From positions 184,253-248,252 of the forward strand of contig CAXXSL010000013.1 in the NCBI GenBank assembly GCA_963675525.2: a DNA stretch of 64,000 nucleotides, in the 5' to 3' direction. Source of the stretch: Anaerohalosphaeraceae bacterium (GTDB lineage: Bacteria > Planctomycetota > Phycisphaerae > Sedimentisphaerales > Anaerohalosphaeraceae). The notes beneath the pieces are model-generated. The model was not told the DNA's origin. It did no database searches and was given only the letters and a program-made list of their open reading frames with translations. A program made the translations under genes and the position numbers. This document shows positions 1 to 64,000 of the stretch, in pieces (within the stretch, counting starts at the first letter, position 1; each line of letters starts with the position of its first letter).

Positions 1-365
1 ATGAAGTCGTAGCTGTTTGATTCAAGCTTTGTATCAGCCGCATCAGCAACCTGCCAGTGGATTTTTTTGTTTCGTATCCACGGCTTTGCTGCGAGGCGCT
101 CCTGCTTTTGGTGTGCCCGTTCAATCATTGCTTCACTGATGTCCAGCCCCGTGACATCTTTGCTATGACTGTGTTTGAGAAAGGTGAATGCCAGATCGCC
201 GGTCCCTGTACAGACATCCAATATGCGCTGGTGAATTTTTGAGTTTAAGGTCTTGGTGATCTCCCGCCGCCATAACTGGTCAATCCCGAAACTGAACAGG
301 TGATTGCACCGGTCGTATCGGGCAGCAATATCTTCAAAATCAAATTTTGTGTTTGGCTGATTCAT
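1..365 (-). CDS. ubiE: Demethylmenaquinone/ubiquinone C-methyltransferase (UbiE/MenG), N-terminal part; gene runs off the left window edge
   Basis: Open to the window edge, so absent from the ORF track. Minus-strand translation from ATG 365-363 gives MNQPNTKFDFEDIAARYDRCNHLFSFGIDQLWRREI...ILDVCTGTGDLAF...VTGLDISEAMIERA. This is the UbiE/MenG N-terminal signature plus SAM-binding motif I. ATGA start/stop overlap with the upstream CPBP gene (362-365). Confidence 0.8.
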   Translation of the reverse strand, partial: MNQPNTKFDFEDIAARYDRCNHLFSFGIDQLWRREITKTLNSKIHQRILDVCTGTGDLAFTFLKHSHSKDVTGLDISEAMIERAHQKQERLAAKPWIRNKKIHWQVADAADTKLESNSYDF

Positions 366-979
366 TGTATCGGCAAGAGAATAAAAATGGTTACGTCCCA
401 GATGGCATGACAGATGATACACGGCCAAAGGTTTTTCGTCAATGAAAACATCGATCCCCAAAAGACGCCACACAAAGCGGATGCGGCCAGAAGCATCAAA
501 TTAAATGACCACACATGCACCAATGCATAAATCGCCGTTGCAATGACAAAACCAATCAGCATACCGCAGCGTTTCGACAAGCGTTTTTGCACAAAGCCAC
601 GCCAGAAGATTTCTTCGGCGGGGCCGATGATGAAAAATAACAGTCCTCCAATCAGCCACGGATTTTGCCCGGTGCGGATGACATAAATCGAATCGACCTG
701 TGCCGCGGCAAACGGCAGAATGTGTGTCGAGATGAAATGGCCGACCCAAAACATGCCATATAAAACGGCGGCGGAAATGATGCCGATTGGAATGAAAATC
801 AGTTTAAATCGATAGTTATCGGATAATTGTTTTCGGTCCAGAAGGAGGGAAGCTAATGCTAATAGCGCCGCGGTGGCAGTCATCGTGGGGAAAAAGGCGA
901 TCGCGTGTTTTGTCCACGGACTGAACATGACAAAAAAACCCGCCGCGGCAAGGAACACCATTATCCAAACCGCTCTCAC
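362..979 (-). CDS. CPBP (CAAX/Abi) family intramembrane metalloprotease
   Basis: 205-aa polytopic membrane ORF with CPBP motifs: EExxxR (PAEEIFWRGF), a His motif (YALVH) and HAIWD near the C-terminus. GTG start overlaps the menA stop (GTGA, 976-979). Confidence 0.8.
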   Translation of the reverse strand: MRAVWIMVFLAAAGFFVMFSPWTKHAIAFFPTMTATAALLALASLLLDRKQLSDNYRFKLIFIPIGIISAAVLYGMFWVGHFISTHILPFAAAQVDSIYVIRTGQNPWLIGGLLFFIIGPAEEIFWRGFVQKRLSKRCGMLIGFVIATAIYALVHVWSFNLMLLAASALCGVFWGSMFSLTKNLWPCIICHAIWDVTIFILLPIQ

Positions 980-1905
980 AAAAACGCCCCCAAAAGAATC
1001 GAAACCATCAACAGAATCCCGAACGGCAAATGCAGTTGAGCCGTCTGTACATCCAGCATGGCAATATCCTGCGGCTGGTCCGTTTGGCTTTTCAGTGCGG
1101 TCCTGATGTTTTTAACCGCCGGCGGAATTGTCAACAACGTCAGCAGTGACCACAACGGAAGAACACCGAACACGATCATACCCAGTGTCACAACATAGGC
1201 ACTAACAACCAATCCGCTGTATTCTATACGTGCCCAGCGGTGCCCCAGAACCGTAGCGGTACTGTTAATGCCCGCCTGAGTATCATGCAGGATGTCACGA
1301 AGGTTGTTGCCGGAAAGGATCGCCGCAACCAGAAACCCGATCGGCAATGAAATCAGCAGAACCTCGGTTTGCCAAGAACCGGTCAGTACATAAAAGCTGC
1401 CGATGACCATCAGCGGACCCATCAGCATAAAAACGCACAAGTCGCCAAGGCCAAGATATTTGTAACCAACCGGAGTCGCTGTGTAAAAAAAGCCGCCCAA
1501 GATACCAACCGCCCCCAATAACAGGATCGGCCATCCGTAAACGGCAATAAAAATCAACCCGATACCGGCGCTGACAGCGAAAAGCACCAGGCCGCCCGCA
1601 AACACCTGTTTAGGCCTAAGCAAATTCTCGACGAGTACTCGACTGCCGCCGTGTGTATCGGGACGATCAACGCCTTTTTGATAATCAAAATACTCGCTGA
1701 CCATATTGGTCGCTGCATGCATCAACAACGAAGCGATCGCAATCAGCGGCAGCAGTTCCCACCGCGCCGGCTGCTGAAAATACGGCACCACAGCTGCGCC
1801 CAGGAAAACCGGCGTCATGGAAGCCGTAAACGAGAACGGACGGGCCGCCTGGATCCAAGCGCGTAATGAACGGTGTGATGTATTCATGCTTAGCTCCGCT
1901 GTCAT
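976..1905 (-). CDS. menA: 1,4-dihydroxy-2-naphthoate polyprenyltransferase (UbiA family, MenA-like)
   Basis: 309 aa with about 8-9 predicted TM helices. UbiA-family first acidic motif region (NMVSEYFDYQKGVD). Same tight operon as ubiE/menG. Confidence 0.75.
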   Translation of the reverse strand: MTAELSMNTSHRSLRAWIQAARPFSFTASMTPVFLGAAVVPYFQQPARWELLPLIAIASLLMHAATNMVSEYFDYQKGVDRPDTHGGSRVLVENLLRPKQVFAGGLVLFAVSAGIGLIFIAVYGWPILLLGAVGILGGFFYTATPVGYKYLGLGDLCVFMLMGPLMVIGSFYVLTGSWQTEVLLISLPIGFLVAAILSGNNLRDILHDTQAGINSTATVLGHRWARIEYSGLVVSAYVVTLGMIVFGVLPLWSLLTLLTIPPAVKNIRTALKSQTDQPQDIAMLDVQTAQLHLPFGILLMVSILLGAFL

Positions 1906-1907
1906 AA

Positions 1908-3260
1908 TTATCTCCCGAAGGATTGTTTGGCCAACATGCCAACGGCACTGATATAGGCCTCAGATCGCTGGATGTAATTTTTGAACATATCATAGCTGGC
2001 GCAGGCCGGGCTCATTAAAACCACGTCACCGCCAACGGCCAACTCATTGGCAATTTGGACGGCCTGCTGCATTGAATCGGCATATTTAATAACACATTTT
2101 GTATTTTCAATAGATTGTATCGACGCAGCGATTTTCTCCGCCGTTTGCCCGATCAATACGACTGCTTTGGCACGTTCGGCAATGCATTTTCCCAATTCTA
2201 CAAAACTGATTTTCTTATCATAACCGCCGGCAATCAGAACCTTGGGGTCATCAATGCCGTTCAGGGCCGCCATGGTGCTGACCGGCGTCGTCGCTTTCGA
2301 GTCATCGTACCAACGAACGCCATTGGCCTCGGCGACAAGCTGACAGCGATTCGGCAAGCCTTTAAAAGTCGCAACTGCATCTGCAATCGCTGACGGGGCA
2401 CTATCAAAACAGGATACAATTGCCAGTGCCGCGGCCAGATTCGAGCGATTCGCACGGCCGGGCAGCCGATATAATCCAGTGTATTTGTTCGGAACATCAT
2501 CGGCACTGAAAGCCAGGCAGTTGCGTCCAGCCTTATAAAGATATTTCTGATACCACGCACGAGTAATCGAATCTTCGGCGTTAAAGATGGAAATATCACC
2601 CGGTTTTTGATATTTAAAAATCCCCTCTTTGACCCGACAATATTCCTCAAAGGTACCGTGACGATCAATGTGATTGGCGGTCAGATTGGTGATTAAGGCA
2701 ATGTGCGGAGCGGCCTGAATGCGTGCCAACTGTTCGAGTTGAAAATTGCTGATCTCCAGAACGACAATGTCATCTTTATCGATGTCATCGACAATATCCA
2801 GCAACGGCTGGTGACCAATATTGCCGCCCAGCCAAACCTTGCGACTGCCGACCTGCAATAAGTGGGCGGCCAGCGAAGTGGTCGTGCTTTTACCATTGGC
2901 TCCGGTGATCCCGACAATCGGTGCCGGACACAACTGGAAGAAGATTTCCATCTGTGACGTGATTAAGGCGCCGGCTTGTTGGGCAATTTGGATGTAGCGA
3001 TTATTCGGCGGTACGGCGGGGTTTACGATAAGAATATCGGCACCGGAAAAATCATCCTCACGATGCTCGCCGAGTCGATATTGAACGGGAAGCCCCTTCA
3101 AAGCATCCACTGAATCCGCCAGTTCCACATCGGTCGCCAGATCCGTCACAAGCACATTGGCACCGGCCTTGGCGACAAACAAAGCTGAATCAACACCACC
3201 CCCGAAGCGGCCCAATCCCATGACCACAACATTTTTATCGTTGAAGAATGTTCGATCCAT
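1908..3260 (-). CDS. murD: UDP-N-acetylmuramoyl-L-alanine--D-glutamate ligase
   Basis: 450 aa. N-terminal Rossmann motif GLGRFGGG, Mur-ligase P-loop GITGANGKSTTTS, and MurD-like length and domain order. Confidence 0.9.
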   Translation of the reverse strand: MDRTFFNDKNVVVMGLGRFGGGVDSALFVAKAGANVLVTDLATDVELADSVDALKGLPVQYRLGEHREDDFSGADILIVNPAVPPNNRYIQIAQQAGALITSQMEIFFQLCPAPIVGITGANGKSTTTSLAAHLLQVGSRKVWLGGNIGHQPLLDIVDDIDKDDIVVLEISNFQLEQLARIQAAPHIALITNLTANHIDRHGTFEEYCRVKEGIFKYQKPGDISIFNAEDSITRAWYQKYLYKAGRNCLAFSADDVPNKYTGLYRLPGRANRSNLAAALAIVSCFDSAPSAIADAVATFKGLPNRCQLVAEANGVRWYDDSKATTPVSTMAALNGIDDPKVLIAGGYDKKISFVELGKCIAERAKAVVLIGQTAEKIAASIQSIENTKCVIKYADSMQQAVQIANELAVGGDVVLMSPACASYDMFKNYIQRSEAYISAVGMLAKQSFGR

Positions 3261-3275
3261 CAGCCTGATTTTGAA

Positions 3276-4217
3276 TTATGAACGTGCTTTGGCTAATTCC
3301 ATTTTCGCATCGATGGCCGCCTGTTCAATGCATTTTTCCCAGTTGTCCCCGAACTGCTCTTTGTATTTCGGATCATCGAACGCATAAATAATCGAGCGTG
3401 ACGCATTAATCAACGCCCCCATGCCGTCCTTGTTGCAGAAACGCAGACAATCGGTTGCTCCGGCACCCTGTGAACCGAATCCGGGAACCAGGAACCAACA
3501 CTTGGGATAACGCTGACGTAATACGCTGGTTTCCTCAGGACTGGTTCCGCCGACCACCATGCCGATGTTGCTGTAGCCGGATTCGCCAATGCGTTTGGTT
3601 TGATTCGCAATCTCACTGACAACGGCAGCGAGTTTTTCATACATCTTCACGCCAGCAGCGTCAGCAAAATCCTGAACCGCCCCGGCACTGGGGTTGCTGG
3701 CACGAACCCAGACAAAAACACCCTTGCCCTGCTCAGTCGCCACATCGGCAAACGGCACGATCCCGTCGGCACCGGCAAACCCATTCACCGTAATGGCATC
3801 CGGCGTAATGATATCATCCATGCCTTCAAATTCAGGGTTCTGCAGGTGAGCTTGGGCATAGGCTTGAGCGGTATGACCGATATCACCGCGTTTAACGTCC
3901 CCGATTACTTCCAACCCCAGGGCTTCGGCTTCGGCGACCAGTGCGTAATACGTCTCAAGCCCTTCCCAAAGATACCGTTCAAAATAAGCAATGTTAATTT
4001 TTACCGCCGGAACAAGCGGGGCAACAACTTTTAAGGTTCGAGTGCAAAAATCAAAAATCGCATCGATTGATGACGCGATATCTTTTTCGTCATTCATGTC
4101 CCGATGGCTGCGGATGGCTTCCGGCAAACGTCCATAGACCGGGTCCAAACCCACGATCAGCGGGGTATTTTTCTTTTTGATCGACTCACATAAACGATCT
4201 GCAAAATGACTTGCCAC
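3276..4217 (-). CDS. pyrF: Orotidine 5'-phosphate decarboxylase, type 2
   Basis: 313 aa with motifs LIVGLDP, KINIAYFE and DVKRGDIGHTA, typical of long-form PyrF. Confidence 0.9.
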   Translation of the reverse strand: MASHFADRLCESIKKKNTPLIVGLDPVYGRLPEAIRSHRDMNDEKDIASSIDAIFDFCTRTLKVVAPLVPAVKINIAYFERYLWEGLETYYALVAEAEALGLEVIGDVKRGDIGHTAQAYAQAHLQNPEFEGMDDIITPDAITVNGFAGADGIVPFADVATEQGKGVFVWVRASNPSAGAVQDFADAAGVKMYEKLAAVVSEIANQTKRIGESGYSNIGMVVGGTSPEETSVLRQRYPKCWFLVPGFGSQGAGATDCLRFCNKDGMGALINASRSIIYAFDDPKYKEQFGDNWEKCIEQAAIDAKMELAKARS

Positions 4218-4296
4218 AGAGTTTCCTTTCGAGAATAATTATTCCTGTATAAAATTTTCTTCAATCCTAAAGAGCAATCACTATAATCACATTGCG

Positions 4297-5013
4297 ATGA
4301 CAGAGCAAGGAACAATTTCAACAAGTGTGAGAATTATGAATAAAACCGCGACAAAAAAACGTAACTGCCGTCCTCTGCGATGTTTCTGGATTCTTTTCAT
4401 CGTCCTGGCATCGTTGGCCGCCACCGGCATTTTTCTGTGCCGACGCCCCCCCCGCATCTATCAACCCAACCCGGTCGACAATCCGGAACAAGTCAGCCTC
4501 TATTTAACCCATCAACTGGGACCGGATTTCTACAATCAGGTCCAACTGAAAAAGCCTTTTGAACTTCGGGTTGAGCAGGACGGCTTGAACGACATTCTCC
4601 GTCACTGGATCTGGCCGCAAAAAGCCGGCGATGTAGCATTTTCCGACCCGATGATATTGTTCGATGAGCAAGCTATTTACCTCATGGGAACCGTGGAATA
4701 CAACGGATTTTCTTCGGTTCTAACCATAATCGCATCCCCCGCTATCGACCCCGAAGGAAATCTCTCTTTAAATATCGACTCTATTTGGCTGGGAAGCCTG
4801 CCGGCTAAAACCCTCATCAGCTCTCTGGCGAAATACGCTTTTGACCGATCGATATCCGCGTTTGAAAATGACCCGCAACTGGAAGAAATCGTCCGCTCCA
4901 TCATCTACGGTGAACCCTTTAACTCAACATTCGAAATCGCCGGCCGGAATGTAAAAGTGACCAAAATCACCCTTGAAACAAAGATACTGACCCTGCAATT
5001 CAATCCGGAATAG
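4297..5013 (+). CDS. Hypothetical membrane-anchored protein
   Basis: 238-aa ORF. Basic N-terminus followed by one TM helix (FWILFIVLASLAATGIFL). No catalytic motif recognised. Start may be the internal ATG at 4336 (MNKTATKK). Confidence 0.5.
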   Translation: MTEQGTISTSVRIMNKTATKKRNCRPLRCFWILFIVLASLAATGIFLCRRPPRIYQPNPVDNPEQVSLYLTHQLGPDFYNQVQLKKPFELRVEQDGLNDILRHWIWPQKAGDVAFSDPMILFDEQAIYLMGTVEYNGFSSVLTIIASPAIDPEGNLSLNIDSIWLGSLPAKTLISSLAKYAFDRSISAFENDPQLEEIVRSIIYGEPFNSTFEIAGRNVKVTKITLETKILTLQFNPE

Positions 5014-5227
5014 TGCCTCTATAGCTTTTAATGAGCCAAAGATTATCGGTCTCTATATGGATGGTTTCATTTCCTTTTTCTCTTCTCTGTGTTTTAGCCA
5101 AAAGAGAAAGCGAGATTATCAGACCTTGAAAAAAGGTTAAAAAGCCCCTTTTGGTTGGTCGATGCATCCTTGGTCTTGATATCGGTGCCATTATGATTGT
5201 GTCATAATCAAAGGAAACGATAGAACA

Positions 5228-7102
5228 ATGTCATTGCGTGAAAGAATTTCGGTTGTCCTGTTCATCATGTTCTGCTGTTACGGCGGGCTTGAATATGCCG
5301 CGCAGCGATGGCTGATATATCCGGAGTTTGTCTCCCAGGAACAGCAACAAGCCCAAAACTCTAGTAATAAAGTCATAAAAGCCATTAATACCCGATTTTC
5401 TGATTTCCGCAATCAGATCGTCACATCCGCCCAATCCGGGGAAATCGATTCAATGCTCAAAAACACGGCTAACCGCAATGCCATCGGCCAGATCGAAGCC
5501 GCGGATTTTATCGTCCTGTTTGACTATAAATGGAATCCTGTTTTCAGTCAACTTTCCGAGCAAATCACGCCGGAACAGTTTCGGAAGGAACTGCTGGAAG
5601 GCACGACGCCGTTTCTGACAAAAAAACAAATGGGGTTTTCCAAAAAAGGAATTTGCACCCTCAACGGACAGTTCATCTATCTCGTCACCGAACCGGTTCT
5701 GGCGTCCCCTCAAAATAATAAAATCGAGGGAATGGTCTTTGCCGGACAATTCCTCACGGACGAAAGTTTTGAAAAACTTCGCCGGGAACTGAACCTCAGC
5801 TTCAACTGGGATATTCTGACACCCGACAACCAAAAGAAGGAGAATTCGGAAATCATCGATCGAATTACGGCCGAAAAGCCCTATGACTTTTTATCACTGG
5901 GCGACAACTTCATGCAATGCTCGACGGCTCTTTTTGATTATCAGAACCACCCCGCCCTTTTGATCAAAACATTCCGGGATAAAAGTATCAGTGTACAGGG
6001 TTTACAGGCCGTCCATAAGTCTATTCTCATCAAGCTGGTGGCAGGGTTTGTAGCCGTATTATTTGTTATTGTACTTTTGCAGATGGTCGTCATCAGCCCT
6101 ATTATGAAGCTGATAAAGCATGTCGTCAAACTTGAACACCCCGGCAGTGCGAAACAGAAATGTATCCTGTCACGGAAAGATGAGATAGGCACTCTGGCCA
6201 CAGAGTTCGACCAGATGTGCCAACGGGTACAGAATGCACAAGTAAAATTGATGGAAAAATCATACCTGTCCGGTGCCACAGAAATGTCATCCGGCATCCT
6301 GCATAATGTCCGAAATGCCCTCAGTCCGATCACGACCCGCATCGGACGAATCAAAGACCAGTTCCATGATATCCCGCTGGATAATCTTGAAAAGGCGCGG
6401 GAAGAACTGAAAAAAGGAAGCCTCACTCCTGAACGGCGAGCGGATTTGATGCGATTCGTAGAATTGACATTCCAGCAGGTTATGGACAATCTCAAAGAAA
6501 CCGTCTCCGGACTGGAAGACCTTTGCGGGCAGGTTAGTCAAATCGAAGACATGCTCAATACGCAGAGAACTTTTGGCTCCAAAGATGACAAGCCGGTTGA
6601 GTTCATCGAACCCGCCCGGCTGTTAGAAAATGCGATAGGAATGATTCCTGAAAAAATTAAAACAAAAAACCGGATACAGATCTGCCCGAAAATTCAGGAA
6701 CTGCCGGCAATTCCCGTCCATTCGACAACATTCATACAAATCCTGCAAAATCTTATCATAAATGCGTCTGAATCGCTGGAACGTGAAACCCCTCTTTGCC
6801 CCAAAATCAATGTTTCCTGTAAAATCGATCCGCAGCAGGACACCGTCGATATGATGCACTGGAAAATCGAGGACAACGGCACCGGCATCCCGGCGGATAA
6901 AATTGAGACTATTTTTGAACGGGGTGCCTCGTCAAAAACCAAGGGGTTAACGGGCATCGGACTGCACTGGTGCGCCAATACGATCAATGCAATGAAAGGA
7001 CGCCTCTGGGCCGAAAGTGATGGTCTTCACAAGGGCGCCTGTTTCCATATTACAATGCCGATGGCAGCGGAAGAATGCCTTGCGGGAACGAAAGAAGGAT
7101 AG
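5228..7102 (+). CDS. Sensor histidine kinase (two TM segments, extracytoplasmic domain)
   Basis: 624 aa. N-terminal TM and second TM (VAGFVAVLFVIVLLQMVVI). H-box-like SGILHNVRNALSPI, N-box LQNLIINASES, G1 DNGTGIP, G2 GLTGIGL. Confidence 0.8.
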   Translation: MSLRERISVVLFIMFCCYGGLEYAAQRWLIYPEFVSQEQQQAQNSSNKVIKAINTRFSDFRNQIVTSAQSGEIDSMLKNTANRNAIGQIEAADFIVLFDYKWNPVFSQLSEQITPEQFRKELLEGTTPFLTKKQMGFSKKGICTLNGQFIYLVTEPVLASPQNNKIEGMVFAGQFLTDESFEKLRRELNLSFNWDILTPDNQKKENSEIIDRITAEKPYDFLSLGDNFMQCSTALFDYQNHPALLIKTFRDKSISVQGLQAVHKSILIKLVAGFVAVLFVIVLLQMVVISPIMKLIKHVVKLEHPGSAKQKCILSRKDEIGTLATEFDQMCQRVQNAQVKLMEKSYLSGATEMSSGILHNVRNALSPITTRIGRIKDQFHDIPLDNLEKAREELKKGSLTPERRADLMRFVELTFQQVMDNLKETVSGLEDLCGQVSQIEDMLNTQRTFGSKDDKPVEFIEPARLLENAIGMIPEKIKTKNRIQICPKIQELPAIPVHSTTFIQILQNLIINASESLERETPLCPKINVSCKIDPQQDTVDMMHWKIEDNGTGIPADKIETIFERGASSKTKGLTGIGLHWCANTINAMKGRLWAESDGLHKGACFHITMPMAAEECLAGTKEG

Positions 7103-7107
7103 ACATT

Positions 7108-8415
7108 ATGGACTTAAAAAAAGAGCTGAACAAACGAATTCTACTGGTAGATGACGAACCGAAGATCCTTGAAGAACTGCAGAAAGTTCTCGTGCCGGCC
7201 GAAACAAACGGCAAGGAACTGCAGGAGTTGCAGGGTCGGCTGTTCGGGGAATCCGCCTCATCCGGCACCGCAAAGGCAACCTATGATGTACACTGCTGCC
7301 GGCAGGGAGATGAGGCACTGGAAGTCGTTCGGCAGGCTCAGGAAAACAATGAGCCGTTTGCCGTGGCGTTTATGGATGTTCGAATGCCGCCGGGACCGGA
7401 TGGCGTCTGGACCGCCGAACATATAAGAGAAATCGACCCGAATATACAAATCGTCATGATGACGGGCTATTCGGATTTTGACATCAGCGAGATCGCCAAA
7501 CGGGTACCGCCCGAAGATAAACTCCTGTATGTCCAGAAACCGATTCACACACAGGAAATCCGCCAGTTCGCGCTGGCGCTGACCGCCAAATGGCAGTCAG
7601 ATTATCTGCTCCATATCCAGAACGCCCAACTCAAAGATGCCAATGAAAAACTGAAAAAGCTCGACCATATGAAAAGCGAATTCGTCATGACCGTATCGCA
7701 TGAGTTGCGCACGCCCCTGACGATCTTTAAAAATATCATCTCGAACGCCATTGCCGGAGTCATGGGGAAAATCCCTCCCAAGCTCGAACATAATCTTAAA
7801 ATGGCTGACGAAGCCGTCAATCGACTGTCCAGTATCATCAGTGATTTTCTGGATGTCTCCAAGCTCGACGTCGGGAAAATGAAACTGCATCAGGAGGTCC
7901 TCTGCGTCCAGACCGTCATGAATGAAATCGGCGAAATGGCCCGCTTCGTAACCGGCAATAAACACATCCATTTTGACGTAAATTTGCCCTCGGATGATCT
8001 TTATATCTATGCGGATATTGAAAAGATCACGCGCATCATTAACAATCTGATTGAAAACGCCGCAAAATTCGTACCCGAGGGGACCGGTGAAATCACCATG
8101 CGAGTGGAGGAAATCGGCGGCGACCGCATCGGCATCTTTGTCAAGGATAACGGTCCCGGCATCCCCGGCGATGATAAAGAAAAAATATTCGACCAGTTCG
8201 TACAGATCGAAAAACACGTCGGTCCCGGCAAACACGGAACCGGGCTGGGTCTGTCGATCTGCCGCGAGTTGGTCCGGCTTCACTCCGGCCACATCTGGGT
8301 TGAAGACAATCCTGCAGGCGGAGCGATCTTTAAAATTCTTCTGCCTAAATGGGATGTCCAGGAAAATCGCTACGCCGTAACGGATGTCCTTCAGGAAGAA
8401 ACCGTTACCGTATAG
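7108..8415 (+). CDS. Hybrid response-regulator/histidine kinase (REC-HisKA-HATPase)
   Basis: Start placed at ATG 7108 (GAAGGA 8 nt upstream, just after the upstream TAG at 7100-7102) rather than the track start 7075. REC motifs LLVDDEP, MDVRMPPGPDG, VQKP. HisKA SHELRTPL. HATPase NLIENAAKF, DNGPGIP, GTGLGLSI. Confidence 0.85.
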   Translation: MDLKKELNKRILLVDDEPKILEELQKVLVPAETNGKELQELQGRLFGESASSGTAKATYDVHCCRQGDEALEVVRQAQENNEPFAVAFMDVRMPPGPDGVWTAEHIREIDPNIQIVMMTGYSDFDISEIAKRVPPEDKLLYVQKPIHTQEIRQFALALTAKWQSDYLLHIQNAQLKDANEKLKKLDHMKSEFVMTVSHELRTPLTIFKNIISNAIAGVMGKIPPKLEHNLKMADEAVNRLSSIISDFLDVSKLDVGKMKLHQEVLCVQTVMNEIGEMARFVTGNKHIHFDVNLPSDDLYIYADIEKITRIINNLIENAAKFVPEGTGEITMRVEEIGGDRIGIFVKDNGPGIPGDDKEKIFDQFVQIEKHVGPGKHGTGLGLSICRELVRLHSGHIWVEDNPAGGAIFKILLPKWDVQENRYAVTDVLQEETVTV

Positions 8416-8612
8416 TTAATGCAGGATGTTGCCGGTTCCGGGCGCAAACCGACATGACAGGCAACCCTTAATTCACCTTTAATACCCACTCCTCAATGAA
8501 TCGTGCCAAAATCGGAGTTTTGCCGGGTTTTCTGCCATAATGGCATATCTGCTTTGTGTTCGATAATTTTTAAGTCCTTTCAATAGAAAGAGTTAAGATT
8601 ATATTTTTTGTC

Positions 8613-8628
8613 TGGCACGCTGATTGCA
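8613..8628 (+). promoter_or_regulatory. Sigma54-type -24/-12 promoter upstream of dnaK
   Basis: TGGCACGctgaTTGCA matches the RpoN consensus TGGCACG-N4-TTGCW at every specified position, 69 nt upstream of the dnaK ATG. Palindrome TCTGCCATaaTGGCA lies at 8531-8545. Confidence 0.55.
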
Positions 8629-8696
8629 ATAATATTGAAAAGAGACACTATAACTTTGATATTTGAGATGAACAATCAATCATAGGAGTAAAAACA

Positions 8697-10628
8697 ATGG
8701 GTAAGATCATTGGAATTGACTTGGGAACAACCAACTCAGTCGTAGCCGTCATGGAAGGCTCAGCGCCGAAGGTTCTGATCAACGCGTCCGGAGCCCGGTT
8801 GACCGCCTCCGTAGTCGGCTTCACTGAAAAAGGTGAACGCCTGGTCGGACAAACCGCCAAACACCAGCAGGTCACGAACCCGCAAAACACCGTTTATTCA
8901 ATCAAACGGTTTATGGGACGCCGCCACAAAGAAGTCAGCAGCGAAGAAAAGATCGTCCCTTACAAAATTACAGGTGGTGCTGACGAACTGGTCAAGGTCG
9001 ATGTCCGAGGTAAGGAATACACCCCGCCGGAGATTTCGGCCATGATTCTGCAGGACCTGAAAAAGACCGCCGAGGATTACCTCGGCGAAACCATTGAGCA
9101 GGCGGTCATTACCGTACCGGCCTACTTTAACGATGCCCAGCGCCAAGCCACCAAGGACGCCGGCAAGATCGCAGGCCTGAAGGTTGAACGCATCATCAAC
9201 GAACCGACTGCCGCGGCACTGGCATACGGACTGGAAAAAAAGAAAAACGAAAAAGTCGCCGTATTTGACTTCGGCGGCGGCACATTCGATATCTCGATCC
9301 TCGATATCGGCGATAACGTCTTTGAAGTACTCAGCACCAACGGCGATACACATCTCGGCGGTGACGACCTCGACGAATTGCTGATGAACTACCTGGCCGA
9401 TGAATTCAAAAAGACCGAAGGCATCGACCTGCGGACCGATCCGATGGCGCATCAGCGGCTGAAAGAGGCCGCTGAAAAGGCCAAATGTGAACTGAGCACG
9501 CAGGTCGAAACAGCCGTGAACCTGCCGTTTATCACAGCGGATGCTTCGGGCCCCAAACACCTGAATATCACCATTACTCGCAGCAAATTCGAGGCACTGG
9601 CCGAGCCGATCTTCGAGCGTCTGCGTCAGCCCTGCCTGAAAGCCATTCAGGACGCAAAGCTGAGTACCAGCCAAATCGCGGAAGTCCTGATGGTCGGCGG
9701 TTCAACCCGTATCCCGATGGTCCAGCAGATTGCCCAGGAGATCTTCGCTAAGGCCCCAAACAGAAGCATCAACCCGGACGAAGTGGTTGCAATGGGTGCA
9801 GCGGTTCAGGGCGCGGTGCTGGCAGGCGATGCCGGCGTCAAAGACATTCTGCTGTTGGACGTAACCCCCCTGTCGCTCGGTGTCGAGACACTGGGCGGCG
9901 TCTTAACCAAACTGATCGAACGCAACACCACGATCCCAACCAGCAAAAAGGAAGTCTTCTCGACCGCTGCCGACAGCCAGACCAGCGTGGATATCCACGT
10001 CCTGCAGGGCGAACGGGAATTTGCCCGCGACAACCGCACACTGGGCCGGTTCCAGTTAACGGATATCCCGCCCGCTCCGCGCGGTATGCCGCAGATTGAA
10101 GTCACATTCGACATTGACGCCAATGGCATTCTGAACGTCTCTGCCAAAGACCTTGGCACCGGAAAGGAACAGTCTATCAAAATTCAGTCCAGTTCGGGCC
10201 TAAGCGAAGACGAAGTCGAAAAGATGCAGAAAGACGCCGAGGCACACGCCGAAGAAGACAAAAAGCGTCGTGAGGTCGTCGATCTGAAAAACCAGGCCGA
10301 CCAATTGGTCTATTCGACCGAAAAAACCCTCAAAGAGCACGGCGAAAAGGTTTCCGCCGAGATTCGCGGAAACATTGAAAGTGCCCTGAACAATCTCAAG
10401 GAAGCCGCTAAAGGGGACGACGGCGAAGCCATCAAACGAACGATGGAGAAACTGGGAGAAGCCTCTCAGGAACTGGGTAAAGTTCTCTATGAAGAAGCTG
10501 CCAAACAGCAGGCCGCACCGGGTGGTGCAGCACCGGAAACCGATCCCGGCCAGGCACCCGAAGGCGAGGTCCGCAGAAAAGGCGATGATGATGTGATTGA
10601 CGCGGAATTTGAAGCAAAAGACAGCTAA
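8697..10628 (+). CDS. dnaK: Molecular chaperone DnaK (Hsp70)
   Basis: 643 aa with Hsp70 signatures [22 protein letters not shown] and [19 protein letters not shown]. Acidic C-terminal tail. Confidence 0.97.
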
Positions 10629-10673
10629 GATTTGATTTCCTAATTCTGCTGCCAGTTTTACTCTGTTTTGAAG

Positions 10674-10708
10674 AGAGCCCCGTTTTACTATGGGGCTCTT
10701 TCTTTTTG
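10674..10708 (+). terminator. Rho-independent terminator after dnaK
   Basis: Stem AGAGCCCC (10674-10681) pairs with GGGGCTCT (10692-10699), followed by TTCTTTTT. Confidence 0.65.
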
Positions 10709-10860
10709 TACAACTCTCGATCAAGATCGCTCTTATTCTGACAAAATAAATCTTATAATTTTTCACTTCCGACCGATAAAATGTCCGCTCTTTTGTTGAC
10801 TTCCAACGTATAATGATGTTAAAGTGAACAAGTGAAAACCCCTTTTCAAGGAACAGAATT

Positions 10861-11238
10861 ATGGATTCAGGGACGATTAGTCTGAAAAAATCCGAAAATG
10901 GGTCGATGCGTCTTTATGTTTTCTCCCCCTCAAAGCACGACAGGCTCTATCAACTCCAAATGGAAACCCTCTCCGACCGCCTGCCAACCCTGACCGACCA
11001 CCAGATCACCATTGCCGAAGTCTTTGAGCATGAAACCGGACACATCGGCGAAGACGAACTGGGCGGAGAAAACTGCCATGGACTCCGGCAGCAGTTTCAT
11101 ATCATGCCCGGCCAGTTCAAAGTGGTTCTCGTCAGCGATTCGGCCGTCAAACTCAGTGCCGAGTCATGCATCTCTTGCGAAGAAGTCATCATGCGCATCG
11201 AAAACGAACCGCTCGAAACAAGATTTTCAGGCTTCTAA
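10861..11238 (+). CDS. Hypothetical protein (possibly DUF4174-like)
   Basis: 125-aa ORF. The pattern LYVFSPSKHDRLYQLQ...L..HQITIAEVF resembles DUF4174 from memory only. No catalytic motif. Confidence 0.4.
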   Translation: MDSGTISLKKSENGSMRLYVFSPSKHDRLYQLQMETLSDRLPTLTDHQITIAEVFEHETGHIGEDELGGENCHGLRQQFHIMPGQFKVVLVSDSAVKLSAESCISCEEVIMRIENEPLETRFSGF

Positions 11239-11408
11239 ACAAACTGTTTTGTCCTGTTGTATTACAAGCAAAACAGCGGTGTGGTAGTGTCGTTCCTTAT
11301 AATTCAAGACGCTATATGGCAACAATAATCCAGGTCGTTCACGCTATTGTATCAACAATCCCTGCAAAACCCAAAACTCAGTACTATTCTCGATAATTAT
11401 TTTTGGAA

Positions 11409-11437
11409 TTGTAACATTCGAACGTTTGTGGTAGAAT
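11409..11437 (+). promoter_or_regulatory. Sigma70-type promoter for the NifU-like gene
   Basis: TTGTAA (11409-11414), 17-nt spacer, then extended -10 TGgTAGAAT (11429-11437). Lies 40 nt upstream of the ATG. Confidence 0.45.
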
Positions 11438-11476
11438 CCCCGAAATTCAGAGATTAACCTATTCAGGAGATAGATT

Positions 11477-11734
11477 ATGTGTGATAGTTGTGGGTGTGGG
11501 GAAAAAAGCTTTGAAGCCAAGGTCGCCGAAGTCATTGAATCCATCCGTCCGATGCTGCAGAATGACGGGGGAGACATTGAACTGGTCGGTGTTGACGAGG
11601 ATAAAACCGTTCGTGTTCGCCTGCAGGGAGCCTGCAAAGGCTGCCCCGGTGCTGCGATGACGCTGAAGATGGGCGTCGAGCGCATGCTCAAACAACACAT
11701 CAGCGATGTCAAAGAAGTAGTGGCAGTGAATTAG
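11477..11734 (+). CDS. NifU-like (Nfu C-terminal domain) Fe-S cluster carrier protein
   Basis: 85 aa. IRPMLQNDGGDIELVGVD...VRLQGACKGCPGAAMTLKMGVE is the NifU C-terminal CxxC signature. Confidence 0.85.
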   Translation: MCDSCGCGEKSFEAKVAEVIESIRPMLQNDGGDIELVGVDEDKTVRVRLQGACKGCPGAAMTLKMGVERMLKQHISDVKEVVAVN

Positions 11735-11837
11735 TCTGACACGAGCGAGGCAGATTCAGCACAAATCACAAATATGTGTCCAATCTATATACATAATACT
11801 ATCTATGCAAATAACTGTAGGAAATAATTTGTAGATT

Positions 11838-13565
11838 GTGTTATCAGTTCACGGAGGTTTTTTGACGCGTTCCGTATCTCATAAAAAAGTAAAAAAGGAA
11901 GACACGGTTGCTCCCCCTGAAATACGGGGCCGGTTGTTCACTCGAAAAGATGCTTTACTCATTTTGATCGTCGTATTAATAAGTTTGACACTCAATTTGA
12001 TAGGGTTCGGATGGGGGATGGATGGACAGGTACCCTGGGAACCCGACGCAATAGAAGGTATTACAACCGTTCGAGAAATGCCAAAGTTATTTGATAAATG
12101 GACTTATAAATACCCGCGCATGCAGTTTTTGATTGACGGACTTTGTTATAAGCCCTGGATCAAACATTGGGAAAAGAACCCTGTCTATGCGCAAAATAAC
12201 GGCCGCCAACAAAAGCAGATCTTTACTTTGGAGAGATTAAATGTATTAGCCGCAATATCAAGAATCAATACTCTGCTGATGTCCATTATTATCGTTATAT
12301 TTATCTATCTGATCGCCAAATTTTATTATGCCGACTCACTCTCTGCCTTTTTTGCTTCATTGTCCCTTGCTGTCTGTTTCCTGTTCGTTTATTACAGCCA
12401 CATGACATGTGTTGACATTCCCTCGATGCTGTGGATCACCCTGGGGGTTTATTATCTAATCAGAAGCGTCTATCTGAACAAGATATTCGACCATGTTCTC
12501 ATGGCACTGTTTTTCGCTTTTGCATCCTGCACCAAGGACGCAATGCTTTTTTATGCCGTTGCCTTTGCAATAGCTTATGCGGGAATGCAACTGCATCGCC
12601 TTCACGAGCAGGGAACCTCTTTGAGCAGGTCTCTATATTCGATCGTCAACAGAAATACGGTACTGGCGATTATCATGTTTTTGTTTATTTTTGCGCTATT
12701 ACAAAATATAGTTATTTCTCCAAAGGCCTACTGGGAGCGTATGGGCGTCTGGATCGGAGGACGCGGGGTTAAGGATTTTAACCAAAACTTCAAAGGGCAG
12801 TGGCATCTTCTCTGGACGACGTTAAAGATGTTTTATGCGACAATCGGCTGGCCTTTAATTGCGTTGATGCTGATCTCCCTGGTCTACACGATTCGAAAAC
12901 ATCGTTTTTTTAACGTATTGATCATCCTGTTTCCGCTGGCCTTTTTTTATATCTTCGTTTCGATGCGGATCAAGATGTCGTTTATACGATATTATCTGCC
13001 GGTGATGGGATTGTTGTTTCTTCCGGCCGGAGCAATGATTTCTGACATCCTTGCCATTGAAAAGAAACGATTATCCAGAGTTTTAATATCACTCGTGTCG
13101 GTCGTTTTCGTTTTATCATTCCTTTTTTGCATTGCACTGGATTTCGAATTGATCAATGACTCCAGAAATCTGACCGCGGATTGGTTTAAAGCCAATGTTA
13201 GCAAAAACACACCGGTTCTTTCGCTAATCAAACGACCTTACGGTCCAAATCTGGAAAAGCATGGATATCCGATGATTGAAAATTGGAATGTCCCGTCCCT
13301 GGGGATATTGCTTCAAAACAAGGAACGTCTTCCAAATTATCTGGTCCTATCCAACAATTGGTCCACGATCAACTCAAAAGAAGCAATGGAATTCAGAAAT
13401 GCGCTGCTTAAAGATGAAGGCGGGTATTTAAAAGTCGCTCAATTCAGCAGCAAAGGTTATCTGAATCCTCGGAAAAACTTCTTGTCTGTTGCTTGCTGGC
13501 CGCTGAAATCGTATCTCGGTATCAGTCCGGCAACGATGGTCTACAAAAAAGATTCGCAACCGTAG
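11838..13565 (+). CDS. Polytopic membrane protein, GT-C fold (ArnT/PMT, GT39-like) glycosyltransferase, tentative
   Basis: 575 aa (GTG start in the track) with more than 10 hydrophobic segments and a C-terminal soluble domain. Architecture resembles ArnT/PMT family enzymes. The family call rests on architecture only. Confidence 0.5.
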   Translation: MLSVHGGFLTRSVSHKKVKKEDTVAPPEIRGRLFTRKDALLILIVVLISLTLNLIGFGWGMDGQVPWEPDAIEGITTVREMPKLFDKWTYKYPRMQFLIDGLCYKPWIKHWEKNPVYAQNNGRQQKQIFTLERLNVLAAISRINTLLMSIIIVIFIYLIAKFYYADSLSAFFASLSLAVCFLFVYYSHMTCVDIPSMLWITLGVYYLIRSVYLNKIFDHVLMALFFAFASCTKDAMLFYAVAFAIAYAGMQLHRLHEQGTSLSRSLYSIVNRNTVLAIIMFLFIFALLQNIVISPKAYWERMGVWIGGRGVKDFNQNFKGQWHLLWTTLKMFYATIGWPLIALMLISLVYTIRKHRFFNVLIILFPLAFFYIFVSMRIKMSFIRYYLPVMGLLFLPAGAMISDILAIEKKRLSRVLISLVSVVFVLSFLFCIALDFELINDSRNLTADWFKANVSKNTPVLSLIKRPYGPNLEKHGYPMIENWNVPSLGILLQNKERLPNYLVLSNNWSTINSKEAMEFRNALLKDEGGYLKVAQFSSKGYLNPRKNFLSVACWPLKSYLGISPATMVYKKDSQP

Positions 13566-13575
13566 ATGGCCGGTT

Positions 13576-14640
13576 CTAATTACTCAATATCGACAGGATT
13601 GTTTCTCTGTTCGGCCGCTCGATGACTCCCTTTTCGGTAATGATCGCGGTAATATTTTCGGCCCCGGTCACATCGAAGGCCGGATTGTAGACATTGATCC
13701 CCTCCGGGGCGACGATCGCTTGTCCAAAAGCACGGACCTCATCGGCACTGCGTTCTTCTATGGGGATTTGGGTGCCGTTTTCAATCGACAGATCGAATGT
13801 GCTGGACGGAGCCGCAATATAAAATGGGATACCGTAGTGTTTGGCCAGGATACTCAGTCCCAGCGTGCCGATCTTATTGGCCGCATCCCCGTTGGCGGCG
13901 ATGCGGTCGGCTCCGGTGATGACCGTATCGATCTTGCCCTGTTGCATCAGCGAGGCGGCCATATTGTCGCAAATCAGAACCGCATTGATCCCGGCTTGGG
14001 TCAGTTCCCACGCCGTCAGCCGTGCTCCCTGCAGCAAGGGGCGGGTTTCATCAACATACACCCTGAATCGTTTGCCGTCTTTATGAGCGACATACATCGG
14101 CGCCAGTGCCGTTCCCATCCCCGCCGTGGCCAGCGCTCCGGCGTTACAATGCGTCAGCACCGCCCCGCCATCCGGAATCAACGGCGCGCCGTTTTGACCG
14201 ATGGCCTCGCACATCGCCTTGTCTTCGGCACAGATCGCATGGGCTTCTTCGAGCAGGCACTGCTTAAGGGATTCAACGGTCCTGTCGGGATCTTGACCAA
14301 CAAACGCTTCGGCTTTTCGCCGCATACGATCCAGAGCCCAGAACAGATTCACTGCCGTAGGTCGACTTGTGCCCAGGTAGTCACATGCCTTGCCGATTGT
14401 TTCAAGCGATTTTGAAAGGGACAACTCCGGTGACATTTGCTGTGCGGCAATACATACCCCATACCCTGCGGCCACACCAATAGCCGGGGCACCGCGAACA
14501 GCGAGGGTCTGTATCGCTTCAAAGAGCTGCTCCGGCGTGGTGCATTGAACTGTTTGAAACTGACCGGGGAGCAACCGCTGATCGATCAGTTCCAGACAAC
14601 CGTCCGTGCCGCCAATCCATTTGAGTGTATCAAACTGCAT
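13576..14640 (-). CDS. mtnA: S-methyl-5-thioribose-1-phosphate isomerase
   Basis: 354 aa, eIF-2B alpha/beta/delta family. N-terminus LKW..G.LELIDQRLLP and VRGAPAIGVAAGYG are typical of MtnA. Confidence 0.9.
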   Translation of the reverse strand: MQFDTLKWIGGTDGCLELIDQRLLPGQFQTVQCTTPEQLFEAIQTLAVRGAPAIGVAAGYGVCIAAQQMSPELSLSKSLETIGKACDYLGTSRPTAVNLFWALDRMRRKAEAFVGQDPDRTVESLKQCLLEEAHAICAEDKAMCEAIGQNGAPLIPDGGAVLTHCNAGALATAGMGTALAPMYVAHKDGKRFRVYVDETRPLLQGARLTAWELTQAGINAVLICDNMAASLMQQGKIDTVITGADRIAANGDAANKIGTLGLSILAKHYGIPFYIAAPSSTFDLSIENGTQIPIEERSADEVRAFGQAIVAPEGINVYNPAFDVTGAENITAIITEKGVIERPNRETILSILSN

Positions 14641-14752
14641 ATAACACCCCGAATCATCTGAATTATTTCACGTAATGTTCTGATATTGAATGTATTATGC
14701 GAAAGATTCCATGAAAATCAAGGATCGAGATGCTTTCAATCCAAATATACCC

Positions 14753-16281
14753 TTAATATTTTCTGTCCAGACGGCGGTACTGGATCGCCTCGGCAATATG
14801 ATCGGGCTGGATATGCTCCTGATTTTCAATGTCGGCAATCGTCCGGGCAACCTTGCAGATCTTATCGTGGGCACGGGCCGAAAGCGAAAACTCCATCAGC
14901 GCCTGCCGAAGTAATTGCTCGGCGCTGTCGCTGAGCTGGCAGAACTTTTCGACCTGCCGGTGAGGCATGGTCGCATTGGTTTTGGTGCTGTCGCCAAACC
15001 GCTGGAACTGTCTTTGGCGGGCCCTGTCAACATGGCCGCGTAACTGCTCCGAACCGGTACCGTTATGACCCCGACTGCGAAGTTTGCGAAACTCCACCGG
15101 CGGCACCTCGATATGGATATCGATCCGGTCCAGCAGTGGACCGGATATCTTGGCCAGATATCGCTCGATCTGATTCGGTGTGCAGCGGCACTTTTTCGCA
15201 TACGTCCCGAAGTATCCGCACGGACAGGGATTCATCGCCGCCATCATGATAAACTGAGCCGGAAAACACAGCGTTCCTCTCGCGCGGGAGATCGTCACGG
15301 TTCCCTCCTCCAGCGGCTGACGGATCATCTCGAGCACATGACGAGGAAACTCGGCAAACTCATCCAGGAACAGGATGCCGTGATGGGCCAGGCTCAACTC
15401 ACCCGGGCGTGGATGCGTACCGCCGCCAACCAATGCCGGACCGGACGCGGTATGGTGCGGGGTTCGAACCGGCCGGGCCGCAACCAGCGCGTTACCCTTC
15501 TGCAAAAGACCGACGGACGAATAGATACGTGTCGTCTGAAGCGATTCGGACAGCGTCATTTGCGGCAGGATCGTCGCCATCCGGTGCGCCAGCATCGTTT
15601 TGCCAACTCCCGGCGGGCCGATCATCATCACATTATGCGCCCCGGCCGCGGCAATCGTTAACGCCCGCTTAACACTTTCCTGGCCCTTTACATCAGAAAA
15701 ATCCACCTCGTATTCTTTCGTTCGGTCGAACAGGGCCTCGACATCGACACTGACCGCCTCAATATCAAGCCTCTCCGACAAAAATGCCACAGCCTGAGCC
15801 AACGAGCCGATTGCGTACACCTCAATATCCTGAACGACTGCCGCCTCCGACGCATTATCCAACGGCACCAGAATCCCCCTAAAACCATGCTTGGCCGCAG
15901 TCATCGCCATACTGAGTACCCCGTTGACGGGACGAACCCGGCCATCCAGCGCTAATTCACCGACGACCACAAAATCACCCAGTTTGTCGCTGACCATCGC
16001 CCCGGAACAGACCAGCATTCCCAATGCGATCGGCAGATCAAAAGCAGGACCTTCTTTTTTGACATCGGCAGGTGCCAAATTGATGAGGGCTTCGGTGTCG
16101 GGATAACGAAATCCGGAATTGACGATGGCACTGCGAACACGTTCGGCACTTTCCTTGACCGCGGCATCCGGCAGACCAACAATTGTCGCCGGTCAAAACC
16201 GCCCCGTGAAACATCTACCTCTACCTCGCAGAGAAGCCCTTCAATTCCTTCCAATGTCACCGAAAACAGCTTTGCCAGCAT
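14753..16281 (-). pseudogene. comM: Mg-chelatase-like ATPase ComM/YifB, reading frame broken once
   Basis: Two track ORFs (15952-16281 and 14753-16078) together encode a ComM/YifB protein. N-terminus MLAKLFSVTLEGIEGLLCEVEVDVSRGG, then after a shift near 16191-16200 PATIVGLPDAAVKESAERVRSAIVNSGFRYPDTEALINLAPADVKKEGPAFDLPIALGML. Walker A GPPGVGKT downstream. Confidence 0.8.
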
Positions 16282-16426
16282 GAATCACCTCTTCTTTCGC
16301 CCTTAATACTACGTGTATGATAATCAGGATTATAGGAAACCACTCCTGACCCGGCAAGGTTTTTTCGCGAAAATGTCCCTGCCGGATAATCCAGTGTATT
16401 AGAAAATGGAAATGTTTGGCTGCTGC

Positions 16427-16795
16427 CTACCTGTTTCTGTAATGTGCCATGTATTGTGTGATCTTCATATTTTCATTGAGGATCAGCACCACCGCCACAT
16501 AAATACCGGTCGTCGAGTCAAAGCAGACAACGATACTTTCCGCCCCGGCGAAAACCTCTCCCAAGGTAAAATGCAGGTTCGGCGAGCGCTTCAGTGCCGC
16601 CGCAAAAAATTCTCTTAATTCGTCCTTGTCCTTGATGGCATGAGAAACCGAACCAAACAGCATCGTTAATTTAGGTGTGATATGGCAGATCGAGTCCGCG
16701 TAAAGGGCCATAATCCTGTCAATATCGTGACTGTTCCATGAATCGATCCACTCTTCAGCATACCGCTGAGCTTCTTTCGGGTCTATCATATCCAC
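16427..16795 (-). CDS. SnoaL-like / NTF2-fold protein
   Basis: 122 aa. WIDSWNSHDIDRIMALYADS is a typical SnoaL/NTF2-like N-terminal pattern. Confidence 0.6.
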   Translation of the reverse strand: MDMIDPKEAQRYAEEWIDSWNSHDIDRIMALYADSICHITPKLTMLFGSVSHAIKDKDELREFFAAALKRSPNLHFTLGEVFAGAESIVVCFDSTTGIYVAVVLILNENMKITQYMAHYRNR

Positions 16796-17048
16796 AACTC
16801 CATAAATCGGATTTCGTGTGAGATTCCGTTCTTCATGCGACGAGACAGTATAGTCTCCTGACAGCCCGGCTTCAATGTTCGATGCCTCAAAAAGTCAAAA
16901 AATGTTCTTTTGAAGCTTATTAAACAAAAATAAGGCTTTTTTATGCGTTGATTAAGGATTGAAAATAACTAAAAATTGCCTTCACAGTACTGATATTCGC
17001 TTTTTTTAAAAAAACTTGCAAAAAAGTCTTAATTTCTAAAGTTTTTCA

Positions 17049-17077
17049 TTGGCATGAAACGATATTAACAGTATAAT
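17049..17077 (+). promoter_or_regulatory. Near-consensus sigma70 promoter (orphan)
   Basis: TTGGCA (17049-17054), exactly 17-nt spacer, TATAAT (17072-17077). No protein gene downstream on this strand. Confidence 0.5.
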
Positions 17078-17083
17078 AAGCGT

Positions 17084-17221
17084 TGGATTTATAGCTCTTT
17101 TTCTTCTTATAGCTCTATGTGTTTCTTCGGAAGCTGGGCCTGTCAGATCGATATTTGTGATATATTTGTTTAACGTAAGACAGCTCAGTAAAGCCGGTAT
17201 TGCAAAATACCGGCTTTTTTT
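17084..17221 (+). ncRNA. Candidate small RNA (about 135-140 nt) bounded by promoter and intrinsic terminator
   Basis: Starts about 7 nt after the TATAAT box. Ends at a perfect 11-bp hairpin AAGCCGGTATT-GCAA-AATACCGGCTT (17191-17216) followed by T7 (17215-17221). Lies between two minus-strand genes. No Rfam family recognised by eye. Confidence 0.35.
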
Positions 17222-17311
17222 CTGCGCACAGGAAGCTCTATTTCGATATTCAGGGAACGGCCCATCCAAGATGTACACTCGCACTACAGAATATCACATG
17301 CACACTAACCG

Positions 17312-17533
17312 CTAAGAGGCAGCTTTTTTTCGTTCGGATGTAACAACCGCTGCCAAAAGGATATGACGAAGCTTTTCGACGTCCAGGCTTTTCAGGTACT
17401 CTTCTGTAAAGTCCATTCTTATCAACCCGTCAAAATGCAGCAGGCGTTCAATAATTTCAGTCTTATTTAATGAGGTTATATATGCACAATACTGTTCAAA
17501 CGACAGACTCGGGGCCATGGTTTTCCACTCCAA
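17312..17533 (-). CDS. Small hypothetical protein
   Basis: 73-aa ORF with no motif recognised. Coding status uncertain. Confidence 0.35.
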   Translation of the reverse strand: MEWKTMAPSLSFEQYCAYITSLNKTEIIERLLHFDGLIRMDFTEEYLKSLDVEKLRHILLAAVVTSERKKAAS

Positions 17534-17712
17534 AATAAAATCCTGTATCCATTGGGAGTATCGGAAATTTTCAATACGTCATTTACGTCTTTCTAAATAA
17601 AATTTAGCGAATGTTTCCAACCGCGGCCGCTCTACTTATATCTACGTTAACCGATTCTTTCGGGTCAGACATTTCCTTTGAAAACAGCCGCCAAGTCTGT
17701 TATTTTCGGGTC

Positions 17713-18765
17713 ATGAAAACAGACGACCTCAAATACGACCTGCCGGAAGAACTGATCGCCCAGTCGCCCGCCTCAAAAGCGTAAACTGTCGCGGTTGCTG
17801 GTTGTGGACCGCTCACAGGACTCGCTGTCGGACTGCCTTTTCAGCGATCTGCCCGACTATCTCAGGAGCGGCGATTGCCTGGTGCTCAATAATACCAAGG
17901 TGCTCCCGGCTCGATTCTATGCGCAAAAGCCGACGGGCGCTCAACTTGAGGGGCTGTTCCTGGTTGAAGAGGCTCCCGGAACGTGGCAGGTGTTGTTGAA
18001 AAACTCGCGGAAGATCAGGTCCGGCGATACGCTTGAACTGCTGGACCGCCATCACAAGCCGTGGTGTGTCGGGCTGTCGCGCACAAAAGCCAAACGCCGG
18101 GACAGTGGCTGCTGCAGCCCCAAACAAAAACGGATGCATTGAGCTGCCTGGAGCAAATCGGGCTTGCTCCCCTCCCGCCATATATCAAACGCACTGCCGA
18201 CGATGCGCATCTTCAGGAAGACCTGGATCGTTATCAGACCGTTTATGCCGCCCAGCCCGGCGCGGTGGCCGCGCCGACCGCGGGCCTGCATTTTGACAAA
18301 GCGATGTTGGAGCAAATTCAGCAGATGGGTGTTCGGATCGCCTATGTCACCCTGCACGTCGGCATCGGCACCTTCCGGCCGGTGCAAACCGAAACGCTGG
18401 ACGAACACCCCATGCACGAGGAACGCTACGAGATCGCCCCGGTCGCCGCCGAAACGATCAATCGGACCGTTCAGGCAGACGGACGGATCATCGCTGTCGG
18501 TACCACATCCGTCCGGACACTCGAATCGGTCGCTGCAGATCAAAGCGTCCGAGCCGAAAAAGGAAAGACAAAATTATTCATCCAGCCGGGGTATGAATAC
18601 AAGATCGTCGATGCCATGGTCACCAATTTCCACCTGCCCAAATCAACCCTGCTGGCATTGGTCGGTGCTTTCGCCGGAATGGACAGAACCCAGAACGCCT
18701 ACCGCCACGCCATCGAAAACAAGTACCGCTTCTACTCCTACGGTGACGCCATGCTTATCCTGTAA
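17713..18765 (+). pseudogene. queA: S-adenosylmethionine:tRNA ribosyltransferase-isomerase QueA, frame broken twice
   Basis: ATG 17713 gives MKTDDLKYDLPEELIAQSPASK, then TAA at 17782. Removing one A from the A-run 17775-17778 restores ...SKRKLSRLLVVDRSQDS (ORF 17795-18142). A second shift near 18059-18064 joins to ORF 18061-18765 (PLPPYIKR, GAVAAPTAGLHF, AVGTTSVRTLES, VTNFHLPKSTLL, YRFYSYGDAMLI). Confidence 0.85.
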
Positions 18766-18789
18766 TGGGTAAAAATTGTTTAAACAGCA

Positions 18790-19557
18790 CTTATCCCGTA
18801 GGGATAAAATAACAATTGCCGCCGGTGTTGGGAGCAAAGCGACCGAAACCCGCGGTAACGAATACACCCACACCCCACGACCCCACTTATCCCGCAGGGA
18901 TAAAATAACAATAGCCGCGGGTGCAGGCCGCAGGCCGGAACCCGTGGTATGGATCCATTTACAAACCCATCGACCCTGTAGGGGTCGAATAATCAACACA
19001 GATATTTTTCATCAAATTCGATCCCTGCATGCTGAAGCATCTCAATATATTCCTCACGAAATGTTTTACGACGATGATGCACAAACTGATTCGCAATATA
19101 ATTGATAATCCGGTCTTTGTCCTTCCATGAGCAGGTGAAGGCTCCATATCCATCCTGCCAACACTCGAACAGTGGAAAGATTTTTTTGGTTTTGATCCAT
19201 TTGGATTGTGCCAACTTGACGTCCTTGACCAATCCGGCCAAAGCAATCGTCGGATGCAATTCGGCCAAAATGTGCAGATGGTCTGTATAGCCCCCGACCT
19301 TATAGACGAAACAGTTTTTGTTCTGTAAGACTCCGGCGGTATATCGGCATAATTCATCATGGTGTTCAAGATCAAGCGTGCCGTTGTGATTTTTTGTGCC
19401 GTAAACGATGTGATATAAAATCTGTGTGTACGTTGCCATGGATGCCTCCTTATTCGACCCCTTCGGGGTCGGCCCGGTTTTTTCCTCCTGTCCACGGGTT
19501 CCGGCCTGCGGCCTTCACCCGCGGCTATTCTTATTTAAAGCCCGATGGGCTTTAATT
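18790..19557. mobile_element. RAYT/IS200-like element: Y1 transposase gene flanked by REP-type palindromic modules arranged as imperfect inverted repeats
   Basis: Left arm: hairpin ATCCCGYAGGGAT, AATAGCCGCGGGTG...GGAACCCGTGGTAT, and CGACCCTGTAGGGGTCGAATAATC. The first two modules are duplicated at 18790 and 18885. Right arm, inverted: TTATTCGACCCCTTCGGGGTCG, CCACGGGTTCC...CACCCGCGGCTATTCTTATT, AAAGCCCGATGGGCTTT. Confidence 0.75.
18993..19439 (-). CDS. IS200/IS605-family Y1 (HUH) transposase, REP-associated (RAYT-like)
   Basis: 148 aa. N-terminus MATYTQILYHIVYGTK, HUH motif DHLHIL, catalytic-Tyr helix RIINYIANQ. Flanked by REP-like palindromes. Confidence 0.8.
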   Translation of the reverse strand: MATYTQILYHIVYGTKNHNGTLDLEHHDELCRYTAGVLQNKNCFVYKVGGYTDHLHILAELHPTIALAGLVKDVKLAQSKWIKTKKIFPLFECWQDGYGAFTCSWKDKDRIINYIANQFVHHRRKTFREEYIEMLQHAGIEFDEKYLC

Positions 19558-19584
19558 CGTACCGTAAAACATTATGTCCAATTC

Positions 19585-19857
19585 TTAAATTTCATCCTCA
19601 ATATGAATCTCGACGTTTTCGCGGTAGGCGGAGCTGTCCTTCATTTTGTACTGGAGGATGAACATGCGGACGGCGTAACCGATGGCGGAAAAACCCGCGA
19701 TGAAGAAAATGGCCGCGGCGATAAAGGCAAACAGGTCGCGCAATACGAATACCAGCATACCGAAACCGATCAAAAACAGCCCCAGCACCAGTGCCCCCTT
19801 AGCCAGCCCCTGTGTGGCCTGCCGAACGGGGTCGCCCTGAAAAAATAGTCGAAACAT
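19585..19857 (-). CDS. Small membrane protein, hypothetical
   Basis: 90 aa with two hydrophobic helices (ALVLGLFLIGFGMLVFVL, IAAAIFFIAGFSAIGYAV). Confidence 0.45.
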   Translation of the reverse strand: MFRLFFQGDPVRQATQGLAKGALVLGLFLIGFGMLVFVLRDLFAFIAAAIFFIAGFSAIGYAVRMFILQYKMKDSSAYRENVEIHIEDEI

Positions 19858-19967
19858 AAGATGCTCCTTTCAGTCGCAATATCAAATATCAAACATTAAA
19901 TATCAAAATAGCGGAGTCTGCCGTTCGGCAGACGACTTCCGTAATTTTACATTTCACCTTTTGCTTT

Positions 19968-21777
19968 TTATATTTGCCAGTAGATTTCCATGCCGCAGTC
20001 GCCGCAGTGGAAACGAAGTTCAAAAGTCCGACCATCTTCATCAACCAGCACCAGCGGTTCGGCCGGGTTATCCCGGTTATTCCCTTCGCACAACCCCAAT
20101 TGCCTTCTGATGCAGTATTTCGTCGTCATCAGCTTTTGCCCGTGTAGGTCCAGGCCGCTTTCGGCGGCCGGTTCGATGGTCTGAACGCCATGCCGCCGGT
20201 AAAATTCTTCCGCCTTTTCATTCAGCACATTGCCCGTAAAGGATAGATGCGTTTCGGGATACGGCGTTTGGTTTTTTATGACACAACCGGAAAGTTTTGG
20301 CCGGTTTTTCTCGCGAATCGACAGCATTGCTTCCACAAGCCCCCGTTTCAGTGCATTCAGCGTCGAGACGGGGAAAAAGTAAACATCCGCCGTTTCGATA
20401 TTAACCGCCTCGCACACAAACAGCGTATTGCCCAGCTTGCCCAGTTGCACAGCAGCCGTTTTCTGCGCCTGCTCTTTTTTCTGTGCGAGCGGCTTCTCGA
20501 CCGCCATCTCAAAAATCGCCTCATTGCCATCTTCATCAACGCCGCACAACGCAATACCGGTATCCGTATCCCGCAGCGTCATCGTCAAGCCGATTTTCCG
20601 CTCGGCGAGCTTTTCAAGCTGCTTTTCAAACCCATGGTCAAAGTTCCGCCGGATTTCGGTGCCAGCCCGCAGGTGTTCGATTTCTGGGGATAAATGCGCT
20701 GACCTTCGACGCGATTGACCACCGTGCCTGCCAGATTATTTGCCGCATCAAAAAAACAAATGCCGTCGCCATTGTGCAACAGCACCGTACCATCTATCTC
20801 AAACCAATCACGCTGCACGTCTTTGACTGTGCCGATAAACTCACCCATCGACTTGGGGCTGTCAATCGATCCCATTTTTTCAGACGGCCGGGCCAATCCG
20901 TACGTTGTAAATCCCCGGTTGAATGTCTTTTGCGGGTCCGGCTGGAAATTCAAAGCAACCCGGCCTGATGAATTCTTTCGCAATCCTTTTGCGGCCAGAA
21001 TCGTGTCCAGTTTTTGCCGGTAGAATCCCACCACATTGGCCGCATACGGCGCATCCTTCAGCCGGCCTTCGATCTTAAACGAGGTCACACCCGCATCAAT
21101 CAGCGATGCCAGATGCTCGGACAAATTCAAATCCTTCAGTGACAACAGATACCGGTCCTTGACAATCACATCGCCCTGCGAATCCTTCAGGCTGTATAAC
21201 CGCCGGCACGGCTGGGCACACTGTCCCCGGTTCCCGCTGCGTCCGCCCAGCGCATAACTCATGGTGCATTGCCCGCTGGCCCCCACACACAGCGCCCCGT
21301 GAACAAAACATTCCAGCTCGATCGATGTATCTTGCCGAATTCCGGCGAATCTGCTCCAGCGTCAGCTCCCGCGCAAGGATCGCCCGCGAAAAACCGACCG
21401 CTTCGAGAAACCGCACCTTCTCCACCGTCGCATTGTTCATCTGCGTACTGGCGATCAGCGGTATTGGCGGCAAATCCAGTTCCAGCAGGCCAGCGTCCTG
21501 AACGATCAGCCCGTCAACGCCGATGTCATAAAACTGGCGTATCATCGCCTCCGCAACCGCCAGTTCCTCATCGGTCAGCAGCGTATTCAGCGCAACATAC
21601 ACCCGCACATAATAAAGATGCGCCAGCTCAACCACCTGCCGAATGGTCTCCAGACTATTGCCCGCCGCCTGTCGCGCACTGAACCGCTCGGCCCCGATAT
21701 ACACCGCATCCGCCCCGCACAGAATCGCCGCCTGTGCGGTTTGGAAAATCTTTGGCCGGAGCAAGTAATTCAATCAT
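19968..21777 (-). pseudogene. Peptidase U32 family protein (collagenase-like/RlhA-like), frame broken three times
   Basis: ATG 21777 gives MIELLAPAKDF (conserved U32 N-terminus). A shift near 21744-21747 leads to QTAQAAILCGADAVYIGAERFSAR. A shift near 21341-21350 leads to IRQDTSIELECFVHGALCVGASGQCTMSYALGGRSGNRGQCAQPCR (U32 signature). A shift near 20685-20689 leads to EIEHLRAGTEIRRNFDH...LTMTLRDTD and the C-terminal domain. Confidence 0.8.
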
Positions 21778-21789
21778 CAAAAATCCTCT

Positions 21790-22047
21790 TCATCCCGTAG
21801 GGATGATAATAAGAATAGCCGCGGGTGAAGCGAAGCGGAACCCGTGGTATAGATGTTCCCCACACATCCATCGACCCCGTAGGGGTCGAATAATCACGAC
21901 AAATCTTTCTCTTCAAACGATATGTTGCCATGTTGTTTCTTTATTCGACCCCGACAGGGTCGGTCAGTTGTTGGTTGTCATCACCACGGGTTCCGTTCGT
22001 TTTACTCACTGCACCCGCGGCTATTCTTATTCCAAGCCCTAACGGCT
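21790..22047. mobile_element. Miniature, internally deleted RAYT/REP element (non-autonomous)
   Basis: Has the same module order as 18790-19557: ATCCCGTAGGGAT, AATAGCCGCGGGTG...GGAACCCGTGGTAT, CGACCCCGTAGGGGTCGAATAATC, then TTATTCGACCCCGACAGGGTCGG, CCACGGGTTCC...CACCCGCGGCTATTCTTATT. Only the first 4 codons (ATGGCAACATAT = MATY) and the last about 8 codons (FEEKDLS*, compare FDEKYLC*) of the transposase gene remain. Confidence 0.65.
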
Positions 22048-22354
22048 GTTACGTTTTCTTTTGAAGTTGGTGAGGGCAGACAGATTGTATGAAAAACCTA
22101 TGGGCAGAAAGAGCCTGACGCCACGTTCTTAAGAGCAACCACAAAAACAAATAAACATCAAATTGTAGTTGAAATCTTAAAGTAAAATCAGTCATAAATA
22201 TCACCTCCTTAATAATCAGAAATGAACAAATGAGGTTTCTAATAAAAAGAAGGCTCAATCTACCCAACTCTTGTTGCCCATAGGCTTTTATGTGGGTTTT
22301 TATGAAATTATCAAAAAAGAGAGCCCTTAATCAGGGCTCTCTTTTTAACTATTT

Positions 22355-23982
22355 TTAATACATGTCGCCGCCGGGCATCGCCGGGGCTTTCTTCTTTTCC
22401 GGTATCTCGCTGACCATCGCATCCGTCGTCAGCAGCAGCGACGCAATCGACGCCCCGTTCTGCAGCGCCGTGCGTTCGACCTTCGTCGGCACGATCACGC
22501 CGAACTTGACCATATCGCCGTATTCCTTGCGGACCGCGTCATAGCCGAAGTTCTTTTCTTTCGATTCCATGACTTTCTGAGCGACAATCGAACCGTCCAG
22601 CCCCGCATTGACCGCGATCTGCTTGATCGGCGCCACCACGGCCCGGCGGATAATATCCACACCGACTTTTTCGTCGCCGATGCATTCGACCTTATCCAGC
22701 ACGCCCAGGCACTTCAGCGTCGAAACGCCGCCGCCCGGCAGAATCCCTTCTTCAACCGCCGCACGGCACGCATGCAAGGCATCCTCGACGCGGGCTTTCT
22801 TTTCCTTCATCTCCGCCTCGGTCGCCGCACCCGACATTGATCTGTGCGACACCGCCGGCCAGCTTGGCCAGACGTTCCTGCAATTTCTCAATATCATAAT
22901 CGCTGGTCGATGCGTCGATCTCGCGTCTTGATCTGCTCGATGCGGCCTCTTGATATCGGCCGTCTTGCCGGCGCCTTCGACAATCGTCGTGTTGTCCTTG
23001 TCAATGGTGATGCGTTTGGCCTGGCCCAACTGTTTCAGCTCGACTGTTTCAAGATTGAGGCCGAGGTCTTCGAACAAGCGCCTGTCCGCCGGTCAGTACC
23101 GCGATATCGGCCAGCATGGCTTTCCGGCGGTCGCCGAAACCCGGAGCCTTGACCGCACACACCTGCAAAACACGCCGCGCAGCTTATTGACCACCAGTGT
23201 CGCCAGTGCTTCGCCTTCCACATCTTCGGCAATGATCAACAGCGGCCGACCCTGCTTGGCAACCTTCTCCAACACCGGCACCAGTGACTTGATCGCACTG
23301 ATTTTCTTTTCATGGATCAGGATATAAGGCTTGTCCAGCACAACCGTGCGGTCTTCCGGCATTATTGATGAAATGCGGGCTGAGATACCCTTTGTCAAAC
23401 TGCATCCCTTCAAGCAGCTCGACATGTCGTTTCCAGCGACTGGCCTTCTTCGACAGTAATCACGCCGTCCTTGCCGACTTTTTCCATGGCCTGGGCCAGC
23501 GTCTTGCCGATCTCGGCATCCTGGTTGGCCGAACAGGTCGCGACCTGCTCGATCTGCTTGCCGGACTCAACCGGCGTGCTCATCTTTTTCAACGCCTCGA
23601 CGATCGCCTCAACGGCCTTGTCGATGCCGCGTTTGACCTGCATGGCATTGGCTCCGGCGGTAATATTCTTTAACCCTTCCTCAAAAATGGATTCGGCCAA
23701 AATCGTCGCCGTCGTCGTCCCGTCACCGGCCACGTTCGACGTCTTGGACGCCACTTCCTTGACCATCTGGGCGCCCATGTTCTCGTAAGAATCTTCCAAC
23801 TCGATTTCCTTGGCCACCGAGACACCGTCTTTGGTCACCGTGGGGCTGCCGAACGATTTTTCCAAAATCACGTTGCGTCCGCACGGGCCGAGTGTCACCT
23901 TGACCGCCGCCGCCAGTTTTTTAACGCCCTGGCGAATCGCTTCGCGGGCCTCTGTATTAAATGCAATCTTTTTCGCTGCCAT
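22355..23982 (-). pseudogene. groL: Chaperonin GroEL, reading frame broken about seven times
   Basis: Three track ORFs (23410-23982, 23093-23425, 22355-23077) plus out-of-frame stretches reconstruct a full GroEL: [13 protein letters not shown]...[12 protein letters not shown]...[12 protein letters not shown] / [22 protein letters not shown] / [20 protein letters not shown]...KLRGV / [31 protein letters not shown] / FEDLGLNLE...ADIK / GRIEQIKT / [31 protein letters not shown] / [20 protein letters not shown]...PGGDMY. Confidence 0.9.
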
Positions 23983-24070
23983 ATTTCAACTCTCCCGTTT
24001 TGTCATTCCCGCGAAGGCGGGAATCCAGATGTTCTATTTTTGTTAATCCTGTAAATCCTGTCTAAAAGAT

Positions 24071-24358
24071 TTATTCTACGATTGCCAAAATGTCGGATTC
24101 GTCCATAATCATGTATTCCTTGCCGTCCATCTTAATTTCCGTCCCCGCATAGCTGGTAAACAGGACCTCCTGGCCCTTCTTCACTGTCATCTTCGCCCGG
24201 CTGCCGTCATCAAGCTGCTTGCCGTCACCGACAGACAGGATTTTACCGCGTTTCGGTTTTTCCTTCGCTGAATCCGGCAACACAATACCGCCCGCTGTCA
24301 TAGCTTCTGCTTCTAAACGCTGGACGATCACCTTGTCCCCTAATGGTCTGATCTTCAT
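24071..24358 (-). CDS. groS: Co-chaperonin GroES
   Basis: 95 aa. MKIRPLGDKVIVQRLEAE..TAGGIVLPDSAKEKP..G.ILSVGDG is canonical Cpn10. AGGAGAG RBS. Confidence 0.95.
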   Translation of the reverse strand: MKIRPLGDKVIVQRLEAEAMTAGGIVLPDSAKEKPKRGKILSVGDGKQLDDGSRAKMTVKKGQEVLFTSYAGTEIKMDGKEYMIMDESDILAIVE

Positions 24359-24399
24359 TCTCTACTCTCCTATTGTCTGGTTATTAATATTGCTTAATG

Positions 24400-24428
24400 T
24401 AAAAACGCCATGGCGCAAGCCATGCGAA
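24400..24428 (-). repeat. 29-nt hairpin repeat (copy 1) forming a terminator-like structure in the groES leader
   Basis: Plus strand reads TAAAAACGCCATGGCGCAAGCCATGCGAA, identical to 29813-29841. On the minus strand it reads TTCGCATGGC-TTGC-GCCATGGCG followed by TTTTTA, and lies between the putative sigma54 promoter and the groES RBS. Confidence 0.7.
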
Positions 24429-24451
24429 TCCTCAACTACGAATTATCCTAT

Positions 24452-24469
24452 TTGCAAACATTGTGCCAG
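24452..24469 (-). promoter_or_regulatory. Sigma54-type -24/-12 promoter upstream of groES
   Basis: Minus strand reads cTGGCACAatgtTTGCAa (TGGCAC = complement of 24463-24468, TTGCA = complement of 24453-24457), about 95 nt upstream of the groES ATG. Palindrome TCTGCCATgcTGGCA lies at 24591-24607 (minus-strand reading). Confidence 0.55.
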
Positions 24470-24876
24470 ATCCAATCCCGAACCCACACATATAAACGCT
24501 ATTTCCTTTATTTAAAAGGTCTTACGAAAACATAACTTGCTTTTTACACCCGCCGTCCAAACCCAATTAGACAGACCCGCCGAACCCTGACCTGCCAGCA
24601 TGGCAGACATGGGACCGTAACCGTCTCGGTCACATTTTAATAATGCGGGCGGGACGCCCGCGCTCCCATCCATCCGTAAAAACAAATTTTTTGCCATTTA
24701 ATCCTAGTTTTTATCGGAATTCAACTTGACATCAGATGTTCTCTGTCTGATAATTACCTACAATTGGAGAGAGGGACATTTCTGGAAATTAAGGAGTTCC
24801 CGCACGAAAAATCTTAAGCCTCAGAACCCAAGGCTCAAGGCTGATTTTAAGACTAATTCAATTGGAGAACGGAAAG

Positions 24877-26750
24877 ATGAAAAGAATAATCCTCACAATG
24901 TTAATCATTGCGGCAACAGGAAATGTTTTAGCAAACACATCCGTCTGGCCACTGGATGTTGGACAAACATGGCTCTATGAAAGAACCGATGCAGTCAGCG
25001 GGCCGTGGCAGGTTAATCTTGACGTATTATCAAAACAAACATTGGGTGCCTATGAGTATTACCAGGCCCGAATAAGCAACTACGACAATCAGGGTGAGTC
25101 GGAAGACTGGTACATACGCTCGACTGACACCGGCGTATATACATGGGATGGCTCTGCTGACCAGCTTACATTCCAGATCGCCCCAATCGGAACTGTTATC
25201 ATCAATGGGGATACCCAGCGTGAACTGGTAGCCATTGAGTCCGTAACCGTTCCTTACGGAGGCCCTTATCAGGCTTATAAATATGAAAATCAGGATACGG
25301 TTGAAATGTCCCCATACTGGTATGAATACATTGTGCCGGGAATCGGAATAGTCCAGCAAATAGATTACTGGGCGGATACGGGTTTGGGACAGGTCGCACC
25401 TCTGGAACAAAAGCTTGTCAATATCGAAGGTTTTATTTCGGGTTCAGGAACAGAAGCCGACCCCTATCTAATAGAAGACGTGAATGATCTGGGTGTTTTT
25501 GCCAATCCCGCCAATGCCGGTAAGTACTGGGCCAACGGCGTACATACAATGCTGACCCGCGACCTCGATCTTTTCGGAAGGATTTATTCGAGTGCGGTTA
25601 TCGCACCGGATACAGACGGAACAAACAATACATACCAGGGAACAGCATTTAGAGGTGTTTTTGACGGCAATGATTTTACGATCAGCAATCTGACCATTGA
25701 CGCCTCGACATCCGGCAACGATTATCTGGGATTGTTCGGATACATCAATGGAGGAAGCGTTACCAATCTGAGCTTCGTCGATGTTCACATTACCGGCAGT
25801 AACAGTTCATTAGAAGTTGGCGCATTAGCCGGTCACGTTCAAGGATACACCTTCAGAGTGAACCCGTTGAAATATCGAATTGCCATTCAACCGGCACGAT
25901 AGAAGGCAGGAGCCGCCTTGGGGGATTGATAGGAAACAAAAGTCTTTCTTCAAGCATCAGTGACTGTTCCTCTTCAGCCACCATTACCAGTCTTTTGAAT
26001 AGCTTAGACGGCAGTAGTATCGGTGGATTAGTTGGCAGCAGCAGCGAAGGACAAATTAGCAACTGTCAGTCATCAGGAAACGTCGATGGTTATGCGAATG
26101 TCGGCGGTCTGATTGGACATGCGGGTTATACTCAGATTATTGACTGTCATGCAAGTGGGAGTGTGACAGGCAACAGAGATTCCGGAGGATTGGTAGGGTC
26201 CTGTTCTGCCGGTGCTATTAGAAATTCGTTTGCACTCGGTGACGTAACCTGCGTTAATTTTTATATTGGCGGACTGGTGGGATTTACGTGGTATAACACC
26301 AGTATCACAAACTCTTACGCAATGGGTGATGTCAGCGCTACCAATGAAGTGGGGGGGCTTGTTGGTCATTATGAAGGGGGTTCTATACGCGATTGCTATG
26401 CTGCCGGCGAAGTGGATGGATCTTTTGATGTTGGTGGCTTGATCGGAGTTAATAACGGAGGCGTCCAGACAGGATGTTTCTGGGATGTTGATACGTCCGG
26501 CATGACCGATGGTGTCGGGGACGAAGATCCCGATCCGGCTGGGGTCACTGGCAAAACAACGGGAGAAATGAAAACAGCGGGCACATTTTTGGATGCGGGC
26601 TGGGATATGGTGACGGTCTGGAATATCGAGGAGGTGCAGACATATCCGCTCTTAAGAAAATATTCTGCGGTTGATACGAATTATGACAATCGGATTGATC
26701 TTGTTGACTTTATGGAATTTGCAGGCCACTGGCTTGACGGCGTTGAATAA
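24877..26750 (+). pseudogene. Secreted GLUG-repeat protein with dockerin-like segment; one frameshift and a premature in-frame stop before a PEP-CTERM-like tail
   Basis: Start placed at ATG 24877 (MKRIILTMLIIAATGNVLA signal peptide, GGAGAA RBS). ORF 24862-25902 and ORF 25926-26750 are one gene split near 25845-25860. Frame 0 is open from 25803 and reads ...EPVEISNCHSTGTIEGRSRLGGLIGN. Repeated GGLVG/GGLIG...I.NC/DC...G.V.G (GLUG-type) units. DTNYDNRIDLVDFMEFAGHW is dockerin/EF-hand-like. Confidence 0.6.
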
Positions 26751-26851
26751 CTACTCGCCCTCGGCGGCTTGGCCCTGATGCGAAAAAGAAAACTTTTCAG
26801 AAGAAAGTAAACTTCTACGGATTAACAGCAGCAGGTATTATGTAGACAGAA

Positions 26852-26882
26852 TAAAAAAAGGGCCTGCTGTTGCAGGCCCTTT
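26852..26882 (-). terminator. Rho-independent terminator of the PEP-CTERM gene (hairpin shared by the convergent gene)
   Basis: Minus strand reads AAGGGCCTGCAACAGCAGGCCCTT followed by TTTTTTT (the A-run 26853-26859 on the plus strand). Confidence 0.65.
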
Positions 26883-26951
26883 CCTCGAAACAGCTTTTTA
26901 TTTTGGGTGATGATCTTTGGTAAAACTCACCCTGCTCCCATATAGGGAATC

Positions 26952-27554
26952 TTATTTTCTTTTGCTTAAAGCTATAAAACCACCCATTGCCATCAAAAAC
27001 ATGGTAGCTGGTTCCGGAATGCAAATGGTATCGATCACCATCTCATCCAGATAAATAGCGCCATAAATGTGTACCAATTCCTCCGGTGGGTTGGGAGTCA
27101 GTACGATTTCATATGTACTGTGATTCCAACCGTCCGGCAATAGAATGGTATCACCAATTTGGCTGCCGTCAACCATAGGCCCGCCCGGTACGGACGCTTC
27201 CAGCAATGGACCACTGCCTTTGGTACGCCAGGTCAATTGAATCCAGATACGTTTTTCATCTAACGGTTCGGGGTAATTCCAGATTGGAACATAAATCTCA
27301 CCTGACAGCGGCCATACGCCCTGCCGGCCCTGATATACATCCAACCACGAATCCCCTGCGAACGGCATCACATCCGCTGGCTGGGGAAAAGGATTGGTGG
27401 TAATATCAGGCAACGGATTAACGTCATTAAGACTGAATTCCCAAATCTGGAGCGTTGAACGCGACGCATCCCTCCACGCAGGTGGATTTAAATCGTCGGC
27501 AAAAAGCGGTAATACGAGCGTTGACAAAAGAAATGTTAATAGAATTTTTTTCAT
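26952..27554 (-). CDS. PEP-CTERM sorting-domain secreted protein
   Basis: Start placed at ATG 27554 (MKKILLTFLLSTLVLPLFA signal peptide, GGAGGG RBS). C-terminus IPEPATMFLMAMGGFIALSKRK has the PEP motif, a TM helix and a basic tail. Confidence 0.75.
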   Translation of the reverse strand: MKKILLTFLLSTLVLPLFADDLNPPAWRDASRSTLQIWEFSLNDVNPLPDITTNPFPQPADVMPFAGDSWLDVYQGRQGVWPLSGEIYVPIWNYPEPLDEKRIWIQLTWRTKGSGPLLEASVPGGPMVDGSQIGDTILLPDGWNHSTYEIVLTPNPPEELVHIYGAIYLDEMVIDTICIPEPATMFLMAMGGFIALSKRK

Positions 27555-27834
27555 CTTTTCCCTCCAAACAAAACCTTGCCTTTTTACTGATGTAAAACGC
27601 TGGTTGATGCTCTCTCCCAAAGCCACATTGCAGCTTTCCCAAATTTTGTATTATTATTTTGGCAGATAACTCGGGATTTGTCAAGAAAAAAAGATAAATA
27701 ACGTAATTAATATTAGGAATATCTACTCGATTAATCTTCTTATAACGGTTTCTTTATATCTATCCAGATCAACGAGGTAACTGAGTTTTGTAAACCCAAA
27801 AAGTGATTTCCTGCACCTGCGAATGAAAATTCAC

Positions 27835-27862
27835 TTGACATTACATACTGACAGCCTATAAT
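27835..27862 (+). promoter_or_regulatory. Consensus sigma70 promoter for pckG
   Basis: TTGACA (27835-27840), 16-nt spacer, TATAAT (27857-27862). Confidence 0.6.
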
Positions 27863-27934
27863 TTCGCGGATTTTGTGCCTATAAAAAACACCGGAACAAT
27901 AACCTAAAGAATATCAGAAAGGGATGGTAGAAAA

Positions 27935-29785
27935 TTGGCGGAAATGATGAGTCTTTTACAGGAAAATATTGACCCGAAAAATCTCGAAAAACTGAATGCA
28001 CTTGGCAATGACCGTTTAAACACCTTCGTAGCCGAGGCCATTGAACTGACGAATCCGGACAGCGTTCTGGTCTTTACCGATTCATCCGAAGACATCGAGA
28101 CACTCCGCAACATGGCGAAAAACGGCGGCGGCGAGCACACCCTGGCCACACCGGGCCATACCTATCACTTTGACGGTCCCAAGGACCAGGCCCGCGACAA
28201 AGCCAACACCAAGTACCTCCTGCCGAAGGGCATGGATCTGGGTGAAAGCCTCAACTCCATGGACAAGACCGAAGGCACCGCCGAAGTCAAAGGCTTTTTG
28301 AAGGATTCATACGTCGGCAAGCAAATGCTGGTATGCTTCTTCTGCCTGGGCCCGACCAATTCGGACTTCTCGATCTCGTGTGCGCAGATCACCGATTCAC
28401 CGTATGTCGCTCACAGCGAAAGCATCCTATACCGCCCCGGCTACGAACAGTTCAAAGCCGCCGGCGACGGATTCTTCCGCTTCCTGCACACCCAGGGCGA
28501 AACCGACGCCAACGGCTGCAGCGTCAATGTTGACAAACGCCGCGTCTATATCGACCTGGAAGACAATATCGTGTACTCGACAAATACCCAGTACGCCGGA
28601 AACACCGTCGGCCTCAAAAAGCTGGCTTTGCGTCTGGCGATCCAGAAATCGTCCAAAGAAGGCTGGCTCGCCGAGCACATGTTCATCATGGGACTCAACG
28701 GCCCGAACGGCCGCAAGACCTACTTTGCCGGTGCATTCCCGTCAGCCTGCGGAAAAACATCGACCGCAATGCTGCCCGGTCAGACCATCATCGGCGACGA
28801 TATCGCCTACTTCCGCAAAAAAAACGGCAAGTTCATGACCGCCAACGTCGAACAGGGTATCTTCGGCATTATTGAAAATGTTAATGCCGATGACGACCCC
28901 GTCATCTTCGAAGCGCTCAACAGCCCCGGCGAAGTCATCTTCGGAAACGTACTGATTGCAGACGGCAAGCCTTACTGGATGGGCATGGGCTCTGACATCA
29001 CCACCAGCGGCACCAACTACCAGGGCGCTTGGGATCCAAGCATGACCGACGTGAATCCCTCGCACAAGAACGCCCGTTACACGATTCGCCTGGATGCACT
29101 GGACAACGTGGACCCCGAACTGGACAACCCCAACGGCGTCGAAGCCGGCGGCATTATCTACGGCGGCCGCGACAGCGACACACAGGTGCCCGTCGAGCAG
29201 GCGTTTAACTGGACCGAGGGCATCATCGCCAAGGGCGCATCCATCGAATCGGAAACCACCGCCGCAACATTGGGCAAAGCAGGCGTGCGAGCCTTCAACA
29301 TTATGGCCAACCAGGACTTCGTCTCGATTCCGCTCGGTCAGTATATCCAGAACAACCTGGACTTCGTCGAAGGCATTAACAACGTCCCGTCGATCTTCTC
29401 GACCAACTACTTCCTCAAGGGCGACGACGGTCAGTTCCTCAACGGCAAACTCGACAAGATGATCTGGGTCTTGTGGGCCGAGCTGCGGGTCAACGGCGAT
29501 GTGGAAGCCATCAAGACGCCAACCGGCTGGATTCCCAAATATGAGGACCTCGCGCCGCTGTTCAAAGAAAAACTGAACAAGGAATACAGCAAGGACGATT
29601 ACGTCAAGCAGTTTACGATTCGCATTCCGAATCTGCTGGCCAAGTACGACCGCGTCGAAGCCATCTACAAGGCAAAGGTCGCCGATACGCCGCAGATCGT
29701 GTACGACACCTTCGCGGCCATTCGCAAACGACTCAAAGACACGCAGGCCGAAAAAGGCGACAACATCAGCCCCCTCGACCTGTAA
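27935..29785 (+). CDS. pckG: Phosphoenolpyruvate carboxykinase (GTP)
   Basis: 616 aa with GTP-PEPCK motifs FPSACGKTS, GDDIAYF and NARYT. The track start is TTG 27935. ATGs at 27944 and 27947 are alternatives. Confidence 0.93.
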   Translation: MAEMMSLLQENIDPKNLEKLNALGNDRLNTFVAEAIELTNPDSVLVFTDSSEDIETLRNMAKNGGGEHTLATPGHTYHFDGPKDQARDKANTKYLLPKGMDLGESLNSMDKTEGTAEVKGFLKDSYVGKQMLVCFFCLGPTNSDFSISCAQITDSPYVAHSESILYRPGYEQFKAAGDGFFRFLHTQGETDANGCSVNVDKRRVYIDLEDNIVYSTNTQYAGNTVGLKKLALRLAIQKSSKEGWLAEHMFIMGLNGPNGRKTYFAGAFPSACGKTSTAMLPGQTIIGDDIAYFRKKNGKFMTANVEQGIFGIIENVNADDDPVIFEALNSPGEVIFGNVLIADGKPYWMGMGSDITTSGTNYQGAWDPSMTDVNPSHKNARYTIRLDALDNVDPELDNPNGVEAGGIIYGGRDSDTQVPVEQAFNWTEGIIAKGASIESETTAATLGKAGVRAFNIMANQDFVSIPLGQYIQNNLDFVEGINNVPSIFSTNYFLKGDDGQFLNGKLDKMIWVLWAELRVNGDVEAIKTPTGWIPKYEDLAPLFKEKLNKEYSKDDYVKQFTIRIPNLLAKYDRVEAIYKAKVADTPQIVYDTFAAIRKRLKDTQAEKGDNISPLDL

Positions 29786-29812
29786 TGGGAACGCGGGCGT
29801 CTCGCCCGCATA

Positions 29813-29841
29813 TAAAAACGCCATGGCGCAAGCCATGCGAA
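29813..29841 (-). repeat. 29-nt hairpin repeat (copy 2), terminator-like on the minus strand downstream of the HAD gene
   Basis: Identical to 24400-24428. Directly adjacent to a 27-nt palindromic module (29785-29811) that also recurs at 24643-24669 in inverted orientation with 2 mismatches. Confidence 0.7.
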
Positions 29842-29857
29842 CAAAGAACCATTGTGC

Positions 29858-29890
29858 AGCACGGTCAGGTTATCCTGCCCGTGCTTTTTT
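29858..29890 (+). terminator. Rho-independent terminator after pckG
   Basis: AGCACGGTCAGG-TTAT-CCTGCCCGTGCT (one mismatch) followed by TTTTTT. Confidence 0.7.
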
Positions 29891-29914
29891 ATTTGCTTTC
29901 TAATGCAAAAGTTC

Positions 29915-30595
29915 TTACAGATAGTCTAATATCTGTTCAATATTGGAAATGACATGATCGGCAATTTTCTTTCTTTCTTCGATGACTTCGGGCCACTGAC
30001 GTGATATGATTTCAGTCGTCAATACCGTTTTCATCCCGACCGCCTTAGCGCCGACAAGTTCATTCGAGTTGCCGTCCCCGACAAAGAGCGACTCGTTGGC
30101 TTGTACATTCAGCCTGTCAAGACAGATTTGATAGATCTGTTTCTGCGGTTTCATGCAGCCGACATCGCAGGAGAAAACCGTCGCATCAAACTTCCCGCTT
30201 AACGGGCTTTTATCCCAGCCCTTTCGTTCCGGCCAGTCGGCATTACTGCACAGCGCCGTCAAAACGTCAGCCTGACGGATCCGATCCAGGGTTTGCAGGA
30301 CATGCGGCTGTACCGCAATTATTGCCGCGGCAAAACGTTTTTCTCTTGTCTGTGCTGCTTGTGTAATTCTGTCGTGCGGAACATCATAGCCGCCCAGCTT
30401 AACCAGTTCAGCAATGATTTGTACCGTATCCGTCATCCGCCCGCAAAGCCGTTCTTCGGACCGCTCGAAAACCAGCCTGTTCCACTGCTCCTCCGGTATT
30501 CCAAGAATCTCCGCCGTCGAAGGACCCGAAACACCGTCCGTTTTAACACTGACCAAGGTATGAAAGAGGTCAAAAACAATCGCTTTGGGTTTCAT
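29915..30595 (-). CDS. HAD-superfamily hydrolase
   Basis: 226 aa. Motif I AIVFDLFHTL (DxxxT variant), motif III/IV region VGDGNSNELVGAKAVGM. Confidence 0.75.
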   Translation of the reverse strand: MKPKAIVFDLFHTLVSVKTDGVSGPSTAEILGIPEEQWNRLVFERSEERLCGRMTDTVQIIAELVKLGGYDVPHDRITQAAQTREKRFAAAIIAVQPHVLQTLDRIRQADVLTALCSNADWPERKGWDKSPLSGKFDATVFSCDVGCMKPQKQIYQICLDRLNVQANESLFVGDGNSNELVGAKAVGMKTVLTTEIISRQWPEVIEERKKIADHVISNIEQILDYL

Positions 30596-30608
30596 TACTT
30601 TTCTATGC

Positions 30609-31169
30609 TTATTTTGCCGGGATTTTGATCATTGTGCCGATGACGAGATTTTTGGCTGCGGCAACCTCCGGATTCAATGCCTCGATCTCTTTGTAGCGGG
30701 CGCCGTTGTCGAGTTCATTGGCGGCGATCTTCCAGAAACTGTCGCCGTCCTTGATGGTGTATTCTCTAACACCGGCGGGTAGTGGTGTTGCGGGTTTTGA
30801 AACTCCCGGCCTTTGCGGTGCCGCTGTTACGGCGGGAGCGGCCGAGGCCGATTGAGGCAACTGGCTTAAGGCCTGCTTGAGTACTGCCTGGGTTCGTCCG
30901 AGTTCTGTTTTGGCCCGTGTCAGTTCCGCATTCAGCCGCGTGGTATCATTCCGGGACCTGCTCAGATCACCCTTGAGTTTGGAGATTTCGGCATTGGCCT
31001 TCGTTAGGTCATCCTGCGTCTGTAACTGGCCCGTCTGTAACTGGTCGATCATCGCATTAGCCTGGCTGATCTTCGATTGAGCCGCCCAATACCCGATGCC
31101 CGTTCCGCCGGCCAGCCCAACCAGCACGACGACGGCATAGATGACTGCCTGCTTGGTCATTTTGTCCAC
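30609..31169 (-). CDS. Membrane-anchored coiled-coil protein with C-terminal LysM domain
   Basis: 186 aa. N-terminal TM (AVIYAVVVLVGLAGG), heptad-rich middle, C-terminal LysM (YTIKDGDSFWKIAANEL...YKEIEALNP...IGTMIKIP). Confidence 0.75.
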   Translation of the reverse strand: MDKMTKQAVIYAVVVLVGLAGGTGIGYWAAQSKISQANAMIDQLQTGQLQTQDDLTKANAEISKLKGDLSRSRNDTTRLNAELTRAKTELGRTQAVLKQALSQLPQSASAAPAVTAAPQRPGVSKPATPLPAGVREYTIKDGDSFWKIAANELDNGARYKEIEALNPEVAAAKNLVIGTMIKIPAK

Positions 31170-31841
31170 TCCTTAAATATTTCTGCCAAATTACATCTGC
31201 AAATTCTAACCGCCATCCATCCCAGAATCAAGCAATTTAAACCGCCATACCTGCACCAAAGAGACAAAATCAGAATTAATGCACCCGTTGCTCTCGATTT
31301 TCAGGAAAATTTTGCACCGGCTGAACATAACGCTGTTTCTTTTCGTAGAAACAGGGTTGATGCCGCCTGTTTTTCGGTTGAGACGTTCACAAGTCAATAA
31401 CCACTCAAGAGATATTATCGGAGACACGACTATGAAGCAGCTTGGAAAATCACGGGGCCATACGCACCCCCGCAAACAATCACTGCGGCTGCCCGCCGAA
31501 TGGGTCAAACACAACTACGCCGCAGACCTGAATAACCAAAAACTCTTAAAAAGGAGCACCCCTAAATAAACCGTTAAACACACCCTGAATGTGCCTGTGA
31601 AAACTGTGCTTACGGACAGAAGGCAGCGGTTGTTACTCTGTGAAAAGGTAATCCCGGAGGGATGGCGATATCGTAGCCGCCCGATTAAACCCCCGGAATA
31701 GAGGGCCTCTCCCTCCCTTTAAGCCCCAAAGGGGCGATATAAGAGAAGCTTTTCTCCAGAGCAAGCGGTTGTGTTTTTTGCGCATAAAAAAAGCCTCAAC
31801 CCGGGGTTGAAGCTTGGAATTTACATTTTTCAGAGTAAACG

Positions 31842-32510
31842 TTACATCCGCCAATCGAGGGGGTAATGGATACTGCGAGGGCTGATGTCGAATGTCCGGC
31901 TCAGGGACTCGGCCAGTGCGTCCGTCCGCTGCAGTTGGTTGTCGGTCACCCCGTCGCTTCGCCGGTCCGATATCACACAAATCCGTATCGTCCCGGACTT
32001 GCTGCCGCAGGGCTGCTGTTTGGCCCAGAAGTCGGCCGCCTGGACCTGACCGTCGTCACCGCCCTTGCCGTTGCAGACCACAAAATGGACATCCGCCGAA
32101 CCGCCATCTGCCAATCCGGTCAGCAACGCCAGTTCACCAACATTTCCGCCGCCGGTCTTGCTGTAAACGATCTCGATCCGGTTCCACTGGACCGCCTCGG
32201 TCCGGATCGTATTGCGAACCACCTCTTCAACGGGGTCCAGACGAAGATAACTCGACAGACTGTAAGCCCCCGCGCTGGGACCGTTATGGTCCAGTGACAT
32301 CAGCACCAGAGCACCTACGGTCATCGAGGCGATTAGTGAAAAGAGTACTGCGATATTTCTGTTTTGACCAGCCATGTTCATCCCTGATTCTGATTCATTC
32401 ATCCCACCGGGGTAAGTGGGCGTACTTCGGTCTATCCCTGACACCATTATACTATGTATTTCGGTAGGATGCATGAGTTTTGTATAAAGTTTTCTAATTT
32501 TTTCTGTCAT
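31842..32510 (-). CDS. Hypothetical membrane-anchored protein, possibly amidase_2/PGRP-like
   Basis: 222 aa with a TM segment (IAVLFSLIASMTVGALVLM). The segment WNRIEIVYS...DVHFVVCNG resembles the N-acetylmuramoyl-L-alanine amidase (amidase_2) fold. Weak, from memory. Start uncertain. Confidence 0.4.
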   Translation of the reverse strand: MTEKIRKLYTKLMHPTEIHSIMVSGIDRSTPTYPGGMNESESGMNMAGQNRNIAVLFSLIASMTVGALVLMSLDHNGPSAGAYSLSSYLRLDPVEEVVRNTIRTEAVQWNRIEIVYSKTGGGNVGELALLTGLADGGSADVHFVVCNGKGGDDGQVQAADFWAKQQPCGSKSGTIRICVISDRRSDGVTDNQLQRTDALAESLSRTFDISPRSIHYPLDWRM

Positions 32511-32749
32511 TCCATATAAAACTTACGAAATATATCGGCAGATATACCGAGTAAAAACGCTTCGTGTCCGGATTTGCTCTCGCATTTTGTAAAAAGATTG
32601 GTACACTATTAACGATTATAACGGTAACAAGACGTTTCGGACACTTGTGACGGACCGAATCGACCAAACGCCGCCGGCAGCCTTTGTGAACGGAGCGGCC
32701 GGATAGATCAAAATTATGAAATACTGGCATAATATTATAAGGAGTTATC

Positions 32750-33451
32750 ATGTCTGAATTAGACGTCATTCGTCAAATCGCTCAACAGGTACTCAGCGTA
32801 CCGACGCTGACAGGGATACAGGATAACTGGTTATGGGACCGCACCCTGCGTATTCTCCGCAATGTTGAACATATCTGCAGGATGCCCGAACTGACCGAAC
32901 AGGCGATGTCGATCGACCGGTTCTGCCTGATCGCGGCGGCTTATTTTTCCGATTCGGGCTTTGCTCACTTCACCGATGCTGAAAATGTCTCGGCGCGGTT
33001 GGTGCTGGCTGACATCAGCCTTTCGGACCTGTGTGATTTCTCCACCCAGATCGTTTCGGACCGTCTGTCCGGAGCCCTGGCCGGGCCGCGCATCGACAAG
33101 ATCAATAAGATCATCGTCGAATCCTCCAACCGCTTCACGCATATGACCGAAGCAATGATTCTCTCGGACGCTCGAAATCTGGACGACATGGGTGCGGTGG
33201 GCCTTTTTCACGAGTTCCGCCGCTATGTCATTCACGGCAAAGGCGTTTCGGATGTTATGGATAACTGGAAACGCAAGATCGACTACCGCTACTGGCAGGC
33301 CCGTCTGAAGGAAAGCTTTCGCTTTGAGACTTCGCGCAAGCTGGCCGAACAGAGGTTCAGTGCCGCCGAGTACTTCATGAATCAACTGAATGTCGAAAAT
33401 GCCGCCAAAGACTTGGAGGAACTGCTGCTCGAATCACTGGACAAACGTTAA
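32750..33451 (+). CDS. HD-domain-like protein (degenerate metal motif)
   Basis: 233 aa. RTLRILRNVEHI...LIAAAYFSDSGF...ILSDARNLDDMGAVGLF follows the HD-domain layout, but the HD dyad position reads SD. Confidence 0.45.
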   Translation: MSELDVIRQIAQQVLSVPTLTGIQDNWLWDRTLRILRNVEHICRMPELTEQAMSIDRFCLIAAAYFSDSGFAHFTDAENVSARLVLADISLSDLCDFSTQIVSDRLSGALAGPRIDKINKIIVESSNRFTHMTEAMILSDARNLDDMGAVGLFHEFRRYVIHGKGVSDVMDNWKRKIDYRYWQARLKESFRFETSRKLAEQRFSAAEYFMNQLNVENAAKDLEELLLESLDKR

Positions 33452-33472
33452 CAATTAAGAAAGTCTGATAAT

Positions 33473-33994
33473 ATGGAAAGTAAAAAAGTAACCGCCATTT
33501 TTCCCGGCTCGTTCGACCCCATCACCAATGGCCACCTCGACGTCATCCGAAGGGGCAACAAGCTCTTCGACAATCTGGTGATCGCCGTCGGACAGAATCC
33601 GGGTAAATCTGAATTCTTCACTAAGGACGAGCGTATACGGATGATCCGGGAGCTGACCGCCGACATGCCGCGGGTCACCGTTCAAACCTACGACTGCCTG
33701 ACCGTCAAGTTTGCCGCCGACATCAAAGCCGATGTCATGCTCCGGGGCCTGCGAAACCTCAGCGACGTCGCATACGAATTCCAGTTGGCGATGACCAACC
33801 GAACGGTCGCCGGCATCGAAACCGTTTTCGTCATGACCAGCGAAGAATACGGCTATGTCAACTCCACCATGGTTCGCCAGATCGCCCTGCTCGGAGGTGA
33901 CGTCTCAAAATTAATCCCAGAATCCGTCTATCAGCAATTGCGAGAGAAAATTAATAAAACATCTCACACAATAGACACCGACGTCCCTGAATGA
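33473..33994 (+). CDS. coaD: Phosphopantetheine adenylyltransferase
   Basis: 173 aa. AIFPGSFDPITNGHLDVIRRG and VRGLR..SD.EYE are canonical CoaD. Confidence 0.9.
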   Translation: MESKKVTAIFPGSFDPITNGHLDVIRRGNKLFDNLVIAVGQNPGKSEFFTKDERIRMIRELTADMPRVTVQTYDCLTVKFAADIKADVMLRGLRNLSDVAYEFQLAMTNRTVAGIETVFVMTSEEYGYVNSTMVRQIALLGGDVSKLIPESVYQQLREKINKTSHTIDTDVPE

Positions 33995-34046
33995 CGGCCA
34001 GGCGTCCGAAAAAGGCGGCACTTGAAATAAAGATAAAGGAGCTGGC

Positions 34047-34412
34047 ATGTTTACAATCTTTTTGACAACCGCATTTACGGCACCGCATCAATTGACATTT
34101 TCTAACGGCACACAGGAACCCCTGCACGAACACGAATGGAAGGTCTGTGCCGCCGTTTCTGCCGATAAATTGAATGCCGAAGACCTTGTTATGGACTTTG
34201 AGGAGCTTAAACTCCTGCTTGAAGGCGCCCTGCAGGACTTTCGCAACAAACGGCTCGAAACCATCCCCCTTTTCGAGCACCGAAACACCTCGGCGGAAAA
34301 CCTCGCCCGCATCCTGTACCAGCAAATCGCCCCCAGACTGCCGGATACCGTTTGTCTGGATTATGTCGAGGTCACAGAAGCGGCTAATTGTCGAGCCCGT
34401 TACTCAATTTAA
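34047..34412 (+). CDS. queD: 6-carboxytetrahydropterin synthase / PTPS-family protein (QueD-like)
   Basis: 121 aa. F.A.HQL, the zinc-ligand pattern LHEHEW, and DLVMDFEELK are typical of the PTPS/QueD fold. Confidence 0.7.
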   Translation: MFTIFLTTAFTAPHQLTFSNGTQEPLHEHEWKVCAAVSADKLNAEDLVMDFEELKLLLEGALQDFRNKRLETIPLFEHRNTSAENLARILYQQIAPRLPDTVCLDYVEVTEAANCRARYSI

Positions 34413-34502
34413 TCTGTTTCTGTTTCAGATGGGGTGCTTTTTCGTCGATATTACAATATTCCTGTGTTATAATAGATTTCGATATTCTGTAAGGAAAAAA
34501 TA

Positions 34503-34997
34503 ATGCTTTGTCAAAACTGCAAAGAACATACAGCAACCGTACACCTAACCGAAATGTCCGACGGACAGCGGAGCGAAACGCATTTGTGTCAGCAGTGCGC
34601 CCAGCAGCAGGGACTGGCCATCAAAACACAGATTCCCCTGAACGAACTACTCGGCACGCTGCTCAGTACCCAGCCGGAAAGCGGCGAGAAAAAAAACTCC
34701 CCTGCCGCCGAACACCCGTGCCCGAATTGCGGAATGACGCTTAAACGCTTTTCAAAAGAAAGCCTGCTCGGCTGTCCGCATGATTACACGGAATTTGAGC
34801 ATGAATTGAAGCCCCTGATCGAGCAGACCCAAAACGGAAAAGACCATCACTGCGGCAAAGTCCCGTCCCGCATCCCGAAAGAAGACCGTCAGGATGCCGA
34901 GCTGATCAAGCTGAACCGTCAGTTGGACGTTGCCGTCAAAAATGAAGATTACGAAACCGCCGCAAGATTGCGGGATCAGATAAAGTCATGCACATGA
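34503..34997 (+). CDS. mcsA: Protein-arginine kinase activator McsA (zinc fingers plus UVR motif)
   Basis: 164 aa. CQNC...CQQC and CPNC...GCPHDY zinc-finger pairs. C-terminal UVR motif LNRQLDVAVKNEDYETAARLRDQIK. Overlaps the mcsB start. Confidence 0.8.
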   Translation: MLCQNCKEHTATVHLTEMSDGQRSETHLCQQCAQQQGLAIKTQIPLNELLGTLLSTQPESGEKKNSPAAEHPCPNCGMTLKRFSKESLLGCPHDYTEFEHELKPLIEQTQNGKDHHCGKVPSRIPKEDRQDAELIKLNRQLDVAVKNEDYETAARLRDQIKSCT

Positions 34998-36052
34998 GAC
35001 CGGCCGATTTATGTCAATATCCAAGTTCGTGGTTTGCGGGAGGAACCGATATTCTCTCCGAGGTGGTCATCTCCTCGCGCATTCGGCTGGCTCGCAATAT
35101 TGCCGGCTATGAGTTTCTTTCCTGCCTGTCGCCCGACCGCCAGCAGCAGTTGCTGGATCGCATCAAAGAGACGCTTTTGTCGCTGGACCTCGGCGGCAAG
35201 GTGGATTATGTTGACATCGACCATGCCTCGGACATCGAACGCAGTCTGTTTGTCGAACGGCATCTTATCAGTCAGCGGCACGCCAAAGGGACCGGCCCGC
35301 GCGGTGTCGTGATCGCCAAAGACGAAGCGTTCACGGCGATGATCAACGAAGAAGATCATCTGCGTATCCAGGTCTATGCGGCCGGACTGCAATTGCATGC
35401 CTGTTGGGAACGCATCAACCGCATCGACGATGCGATCGAGCAAAAACTTGACTATTCATTTGACATCCGGCGAGGATACCTGACCGCCTGCCCGACAAAT
35501 CTGGGCACCGGCATCCGCGTCTCCGTGATGCTGCATCTGCCCGCGCTGAAAATGACCGGCCAGATCGAAAAATTCATGCAGGCCGCACGCGACTGCAATC
35601 TGGCTGTTCGCGGCCTCTTCGGCGAAGGCACCGAAGCCGTCGGCGATTTCTTCCAGTTGTCCAACCAGGTCACGCTCGGCGTCAGCGAAAAACAGATCGT
35701 CGATGACTTCACTGAGCGGATCGTTCCGAAGATCATCGCTTATGAAGCCGAAGCCCGCAAAACTCTGCTGGAGAAAAAGCCCCACGCACTGGACGACAAG
35801 ATCCAGCGGGCATTGGGTGTGCTGCGAAGCGCCTGCCTGATCAGTTCGCAGGAAGCCCTCTTTTTGTTGAGCAATGTACGTCTGGGCGTCAATGTCGGCC
35901 GGGTCAAGGATATCAGCCTGTCCACCGTCAACGAGTTGTTCATGCTGACTCAGCCGGCCCATTTGCAGTTACGTGCCGGTAAGATCCTCAACGCCGATCA
36001 GCGCGATACACTCCGCGCCGAGATTATCCGGTCCCGTATGAACCGAAACTAA
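34988..36052 (+). CDS. mcsB: Protein arginine kinase McsB (ATP:guanido phosphotransferase family)
   Basis: 354 aa. SSRIRLARNI..Y.F, EEDHLRIQ, and YLTACPTNLGTGIRVSVMLHLPAL are phosphagen-kinase catalytic-domain signatures. Confidence 0.9.
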   Translation: MHMRPADLCQYPSSWFAGGTDILSEVVISSRIRLARNIAGYEFLSCLSPDRQQQLLDRIKETLLSLDLGGKVDYVDIDHASDIERSLFVERHLISQRHAKGTGPRGVVIAKDEAFTAMINEEDHLRIQVYAAGLQLHACWERINRIDDAIEQKLDYSFDIRRGYLTACPTNLGTGIRVSVMLHLPALKMTGQIEKFMQAARDCNLAVRGLFGEGTEAVGDFFQLSNQVTLGVSEKQIVDDFTERIVPKIIAYEAEARKTLLEKKPHALDDKIQRALGVLRSACLISSQEALFLLSNVRLGVNVGRVKDISLSTVNELFMLTQPAHLQLRAGKILNADQRDTLRAEIIRSRMNRN

Positions 36053-36093
36053 AGCTCTTGGAACCCATATCTTTGAAACCCCCGATTTGACCG

Positions 36094-36651
36094 TTACGTT
36101 TTGACCAGAAAAATCATGCTAACGGCAAACAGCACCAGACCGCCGGCGATCGTTACCCAGCCTTTGGTCCGCTGCTTTTTCCACTTGGTCAGGCTCTGGG
36201 TGTATATCGGAGCCATCGCCGAATTACCGTTCTCTGATACCTCTCGCATGTTTTCCAGGACTTCTTTGTTTGGCAGATACTGTTGGATGATCAGCGTATC
36301 CTGGGACATGACGTGTTCGTCGATCTTTTCCTTGGCAATGAGATCATATTGAATGCCGCCCTTGGCCTGATCGAATCGGGCGGTGACAAAGTTGACATAG
36401 GGATCCTTTTTGGCCCGCTCAACCCATACCTGGCGGTCGGCGGCACTGAGGCCGAACGCGACCGGAAACAGCCGTTTTTTCTTGATCTTGATGCCGGTCG
36501 AGACCACGAAAATTGAGATCACAAACAGCACCCACAGCAAAATTCTCACGCCCCGGCTGGTTTTTCGTTTGACAGGGACCCGGACAGAAGTCTCGTCCGG
36601 GGTCGATAACGACACTGCAGGCTCTGAAACATTTTCGACAGGTTCCGGCAT
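36094..36651 (-). CDS. Hypothetical membrane protein
   Basis: 185 aa with one TM near the N-terminus (ILLWVLFVISIFVVSTGI) and one at the C-terminus (WVTIAGGLVLFAVSMIFLV). Confidence 0.45.
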   Translation of the reverse strand: MPEPVENVSEPAVSLSTPDETSVRVPVKRKTSRGVRILLWVLFVISIFVVSTGIKIKKKRLFPVAFGLSAADRQVWVERAKKDPYVNFVTARFDQAKGGIQYDLIAKEKIDEHVMSQDTLIIQQYLPNKEVLENMREVSENGNSAMAPIYTQSLTKWKKQRTKGWVTIAGGLVLFAVSMIFLVKT

Positions 36652-36795
36652 AAATAATCTCCTTTAGATAAACCATTTAAGCTGATGTACAGTATACCTT
36701 TTCCCCGGAAAACAGGCAATTAAAAAGACCAAAGAAGTTTCCGGGTGTTATATACTGCGATCGGGCGGCTCTGTAATCTGAGAGATAATATTTGC

Positions 36796-37182
36796 TTACT
36801 GCTGACTGTCAACGGTTTCGATCTTTTCGACTCGGCTGCTGTAGCCGATACCGTACTGCCCGAAGCCTCTTTCGGTGAGAAAGAAGATGGTGGACTCCTC
36901 CGCCTGATCGATCTGAACAGCGCTTTCGCGTTTGGCATCGTCAAAAAATTCCTTTGCGACGCCCTCGCCAAAACAGACGGTGTGGTCCAGTGCGGTCACG
37001 GGGTAATCAGTGATAAGCTGCTGGAGCCGCTTTCGCGTCAGGTGCATACCACCGGCCAGCGACTGGTGTTCTCCGCCGGCATCCAGTTTGTGCCAAGTGT
37101 CTCCCGCCGCTGACTTCGTGCGGATGTAGATACTTCCCGATTTTGTGTGATAATGTATCTGCATATTGAACACCCTAAACAC
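36796..37182 (-). CDS. Hypothetical protein
   Basis: 128-aa ORF with no motif recognised. A plus-strand ORF (36745-37113) overlaps it, so strand choice is tentative. Confidence 0.35.
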   Translation of the reverse strand: MFRVFNMQIHYHTKSGSIYIRTKSAAGDTWHKLDAGGEHQSLAGGMHLTRKRLQQLITDYPVTALDHTVCFGEGVAKEFFDDAKRESAVQIDQAEESTIFFLTERGFGQYGIGYSSRVEKIETVDSQQ

Positions 37183-37573
37183 AATTCGGCCCCCATTTTC
37201 AGGTTACCCGTTTTCTACGATTACCAGGTTTTTCATTATACCAAAAAGCTGGATAAAATATGAAGATTTTGTAAGGGAAAATAGCTCGCAGTACATTTTT
37301 TTTTAATAATAGCGAGACATCGAAAAGGGAGCTGTATTTTATAGGACGATTCTAAAGCAAAACAAAAACTTTTTTTCGGCCATTCAGAGAACCGCCAAAG
37401 CGGATCGTATGCAAGAACAAGCGCAATGGCGCAAGTCGGAATTGGGCGGTTTTAAGAATTTCGGAAAGCTTTTCTAATTACATGACAAGCACTCCTACCT
37501 CCTTAATTTACCTTGAGTTGCCCGAATGAAAAGGAAAGTAAGTATCCGTGTTACGCATCATAGTTTGATTCGA

Positions 37574-39073
37574 TTAGTCTGCCTGAAAAATCGACTTCAT
37601 GTAGCGCGTGTTCGCGCCGAAGTTCCACACGACGTCACGGGGATTGCTTTGGTCGCGGGACCGTTCGATGACAAGCCAACCACTGTAGCCCATGCTGTCG
37701 AGGGTTTCTTTGACTTTTTTCATGTCCAGCCGGGTGTTGTTTTCCAGCCACACGCCGTCTTCATCGGTACAGTGAATCTGGCAGATGCGGTCTTTGCCGA
37801 GGGTCTTCAGTTCGCCGATCAGGTCGCGGCCGTTCTGCAGGGGATTGGAGAAGTTGAAATATATTTTAATGGCGGGCGAGCCGATTTCTTCGAGCAGTTT
37901 AACCTCGCCGGCGGCATCCAGCGCTGTTTCAATGCCGATGACAACCCCGGCCGCTTCGGCGGCGGCGCCGGCGGCTTTGAGCCGCTGGACGACGGCCGGA
38001 CGCAGTTCCGGATGCTGGACAAGGTCGTTGCTGACACCCAGCGGCAGAAAGGCCACCTTGACATTCATGGCTTTCATGGTGTCAATACAGTCCTGCACCA
38101 TGCGCCCTGCGGTCGGGCGTTCGGCAAAGGACTGGGCGTAGAACCCGGACATGGCAACCGAGCATATTTCGAGATTAAACTTTTTGGCTTCATCCAGAAA
38201 TTTCTGACGTTCAGCGGGATCACCGAGTTTACTGTCAAAGGTTTCGCGCTGGCCCAGGCTTCCCATATCCAATTCCACACCGTCGGCGCCGATTTGACTC
38301 GTCCGTTCGAACGCCCCGAGTTTCTGACGCTTGAGGATCATCCAGTCGCAGACGGCGATTTTATAGCGTTGTCCGGCCTGAACATCACTCTTGTCTGTGT
38401 TTTTGGACGAGCCGCTTCTGATTCTGGCTTCGCGTTCTTTGGACGCCTTTTTCAGATCATACCCTTGCGCGGACAGATAATTGTTGATCCGGCCCTTGTA
38501 TTTGCCGAACACGCCGTGTTTTGCCTTGGAGGAACCGGCATCCATGGCGATTTCGCGTGCCTCCACCAAATGCCCCATGATCGTTTTCTTCTGCTCGTCC
38601 GTTAAATCGCCGATCATATCCAGGTAGCCGTTATAGGTGACCTGAACCACGCCGTAGGTCATGCCGTCCTTGACCTGATCGATCTGCTCAGCGGAAAGCA
38701 GCGCCGAGAGCTTGACAAGGTATTGAACATGCAGCTTATCCAACAGTGACTGGGTATACTCCTGTAATATTTGTATCGCGGCATCAGCAACCTCTTTGTT
38801 ATCGCTGAACTGAGTCTTGATGTCCTGAATCCGGTCATCGCGTGCATCGTGCAGCATGCTCAGGCTGCGGTACTGGCCTGCAATGATGTTGCGCACCTGC
38901 AGGGCTTTGTCGCCGTCGGCGATGTTGAGGGTGTCGACGATTTTCCCAGCCCGCCCGTTGATGACCTCGGTATAGGCCGGGTCCGGGTCCTGCACAACCG
39001 AGTCAGCCCAAACCGGCACCGATAAAAAAATAAACGCAAATAGCATGCTTAAAATATATTTTTGCTTTACCAT
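37574..39073 (-). CDS. Secreted DUF3826-like domain fused to a xylose-isomerase-like TIM-barrel (sugar phosphate isomerase/epimerase) domain
   Basis: 499 aa. Signal peptide MVKQKYILSMLFAFIFLSVPVWA. The N-terminal half resembles DUF3826 (RAGKIVDTLNI.D..KALQVRNIIAGQY). The C-terminal half has a TIM-barrel AP-endonuclease-2/IolE-like pattern (GADGVELD, GIETALD, IHCTDEDG). Confidence 0.6.
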   Translation of the reverse strand: MVKQKYILSMLFAFIFLSVPVWADSVVQDPDPAYTEVINGRAGKIVDTLNIADGDKALQVRNIIAGQYRSLSMLHDARDDRIQDIKTQFSDNKEVADAAIQILQEYTQSLLDKLHVQYLVKLSALLSAEQIDQVKDGMTYGVVQVTYNGYLDMIGDLTDEQKKTIMGHLVEAREIAMDAGSSKAKHGVFGKYKGRINNYLSAQGYDLKKASKEREARIRSGSSKNTDKSDVQAGQRYKIAVCDWMILKRQKLGAFERTSQIGADGVELDMGSLGQRETFDSKLGDPAERQKFLDEAKKFNLEICSVAMSGFYAQSFAERPTAGRMVQDCIDTMKAMNVKVAFLPLGVSNDLVQHPELRPAVVQRLKAAGAAAEAAGVVIGIETALDAAGEVKLLEEIGSPAIKIYFNFSNPLQNGRDLIGELKTLGKDRICQIHCTDEDGVWLENNTRLDMKKVKETLDSMGYSGWLVIERSRDQSNPRDVVWNFGANTRYMKSIFQAD

Positions 39074-39222
39074 GATAGTTCTCCAATAGTGTTTGTGACG
39101 ATCAGACGATTCTTAGGACGGCGCCCGGTCCAGGCTGCTGTGCGGCCGAGAGTGATTATAATCCATCGCCTCCCGATCCGCAACATATCTTAATTCGTTA
39201 ATAAGGCGAGAATGGGCTCCCC

Positions 39223-40557
39223 CTAATCTGAAAAATACTTCTCTGCATACGGTATAAACACAGGCCAATTCGGGCCGACGGTGTGGCCTCCGGCGTGTTG
39301 TCGAAAGGCGATTTCTCCCTCAACGAGTGCTGTCTCCTGTTGAGGGAACTCTGCAGTACCTAAACCTTTTTTACCTAACAGTTCATAGACCGGACCGGCG
39401 TGAACCCCTGCTAAAAACATCCCCTTTGCATCGATCCATTGCCCTTCGACCTCCGGCGAGCCGACACTGATAAACACCGGCCGCGGCGCACACAAAGCAA
39501 TCAGTTCGTGCGCATCAACCGGCAGATCCAGCGGTGTCAAGGGGCCTGCATATTTGATAAAGTTAGGGGCAAACCAGTGATACTCCCCGCTGGAAGCCAG
39601 GTTTTCCACCTGTTCCCCGAAAACCCGGCGAAGTATTTTCGCACCGCCGGCCCCCGATGAACCGATGAATCCGATCGCAAAACGCCGGTCATAGGCGAAT
39701 GTCACGAGCGCCGCTTTGCCGTAACGCGAGAGACCTTCAATGACCACACGCCTCTCGTCGACATCGAGGTTGGTTTCAAAATAATCCATTGCTCGACTGG
39801 CGCCCCATGCCCAGGCACGCAACGCGCCCCAGTCGTCGAGTTTTCGCGGCGCCCCCTTATTCACCAGGCCGATGATTCCTTCCCGAAGTCCGGCTCCGTT
39901 ATCAGCCTGGACACTGGTGGGATACAAAACAGCACACCCCCATCCCTTTCCCAAAACCTGCTGCTGCCAGGTCGGCCCGTCCTGTTGAGGCGGTGTCCAT
40001 CCGCCGAAATCCCAGCCGAGTTCGAGGATAACCGGCACAGGTCCGGCGGCATTTTTAGGGATCGTCAGGATCATCTGAATATCAACGGCAATCGCCGGAC
40101 ACGTCGAATTATCCACATGCCCGACAAGCTTTTTGGTGATGACGCCAATGCCGCCGTCAACGGTGTCTTCTTCGCTGACGGTTTCCCATGTTACGGCCGG
40201 TGTTTGTGCGGGAACGCGTCCGTAAATTTCGCGGTCAAAATCCTCGAAGATCTCTAATTTGCGTTTTTCCCATTGCTCCGCTGTCGCCACGGTTGTGCCG
40301 TTTTTAAAAACAAGTGGATTCGGTAATGATGTATACGGTGTGGCTTTAGACTCATCCGTATTGGCCGCATTCGCTGCCTTGGGATTGGCCGATGGCCCCG
40401 GTCGCAGTTCCGTGATGCCCAGCCGCTCCATCATTAACTGATGGTCTTCCCGACTCAGCCGGCCGATGCGTTCTCGCTGCTCCTGTCGCGATTCTCCAAA
40501 AACCGGCACACCCAATAAAGTGCTCATAATAACCAAAAGGATAGTTTTCTTTATCAT
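39223..40557 (-). CDS. Carbohydrate esterase family 15 (glucuronoyl esterase)-like protein
   Basis: Start placed at ATG 40557 (MIKKTILLVIMSTLLGVPVFG signal peptide, AAGGA 7 nt upstream). The nucleophile-elbow region IEGLSRYGKAAL resembles the CE15 motif G-C-S-R-x-G-K. Alpha/beta-hydrolase length. Confidence 0.6.
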   Translation of the reverse strand: MIKKTILLVIMSTLLGVPVFGESRQEQRERIGRLSREDHQLMMERLGITELRPGPSANPKAANAANTDESKATPYTSLPNPLVFKNGTTVATAEQWEKRKLEIFEDFDREIYGRVPAQTPAVTWETVSEEDTVDGGIGVITKKLVGHVDNSTCPAIAVDIQMILTIPKNAAGPVPVILELGWDFGGWTPPQQDGPTWQQQVLGKGWGCAVLYPTSVQADNGAGLREGIIGLVNKGAPRKLDDWGALRAWAWGASRAMDYFETNLDVDERRVVIEGLSRYGKAALVTFAYDRRFAIGFIGSSGAGGAKILRRVFGEQVENLASSGEYHWFAPNFIKYAGPLTPLDLPVDAHELIALCAPRPVFISVGSPEVEGQWIDAKGMFLAGVHAGPVYELLGKKGLGTAEFPQQETALVEGEIAFRQHAGGHTVGPNWPVFIPYAEKYFSD

Positions 40558-40905
40558 CGTCATTCCTTTACACAGTGTAACCATGACAGACCAACACCAA
40601 TTCTACCAAAGACCCCCCGCAGGATAAAGAAAAATCATCCACATACCAGCCTGCTCTACTCCGGCGAACAAGGATTCTTATTGGACAAACAACTCGGTTC
40701 TCAGTATAATAGGGAAGTATATGAGACGAATTAAAGAGGGCAGAGACCTTTTTTGTCGCCCGAGGACGATGATTCAAAAGGAGAATTTTTCAATACACAT
40801 ACAATTAATGATTTTTGCAATTCCGATATACATAAAAATATATTTTTTAGAAGTAAGATTGCATGACGGAAAAGATTATCCATTTATTTTGCTGGAGGAC
40901 ATGAA

Positions 40906-41652
40906 ATGAAAACAAACCGAATATTATTAATAGTTTCTGTTGTGATAATTAGTATTGTTAGTCTCTTTCTGTTTAAAGGATGTAAAGAGAATGATACGAT
41001 TGTGAAGGAAAAAGACACAGTGCTGTTTTCGATAGGAAATAAATTGTATTTCGAAATACCTGTTAACAAGGTTCATGAATACACCCTTGCCGAGAACGAA
41101 ACTCTTTTTAATCCATCCGAAAATGCCCATGAGAACAAAAAGAGTGTCATAGATATCTTCGGTCTTACACCGACGGTCGTTTATTATCTTAACGAAAAGG
41201 TGCTCCAAAGAAAGACTCTTTCTTACGATCAACAATTAAGTGTTAGTGTTTTGAGAGGGCCTTTTTATCTTCATTTGGACACATCGAGTAGCTCACTCGA
41301 TTTAAGGGTTGATGGGTTTATTTGTCGTCAAATTGATTTCAAAATTGTCTCAGGCTACCCGTTAGAGCCGTTTCTCAACGATAGTATGAAAGTTTTATTG
41401 CGTGACAATCAGTTTAATTCTACCGTTATTAATAATGTCGATGATTCCTGTTTGTTTCCTCTAATATTTGATCGGAAAGTGCTTGATAACTCGGGGAAGT
41501 ATGATATTTCAATTATTCCGGAAACAGTGATAGATGAATCATTGTATATGTCTGCAAAAAACGCGAAGTGCATATTAAGAGTTAGCAATTCCGATTTTGG
41601 GTTACTGGTAAGTGTCTTAAAAGCTTATACTTCTTATATGGAGGTGAAATAG
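40906..41652 (+). CDS. Hypothetical lipoprotein (AT-rich gene next to IS remnant)
   Basis: 248 aa. Signal plus lipobox-like LFLFKGC. Visibly lower GC than the flanks. No motif recognised. Confidence 0.5.
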   Translation: MKTNRILLIVSVVIISIVSLFLFKGCKENDTIVKEKDTVLFSIGNKLYFEIPVNKVHEYTLAENETLFNPSENAHENKKSVIDIFGLTPTVVYYLNEKVLQRKTLSYDQQLSVSVLRGPFYLHLDTSSSSLDLRVDGFICRQIDFKIVSGYPLEPFLNDSMKVLLRDNQFNSTVINNVDDSCLFPLIFDRKVLDNSGKYDISIIPETVIDESLYMSAKNAKCILRVSNSDFGLLVSVLKAYTSYMEVK

Positions 41653-41659
41653 GGAAAAC

Positions 41660-42548
41660 GAAGAAACTATGGGGAGAAATAAAGGGTTAATTAAAGAAAC
41701 TATGAAAGCCAGATACTCGGGGACGAATTTGTTATAATCGTCCCCAAGACGTGCTCGTCACAGGGACGGCACAAAAATTTATTCTCGTAAATTTTAGGAG
41801 TATCTGGCATGGAGACTATTTTAGCGATTGATCTGGGCAAAAACAAGAGCGTCTTTTGTGAAATGAGTCGCCGTTCTTTAAAAACTCAATATCGCACCGT
41901 TCGCACACGTTCCGAAGTATTCCACGACATTTTCACCGAACTGGACGCGGCCCATTCGATAGTACTGTTCGAGGTCGGCAGTCAGGCCGGCTGGGTTTCG
42001 GACATGTTGCGGACCATGGGCCTCGACTTTAAAGTCGCCAACACCAATGACCCGGCGTGGAAGTGGGCCAACAATCCTACCAAGAGCGACAAAACGGATG
42101 CCCATCGGCTGGCGATGATGTACCACCACGGTTTTTTTCCGGAGGTTTATATTCCCCGCAAGGAGATCCGTCAAAAACGTTCGTTGATCTATTATCGCCA
42201 AAAGCTTGTCAACCGCATGACACAGGTTAAAAACAGCATCCGGGCCCTGATGTGTACAATGGCCATTGATCTACCGATGGGTCGTAACTGCTGGACGAAA
42301 AAACAACTCAAGGTGTTATCAGAACATACTGTTCCACTTGAGGCTGTTGATGACACCTGCAACTTATGGCGGGGACAGCTTTATTGCGAATTGCAGCAAT
42401 ATGCGGCCTTGCAAGAGCAGTTAACGAATGTGACCGCTAAACTGGATGCACTGAACAAGCAAAAATCGGCAGTAACCTTACTGCAAACCGTTCCCGGCGA
42501 GAAACTAAAGGTTCCCCGAGAAACTAAAGGTTCCCGGAACCTTTTTTG
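41660..42548 (+). mobile_element. IS110-family insertion sequence remnant (transposase 3'-truncated)
   Basis: Non-coding 5' region (41660-41808) with hairpin GGGGACGAATTTGTTATAATCGTCCCC. Then a DEDD/RuvC-like IS110 transposase N-domain. The coding similarity stops at LLQTVPG (about 42490), where a perfect 19-bp tandem duplication and a hairpin with T-run follow. Confidence 0.7.
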
Positions 42549-42660
42549 GGTCTTCATCAATTCAAAACTCAAAATTATCGGTTATTTGTTTGACATTCAC
42601 CTAACTTCTGCTAAAATACACCGTGTCGCGTCGGAGACTCGGCGAAGACGGAAAAATTAA
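41809..42660 (+). pseudogene. IS110-family transposase, C-terminal (Transposase_20) domain missing
   Basis: METILAIDLGKNKSVFC...VLFEVGSQAGWVSDML...KSDKTDAHRLAMMY...IRQKRSLIYYRQKLV matches the IS110 DEDD N-domain. After LLQTVPG the expected GVG...HhH/Ser-catalytic domain is replaced by unrelated low-complexity sequence. Confidence 0.7.
42498..42535 (+). repeat. Perfect 19-bp tandem duplication (CGAGAAACTAAAGGTTCCC x2)
   Basis: 42498-42516 is identical to 42517-42535. It sits exactly where IS110 transposase homology ends, and is followed by hairpin AAAGGT-TCCCGGA-ACCTTT plus TTTT. Confidence 0.9.
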
Positions 42661-42907
42661 ATAACATCCTCAGAATGAGCTGAAAAAGAAGGAAATTCCA
42701 CCCAAATCGTCAATTACAGAAGGAGAGCAAAAAATGTCATACCTGCATACGTACATCCGTATATTCTTGTATGCTTTATATCTAAGATATTTATCTCCGT
42801 GTCATTCAGTGCAATATTGTCATCCCGGACACCGATCCGGGACCGTGGTTATAAAATATTTATCTCTTAAATCTCTGTGGTCTCTGTGGCAAAGTATATT
42901 TTTACAA

Positions 42908-43275
42908 AACGAACCCAATTTCCTCCGCAGCAAAATGACTGTAAGTCATTATCTTATCCTGACTTCTATCTTCTATCTCCTGACTTCTGCCTGTAAATCG
43001 AACCCAATACGAACCCAAACCAAACCCAATTTCGGCCCCAAGTACCCCCTACTCGCGCAAGCCGTTTCCAGCCCGGAATCGCCGATTTAGTGTTGGAAAA
43101 ATAAAAAATCGCTTTTTTTGACCCCGTCAACCCCCAAAAAAACAAACCCAATTTAAGCCCCAAGTACCACCACGACAGGATTGCAATATACTGCACTCAA
43201 ACCCCCCAACGGACGCAACACCCCTCTTTTTAATAGCGCCACGCGAACCCAACCAAACCCAACACGAACCCAATA
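42908..43275 (+). repeat. Cluster of short degenerate direct repeats (CGAACCCAA / CAAACCCAATTT...GCCCCAAGTACC)
   Basis: CGAACCCAA at 42910, 42999, 43010, 43244 and 43265. A 29-nt unit CAAACCCAATTTMRGCCCCAAGTACCMCC at 43021-43049 and 43143-43171. Non-coding region between the IS110 remnant and the lepA 3' end. Confidence 0.7.
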
Positions 43276-43307
43276 ATCCCCCCTCTATACCTCCGGCGGC
43301 AAAAAGA

Positions 43308-45107
43308 TCAATCGTCCGACGTATCAAGGATCGACATGAACGCTTCCTGCGGAATGTTGACCATGCCGATGGACTTCATGCGTTTTTTACCTTCCTTCTG
43401 CTTCTTGAGCAGTTTCATTTTCCGCGTAACATCGCCGCCATAAAGTTTGGCGGTCACATCCTTGCGGTAGGCCCGGATGGTTTCGCGGGCAATGATCTTG
43501 CCGCCGATGCAGACCTGCAAGGGGATTTCGAACTGGTGCTTCGGAATCGCCCGGCGCAGTTTGATCAGCAGCCGGCGGCCGCGTGCTTCGGCCTTGGTGC
43601 GGTGAACGATCAGGCCAAGCGCATCGACCGGCGTGCCGTTAATGAGAAAATCGATTCGGACGAGATTGCCCTTCTCAAACGCCATGAACTCATAGTCCAT
43701 CGTCGCATAGCCCCGGCTGATGCCCTTGAGCTGGTCATAGAAATCATACACGATCTCCGCCAGCGGCGCCTTGTATTCCATCATCACACGCGTGGGCGAC
43801 AGGTATTCGGTCTTGATGAGGCTGCTCCGGCGGTCGTCGGCCAGTTTCATAATGCCGCCGATGGATTCTGCGGTGGTGATGATTTCCAGCTTGACCATCG
43901 GCTCACGAATCTCAGCGATCTTCTGCACCTCCGGCAGTTCACTGGGCGAATCGATGCGCTTGACATCACCGGTAGTCGTGAGAATCTCGTAGCTAACCGT
44001 TGGCGCCGTCTGGAGCACATCGACATCGTTTTCGCGTTCCAGCCGTTCCTGCACGATCTCCATGTGCAGCAGACCCAGGAACCCGCAGCGAAACCCAAAG
44101 CCCAACGCCGGTGAACTCTGCGGGGTAAAACTGAAGCTGGAGTCGTTCAGCGCCAGTTTGTCAAACGCCGCTCGCAGTTTGGGATAATCGGTTGTGCCGC
44201 CGGGATAAAAATCGGAAAACACCATCTGCATCGGCGGCTGATAGCCCGGCAGCGGTTTGTCAGTCGGTTCGGCAAAGTCGGTGATCGTATCGCCAATCGT
44301 CACATCGGCCAGCTTCTTGATGTTGGCAACAACATAGCCCACTTCGCCGGTGCCGATTTCGTCGACTGCCGTTGCATACGGCGTAAATTTGCCCAGTTCC
44401 GAAATCGTATAGGTACGGCCCGAACTCATGAAGCTAATCTTCTGGCGTTTGGTCAGCTTACCCTCAAACACACGAACATGGGCGATCACACCGCGGTATT
44501 CGTCGGAATGGCTGTCGTAAATCAGGGCAGCAGTCGGCTTGTCGGATTTGTCTTCCGGGGCGGGCAGTTTTGTGACAATCGCTTCCAGCAGCGCATCGAC
44601 GCCTTCACCGGTTTTGGCGCTGAGCGGAAAACATTCTTCTTCCGTAATACCGATGACATGCTCAACTTCCTCAATGACACGGTCCGGCTGGGCCGCAGGC
44701 AGATCGATCTTGTTGATAACCCCGAGTATCTCGCACCCCGCTTCGACCGCCAGGTACGTATTGGCAACCGTCTGGGCCTCAACGCCCTGGCTGGCATCGA
44801 CCACCAGCAGCGCCCCTTCACAGGCCGCCAATGAGCGGGACACTTCGTAGTGGAAATCCACATGCCCCGGCGTGTCGATCAGGTTCAGCATATACGTTTT
44901 TCCCTTGTACGTATAATTCATGGTGACCGACGAGGCTTTGATGGTGATGCCGCGTTCCCGCTCCAGATCCATGTCGTCGAGGAGCTGTTCCTTCATGTCG
45001 CGCTCGGTGATCGCACCTGTACGCTCCATAATGCGGTCGGCCAGCGTGCTCTTGCCATGGTCGATATGGGCAACGATCGAGAAATTACGTATATGTTCAA
45101 GACTCAT
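43308..45107 (-). CDS. lepA: Translation elongation factor 4 (LepA)
   Basis: Start placed at ATG 45107 (MSLEHIRNFSIVAHIDHGKSTLADR), not the upstream alternative start at 45239. G-domain motifs AHIDHGKST, DTPGHVDF, NKID. LepA-specific C-terminal domain. Confidence 0.95.
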   Translation of the reverse strand: MSLEHIRNFSIVAHIDHGKSTLADRIMERTGAITERDMKEQLLDDMDLERERGITIKASSVTMNYTYKGKTYMLNLIDTPGHVDFHYEVSRSLAACEGALLVVDASQGVEAQTVANTYLAVEAGCEILGVINKIDLPAAQPDRVIEEVEHVIGITEEECFPLSAKTGEGVDALLEAIVTKLPAPEDKSDKPTAALIYDSHSDEYRGVIAHVRVFEGKLTKRQKISFMSSGRTYTISELGKFTPYATAVDEIGTGEVGYVVANIKKLADVTIGDTITDFAEPTDKPLPGYQPPMQMVFSDFYPGGTTDYPKLRAAFDKLALNDSSFSFTPQSSPALGFGFRCGFLGLLHMEIVQERLERENDVDVLQTAPTVSYEILTTTGDVKRIDSPSELPEVQKIAEIREPMVKLEIITTAESIGGIMKLADDRRSSLIKTEYLSPTRVMMEYKAPLAEIVYDFYDQLKGISRGYATMDYEFMAFEKGNLVRIDFLINGTPVDALGLIVHRTKAEARGRRLLIKLRRAIPKHQFEIPLQVCIGGKIIARETIRAYRKDVTAKLYGGDVTRKMKLLKKQKEGKKRMKSIGMVNIPQEAFMSILDTSDD

Positions 45108-45288
45108 AAAGTTCCTTATTCTTTCAGTGTCAGCAAAACGGGTGATTATACTAAATCGAAAAGCGAAAAACAAGGGCTGCGATGAGACGGATGAGGGCAT
45201 TTTAACAACTTTGGCCCTTTTTCGGCAAATAAATGACAAGAAAATCGTTGTTTGTCTGGGTCTAAGCTGTTAAAATGCCACGACCTAA

Positions 45289-45363
45289 CGGGGTGTAGCT
45301 CAGTTTGGCTAGAGTGCATGACTGGGGGTCATGAGGTCGCAGGTTCAAGTCCTGTCACCCCGA
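45289..45363 (+). tRNA. tRNA-Pro (anticodon GGG)
   Basis: 75-nt cloverleaf folded by hand. Acceptor CGGGGTG/CACCCCG, D arm GCTC-AGTTTGGCTA-GAGT, anticodon arm CATGA-CTGGGGG-TCATG (U33, GGG, G37), variable AGGTC, T arm GCAGG-TTCAAGT-CCTGT, discriminator A. No encoded CCA. Confidence 0.9.
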
Positions 45364-45369
45364 CTGGAT

Positions 45370-45412
45370 GCGGCATCGGAATGTTACAGGACATCTGATG
45401 CCGCTTTTTTTT
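45370..45412 (+). terminator. Rho-independent terminator after tRNA-Pro
   Basis: GCGGCATC (45370-45377) pairs with GATGCCGC (45397-45404), followed by T8. Confidence 0.65.
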
Positions 45413-45663
45413 CATTCATACCACCATTTTTTCAGTGCCGCCCGATAATTGCCAAAATCATTACCCAAAACCCATGTCAACCGGCAGGTCCGGGATTATC
45501 GCGGGCCTGTCTTTTTTTATGGAAAGAGTGACTCTTTCTCGTTTAAGGCTTTAAAAAATATAAAAAAGAGGCGTAAAATAATTTTTGAGATTTTTAAAAT
45601 GGAGATAGTTTTCATGTTCCGTTTTCATATAATAAGTGATTATTAAATAGAAAGGAGACAAAC

Positions 45664-47100
45664 ATGAAATCACAAAATCAAATCTTAACTAACACCATTT
45701 TGTATGTATCGATCTTCTTATTGACAGTATTATCGAGTCAGATAAAAGCTGAAGAAAAACAGTGGGTGGTTTTTCGTGACAATATCCCGCAAGAAATTGA
45801 ACGATTTCATATCAAAATGGAGTTCACTCAATCAAGTGCCCGATTCTACGATTCTTCTCAGCAGGGGATAAAGTCTGAAGAAATTGAAGGCAGCAAGAAG
45901 AAAGATGCATATAAACATCAGCTTGATTTCGGAGCAGAGGTTGATGGAAATCAATATGTGGTCATGGTCAAAGATTCCAGTGATGTGGGCATTATCAGCC
46001 AAAATTCTGAACGTCTAGTGATGGCAAAAGTTCTTCGCATCAAAGATAAAAAGAAACCCGAAACAGTGAAGGAAGGAATTATCTCTCTCCACAGAGATCT
46101 GGAACTCCCGCTTGAAGTATCACCGGAACAACTCAGTGTTCCATTTAACGAACCGATCAAAGGAACTTTGGAAATAAACCTCTATAGCAATAATCCCCCC
46201 GTTTATGAGGGTCGTTGCCGTACTGTTTTGTATGGAACTCTTTCGGGGTCAACCTCAACTGAAGCTGCATTGCTCGATACTTCCATAGCATGTAGAAGTT
46301 CCTTAGAACTGAAGGATCGATATCTAAGTTTGTCATTGACACCATTTGATGAACAGATGGCTCCCGCCGCCTATAATGGGAGGATATCTGATACACTGAT
46401 GCTTGGTTCTGCAAAGCTTGTTGTAGAGAAAATGGCTTCGGACAGCTCTGAGCTGGTTATCGCCCTTTTGGATGGAGACCTGGTTCAAGCCAGAAAACAA
46501 GATGACACGTTGGTAACCATTGGCAAACCTTTCCCTGATTTTGCCCGTGTTGAATTAGTCAAACGTCAGCTTGTAACTTTAGATGACCTCATAAAAGAGG
46601 CGAGTGTTGATGGTTATGTTGTTTTAATATTTGGCGACTTTAAGCAGGCGATGCCGCCACAGTATTTTGGTGGACGACCCCCAATGAGAGGGCTTTCATT
46701 GGATGAAATGATGATTTCAGAGATTCTCAAAAAAGACACTGAAAAGCCTGTGGTGATTACTTTTATCTGTCAGCAATTATCACTCGCTGACTTATATGAG
46801 AAGTGGTTAGGGCATGACCCTGAATTTCATATCCTTTCGGATTTCAGCAATCCGTTAAAAATACAGTTTTTAGGTATTAGTATGGAACCTCACATGATGC
46901 CCCCCCAGGACAGAGAAGAAACCCTGCGAGGAAACCTAAAACTTGATATCCAAAAAGTCGTCACCGGCCTGGTTGATGGAAACGGAGACCTGATTTACCT
47001 AAATACAGATGCAGGTAATGAGTTAGCAGGATCTCTTGTCCAAATAAATAAATTAATAAGAGAGGGCAAAAAGGCGCAACTAGATCAAGACCAATACTGA
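45664..47100 (+). CDS. Hypothetical secreted protein with C-terminal thioredoxin-fold-like (redoxin-like, no CxxC) region
   Basis: 478 aa. Signal peptide (ILYVSIFLLTVLSSQIKA). AT-rich gene. The C-terminal IGKPFPDFARVEL...LVTLDDL...GYVVLIFGDF resembles AhpC/TSA-redoxin topology, but the active-site Cys positions are not Cys. Confidence 0.4.
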   Translation: MKSQNQILTNTILYVSIFLLTVLSSQIKAEEKQWVVFRDNIPQEIERFHIKMEFTQSSARFYDSSQQGIKSEEIEGSKKKDAYKHQLDFGAEVDGNQYVVMVKDSSDVGIISQNSERLVMAKVLRIKDKKKPETVKEGIISLHRDLELPLEVSPEQLSVPFNEPIKGTLEINLYSNNPPVYEGRCRTVLYGTLSGSTSTEAALLDTSIACRSSLELKDRYLSLSLTPFDEQMAPAAYNGRISDTLMLGSAKLVVEKMASDSSELVIALLDGDLVQARKQDDTLVTIGKPFPDFARVELVKRQLVTLDDLIKEASVDGYVVLIFGDFKQAMPPQYFGGRPPMRGLSLDEMMISEILKKDTEKPVVITFICQQLSLADLYEKWLGHDPEFHILSDFSNPLKIQFLGISMEPHMMPPQDREETLRGNLKLDIQKVVTGLVDGNGDLIYLNTDAGNELAGSLVQINKLIREGKKAQLDQDQY

Positions 47101-47206
47101 GTGAATCAAAGATTCCGAGAGTCATTTACAATCCCGGGATTGATAAACCGATGTTGGTTTAGATTCAGACTTGTCTACGGCTTGCTGAAATGTATTGGAT
47201 TGATTA

Positions 47207-48262
47207 TCAGGCATTCATTTGAGACATATATTTAGCCCCGCATCGGTGGCAGACCGGCAATGGCTGCAGTCTTCTGAATTTCCGGAAACGCTCAGCCGCG
47301 GGGCTGTTCCAAACGGCCTCAATAGTAGACTCTTTTACATTGCCGAAAGAATAGTCGGGAAAATCGATGCAGAAGTTTGCCTCGCCGGAAGGCTGAATAT
47401 CGATCAGGCTTTCAACATTTCCGCACTGGGCGGACCTGACTGCGGCCGCCGGATCGCTGAACCAGAGTATGTACTCCTCCTCTGAAAAATCCATATAAGG
47501 AAAATTTTGGATACCCCGCAGATTTGCTAAGTATTTGCGATGCTGCTCACAGAAATACGCCACATCGATGCCTGACTGTTCGTGATGAAAGCCGCTCCAG
47601 GAAAAGGCAGAGCACCCGAAATGGGTTTTCAGTATCCGGTCATATTCGTTTCCGATTCGCTCGGGTATATAGTAATAGGGAACAATGCAAACGGTATCGA
47701 TGGAAAGAGCACGGGCAACATCCGGCATATCAGCCAGCCCCGGAAGGGAGACAGGAGTAATTGTAAAATTGATGCTTTTACTGATATGGCGGCCGGTTCG
47801 TTTTTCAAGCTCATTTAAAGATTCCACACCTTCGCGCATCTTTTGAAAACAACCCGCAACACCTCGAACCTGTTCATGGATTGGTTCAGGGCCGTCCACT
47901 GATATTGTCAAATGCAGGTTTTCCAGATGAACCAGCTCAGCAGCATATCGACTCAAAAGCGTTCCGTTGGTATCAATTGCGATAAAGATGCCTCGGGCGG
48001 CAATGTACTCCAGTAACTCAATGATCCGGCCAAACAGAAAGGGCTCACCGCCGCGAAGCAGGACCGCTCCCGCTGAATGATCGGCGCACTCATCGATCAG
48101 GCGTTTCCAGTCTGATAATGACATGGCAGACTGGGTATCGATTGTTTTTCGGCGCATATAGCCCTCAGGACTCCATTGCCCGCACATGGTACAGTGCAAA
48201 TTACAGGCATTGGTCAGGGTCAACGATATATGGCGAGGGAATTCCACTGTCTTTTCACTCAA
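47207..48262 (-). CDS. Radical SAM protein with C-terminal SPASM/twitch-like Cys cluster
   Basis: 351 aa (TTG start in the track). CxxxCxxC motif in LTLTNACNLHCTMCGQW. GGEPFL. C-terminal cysteines QCGN...FCIDF...VCHRCGAKY. Confidence 0.8.
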   Translation of the reverse strand: MSEKTVEFPRHISLTLTNACNLHCTMCGQWSPEGYMRRKTIDTQSAMSLSDWKRLIDECADHSAGAVLLRGGEPFLFGRIIELLEYIAARGIFIAIDTNGTLLSRYAAELVHLENLHLTISVDGPEPIHEQVRGVAGCFQKMREGVESLNELEKRTGRHISKSINFTITPVSLPGLADMPDVARALSIDTVCIVPYYYIPERIGNEYDRILKTHFGCSAFSWSGFHHEQSGIDVAYFCEQHRKYLANLRGIQNFPYMDFSEEEYILWFSDPAAAVRSAQCGNVESLIDIQPSGEANFCIDFPDYSFGNVKESTIEAVWNSPAAERFRKFRRLQPLPVCHRCGAKYMSQMNA

Positions 48263-48337
48263 CTGATCGGTTAATATTGTTTTTGATAGACTCTGATCCG
48301 GTCATTTTTCCATTCAGGTTGTTCGCAATCTTCGATT

Positions 48338-49408
48338 CTAGTGCCGCATAAACCGATCAAACACGCCGATCACGGGCAAGGCATTGCCGTCCGCATCGAA
48401 CATCCCCCTGCTGCTGATACCGCTTCGCAGATTGACGGCCGGCTCCCACCAGAAAACCCCTTTGCCTCGATTGTCCGGCGTACTGAGCACGATGCGATGG
48501 ACCTCGTCCAGAAACTGCCGCTGGCCTTCGGGCGTTTCGGGAAACGGCGCCGGCTTGTCTTTGTATTCCGCGGGCCGCCAGTTGTAGGCCGCCTCGACAA
48601 CAATAATATCCTTTTTATAGGTATTGGCCATGAAAATCAGATTCTCCCGCAGGTCCAGCAAAGACCCATGCCACCAGGGATAGTAAGACTGCCCGATGAT
48701 GTCATACTCGACGCCGTAGCTGTGCAACTTGTCGAAAAAGTACTTCGTGCGGATCTTGTTGCCGCCCTGGTCAATATGAATCATAATTTTCGGACACGTT
48801 TTCTCATCCGCAGCCGCCTTGACCCCACGGATGCCGGCCTTGACCAGTTCCGCAAAATTTTCCCAGTTGGCGGGGATCTTCCCGTCGGGCCACATCATCC
48901 CATTGATGATCTCGTTACCGATCTGCACCATATCCGGCGTCACATCTGCTTGGCGAAAGGCGATCAGTGTATCCCGCGTGTATTCAAAGACCGCCTCAAC
49001 CAACTCTTCATGCGACTTGCCTTCCCATGCCTTCGGCGTGTATTGCTTGGCTGGATCGGCCCATGTGTCGGAGTAATGAAAATCCAGCAGGAACTTGTAC
49101 CCCATCACCTTGGCTTCTTTGGCCAATGCGATGGTATACTCCAGGTCATTCGGCAACCGCGTCGGTGTGTGGAACAGTCGAAGGCGAATCCAGTTATAGC
49201 CATGATCCTTGAATAACTGAAGCCCCGGCTTGACCTGTCCGTTGTCTTTAAATGCGATTCCTGCTTCTTCGGCCTGTTTGAGAAACGACAGATCGGCGCC
49301 GACAGCATAGTCGGCCGCGAACACAACATCCGTCAGCGATACCTGGACCACAAATGCGATGAGGATAATCCGTAAAAATCGTCCGATGTTAAGGTTGCCG
49401 GTCACCAT
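48338..49408 (-). CDS. Arabinogalactan endo-beta-1,4-galactanase (GH53)
   Basis: 356 aa. Signal peptide, GADLSFLKQAEEAG, HGYNWIRLRLF, LLDFHYSDTWADPAKQYTPKAW, IGNEI (GH53 catalytic Glu region). Confidence 0.85.
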   Translation of the reverse strand: MVTGNLNIGRFLRIILIAFVVQVSLTDVVFAADYAVGADLSFLKQAEEAGIAFKDNGQVKPGLQLFKDHGYNWIRLRLFHTPTRLPNDLEYTIALAKEAKVMGYKFLLDFHYSDTWADPAKQYTPKAWEGKSHEELVEAVFEYTRDTLIAFRQADVTPDMVQIGNEIINGMMWPDGKIPANWENFAELVKAGIRGVKAAADEKTCPKIMIHIDQGGNKIRTKYFFDKLHSYGVEYDIIGQSYYPWWHGSLLDLRENLIFMANTYKKDIIVVEAAYNWRPAEYKDKPAPFPETPEGQRQFLDEVHRIVLSTPDNRGKGVFWWEPAVNLRSGISSRGMFDADGNALPVIGVFDRFMRH

Positions 49409-49776
49409 ATGAAACTCCTTTCAAAGATTAGCGCCATTCAAAAGAATCCTGCATGTTTTACCACAGTCTGCAAATCATTCCAAATAAAAACGCTGTCTCA
49501 TATTGATTTCCACCCAAACGGGGTCTAATTAGCCGTGTTTCTTGCCGGATGGCCGCACGGGGTGAATTAGTAAATAAATCACAGATATTTTCGGGTAATT
49601 GATGGCAAAAACAGCACGATACGAACAAATTTCAGTCTGATGGACTTATCAAAAAGTAACTCAAATCCCTATGATAAAGAATGTACAAAATGAGGTGTGC
49701 GAAATAACGTAAACCGGTGCTAAAAAGGGCCGGCTCTGTTCTTTAAAGTCTTGATACATTTGGGAAAATTAAAACA

Positions 49777-50811
49777 ATGTTAAGTCCAATTACAAAACGC
49801 AAATCGTTAAATGAGATTGTAAAAAATGCATACGCTGAAAATAAGCGCCTCGCGGTCCCGTTAGTCGGTTTTCCGGGGTGTGACCTACTGGGCATATCCA
49901 TCAAAGTGGCCCAGCAGAATCACGGCGTGCATTATAACTGTATCGAAGCGCTGGTCTATCAATTGAAACCCGACGCGGCGTTTATGATGATGGATTTATC
50001 CGTTGAGGCCAACGCGCTGGGGCTGCCGGTACGCTTTCCGATACACGAGTCCAGCACGGTAGAGCATCACCCCGTGGAAACCATCGAAGACCTCGACAAA
50101 TTCCGATGCATCAACATCTTGCAGGATGCACGGGTGCAGTCGTATATCAAAACCGTTGAAATGATGCGAACGGGACTGCCGGACGATGTCCTCGTCGGCG
50201 CCTATGTCGTCGGGCCGGTCACCCTGGCCGGATTGCTGGGCGGCGCCCAGCAGATCGCGATGGACTCGGTACTGGACCCGGAGAAACTCGACGTGTTGTG
50301 CCAATTCAGCACCAGCATTATACAGGATTACTCACGGGCATTGATCAACGCCGGCACGGACATGCTCTGTGTACTGGAACCGACGGCCGTTATTCTGGGG
50401 CCGAAGCAATTCGAACGTTTCAGCGCCGCCTATGTCAGGCACATCATCGAAAGTTATAAATACGCCGGCGTAGATACGGTTTATCATACATGCGGCAATA
50501 CCATGCATCTGATTGAGGCGATGGCTAAATCCGGCGTGGCGGCCCTGAGTCTGGATTCACCTGAAACCGGGGTGGACTTGGTCAAGGCCGCCCAAAAGGC
50601 CGGCGAAGAGGTTGTCATTATGGGAAATATCAATCCGACCGCAGTCATGAAAGACGGTTCGGTCGACGATGTCAAACAGGCGTGCAGCAAGCTGCTCAAC
50701 GACATGAGAGACTATCCGAATTTCCTACTGAGCACCGGATGCGATTTGCCGCCGGGAGTGCCGCTGGAAAATATGCAGGCCCTGATGCAAACGGTCAGAG
50801 AATTCAAATAA
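49777..50811 (+). CDS. Uroporphyrinogen-decarboxylase-family protein (MtaA/CmuA-like methylcobamide methyltransferase type)
   Basis: 344 aa, URO-D fold. The C-terminal HTCGNT...LSLD...GNINP...STGCDLPPGVPLENM pattern is typical of MtaA-like corrinoid methyltransferases. Confidence 0.75.
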   Translation: MLSPITKRKSLNEIVKNAYAENKRLAVPLVGFPGCDLLGISIKVAQQNHGVHYNCIEALVYQLKPDAAFMMMDLSVEANALGLPVRFPIHESSTVEHHPVETIEDLDKFRCINILQDARVQSYIKTVEMMRTGLPDDVLVGAYVVGPVTLAGLLGGAQQIAMDSVLDPEKLDVLCQFSTSIIQDYSRALINAGTDMLCVLEPTAVILGPKQFERFSAAYVRHIIESYKYAGVDTVYHTCGNTMHLIEAMAKSGVAALSLDSPETGVDLVKAAQKAGEEVVIMGNINPTAVMKDGSVDDVKQACSKLLNDMRDYPNFLLSTGCDLPPGVPLENMQALMQTVREFK

Positions 50812-50947
50812 GCCCCGCAAACACAATCAGAAAAAGCGTTGTAAGCCGTTGGCACAAAAAGCGTTTCGATTCTAACGGGACCCTTTCGCTCCGGTTTATG
50901 ACAGAATCCGGAAAAATTACGGAAATATACATTTTCATATTTTTCGC

Positions 50948-50976
50948 TGGACAAGAGGCTTGCAAATGGCTATAGT
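50948..50976 (+). promoter_or_regulatory. Sigma70-type promoter for rpmA
   Basis: TGGACA (50948-50953), 17-nt spacer, TATAGT (50971-50976). Confidence 0.4.
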
Positions 50977-51045
50977 GTTTGATTCTCATCATGTCGAGAA
51001 CGTATACAAACACAAATTTAAACAGGAAATTTGGGAAAGTGAACA

Positions 51046-51285
51046 ATGGCACATAAAAAGGGACAAGGATCTTCGAGAAACGGACGAGACAGTAATCCGC
51101 AATATCGTGGTGTGAAAATTTATGGGGGGCAATTCGCCAAAGCCGGAGCGATCCTCGTGCGTCAGTGCGGGACAAAGTTTCATGCCGGTTTTAACGTGGG
51201 TATGGGCAAAGACTGCACTCTTTTCGCCAAAACAGACGGTACTGTCAAATTCAGAGGCAAAAAAATCGATATTATTGAAAATTAA
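51046..51285 (+). CDS. rpmA: 50S ribosomal protein L27
   Basis: 79 aa. [57 protein letters not shown] is canonical L27. Confidence 0.95.
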
Positions 51286-51294
51286 GGCCTTGAG

Positions 51295-51317
51295 ACCGCC
51301 GGCCATTCGGCGGTTTT
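51295..51317 (+). terminator. Rho-independent terminator after rpmA
   Basis: ACCGCCG-GCCATT-CGGCGGT followed by TTT. Confidence 0.5.
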
Positions 51318-51611
51318 AGCCATATAGAGATATTTAAAGGGCTCTGGTTTAAAAATCAGGGCTTTTTTTTCGCTTTTTTGATACATACGGCAGCGACCAA
51401 ACCGTAATATCGAACAAATACATCGAATCAATAAGCCAGATACTCGAAGTTCCGATAACAAGCTTGTTTTTATTGCTATTTGTTAAAAAAGCTAAAAAAC
51501 GGTTTTTTTTTTATTTTATTCGTCAATTTTCACCCAAAATTGATATAATATTATAGATTCATCAAGAAAAAGAGAAAAGAGAAAACCGAAGAAACATAAA
51601 GAGGTCGATTA

Positions 51612-51833
51612 ATGATTAAATTCAGTTGTACGAGTTGTGCGCAAACTTACCGCGTATCGGATGAATATGCTGGTAAGAAGGTAAGATGTAAATCATGCAG
51701 CAGTGTTAACATAATCCCACAACCTGAAAAAGAAAAAGTAGAGTGCGGGGATAGTGTTGCAGCTTACAATGATCTGCTGCAAGAGTTACTGAAAGCAGAA
51801 AAACACTCCCCTACCGTAGACGTTGAGCCTTGA
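51612..51833 (+). CDS. Zinc-ribbon domain protein (MJ0042-type)
   Basis: 73 aa. MIKFSCTSCAQTYRVSDEYAGKKVRCKSCSSV carries two CxxC pairs. GAGG RBS. Confidence 0.5.
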   Translation: MIKFSCTSCAQTYRVSDEYAGKKVRCKSCSSVNIIPQPEKEKVECGDSVAAYNDLLQELLKAEKHSPTVDVEP

Positions 51834-51981
51834 TTTTTGCCTCATTCTGATGCACCCCCTGTATTCTGATCGAGGAGGGTTGGGGGAGACGTTGGGGTAT
51901 AAAAATTAATTTTCTCCATAGACTTTCGCCCATTTCCTTTCTACTATTTAATCTTTAATTTAACCAGAGACCAGAGAATCT

Positions 51982-52701
51982 ATGCGAATTGTCCGTTTTT
52001 ACTGTGAATCTGTTGATCAATCCTGCATTCTGGACCCGATCGAGTCGAACCATGCCAGCCGGGTCCTGAGGCTGCCGGTTGGTGCGCCGGTGGAAGTCTT
52101 TGACGGCAAAGGAACGTTGGCCGAAGGAACGATCGAGCAAATCAGCCGGGACAAAGTCGTCATCAAGCCCAGCCGCATTACACAGGCAACCGCTTGTGAA
52201 CAGCCGAAGATCATTCTGGCGGTCAGTTTTGCCAAGGGACAGCGGTTTGACTGGCTGGTCGAGAAATGTACCGAATTGGGTGTCGATCACATTGCCGCGG
52301 TTCAATTTGAACGCACGGTCAAATTAGGCAAAGCAGAAACGGTACAGCGGCTGTCTAAAATCACGATTTCCGCCGCCAAACAATCGGGGCGTCTTTTCCT
52401 GCCCATCTTAACAGGTCCGGCAAAACTAAATGAAACCATCTCATTTTTGCAGTCCGAATATCCGGAAAGCATGCTCATCTACGGAAGCCCCGATGGGCAG
52501 GCCTTTTCCCAACTGACCCAACTGCCGCAGCCGGAAAACATCATTGTCCTGATCGGCCCGGAAGGCGGGTTCACCGAACAGGAAGCCGAATACTTTGACG
52601 GCCTGAAAGCCCGGCCTGTCTGTATCCATCCCAATATCCTTCGGGTTGAAACAGCGGCGGTCGCATTCTGCTCGCTTCTGTCCTGGGCATACATATCGTA
52701 A
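51982..52701 (+). CDS. rsmE: 16S rRNA (uracil1498-N3)-methyltransferase RsmE
   Basis: 239 aa. PUA-like N-terminus (MRIVRFY...HASRVLRL..G..VEVFDG), SPOUT C-terminus (IGPEGGFTEQE, RILRVETAAV). Confidence 0.85.
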   Translation: MRIVRFYCESVDQSCILDPIESNHASRVLRLPVGAPVEVFDGKGTLAEGTIEQISRDKVVIKPSRITQATACEQPKIILAVSFAKGQRFDWLVEKCTELGVDHIAAVQFERTVKLGKAETVQRLSKITISAAKQSGRLFLPILTGPAKLNETISFLQSEYPESMLIYGSPDGQAFSQLTQLPQPENIIVLIGPEGGFTEQEAEYFDGLKARPVCIHPNILRVETAAVAFCSLLSWAYIS

Positions 52702-52811
52702 ATCGTTCTGACTTTTCAGCTGTAAATTTCTCTTTAACTGTTTTTTTGCACCAACCCGAACTCCGTTTCATCGTATTAAAGATTGAAAGGGTTTAATATC
52801 GGGAGCGGATT

Positions 52812-53579
52812 ATGGACAAGTACGAAAATGACAGCCGAGCCGAGGAATTAACCTGTTTTTTGATGAAACTCGATAAATCCAGGAACGTGGCGGGACTTCG
52901 CAAGCAGGCCAATCGCCTGATCTCGCATGTCACCCCGGACGATATCGAAAAAGCTGAAAGCAAGCTGGTTCAGATCGGTCTGCCGGTCAAGAAAATCCAG
53001 CAGCTTTCAACCTCGTTTGTTCTCATGGGTATTCTTGAAGGGAATGCCGACGCGCTGCAGCCTCGCCTGCCGGAGAGTCATATCCTGCGAAAAGTGATGG
53101 CCGAACATGAGATGATGCGATGTTTTATCGCGGACCTGGAAGATGTCGCATCTCGAATTCAGCAGAAAGAAAAACTGTCGCCCACCAGCAGCGAGTTCAT
53201 GCGCCTGTCGCATATTACCGAACACCTGAATTCCCTCGAGGAACATATGGACCGCGAAAACGACGTGCTGTTTCCGGTCTTAAGAGAACTCGGGTGGAAG
53301 AGCCTGTTCGACCATGTCGAAAGCGAACACACCTATATTCTCATGTCCGTTCGGGATCTGGTCAAGCTCGTTATGGCGTTTGATAAGATGCCGTTTAATA
53401 ACTTTAAAACCCGCCTGATGGCCACCGTGCGCTATCTCGGGCCGATGCTGCGAGAGCACCTGTTTCGGGAGGACCGGGCGATCTTTCCGCTGGCCATATC
53501 AATGGTTCAGGATGAAGCCGTCTGGAAAAAACTGCGAACCATCTGTAACGAGATCGACTACTGCGGCATCCATCTGTAA
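52812..53579 (+). CDS. DUF438-like N-terminal domain fused to a hemerythrin-like (HHE) domain
   Basis: 255 aa. The N-terminal part resembles DUF438 (VTPDDIEKAESKLVQIGLPVKKIQQL). The C-terminal part has spaced His/Glu pairs (MAEHEMM, HITEH...EEHMDRENDVLFP, ESEH) typical of hemerythrin HHE cation-binding domains. Confidence 0.55.
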   Translation: MDKYENDSRAEELTCFLMKLDKSRNVAGLRKQANRLISHVTPDDIEKAESKLVQIGLPVKKIQQLSTSFVLMGILEGNADALQPRLPESHILRKVMAEHEMMRCFIADLEDVASRIQQKEKLSPTSSEFMRLSHITEHLNSLEEHMDRENDVLFPVLRELGWKSLFDHVESEHTYILMSVRDLVKLVMAFDKMPFNNFKTRLMATVRYLGPMLREHLFREDRAIFPLAISMVQDEAVWKKLRTICNEIDYCGIHL

Positions 53580-53773
53580 AAAACGCCTGCGGCAAGAAGA
53601 ATAACTTACCACAGGCGGCAGAAGGAGCCTTGGTAGATATTCTTAGGATTTTCTTTTTGGTTTTACGCTCTATATCTCAATACCTTCAATAGACCCCTTC
53701 TATTTAAGGCACCCATCCGTAGCCGGGTGCTGTCGGGATTTACCGATCTACACACAAGAAGTAACCCGTTTTT

Positions 53774-54307
53774 TTAATTTTCTTGTTCAAGCATTGGTTC
53801 CAGCCGTTGAAGCTGCTGGTAAAAATTGTCAATCCGGGTTTCCATCGAGTTGTTTGCCATAGATGCACTGGCGGAACTCAAATTCATTAAGGCCGCTAAT
53901 CGTTGAAGCCCGATATTGGTTCGCAACGTGTTTGGGTCCTTAATCAACACAGAGTAATCCAGCGATTGATAAGGTACAGCAAACGGTTCGGCAGGCCGCG
54001 GGGGGCGGTGAATTTTTAGGTCCTCCCGGAGTTCAAAGTTTTGTCCGGGAAGCTGAACCGGCATTGGTTCCAGATTGTATTTGTTTTCTAATACGCTGAT
54101 CGTTTTTTCCAAATGCCGTCGAAGCCATGCTGTCTGTTGGGAAAGTTCATGGCACCGCCGGTATTGTGTTTCGGCTGCGAAGGCCAACGAATCTGCGGCG
54201 TTGCGAGTAATTGTGTTTTGCTTGGATAACTGTGTGGCACGATACAATAACACCGACTGTACCACAGCGGCAATGACCAAAACAGTTATTACAATATTTT
54301 TTCGCAT
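53774..54307 (-). CDS. Hypothetical single-pass membrane/coiled-coil protein
   Basis: 177 aa with an N-terminal TM (IVITVLVIAAVVQSVLL). Third gene of the 58196-53774 operon (16-nt gap). Confidence 0.45.
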   Translation of the reverse strand: MRKNIVITVLVIAAVVQSVLLYRATQLSKQNTITRNAADSLAFAAETQYRRCHELSQQTAWLRRHLEKTISVLENKYNLEPMPVQLPGQNFELREDLKIHRPPRPAEPFAVPYQSLDYSVLIKDPNTLRTNIGLQRLAALMNLSSASASMANNSMETRIDNFYQQLQRLEPMLEQEN

Positions 54308-54323
54308 AACATGTCCTTTTGTT

Positions 54324-54815
54324 TTATTTAAAAACAGGTGTTATCGCCAAATAAGTGATTGTGTTAAGCAGACCCACAATAGCACCGGCTAAAAACGCCC
54401 GCCGAAGCGTAATCTTAAACAGCATTCTCCATGACAGAACATTCAGGGACACAAACAGCACAAACGCACAGAAAGACAAAAATAATAGTGGGTCTGGCCG
54501 AAAAATAAAAAAATTGTCTCGTGCGGTGAAAAAATTAGCCGAATGGGACAAGTTTGTTGTAATACCGGAAATAACTATGCCGGGAGCGACAACCAGAGCA
54601 AGATAGACCGCAAGTTTCCAGAAAGCAAATTCTTTGAATTTCCGGAGAATCCAGCAACCGGCGAGGAAAGAAATCCCACCTACTATCAAATATAAATAGA
54701 TAGCCACAAGAGAGTACCGCATACGCATTATTGGCGGGTACACTAGGAGTCCGAGCAACCCTAATACAATGCAGGCCGATAGGCTCCAAGGCCAGTAAAT
54801 ATTGTCCTTTTTCAT
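54324..54815 (-). CDS. Hypothetical polytopic membrane protein
   Basis: 163 aa with about 5 TM helices. 15-nt gap after the 1121-aa gene. Confidence 0.45.
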   Translation of the reverse strand: MKKDNIYWPWSLSACIVLGLLGLLVYPPIMRMRYSLVAIYLYLIVGGISFLAGCWILRKFKEFAFWKLAVYLALVVAPGIVISGITTNLSHSANFFTARDNFFIFRPDPLLFLSFCAFVLFVSLNVLSWRMLFKITLRRAFLAGAIVGLLNTITYLAITPVFK

Positions 54816-54830
54816 ACTATTCCTTTCCGT

Positions 54831-57800
54831 TTAAGGGTTTGAACGTATTCTAAAGTTTTGTGGATCGCCTTGGCCTTTTATCCGGTAATTATAGGCCGGA
54901 TCGTCGGGACCGAAGCTATCCTGTTGCCATATTGCCTCTAAAACCGCCCAATATAATTCTTCTCCATTACCGAGAGCTTCCCATTCTTGACGGCTGAATT
55001 GTTGGAAGTCGGTTTCAGGCCAAAAACGGGACCAACTTTCACAGAACCACCCTTGATAAAATCGGCTTTCACTGGTATTTGTCAGTCCACATGCAACACT
55101 CATATCATTATGCACAAAGTCGAAAAGGCTTTGTTCTCCACTTCCGCCCCACATCAAAAGGCCGGTGCCAGAGTCAATGGTTAAATGTGCTCCTAAGCAA
55201 CTGTCATTAAAGAAAAAGCGAAGATCGGTAAACCCCATTGTAACAAAACTTTTCAACGTTGTTTCTTTACGTCCCGGCAAAGGGTCCTTGCACCATGTAG
55301 GGGGTGTCCCCACAAAGTCACTTGCTTTGGCAGATACACAATCCACGTCGGCCAGTGCAACAAACGTTCTAAGTACGCCATTCATTCCGTCTTGTACTGC
55401 TGAATTTCCATGTGAATCAATGTAAAGGTATTTAAGTTGTGGGGCATATTTAGCAATATTTGCGTAGGTTGCGGCCTTGCCGTTTAATCTCAAATATTTT
55501 ACTCCTCTGTTTTCAAAGGCCGTTTTAACGGCATTGTAAGTTGAGCCGTTTCTCCAACTCAAAGACCGATACGGCGTAACGATCAATGCTATGATATTCG
55601 GGTCCGGCGTCGAGAGTGCGGGCAGTGCTGCGGTAGTTGTTTTTAAAACATTCGCCCCGCTATTCGATCTAAATTCAACGGTTCCAATACCATAATCAGT
55701 TGCGATATTGGCCGGAATAGAGCCGCTAATTGAATTTCCGTCAAATACCTGTGACCATACTAATATGCCACTGTCTGCATAGACATTTATCGACGAGGCA
55801 ACATTGGGTTCTGTTGTGTAAGCCGCAAACGGTATTGGTTCGTTAGTCTCATAACTGTCTGGCAGGATACAGTAACTTAATGTAGATGGAAATGTAATGT
55901 CTGTTAAATGGGAGGCTGTGATATGACCATCGTAATCCATTGCGATCAATTTCAGTTGTTGGGGCAAGCTCCCACATTCTGAAATATCAATCTCCAAAGG
56001 CCGCTCGTCATTCAAAACAGGTATTTTTCCGACATATCGACCACTGAGAAACACAAAAACGTCTTGTATTTTTGGGGTCAACCCATCGGCATCAACTTCA
56101 ATCCATCCGTTATCAGGGTCGCCGGAAATTATCGGAATAATATTGGGTTCAGCCGGTGCTGCTTTCCATGTTTGAGCCATGATTGCAAAATCAGCTAAAT
56201 CCACATAGCTATCATCATTCCAGTCCCCACCGAACGTGACAAAATTCGGGTCAATCCAAAGTTCGGGGTGATTCGGGTCGTAGATATACAGGTTCGGGTT
56301 AATATAGCCCGGACTGTTTGGCTCAAACGGTGAATACTCTAACCAATAATCGCTAATCTCAATCAAGTCGTCAATATCAGTACCCGCAATCCCTTCGCCG
56401 CCGACATAATCCCACATTGAATGATGAAAGCCAAGGTCAACTATATCCTTGTCCGGGACATTATCAGCATTCGTCTTGGTGCCGATCAATTTACTCCGCT
56501 CGATGTACTGCAATCCAGCGTCCACAAAATCCGCATCGTCAATAAGGTAGTGGTGTTGGTATGGGTCTAAGATGTAAGGATAATATGGGTTGGTTTCCGT
56601 GACAACCGGATTGTATTCGTCGAATTCCCAATTCTTGTTGTAATCATTGTCAAAGTATCCTGTACTGATAACCAAAGCGTACATAGCACCATCGACCAAA
56701 TTCAAGCCGTAGTTGTCATTGCTGGTTACGATATTGTTGGTTAAATATATCGTCGGGATACCAGAACTATTTGGATCCGCCACACCATGGACGGTAATAC
56801 CACAACACGTATAACCATAACCATCGCAAGTATTGTGTTCAATTTTGGCGGCATGGTTCAAATCAGCAAAGCCATTCGGGTCAGGGCATAATTCGATTTC
56901 AATAGCCGCTTGGTCCTGATAGAAACACAGGTTGTTGCGAACATCGGTCAGCAAAGGTCCATACTCATAGACTCCCCACACATTGCCGAATAGGTAATTG
57001 TTTTCGATGGGTTGACTCAAACGAATGTTATTCGTTATTACACCTCCGATTGCACCCTCTATCATACAATACTGTATAGTCGTTAGCGGCGAAGCGGTTT
57101 CTTCAACATAAATCGGGCAGTGATAGTAAGGACCATAAGAACCATAGACTTGCCAATAATAACCGATATTATCCGGGCAGTCAAAGAAAACCCAATCCGG
57201 GGTAAAAACAATCGGTTTGTCTGGTGTACCTTTGGCAATTAAAGTACCACCATCACTGACATGCAACCCGGACTGATACCCCATGATAACAGTTGTACCC
57301 GGTTCAATCACAAGCAAAGAATTAACATCGACGATGTACCAGTTGTTCGGGTCACCCACGATATAGTAAATATTGTTCGCGTCCCACACATGATTTTCTG
57401 TAATGTCTGAATCAATGACATAGACATTTGGTTCCGAATCAAGCATTTCTAACATCGCAACTTGTTGGGACCATTCGGCGAAACTGTCCACCTCATCACG
57501 CATCAAACCGCTTGAAGCAGCAGGACATTGTAAAAAGACAGGTTCTGGCTCATTCGGTTCTATTACAGGCGGTAATATCATGGATTCGCTGTCAAAATCC
57601 AGTGATTCAAGGGAACTGGCCTCAAGCGATTCGGTGGTTGATTTCTCCTCAAGTGGCGGCTCATACGAAAGCGAGTCATAGTTGACACCAAAAACCACAA
57701 CTCTGTCATCATCCATGTCAAACAAGATAAGTTGATAGATTTCAGTATCAGCAGGAACCATTTGATTATTTATTGTGAGAGACTGATTAGTCGTTAAGCC

Positions 57801-58196
57801 AATGATTGCTGCAACGGAATCATACTGAAATTCAAAATAAATGTCACCGATGCCGGTAAGGTCGGAAGTTTGAATGTTAACTGTCTCTTTTTGAAGAAGT
57901 TGTGACGAAGCGAACGATTTGCCGGCCGGGTCCTCGCATAAAAAAACACCGCCGGTAGCTGACAGCGTTAAATCATAACTCGTTTCTGCTGAATCGGAAT
58001 CGACCAAAGCAATCTCCATTGATTCGTTGCTTTTTAACTCCAGCGGAAAAACAGCAGGATCGTTCCCATTTACAGTCAAGTCAATACTTCCATAGACCGT
58101 TGAACAAACAAGCAAAGTGAAAATAACTGAAAAAAGTGTTGTTCTCTCCGTCATTTTCCTCCCAAATGGCTTGGTGCTTCTAGTTAAAGCCTTCAT
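54831..58196 (-). CDS. Large secreted protein: beta-helix-like repeats, dockerin-like motif, C-terminal caspase-fold-like domain (tentative)
   Basis: Start placed at ATG 58196 (MKALTRS..., GGAGG 5 nt upstream), not TTG 58208. Signal/TM TTLFSVIFTLLVCSTVYG. Parallel-beta-helix-like N-rich repeats in the middle. GDWNDDSYVDLADFAIMAQTW is dockerin/EF-hand-like. The C-terminal part has LKYLYIDSHGN and LRFFFNDSCLG (His-Gly and Cys after hydrophobic strands). Confidence 0.6.
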   Translation of the reverse strand: MKALTRSTKPFGRKMTERTTLFSVIFTLLVCSTVYGSIDLTVNGNDPAVFPLELKSNESMEIALVDSDSAETSYDLTLSATGGVFLCEDPAGKSFASSQLLQKETVNIQTSDLTGIGDIYFEFQYDSVAAIIGLTTNQSLTINNQMVPADTEIYQLILFDMDDDRVVVFGVNYDSLSYEPPLEEKSTTESLEASSLESLDFDSESMILPPVIEPNEPEPVFLQCPAASSGLMRDEVDSFAEWSQQVAMLEMLDSEPNVYVIDSDITENHVWDANNIYYIVGDPNNWYIVDVNSLLVIEPGTTVIMGYQSGLHVSDGGTLIAKGTPDKPIVFTPDWVFFDCPDNIGYYWQVYGSYGPYYHCPIYVEETASPLTTIQYCMIEGAIGGVITNNIRLSQPIENNYLFGNVWGVYEYGPLLTDVRNNLCFYQDQAAIEIELCPDPNGFADLNHAAKIEHNTCDGYGYTCCGITVHGVADPNSSGIPTIYLTNNIVTSNDNYGLNLVDGAMYALVISTGYFDNDYNKNWEFDEYNPVVTETNPYYPYILDPYQHHYLIDDADFVDAGLQYIERSKLIGTKTNADNVPDKDIVDLGFHHSMWDYVGGEGIAGTDIDDLIEISDYWLEYSPFEPNSPGYINPNLYIYDPNHPELWIDPNFVTFGGDWNDDSYVDLADFAIMAQTWKAAPAEPNIIPIISGDPDNGWIEVDADGLTPKIQDVFVFLSGRYVGKIPVLNDERPLEIDISECGSLPQQLKLIAMDYDGHITASHLTDITFPSTLSYCILPDSYETNEPIPFAAYTTEPNVASSINVYADSGILVWSQVFDGNSISGSIPANIATDYGIGTVEFRSNSGANVLKTTTAALPALSTPDPNIIALIVTPYRSLSWRNGSTYNAVKTAFENRGVKYLRLNGKAATYANIAKYAPQLKYLYIDSHGNSAVQDGMNGVLRTFVALADVDCVSAKASDFVGTPPTWCKDPLPGRKETTLKSFVTMGFTDLRFFFNDSCLGAHLTIDSGTGLLMWGGSGEQSLFDFVHNDMSVACGLTNTSESRFYQGWFCESWSRFWPETDFQQFSRQEWEALGNGEELYWAVLEAIWQQDSFGPDDPAYNYRIKGQGDPQNFRIRSNP

Positions 58197-58245
58197 AGTT
58201 ACCTCCAACTCCCTGATTTTAATGTAAAACTCCAGTTAAAGAACG

Positions 58246-58273
58246 ATTTTATGCTTATTTTTAAGCCCGTCAA
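58246..58273 (-). promoter_or_regulatory. Sigma70-type promoter of the large secreted protein operon
   Basis: Minus strand: TTGACG (complement of 58268-58273), 16-nt spacer, TAAAAT (complement of 58246-58251). Confidence 0.45.
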
Positions 58274-58513
58274 GCTGTTTTTTTACCTGCTTTCTTTTTC
58301 AAAATCCGGGCTGCACGGATAAAAGAGTCCCTCTACCTCAATACTCTTTCAGCAGCCCGGCGTCATTTTTGTTTCCAAAGAATGTCGGGCTGGTACGATG
58401 GAAAAAGGGTACGCATACCAGCCCGACGCCGCATGGTGAATGCGGTTTTGAAGGAGCTTTCATTTTAATTTTCACAGAGCATCTCTATCAGAGCAGCGGG
58501 GAGTTTCCAGAAA

Positions 58514-58600
58514 TGAAAAAACTCAAAGGCGCTACTCAATCATGCCCGCCTGAGGCCCAGCAAGGCCTGTACAGAACACAACAAGTAGCGCCTTTGAGTT
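58514..58600 (-). terminator. Long-hairpin intrinsic terminator downstream of metXW
   Basis: A perfect 16-bp stem, ACTCAAAGGCGCTACT (58521-58536) with AGTAGCGCCTTTGAGT (58584-58599), and a 47-nt structured loop. On the minus strand it is followed by TTTTTT (the A-run 58516-58521 on the plus strand). Confidence 0.5.
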
Positions 58601-58766
58601 CTATTGTGAACACACGAAAAAGGCGCTTTCCCGTCTTACGTCTCTGTACGTTGAAATTTGCTGGTTTCAGACGAAACGCTGACAGTTCAGCTAACTATCA
58701 ATTGTCGAATACCATCATAAATAAACAGCATACAAAAAGTCAAGCAAAAAATGGAATTCCGCAGGA

Positions 58767-60572
58767 TCAGTCTTTGCCGGTTACGTAAACCGCCTGTGAG
58801 GCGAAGAGGTTGGGGAGTATTCGCAGGGGCAGGGTTGTATGCTTGCCCAGCGGGATCTTGCGGTCGATCCGGATGCCCAGTTCGGCGCAGAAGTTTTCAT
58901 AGTCGGCCAGCGACAGGAAATGGATGTTCGGCGAGTTGTACCATGTGAACGGCAGTTGTTTTGTCTGCGGGGCCTTGCCGGAAAACAGCATCTGCAGGCG
59001 GCAGCGCCAGTGCGCAAAGTTCGGGAAGCTGACGATCACTTTTTTGGCGACGCGATGCAGTTCGCCAATGACGCGCTGCGGCTCTTTCAGCGTCTGAATG
59101 GTCTGCGAGAGAATCGCATAGTCAAACGTATCGTTGGGGTACATCTCCAAACCGCGTTCGATGTCACGATGCACCACGGAGACGCCGCACTGGGTACAAT
59201 GAATCACAAGATTCTCGTCCAGCTCGATGCCTTCGGCAATAACATTTTTGTCCTGACTGAGGCGACAGATCAGTTCGCCGTCGCCGCACCCCAGATCCAG
59301 GATGCGGGCATTCGGGTCGATCAGCGACTCGATCAGTTGGTAGTCCACGCGCAGCCGCTTGGCATGATCGTGTTGATCCTTTTTTGAGGCACTGACGCAT
59401 TTTTCGGGCAGGGTCCGCAGCGATGTTCGGACCTGGTGCCAGGTTGCCCCCAGAAAGCCGCCGATCAGACGCCCCAGCTTATGGGCTTCCAGTAAAAAAG
59501 CATCGTGGCCGTAAGTGGACTCAATATTGCAGTAGGTCACATCTTTACCCTCGGCGCCCAATGCGTTGACGATCTCCTCGGACTGGGCGGGTGTAAACAG
59601 CCAGTCGCTGGATACGCTGACGACCAGGAACCGGCAGTTTGTGTTGGAAAAGGCCTGCCGGAGCGAGCCGTATTCCCGGTGCAGGTCAAAATAGTCCATG
59701 GCTTTGGAAAGGTACAGGTAGCAGTTGGCGTCAAACCGCTCGATAAATGTCTGGCTCTGGTAGTCCAGATAGGTCTCGACCGAGAACTCAGAATCAAACT
59801 CATAATTATAGTCGTTGGACGCGCGTAATTCTCTGCCGAATTTTGCCCGCATCGACTCTTCGGAAAGATAGGTAATATGCCCGATCATCCGGGCAATACC
59901 CAGACCGCGATCAGGGCCTTGTTTGCCATGATACTGGCCGCCGTTAAAATTGGCATCGGCCAGGATCGCATTTCGCCCGACGGCATCAAATGCGACGGAC
60001 TGGGCATTCAGACGGGTGGTGGATGCGATACACAACGCCGCATCAAGAAAATCCGGAAAGGAAACGGCCCACTGAAGCACCTGCATCCCGCCCATGGACC
60101 CGCCGATCGCCCCGAGTATATGGGTAATGCCCAGCTTCTCGAGCAGAAGCTTCTGGACGCGAACGATGTCTTCAATGGTAATGATCGGAAAATCCAGACC
60201 GTAGGGCTTGCCGGCAGCGGGATTGACATCCGATGGGCCGGTGGTCCCGCTGCATCCGCCCAGAAAATTCGAACAGATCACAAAATAATGATCCGTATCG
60301 ATCGGCTTGCCGGGACCGACCATGATATCCCACCAGCCCGGCTTGGTTTCGTCGGCACTGTTGTAGCCGGCCACATGGGCATTGCCGCTGAGGGCATGGC
60401 AGATCAGAACGACATTATCTTTGGCCTCGTTCAACGCGCCGTAGGTCTCATAGGCCACATCGATCGGCCCCAGTGTCTTGCCGCACTTTAAGCTCAGCGG
60501 ATTATCCGCCTCAACAACACGCAGGGTTTGTGTCTGTACAATACCAACCGAATTTTTTGTATCATGCGTCAT
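58767..60572 (-). CDS. metX: Homoserine O-acetyltransferase MetX fused to a MetW-like methyltransferase-fold domain
   Basis: 601 aa. The N-terminal about 380 aa is MetX (alpha/beta hydrolase, nucleophile elbow GGSMGGMQ, ...YGHDAFLLE). The C-terminal about 200 aa is MetW-like (RILDLGCGDGELI, FDYAILSQTIQ, IVSFPNFAHW). Confidence 0.85.
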   Translation of the reverse strand: MTHDTKNSVGIVQTQTLRVVEADNPLSLKCGKTLGPIDVAYETYGALNEAKDNVVLICHALSGNAHVAGYNSADETKPGWWDIMVGPGKPIDTDHYFVICSNFLGGCSGTTGPSDVNPAAGKPYGLDFPIITIEDIVRVQKLLLEKLGITHILGAIGGSMGGMQVLQWAVSFPDFLDAALCIASTTRLNAQSVAFDAVGRNAILADANFNGGQYHGKQGPDRGLGIARMIGHITYLSEESMRAKFGRELRASNDYNYEFDSEFSVETYLDYQSQTFIERFDANCYLYLSKAMDYFDLHREYGSLRQAFSNTNCRFLVVSVSSDWLFTPAQSEEIVNALGAEGKDVTYCNIESTYGHDAFLLEAHKLGRLIGGFLGATWHQVRTSLRTLPEKCVSASKKDQHDHAKRLRVDYQLIESLIDPNARILDLGCGDGELICRLSQDKNVIAEGIELDENLVIHCTQCGVSVVHRDIERGLEMYPNDTFDYAILSQTIQTLKEPQRVIGELHRVAKKVIVSFPNFAHWRCRLQMLFSGKAPQTKQLPFTWYNSPNIHFLSLADYENFCAELGIRIDRKIPLGKHTTLPLRILPNLFASQAVYVTGKD

Positions 60573-60625
60573 CTGTATTCAGTATAGCCCGAACGGGGTT
60601 AACCTGCAATGTCACTCTTCCGATA

Positions 60626-61300
60626 TTATTCGGAACGATCTCCCAGAACCGCTTTCTTGAATTCCCCGAAGCCCATCTCGTCGATCAGTGCACCAAGCCG
60701 GCGATGTTTCTTTTCGCCTTTAGCCTGATAAAGCTTGACAACCTTATCGACGATCGCCAGGGCTTCTTCAATCGAAACATCGCGAATCAGTTCCTGAGCC
60801 AGCCGAGGCCGGGCACCGCCGTTGCCTCCAACCTGCACCATCCAGCCTTTGGCCGTCCCCATCAGGGCCACATCCTTGATACAATTTTCCGCGCATTGAT
60901 TCGGACAGCCCGAAACACCGATCTTAAATTTTCCCGGCAGTTCCAGACCGTGATATTTTTCATCCAACAACATTCCAATGCCAAGGCTGTCCTGCTGACC
61001 GCGCTTGCAGAAGGTCGTTCCCGGGCAGGCCTTGACCGAACGGACACACAACCCCACCGCCGCACCCGGCGACATGTCCAGATCCTGCCAGACCGCATCC
61101 ACCTGTTCTTCCTTAAGTCCCACCAAAGCGATCCGGGCCGCACCGGTTATCTTCAGCGCCGCGATATTGTATTTATCTGCCACATCGGCAATCTTCCGCA
61201 GTGTCTGGGGCGCAACCACCCCGCACGGCAGATGCGGCGCAACTGCATAGGTCTGTTTGTCCCGTTGAATAATGACGCCTTTTTCCCCGTCCTGAAGCAT
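60626..61300 (-). CDS. Small nitrite/sulfite-reductase-family protein (siroheme/[4Fe-4S] binding motif), assimilatory-type low-molecular-weight sulfite reductase-like
   Basis: 224 aa. NIR_SIR ferredoxin-like half domain, then the Cys motif C-x5-C (ACPGTTFC) ... C-x3-C (GCPNQCAENC). 53 nt upstream of metXW on the same strand. Confidence 0.7.
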   Translation of the reverse strand: MLQDGEKGVIIQRDKQTYAVAPHLPCGVVAPQTLRKIADVADKYNIAALKITGAARIALVGLKEEQVDAVWQDLDMSPGAAVGLCVRSVKACPGTTFCKRGQQDSLGIGMLLDEKYHGLELPGKFKIGVSGCPNQCAENCIKDVALMGTAKGWMVQVGGNGGARPRLAQELIRDVSIEEALAIVDKVVKLYQAKGEKKHRRLGALIDEMGFGEFKKAVLGDRSE

Positions 61301-61545
61301 AAGATATCCCTTGAGTCTATTTTGAATTTAGTTTCTTTCGCCTATTCTAAAAAAACCGGACAAAAAGACAATTGTTTTTTAACATAAACCGAAAATGTAC
61401 GGACCCATTCGTTGAGTTTATCGTATAGTGTTAGACAGGACAAATAATCGAATCTGCTCACTGATGTGAAAAAATGGTGATTTTTATAATTTTTCTGTGC
61501 ATTATTGCGTGAATATGCTAAATTCGAGATTGAAAGAGGTATGAT

Positions 61546-61731
61546 ATGTCTGACGAAAAAATGCCGCATCCGGGCCATGATAAGCACTTATGCTATTTGA
61601 ATAATCTCCGGTTTCAGGAAAGCAATCCGGAAGACTATAAAGCACTGATCAAAAACTCTGAATTTTATTGTCAAAATTGCGGCCGTTCCGCCGCCAGTTC
61701 TAAAAATCTATGCAAACCGGCAAAACTTTAA
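61546..61731 (+). CDS. Small hypothetical protein with one CxxC pair
   Basis: 61 aa. AGAGG RBS-like sequence 8 nt upstream. ...FYCQNCGRSAASSKNLCKP. Coding status uncertain. Confidence 0.35.
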   Translation: MSDEKMPHPGHDKHLCYLNNLRFQESNPEDYKALIKNSEFYCQNCGRSAASSKNLCKPAKL

Positions 61732-61786
61732 ACGCCGATTGAATGCACTGGTCTCTTTAAAATAATGATGCTGAGGAGTTTTATAG

Positions 61787-64000
61787 ATGGACCGTAAGAA
61801 TCCGGCTACAACCCCGTATATCAATACCATCCCCGCCGAAGATCAGGGACCCTATCCCGGGCGAAGGGAGATCGAGCATCGCATCAAAAGCATCCTCCGC
61901 TGGAACGCAATGGCAATGGTTGTCAGAGCTAACCGGGACGAAAGCGGCATCGGCGGGCATATCTCCTCTTATGCTTCGGCCGCAACGCTTTATGAAGTCG
62001 GGTTCAACCATTTTTTCCGCGCAAGGACCGAGGAACACGAAGGCGATGTCATTTATTTTCAGGGCCATTGTGCCCCCGGCATTTACGCCCGTGCATTTTT
62101 GGAAGGCCGGCTGAGCGGTTTCGATCTGACCAATTTCAGACGGGAACTCAGTCCCGACGGCGGACTGCCCTCCTATCCGCACCCCCGGCTGATGCCGGAA
62201 TTTTGGCAGTTTCCTACGGTGTCCATGGGTTTGGGCCCCCTTATGGCGATCTATCAAGCCCGTTTTGCACGTTATCTTGAAAATCGAGGCCTCAAAAAAC
62301 CGTCCGACCAGAAGATCTGGGCCTTTTTGGGCGATGGGGAAATGGACGAACCCGAAAGTATGGGTGCTATCGGCGTAGCCGGACGGGAAAAGCTGGACAA
62401 CCTTATCTTTGTGATCAACTGCAACCTGCAGCGGTTGGATGGCCCGGTTCGCGGAAACAGCAAGATTGTTCAGGAATTTGAAGCGGCATTTACCGCTGCG
62501 GGCTGGAATGTCATCAAAGTATTATGGGGTTCGGACTGGGACCGTTTATTGGAAAAGGATAAGGACGGGTTGCTCGTCAAACGACTGGAAGAAGTCGTTG
62601 ACGGTCAGTTTCAAAAGTATGCCGTTTCCAGCGGTGATTATATCCGCAAGGACTTTTTCGGAACCGATCCCCAACTGCTGGAGTTGGTGAAAAACTACTC
62701 CGATGAACAACTTGAAAAACTCAACCGCGGCGGACATGACCCGCTGAAGGTTTATGCCGCTTACAAAGCCGCCGTCGAAAACACCGACGGCCCCACTCTC
62801 ATTTTGCCCCAAACCATCAAAGGATACGGAATGGGCGAAGCGGGCGAAGGAAGAAATATTACCCACCAGCAGAAAAAACTCAACGAAGACGAACTGCTGA
62901 CCTTCCGAACACGATTTGGGATCCCCGTTCCGGATTATGAAGTTCAGGAAGCCCCGTTTTATAAACCCATGGCCGAAAGCGAGGAAATGAAATACCTGAG
63001 TGCTTGTCGGCAGAAACTGGGAGGTTATGTTCCGCAGCGCATTGTTAATGTTGAGCCGATCCAAATGCCCGATGAAACGATCTTTGAAGAGTTTTACAAA
63101 GGCTCCGGCGGCCATAAGGCCAGTTCGACAATGGCGGCGGTACGACTGCTGTCCAAGCTGATGAAAGACCCGCAGATCGGCAAACAGATCGTCCCCATCG
63201 TGCCCGATGAGGCCCGTACATTCGGTATGGAGCCGCTTTTTAAACAAGCCGGTATCTACTCGGCCGCAGGACAGCTTTATGAGCCGGTCGATAAAGAGTT
63301 TCTGCTCTTCTACAACGAGAAAAAAGACGGCGTGATCCTCGAAGAAGGCATCAACGAGCCCGGCTCGATGTCCTCCTTCATCGCCGCGGGCACCGCCTAC
63401 GCAACCTACGGTATCAACATGATCCCGTTCTACCTGTTCTACTCCATGTTCGGCTGCCAGCGGATGATCGATCTGATCTGGGCCGCGGGTGATATGATGA
63501 CCAAAGGATTCCTGCTCGGCGGCATCGCGGGAAGAACAACGCTGGCCGGCGAAGGCCTCCAGCATCAGGACGGACACAGCCACCATACCTTCCTTTCCGT
63601 CCCCCATTTGAAAGCCTATGACCCGGCGTTCGCGTATGAACTGGCCGTCATCGTCCGGGATGGATTTTCCAGAATGTACCAAAAACAGGAAAATATTTTC
63701 TATTACATCACCATGATGAATGAAACGTATGAAATGCCGCCCATGCCGGAAAACGTCACCGAAGGCATCCTCAAAGGCATGTATAAATACAAGGCCGCAG
63801 CAAAACCGGACGCTCCGAACAAGGTCAACCTTTTGGGCAGCGGCACCATCTTGAACGAAGTCCTCAAAGCACAGCAGTGGCTCGAATCCGAATTGGACAT
63901 TGCCGTTGATGTTTTCAGCGTCACCAGCTACAAGGAACTCTACAACGACGGCCTTGCGACGGATCGCTATAACCTCTTGCATCCAACTGAACACCCGAAA
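61787..64000 (+). CDS. aceE: Pyruvate dehydrogenase E1 component (homodimeric AceE type), N-terminal 738 codons; runs off the right window edge
   Basis: Open to the window edge, so absent from the ORF track. ATG 61787 with GAGGAG RBS. MDRKNPATTPYINTIPAEDQGPYPG..EIEHRIKSILRWNAMAMVVRAN, GGHISSYASAATLYEVGFNHFF, and the ThDP motif GDGEMDEPES...NLIFVINCNLQRLDG. Confidence 0.9.
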   Translation, partial: MDRKNPATTPYINTIPAEDQGPYPGRREIEHRIKSILRWNAMAMVVRANRDESGIGGHISSYASAATLYEVGFNHFFRARTEEHEGDVIYFQGHCAPGIYARAFLEGRLSGFDLTNFRRELSPDGGLPSYPHPRLMPEFWQFPTVSMGLGPLMAIYQARFARYLENRGLKKPSDQKIWAFLGDGEMDEPESMGAIGVAGREKLDNLIFVINCNLQRLDGPVRGNSKIVQEFEAAFTAAGWNVIKVLWGSDWDRLLEKDKDGLLVKRLEEVVDGQFQKYAVSSGDYIRKDFFGTDPQLLELVKNYSDEQLEKLNRGGHDPLKVYAAYKAAVENTDGPTLILPQTIKGYGMGEAGEGRNITHQQKKLNEDELLTFRTRFGIPVPDYEVQEAPFYKPMAESEEMKYLSACRQKLGGYVPQRIVNVEPIQMPDETIFEEFYKGSGGHKASSTMAAVRLLSKLMKDPQIGKQIVPIVPDEARTFGMEPLFKQAGIYSAAGQLYEPVDKEFLLFYNEKKDGVILEEGINEPGSMSSFIAAGTAYATYGINMIPFYLFYSMFGCQRMIDLIWAAGDMMTKGFLLGGIAGRTTLAGEGLQHQDGHSHHTFLSVPHLKAYDPAFAYELAVIVRDGFSRMYQKQENIFYYITMMNETYEMPPMPENVTEGILKGMYKYKAAAKPDAPNKVNLLGSGTILNEVLKAQQWLESELDIAVDVFSVTSYKELYNDGLATDRYNLLHPTEHPK

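Follow-up and report, generated by a model that had tools for sequence, protein, structure and literature searches.

Heat-shock control in bacteria is usually described in terms of sigma-32, HrcA, CtsR or HspR. In the NtrC-glnAp2 and PspF-pspA systems, a GG/GC promoter is paired with a dyad site roughly 80 to 140 bp upstream, with dependence on the face of the helix and often with an IHF bend, and many enhancer-binding activators use two or more such sites. Chaperone and protease genes are also found behind promoters of this type: the groESL3 operon of Bradyrhizobium japonicum is NifA dependent, with a -24/-12 promoter and, farther upstream, an activator site of the form TGT-N10-ACA, and the lonD promoter of Myxococcus xanthus is sigma-54 dependent. 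The HsfB/HsfA phosphorelay of M. xanthus activates the heat-shock gene lonD (Ueki and Inouye 2002, as cited in PMC9109919). There, HsfA is an NtrC-like response regulator that is phosphorylated by a hybrid kinase and directly activates a heat-shock gene, which is the nearest described precedent for a heat-shock gene under an activator; the genes placed under its control there are one protease gene together with secondary-metabolite and pilus genes, and not the core dnaK/groESL set (PMC9109919).

A survey based on position-specific scoring matrices (PSSM), published in PLoS One in 2025, predicted sigma-54 promoters at the DnaK, DnaJ, GrpE, GroEL, GroES and IbpA genes of Planctomycetota, including Phycisphaerae, and it also covers chaperone-gene sigma-54 promoters in Bacteroidota (PMC12316311). 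Insofar as its text is accessible, the survey is computational only and names no enhancer sequence, activator or spacing rule (PMC12316311). The only planctomycete heat-shock transcriptome that we found, a study of R. baltica, made no connection between sigma-54 and chaperones, and rpoN itself was unchanged (PMC2754498), and neither Francke 2011 nor Wecker 2009 links sigma-54 to planctomycete chaperones. The Chlamydiae, which belong to the same superphylum, use HrcA (PMC4652624). We found no description in the literature of an enhancer sequence, a spacing rule, an activator or an experiment on such a system in Planctomycetota, and literature searches with the motif strings gave nothing relevant.

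Here, we analyzed a 64-kb stretch of DNA (the window) in which dnaK and the groES-groEL operon are each preceded by a sigma-54-type promoter and by a shared upstream palindrome. We favor the reading that each operon is driven from its sigma-54 promoter by an activator bound at the palindrome, as part of a chaperone regulon that replaces control by sigma-32, HrcA or CtsR, and we put the probability of this reading at roughly 80%. The architecture is that of NtrC-glnAp2 and PspF-pspA, and the palindrome looks like a shortened form of the NtrC site TGCACC-N5-GGTGCA. PspF likewise governs a stress regulon, whereas the regulon considered here consists of cytoplasmic chaperones and its site differs in sequence from those of NtrC and PspF. 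The groESL3 operon shares the -24/-12 promoter and the activator site in front of it, but it is one of several groESL copies and is tied to nitrogen fixation, whereas our loci are the main dnaK and groES genes plus a wider set, with a different palindrome. The targets of sigma-32, HrcA/CIRCE, CtsR and HspR/HAIR are the same ones (dnaK, groESL, clpB, hsp20 and clpP); in those systems control works by sigma replacement or by repression, in contrast to the positive, ATP-dependent control that we propose. The initial annotation of this DNA had called such a circuit unusual. For the promoters this has to be softened, since sigma-54 promoters of planctomycete chaperone genes were already predicted in the survey and the two in the window are instances of its trend; the enhancer palindrome and its approximately 11-bp phasing are defined here, and these, together with the specificity of the regulon, appear to be new as far as the searchable literature shows (PMC12316311, as accessible).

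Promoters and palindromes of the dnaK and groES operons

The window contains an intact dnaK (Hsp70) gene of 643 aa on the plus strand (8697 to 10628; Pfam HSP70, E = 1e-258), whose product is 81 to 93% identical to DnaK of Phycisphaerae and Sedimentisphaerales genomes. The initial annotation had placed a sigma-54 consensus in front of this gene, and the match proved to be exact: TGGCACGCTGATTGCA lies at 8613 to 8628 on the plus strand, with its GG at 8614 to 8615, its GC at 8626 to 8627 and its last base 69 nt 5' of the ATG at 8697. From the usual -12 geometry, transcription is predicted to start at about 8638 to 8640, which would give a 5' untranslated region (UTR) of about 58 nt. Farther upstream is the putative enhancer (upstream activator site, UAS), the palindrome tCTGCCATAATGGCAta at 8531 to 8547; the annotation had recognized it at 8531 to 8545, and we place its core, TGCCA-N3-TGGCA, at 8533 to 8545. 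We counted all palindrome-promoter distances from the T that opens TGCCA to the one that opens TGGCAC; by this count the core begins 80 nt upstream of the promoter, in the 79- to 82-nt spacing class, and the sequence agrees with the consensus tCTGCCA-AAA/TAA-TGGCAca of 69 dnaK relatives. We also noted a candidate weak second activator site, TGCCAAAATCGGA (8507 to 8519), 26 nt upstream of the main palindrome and with two mismatches to it, which we regard as tentative. Degenerate second copies of this kind were seen in a few close relatives, and the family-wide logo has no second site at a conserved position.

The same two elements had been reported in front of the groES operon, and we recovered both. 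The groES gene (Cpn10) is intact, encodes 95 aa and lies on the minus strand at 24071 to 24358 (Pfam Cpn10, E = 4e-35), with its ATG at 24358. Its sigma-54 promoter, TGGCACAATGTTTGCA, occupies 24453 to 24468 on the minus strand, about 95 nt 5' of the ATG and with its GC at 24455 to 24454, so that a transcription start at about 24441 to 24443 and a 5' UTR of about 84 nt are predicted. The putative enhancer palindrome, which reads TCTGCCATGCTGGCA on the minus strand, is at 24593 to 24607 (core, 24593 to 24605), and the distance from its core to the promoter is 137 nt, no more than 2 nt off the 135-nt class (80 + 5 x 11). Within the predicted groES 5' UTR, a scan for terminators matched a hairpin, CATGGCTTGCGCCATG followed by GCGTTTTT (24409 to 24424, minus strand), which may act as a leader hairpin or an attenuator. 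Downstream of groES, groEL is present at full length on the minus strand (22355 to 23982) and is spread over three frames by two frameshifts in the window sequence: open reading frames (ORFs) cover 23982 to 23410, 23425 to 23093 and 23077 to 22355, and a tblastn search with a GroEL reference matched frames -1, -2 and -3 in that order.

Both promoters are exact copies of TGGCAC-N5-TTGCA in the correct orientation and fit the fuller consensus YTGGCACG-N4-TTGCW, with the GG and GC doublets exactly one helical turn apart. The initial annotation had found this string at these two loci only, and the more permissive TGGCAC-N5-TTGCW indeed has exactly two matches when both strands of the window are counted, compared with a mean of 0.05 in shuffled sequence and with none of 100 shuffles reaching two. 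When the sigma-54 pattern was relaxed to two mismatches, the window held 18 matches versus 33 expected, which is not above chance. The palindrome is similarly rare: TCTGCCAT-NN-TGGCA occurs exactly only at 8531 to 8545 and 24593 to 24607 within the window (0.09 expected), and the core, which is better written as TGCCA-N3-TGGCA, has exact copies in the window solely at 8533 to 8545 and 24593 to 24605.

Conservation and helical phasing of the module

We compared the dnaK locus with 80 related loci, taken from bacterial and archaeal assemblies at one genome per species, in which DnaK is 81 to 93% identical to that of the window. All of these relatives are labeled Planctomycetota, and most are metagenome-assembled genomes of Phycisphaerae, Sedimentisphaerales or Anaerohalosphaeraceae; we accordingly assign the window to the planctomycete class Phycisphaerae, as Sedimentisphaerales-like DNA. 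In 74 of the 80 relatives, the strict pattern TGGCA[CT]-N5-TTGC[AT] precedes the dnaK ATG by 59 to 154 nt, and the other six carry TGGCAC-N5-TTGCG, so that a sigma-54-type promoter precedes dnaK in all 80; across the approximately 560 kb of these loci, only three further sigma-54 motifs were seen. The palindrome was present in all 79 relatives with enough upstream sequence to score it (one locus was too short), being exact in 74 and having a single mismatch in five. Conservation of this kind was a check that the initial annotation had proposed, and its outcome in Phycisphaerae (80/80) is stronger than the "smaller presence" given in the accessible part of the 2025 survey suggests (PMC12316311). 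In the alignment of 69 dnaK sites, the half-sites TGCCA and TGGCA never vary, the flanks diverge freely, and the DNA between palindrome and promoter cannot be aligned.

The distance between the two elements varies in a regular way. We assembled 196 palindrome-promoter pairs from the window, the 80 genome loci and the metagenome matches listed, and their spacings range from 78 to 146 nt in classes of about 80, 91, 102, 113, 124 and 135 nt. The best period was 10.9 bp (R = 0.655), a value reached by none of 2,000 uniform random sets. Similarly, 169 of the 196 pairs deviate from 80 + 11k by 2 nt at most, versus 89 expected. Neither figure is a formal probability, since the sites share ancestry, and the counts for phasing and for conservation both include related genomes and so do not represent independent events. 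The spacing has clearly been lengthened and shortened by whole helical turns, which is the signature of an activator facing its promoter across a DNA loop. An IHF-like site with at most one mismatch lies between palindrome and promoter in 61 of the 196 pairs (about 23 expected), mostly 40 to 55 nt upstream of TGGCAC. No convincing IHF site is present at the two loci of this window, where the best matches have three and two mismatches. The palindrome has several hallmarks of a bacterial enhancer, namely, dyad symmetry, a position 80 or 137 nt upstream (within the usual 70 to 150 bp or so from the -24 element), conservation, helical phasing and presence at more than one locus.

Genes behind the module in metagenomes

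We scanned metagenome contigs for CTGCCA-WWW-TGGCA followed, 66 to 126 nt on, by TGGCAC-N5-TTGC and obtained at least 120 loci, 12 of which have no room for a downstream gene, leaving 108 assignable loci among the matches listed. Enrichment for chaperone and protease genes, another check put forward in the initial annotation, was borne out: such genes follow the module at about 96 of the 108 loci (about 89%) among these matches. Within the same 108, HSP70 (DnaK) accounts for 64 loci, Cpn60 (GroEL) for 20, Hsp20 for six or seven, ClpB (Clp_N) for three, Cpn10 (GroES) for two and ClpP for one, and about 12 loci have other downstream genes. The chaperonin loci include several gene orders, with the module preceding groES, groEL, groEL-groES-groEL or receiver (REC)-groES-groEL. 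Two of the metagenome DnaK proteins fall in clusters named Rhodopirellula sp., Pirellulales or Pirellulaceae, which indicates that the module spans the class Planctomycetia as well as Phycisphaerae. From these sequence comparisons, palindrome and promoter together appear to define a phylum-wide sigma-54/enhancer chaperone regulon in Planctomycetota.

The same palindrome was also observed on viral contigs, in another arrangement. There, 72 stretches contain the 15-bp palindrome as CTGCCATTTTGGCAG-N14-CTGCCATTTTGGCAG, with up to six copies per locus, and the palindrome usually has TGGCA[CT]-N5-TTGC 3 to 5 nt upstream on the same strand (84/126), a geometry that differs from that of the host enhancers. 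Back-to-back with the viral palindrome, on the opposite strand, is a strong TTGACA/TAGAAT promoter that reads small phage genes. We saw no activator or rpoN signature in the viral palindrome loci.

Classical heat-shock signals in the window

The initial annotation had reported that neither operon shows a CIRCE/HrcA operator, and this proved correct: CIRCE (TTAGCACTC-N9-GAGTGCTAA) has no match with three or fewer mismatches in the window and none with five or fewer in the regions upstream of dnaK and groES. The CtsR operator, (A/G)GTCAAA-NAN-(A/G)GTCAAA, likewise has no match with up to three mismatches in the window, where 2.9 were expected, and the regions in front of dnaK and groES contain none either, even though the window does carry McsA- and McsB-like genes (34503 to 36052). 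Upstream of the two operons, we found no sigma-32 promoter (CTTGAAA-N13-17-CCCCATNT) with two or fewer mismatches per box, and the search for HspR/HAIR sites there returned nothing better than HAIR-like strings with four mismatches.

Proposed mechanism and alternative readings

In the mechanism that we propose, sigma-54 polymerase would wait as a closed complex at dnaK and groES, where the promoter could not open by itself. An enhancer-binding protein, probably an NtrC-type one (a receiver, an AAA+ ATPase and a Fis-type helix-turn-helix), would bind TGCCA-N3-TGGCA, assemble into an ATPase ring, contact the closed complex through a DNA loop from the proper side of the helix and spend ATP to open the promoter. 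Activator binding, the domain type of the activator and the positions of the transcription starts are what the established behavior of sigma-54 promoters would lead us to expect. Since both operons carry the same palindrome, a single activator would turn on dnaK and groES together. Such joint control by sigma-54 and a shared UAS had been suggested in the initial annotation, and the conservation, the chaperone enrichment and the helical phasing all support it. With TGCCA-N3-TGGCA in front of dnaK, groEL, groES, hsp20, clpB and clpP, the genes behind it would constitute the heat-shock or proteotoxic stress regulon of this lineage. The gene set by itself suggests heat or unfolded protein as the inducing signal, which could reach the activator through a kinase that phosphorylates it or through its titration by chaperones. 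Because chaperones are normally needed at all temperatures, a promoter that depends on sigma-54 only implies either basal activity of the activator or an unrecognized second promoter.

That consideration leads to the best-surviving alternative, which is that the sigma-54 promoters are auxiliary, with a housekeeping promoter supplying everyday dnaK and groESL expression and the sigma-54 route serving a special condition unrelated to protein folding. The NifA-dependent groESL3 of Bradyrhizobium offers a parallel, chaperones are usually needed constitutively, and weak sigma-70-like hexamers do lie near both genes (for example, TTGAAA-17-GATATT at 8635 to 8663). These hexamers, however, occur at chance level in the window, and the 80 relatives show no surplus of them in front of dnaK: with the E. 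coli consensus, possibly a poor guide to the housekeeping promoters of this phylum, there was one match versus 0.9 expected between promoter and ATG and three versus 1.5 expected upstream of the promoter. Given this lack of excess, we set aside an additional sigma-70 promoter at dnaK or groES. Moreover, the module stands before nearly the whole classical heat-shock set rather than before one spare paralogue, and we consider an auxiliary role unlikely.

Alternatively, the palindrome could serve as operator for a repressor or another dimeric regulator distinct from the activator, which would itself bind elsewhere or act from solution. A single strong dyad per promoter would suit such an operator, as would the phage-like contigs, in which the palindrome sits directly downstream of sigma-54-type promoters and not in enhancer geometry. 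At the chaperone loci, however, the palindrome stands clear of the promoter, 80 to 137 nt upstream of the -24 element; its helical-turn spacing fits looping better than occlusion, and the upstream DNA has no other conserved element to act as the enhancer. The palindrome also directly adjoins NtrC-type activator genes in other phyla. Taken together, these points make the operator interpretation quite improbable.

We also weighed whether the palindrome might work at the RNA level, as the terminator hairpin of the upstream gene or as a leader structure, and a simple scan does call TGCCATAATGGCA plus TATCTGCTTT terminator-like. This is very improbable, given that the stem is just 5 bp, that the palindrome is present whatever gene stands upstream and that it lies upstream of the predicted starts and so would be absent from the dnaK and groES mRNAs. 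In addition, its sequence is invariant across relatives and shows no compensatory changes, which points to a DNA site bound by protein rather than to an RNA hairpin. An RNA thermometer or structured leader was likewise discarded as a candidate, since shuffled sequences fold as well as the predicted 5' UTRs do (z = 0.21 for the groES UTR). Finally, that short motifs such as these matched by chance and have no function is a negligible prospect, with two exact promoters against 0.05 expected, two palindromes against 0.09 expected, the two elements found together, in the right orientation, at both main chaperone operons, and both conserved in the 80 relatives.

Candidate activators and the neighboring kinases

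If the enhancer reading is correct, an activator and rpoN should be encoded in the same genome. As the initial annotation had stated, the window holds no gene for an enhancer-binding protein: we found no Sigma54_activat domain in its 40 largest ORFs and no GAFTGA signature in its six frames, nor is there an rpoN gene in the 64 kb. The perfect conservation of the promoter leads us to infer that rpoN is present in the genome. The two genes directly upstream of the dnaK region had been identified as sensor kinases, and their Pfam domains bear this out, with a CHASE4 histidine kinase gene at 5228 to 7102 and a hybrid receiver-kinase gene at 7075 to 8415. The accompanying hint that they belong to the circuit found no support, because no counterpart lies next to dnaK in any of the 80 relatives, and we rejected the pair (5228 to 8415) as circuit members.

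Among all loci that we examined, activator genes adjoin only non-chaperone copies of the module. At one of these (L082), a kinase gene is followed by a gene for a receiver-AAA+-HTH_8 activator, two tandem palindromes with a sigma-54 promoter, and a stand-alone receiver gene; this activator belongs to a family with 67 to 87% identity over more than 120 clusters that carry Limisphaerales or Verrucomicrobiae names, and two further loci from Verrucomicrobiota (L201 and L202) have the same gene order and tandem palindromes. Another locus (L138), with relatives in Kryptonia, Ignavibacteria and Bacteroidota, has a PAS kinase, an activator, the module, DUF1328 and desulfoferrodoxin, and in a locus from Chromatiales (L104) a divergent kinase-activator pair lies beside the module. 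The verrucomicrobial loci have two tandem palindromes, and the promoters in the window have one strong palindrome each.

These module-adjacent activators are about 38 to 42% identical to one another and have generic Fis-type helices. We rejected them as candidates for the planctomycete activator itself, since protein searches place all of them in other phyla; they back the family type and not orthology. The presence of NtrC-type activator genes beside the palindrome in several phyla therefore supports the type of protein expected, but not the identity of the activator in planctomycetes. Stand-alone receiver genes lie behind the module at L082, L201, L202 and a fourth locus, L152, which hints at feedback through a phosphorelay. 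The L082 and L152 receivers are only 20% identical, and we rejected them as orthologues.

Implications for planctomycete stress biology

A more far-reaching version of the favored reading would place the whole core chaperone regulon across Planctomycetota (dnaK, groEL/ES, hsp20, clpB and clpP) under the sole control of sigma-54 and a single dedicated activator of the NtrC family that recognizes TGCCA-N3-TGGCA. Sigma-32 and HrcA would be fully replaced, rpoN and the activator would be near-essential, and a family of phages would carry arrays of the palindrome joined to sigma-54-type promoters so as to tap the host circuit or titrate it. We consider this version possible but doubtful.

Our analysis turns a statistical trend in the 2025 survey into a mechanistic model (PMC12316311), and it does so with a precise and testable cis-code in which a palindrome of 13 bp, spaced from the promoter in steps of 11 bp, marks a defined set of genes. 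Such a code could be used to search for the activator by DNA-affinity methods or DAP-seq, with TGCCAAAATGGCA as bait, and to annotate the stress regulons of uncultured Planctomycetota. If the model is true, an entire phylum would run its core chaperones by an enhancer-dependent, ATP-consuming sigma-54 switch, in which activation would be all-or-none and would need a signal-sensing AAA+ protein. The sensing of proteotoxic stress would then differ from the DnaK/sigma-32 and GroEL/HrcA titration loops, and protein homeostasis, perhaps viability as well, would be linked to rpoN.

Activator and Receiver Genes beside the Module

Two arrangements place regulatory genes next to the module, that is, the TGCCA-N3-TGGCA palindrome (a putative enhancer) upstream of a predicted sigma-54 promoter. 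A Verrucomicrobiota locus conserved across three contigs (L082 1218-4365, L201 4899-7992, and L202 5148-8931) runs in the order histidine kinase, NtrC-type activator, two tandem TGCCA-N3-TGGCA palindromes, predicted sigma-54 promoter, and stand-alone receiver gene. The NtrC-type activator of this locus shows 67-87% identity over >120 clusters, and an rpoD-like sigma-70 gene lies farther downstream in L082. The other arrangement was seen in L152 (419-2100), a GC-rich planctomycete contig whose GroEL N terminus is 80% identical to the GroEL of the window. Here, a predicted module drives a stand-alone receiver gene, and groES-groEL lie in the same orientation, which hints at phosphorelay feedback inside the chaperone regulon.

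IHF-Like Sites within the Modules

We scanned the regions between palindrome and promoter in 196 modules, drawn from the window and from the related-genome and metagenome loci L001-L200, for sites resembling the IHF consensus (WATCAANNNNTTR, ≤1 mismatch). Such sites were present in 61 of the 196 intervening regions, versus ~23 expected, and they were concentrated 40-55 nt upstream of TGGCAC. The best consensus matches in the window's own two modules carry 3 and 2 mismatches.

Gene Neighborhood in the Window

A DUF4174 gene (10861-11238) lies directly downstream of dnaK, a position kept in the closest relatives (L001-L004, L006, and L078), and it may be cotranscribed with dnaK. On the minus strand, the predicted groES 5' UTR contains a hairpin, CATGGCTTGCGCCATG followed by GCGTTTTT (24409-24424), situated between the predicted sigma-54 start and the groES ribosome-binding site. 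This structure may act as an attenuator or as a leader hairpin. When this predicted 5' UTR was folded whole, its stability was not unusual.

Between 14753 and 23982, several consecutive genes carry frameshifts: a comM/yifB-like gene (14753-16281), a queA-like gene (17795-18772), a U32 peptidase-like gene (19968-21773), and groEL itself (22355-23982), which is split over three frames. Genes elsewhere in the window are intact, a pattern suggestive of either a pseudogene patch or sequencing or assembly mistakes confined to this region.

In Firmicutes, the CtsR/ClpC stress system works together with McsA and McsB. We found no CtsR operator in the 64-kb window, although overlapping genes for a McsA-like protein (with a UVR motif) and a McsB-like protein arginine kinase form an operon there (34503-36052). 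The window also contains an IS110-family (DEDD) transposase gene (41809-42660).

Palindrome Arrays in Phage-Like Contigs

Arrays of CTGCCATTTTGGCAG-N14-CTGCCATTTTGGCAG were observed in phage-like contigs, namely, metagenome contig Ga0208855_1001101 (L147) and the viral loci L203-L279, with pairs in 72 viral stretches and a maximum of 6 per locus. In 84/126 cases in the viral loci, a sigma-54-type TGGCA[CT]-N5-TTGC lies 3-5 nt 5' of the CTGCCATTTTGGCAG pair on the same strand. The small genes of these contigs are read from a strong TTGACA/TAGAAT promoter on the strand opposite to the pair, and we saw no activator or rpoN signature in the phage-like array loci. Although the geometry of these arrays differs from that of the host enhancers, phages carrying them might tap or titrate the host's putative palindrome-binding activator.

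Follow-up and report, generated by a model that had tools for sequence, protein, structure and literature searches.

The groES-groEL operon in the 64-kb window (the whole stretch of DNA analysed, from a Phycisphaerae assembly; G+C 49%) is preceded by an exact -24/-12 sigma-54 consensus element and, further upstream, by a perfect palindrome that recurs before chaperone genes in many planctomycetes. From these sequence features, we consider there to be a strong probability that the region contains an enhancer-dependent sigma-54 promoter driving groES-groEL, and that this promoter belongs to a chaperone (heat-shock or protein-damage) regulon extending across Planctomycetota.

The operon lies on the minus strand. 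The groES gene (24071-24358; Pfam PF00166) is intact and encodes 95 amino acids, and its closest named relatives are labelled Phycisphaerae, Anaerohalosphaeraceae or Planctomycetota. The adjoining groEL (22355-23982) is broken in the assembly by seven insertions of 1-2 nt. A Shine-Dalgarno sequence, AGGAG, is located at 24371-24367, 8 nt before the groES ATG. The promoter and the palindrome both fall within the 520-bp gap that separates groES from a divergent gene on the plus strand (start near 24878).

The promoter element, TGGCAC-AATGT-TTGCA, occupies 24453-24468 on the minus strand and is kept in relatives. Read on that strand, 24469-24452 is cTGGCACAATGTTTGCAa, and the groES ATG follows 94 nt downstream, at 24358. 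The -24 GG (24467-24466) and -12 GC (24455-24454) dinucleotides are exactly 10 nt apart. The original prediction of a full -24/-12 match about 95 nt before the groES ATG was thus borne out: the consensus is exact, on the correct strand and at a plausible distance from the gene. Applying the usual distance between -12 and +1, transcription of groES is predicted to start near 24442, which would leave a 5' untranslated region of ~83 nt (24359-24441). This leader contains a small hairpin followed by a U-run (24424-24409). An RNA thermometer or attenuator in the leader was considered and set aside: the stability of the leader fold is not unusual (z = 0.27) and thus gives no evidence of a thermometer, and Rfam identified only a tRNA in the window.

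Exact matches to TGGCAC-N5-TTGCW occur twice in the 64-kb window, before groES (24453-24468, minus strand) and before dnaK (8613-8628, plus strand). This compares with 0.05 expected, and none of 100 shuffled sequences reached two. When one mismatch was allowed, seven matches were found against 4.7 expected; the relaxed pattern is not special, and so only the two exact copies were counted. No rpoN gene is encoded in the window; the gene has been reported in the phylum, as RB6491 of R. baltica (PMC2754498).

Upstream of the groES promoter lies the perfect palindrome CTGCCATGCTGGCAG (24592-24606, minus strand), which we designate site 1 of a putative upstream activating sequence. It is exact in the window and conserved in relatives. 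The palindrome had been described with a two-nucleotide spacer, a detail that did not hold: TGCCA-NN-TGGCA has no match in the window, and the symmetric element at 24592-24606 is CTGCCA-N3-TGGCAG (6 + 3 + 6). Its core, TGCCA-N3-TGGCA, matches at exactly two places, 24593-24605 and 8533-8545 (before dnaK), where 0.11 are expected; again, none of 100 shuffles of the 64 kb reached two. The claim that promoter core and palindrome each occur twice, and only at the two chaperone operons, therefore stands. Comparison of the 15-mers TCTGCCATGCTGGCA (24607-24593, minus strand) and TCTGCCATAATGGCA (8531-8545, plus strand) gave identity at 13 of 15 positions, the same count as in the original prediction. 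The distances it gave from the palindrome centre to the -24 GG were also reproduced, at 132 bp for groES (centre at 24599) and ~75 bp for dnaK.

At the sister locus, dnaK (8697-10628, plus strand) is preceded at a distance of 68 nt by the sigma-54 promoter TGGCAC-GCTGA-TTGCA (8613-8628, plus strand). The corresponding putative enhancer site, CTGCCATAATGGCAT (8532-8546, plus strand), is centred 75 bp upstream of the GG. Four other genomes (L116, L140, L146 and L189), labelled Anaerohalosphaeraceae, Phycisphaerae or Pirellulales, have an identical CTGCCATAATGGCA before dnaK, with a gap of 66-69 nt. Two histidine kinases are encoded directly upstream of dnaK in the window (5228-8415) and were considered as sensors. 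Neither kinase was found to have a homologue at the other dnaK loci examined that share this palindrome and spacing, L116 and L146 among them, and the adjacency is therefore probably coincidental. A Pfam scan of the open reading frames and a tblastn search with an Hsp20 query revealed no further chaperone genes in the window.

Conservation was then assessed at 80 metagenomic groES loci, for which protein similarity was the sole criterion of selection. Aligning 22 distinct groES upstream regions gave only four conserved blocks: CTGcCa-N3-TGGCAG, aatTttG.cag, TAAG...TTA and TGGCAc-N3-aTTTGC. The palindrome is kept as CTGYCA-N3-TGRCAG while its flanks diverge; the inverted repeat lies within 70-200 bp upstream of the -24 element. 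The only half-site change tolerated is TGCCA to TGTCA, which occurs in either arm and thus fits a dimeric protein that would read identical half-sites. In the 52 loci whose upstream DNA extends for 750 nt or more, we searched for the pair formed by TGYCA-N3-TGRCA (at most one mismatch) and a -24/-12 element following within 50-180 nt. The pair was present in 47 of the 52, compared with 0 of 37 stretches of downstream coding DNA of equal length and 0 of 52 shuffled upstream regions. Two of the five negative loci (L054 and L079) show recognisable, diverged versions. The palindrome and a TTTGGCAG half-site persist in more distant groES loci, in which the -12 element reads TTGTTA. These counts lend comparative support to the predicted sigma-54 promoter at groES and to a putative enhancer-binding protein site held in common with dnaK.

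Binding sites of the established heat-shock regulators were also sought. No CIRCE, HAIR, CtsR or sigma-32-like sites were found upstream of groES or dnaK in the window. The CIRCE pattern TTAGCACTC-N9-GAGTGCTAA had no match at up to 4-5 mismatches in the window and the 80 related groES loci, and HAIR was absent upstream of groES in the same 80 loci.

A repeat family dispersed over unrelated intergenic sites, the outcome named beforehand as counting against the palindrome, was not observed. Across 669 kb of planctomycete DNA, 96 of 98 exact palindromes sit 30-200 nt from a sigma-54-like promoter, which rules out such a family; the two located away from one compare with 0.6 expected by chance.

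To define the regulon, we scanned a species-representative genome collection for CTGCCA-N3-TGGCA followed, after a gap of 66-126 nt, by TGGCAY-N5-TTGC. The scan gave at least 120 matches, and among the matches listed at least 90 come from records named Planctomycetota. The taxa listed include Pirellulales, Planctomycetaceae, Gemmatales, Isosphaeraceae, Phycisphaerales, Sedimentisphaerales and Tepidisphaera, with Blastopirellula marina DSM 3645, Stieleria marina K23_9 and SH139 among the named strains. Within 700 nt downstream, 84 of the 90 Planctomycetota matches listed have as their first gene a chaperone gene or a receiver gene that precedes groES: GroEL in 33, DnaK in 27, Hsp20 in 11, GroES in 5, receiver plus groES in 5, and ClpB in 3. 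Two of the six exceptions among these 90 run into the end of a contig. A single cis-element is thereby common to DnaK, GroEL/ES, Hsp20 and ClpB genes.

Five further matches listed carry no phylum name, and all have a chaperone gene downstream, in one case only beyond 700 nt. The remaining 25 matches listed are from other phyla, and 20 of these have no downstream chaperone gene. On a rough estimate that assumes uniform base composition, ~30 chance matches are expected in the whole collection, a figure that the 20 fit. The other five precede ClpB in a Gemmatimonadetes MAG, Hsp20 in two Latescibacterota MAGs, Hsp20 in a Cytophagia MAG and DnaK in a Bacteroidia MAG; they represent either genuine sharing or mis-binned contigs.

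In many related loci the first site is followed 31-41 nt further downstream by a second, about three helical turns away. At groES, this second box (CTGCAATTTTGCCAG or TTTGGCAG) starts ~31 nt after site 1. The window sequence that aligns with it, CTGTCTAATTGGG (24562-24574, minus strand), has its first position 32 nt downstream from that of site 1 and matches at ~6 of 15 positions. It is therefore a possible, degenerate second activator site, weak in the window. Tandem sites are the classic arrangement of oligomerising activators. Between the putative enhancer and the promoter lies an AT-rich spacer, placed approximately at 24490-24545 (minus strand) from the alignment of the 22 upstream regions. 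In relatives, it includes a conserved TAAG ... CAA-N4-TTA block with an IHF-like core, and it may be a DNA-bending region.

The palindrome-promoter gap is also patterned. Over 94 chaperone loci, gaps cluster at 66-69, 76-79, 86-92, 97-102, 106-112 and 116-122 nt, with a periodicity of ~10.5 bp (resultant length R = 0.40, with kin sequences treated as independent). Because the loci are related to one another, this clustering is suggestive and does not amount to a clean test. The dnaK gap in the window, 67 nt, is on the modal phase. The groES gap, 124 nt, departs from it by about half a helical turn, as do those of its closest relatives (122 nt in L002 and 125 nt in L005).

No enhancer-binding protein is encoded in the 64-kb window, in which we found neither a GAFTGA motif nor a homologue of the candidate described here. 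This candidate comes from a planctomycete dnaK locus (L152), where an NtrC-type regulator of 452 amino acids, composed of a receiver, an AAA+ sigma-54 interaction domain and HTH_8, is preceded by a 243-residue histidine kinase that has no sensor domain. The regulator gene ends 44 nt before the dnaK palindrome. Its homologues form a large group, 55-77% identical, and every organism-named member is a planctomycete. Looking up the genomic context of seven homologues gave eight contexts in all, and the kinase-regulator pair lies beside dnaK/HSP70 in four of them. In three of these lineages (P0123, P0135 and P0126), the pair is immediately upstream of HSP70. In P0123 and P0126, the stretch between the pair and HSP70 contains an exact sigma-54 promoter and two palindromes separated by 36-41 nt; P0135 has the variant CTGTCA-N3-TGACAG with a weak promoter-like sequence only. 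In the other four contexts the pair is kept, but it adjoins S15-PNPase or an ABC transporter.

All eight aligned regulators have the same HTH recognition helix, ERTLYRKIK, a sequence that is common in the wider family. Against NCBIfam models, the regulator scored 465 bits for AtoC (cut-off 714), 437 for NtrC (559) and 418 for ZraR (760). It falls below each cut-off and is thus an NtrC-family member that corresponds to none of the named equivalogs. The kinase had its best NCBIfam score with AtoS, far below the curated cut-off. Synteny in four lineages suggests the kinase-regulator pair as the likely activator system, an identification for which we see roughly even chances. The candidate activator would most likely be encoded elsewhere in the source genome. 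Two further ideas did not hold. An RtcR-like activator near dnaK in Tepidisphaera (L138) proved to be of an unrelated type, and autoregulation of the kinase-activator operon was rejected, as no palindrome or promoter lies upstream of that operon.

Together, these elements suggest the following model. Sigma-54 RNA polymerase would bind TGGCAC-N5-TTGCA (24453-24468) as a closed complex that does not open by itself. A dimeric enhancer-binding protein would recognise the TGYCA half-sites of CTGCCA-N3-TGGCAG (24592-24606) and, in relatives, would also bind the weaker site three helical turns downstream. The activator would then assemble into an ATPase ring, loop the AT-rich spacer to bring it to the polymerase, and open the promoter, with transcription then beginning near 24442. 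In this genome dnaK would respond to the same activator, as would groEL, hsp20 and clpB in other planctomycetes. The activator would most likely be an NtrC-type response regulator whose partner is a small soluble histidine kinase. In this model the binding of proteins, the DNA loop, the start site and the signal for induction are all inferred, and heat is suggested as the signal only by the identity of the target genes. At the scale of the phylum, we tentatively propose, with a confidence that falls a little short of even, that the core heat-shock response (dnaK, groEL/ES, hsp20 and clpB) would be governed by sigma-54 and one dedicated two-component system in place of sigma-32 or HrcA. The small soluble kinase would sense temperature or unfolded protein, the regulator would bind CTGYCA-N3-TGRCAG, and in many lineages a stand-alone receiver protein cotranscribed with groESL would provide phosphorelay feedback.

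The alternative that survives best, although we judge it unlikely, accepts the sigma-54 promoter as real and takes the palindrome to be the operator of a repressor or another factor that is no enhancer-binding protein, with the true activator bound elsewhere or acting from solution. The chlamydial sigma-54 activator AtoC/CtcC lends this reading some weight: it is part of a two-component system, to our knowledge CtcC has no DNA-binding domain, and our candidate is most AtoC-like, albeit below the cut-off. However, the palindrome centre lies ~70-145 bp upstream of the -24 GG, the usual position of an enhancer and too far for steric repression, which makes a repressor operator unlikely. The alternative is also disfavoured by the suggestive ~10.5-bp phasing, by the second site three turns away in relatives, as at NtrC enhancers, and by the candidate itself, which has an intact HTH_8 and is encoded beside the palindromes in four lineages.

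Transcription of groES mainly by a housekeeping sigma factor, with the -24/-12 match incidental, is very unlikely. A sigma-70-like site, CTGGCA-16-GATAAT (9 of 12 positions; 24469-24442, minus strand), does overlap the sigma-54 element, but the match is weak, with three such sites in the region against 1.1 expected. Moreover, relatives preserve the GG and GC dinucleotides and the distance between them but not the position of GATAAT, and the exact sigma-54 consensus recurs at dnaK and at ~90 chaperone loci among the matches listed.

We give still less credence to the idea that the divergent gene (start near 24878, plus strand), and not groES, is what the palindrome controls. The palindrome is symmetric and lies ~120 bp upstream of a strong sigma-70-like sequence, TTGACA-17-GATAAT (24726-24754, plus strand), yet in relatives, where the upstream neighbour varies in identity and orientation, the position of the palindrome relative to the sigma-54 promoter and the chaperone gene is maintained. 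Chance co-occurrence or a dispersed repeat, for which only the shortness of the motif speaks, is effectively refuted by the rarity of the elements in the window, the promoter context of 96 of 98 palindromes and the pair at 47 of 52 loci.

The preferred reading, an enhancer-dependent sigma-54 promoter, has a parallel in a nitrogen-control system. At glnAp2, NtrC binds an inverted-repeat dimer site, with a second site about three turns away, 100-150 bp upstream of the -24/-12 element. The arrangement proposed here is alike in its putative dimer site, its position, the REC-AAA+-HTH type of the candidate activator and, in relatives, the tandem sites. It differs in its half-site (TGYCA, compared with TGCACC) and in its targets (chaperones rather than nitrogen genes), and the candidate scores below the NtrC cut-off. 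Chlamydia, also in the PVC superphylum, likewise has a sigma-54 activator together with a soluble kinase, and its sigma-54 targets include a heat-shock operon. AtoS and AtoC are the best-scoring models for our candidate kinase and activator, with scores far below the cut-offs. By contrast, HrcA/CIRCE is also used in Chlamydia, and no enhancer palindrome is known there. The textbook HrcA/CIRCE and sigma-32 systems act on the same target genes, but their logic is repression and sigma-factor replacement, respectively, whereas the logic proposed here would be ATPase activation.

Sigma-54 control of chaperones has a precedent in Flavobacterium psychrophilum, in which start-site-mapped sigma-54 promoters precede groESL, dnaK, grpE-dnaJ, htpG, clpB and lon (Guerin et al. 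2021, PMC9723704). The protein-quality-control cluster of that study, with its sigma-54 (SM4) promoters, resembles the present case as a chaperone regulon under sigma-54, and its activator was left open (PMC9723704). F. psychrophilum belongs to the Bacteroidota, and no enhancer motif was reported for it (PMC9723704), in contrast to the palindrome described here. Among the 120 matches listed, two loci are labelled Bacteroidota, which suggests that the enhancer may not be common to the Flavobacterium system.

Within the phylum, predicted sigma-54 promoters are enriched at the GroEL, GroES, IbpA, GrpE, DnaJ and DnaK COGs in Planctomycetia and, to a smaller extent, in Phycisphaerae (PLoS One 2025, PMC12316311). 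The window promoter is an instance of this predicted Planctomycetota sigma-54 regulon; the published prediction was made with a PSSM at COG level and includes no upstream activating sequence, palindrome or chaperone activator (PMC12316311). In a 2009 stress study of R. baltica, which did not map promoter use or tie rpoN to heat-shock genes, chaperones were heat-induced and rpoH, rpoE and rpoN were not themselves regulated; its authors suggested 'a significantly different response cascade' (PMC2754498). Neither the enhancer motif strings nor the candidate activator is present in the searchable literature, a body that does not include the work of Studholme and Dixon (2004) on Pirellula enhancer-binding proteins. 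Sigma-54 control of planctomycete chaperone genes is already known as a prediction, and the groES promoter is one local copy of it. The enhancer motif, the phylum-wide regulon and the candidate two-component activator appear to be new.

For genome annotation, the motif pair provides a highly specific marker of chaperone operons in Planctomycetota. For the question of how planctomycetes sense and respond to heat or protein damage, a motif, a regulon and a candidate kinase-activator pair can now be named. With these in hand, the question becomes open to simple experiments in cultured strains, among which Blastopirellula marina DSM 3645 and Stieleria marina K23_9 have the same architecture.

Several elements flank the control region of groES, in which the palindrome CTGCCA-N3-TGGCAG, a putative enhancer, lies upstream of the sigma-54 promoter. 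The divergent gene, whose predicted product has a hydrophobic, signal-peptide-like N-terminus, is preceded by a near-consensus sigma-70-like promoter (TTGACA-17-GATAAT; 24726–24754, plus strand). On the opposite strand to this promoter, a short distance upstream of the groES control region, is a terminator-like hairpin of 12 bp (24813–24839, minus strand), and a GC-rich inverted repeat (GCGGGCG-TCC-CGCCCGC; 24655–24680, minus strand) is seen in the window ~50 nt upstream of the palindrome. Within the predicted groES leader, at ~+18 to +33, a small hairpin (CATGGC-TTGC-GCCATG; 24409–24424, minus strand) is followed by a U-run; a comparable hairpin is present in the fetched groES locus L006. The leader as a whole shows no unusual stability. 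The sole Rfam match in the window is a tRNA gene (45289–45363, plus strand).

Frameshifts crowd ~6 kb of the window (17500–23500), a stretch that contains groEL (22355–23982, minus strand), Peptidase_U32 fragments (19968–21773, minus strand) and a QueA fragment (18061–18765, plus strand). Compared with intact relatives, groEL carries seven insertions of 1–2 nt, near 23425, 23360, 23170, 23075, 22949, 22925 and 22829, none of which falls within a long homopolymer, and the U32 peptidase is broken into three open reading frames. Because the remainder of the window is intact, these frameshifts point to a local assembly error rather than to pseudogenes.

Directly upstream of the dnaK enhancer, and on the same strand, two kinases are encoded (5228–8415, plus strand), one a CHASE4 histidine kinase, the other a hybrid receiver-histidine kinase. 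A search of those other fetched dnaK loci that share the palindrome and its spacing turned up no homologue of either kinase, so that the adjacency is probably coincidental.

The palindrome and sigma-54 promoter also occur together before ClpB, Hsp20 or DnaK in metagenome-assembled genomes labelled Gemmatimonadetes, Latescibacterota, Bacteroidia and Cytophagia (loci L131, L147, L148, L186 and L197). Either the enhancer is more widely distributed, or these contigs come from planctomycetes and are mis-binned.

The groES operon itself varies in composition. The window and its closest relatives (L002, L003, L005, L006 and L020) have no receiver gene before groES. Most related lineages have a stand-alone receiver-domain gene of ~130 aa (Pfam Response_reg) between the sigma-54 promoter and groES, resulting in the operon order REC-groES-groEL; it occupies 2562–2960 in L007 and the same position in most of L007–L079, L113, L118, L129, L132 and L145. 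More distant REC-groES loci (L039, L041, L042, L049, L051, L053, L061, L069–L071 and L074) retain the palindrome and a TTTGGCAG half-site upstream of the receiver gene. Their -12 element is TTGTTA, not TTGC: where the GC is normally invariant, these loci unusually have GT. The receiver protein encoded by the REC-groES-groEL operon may exert feedback, via the phosphorelay, on the chaperone regulon.
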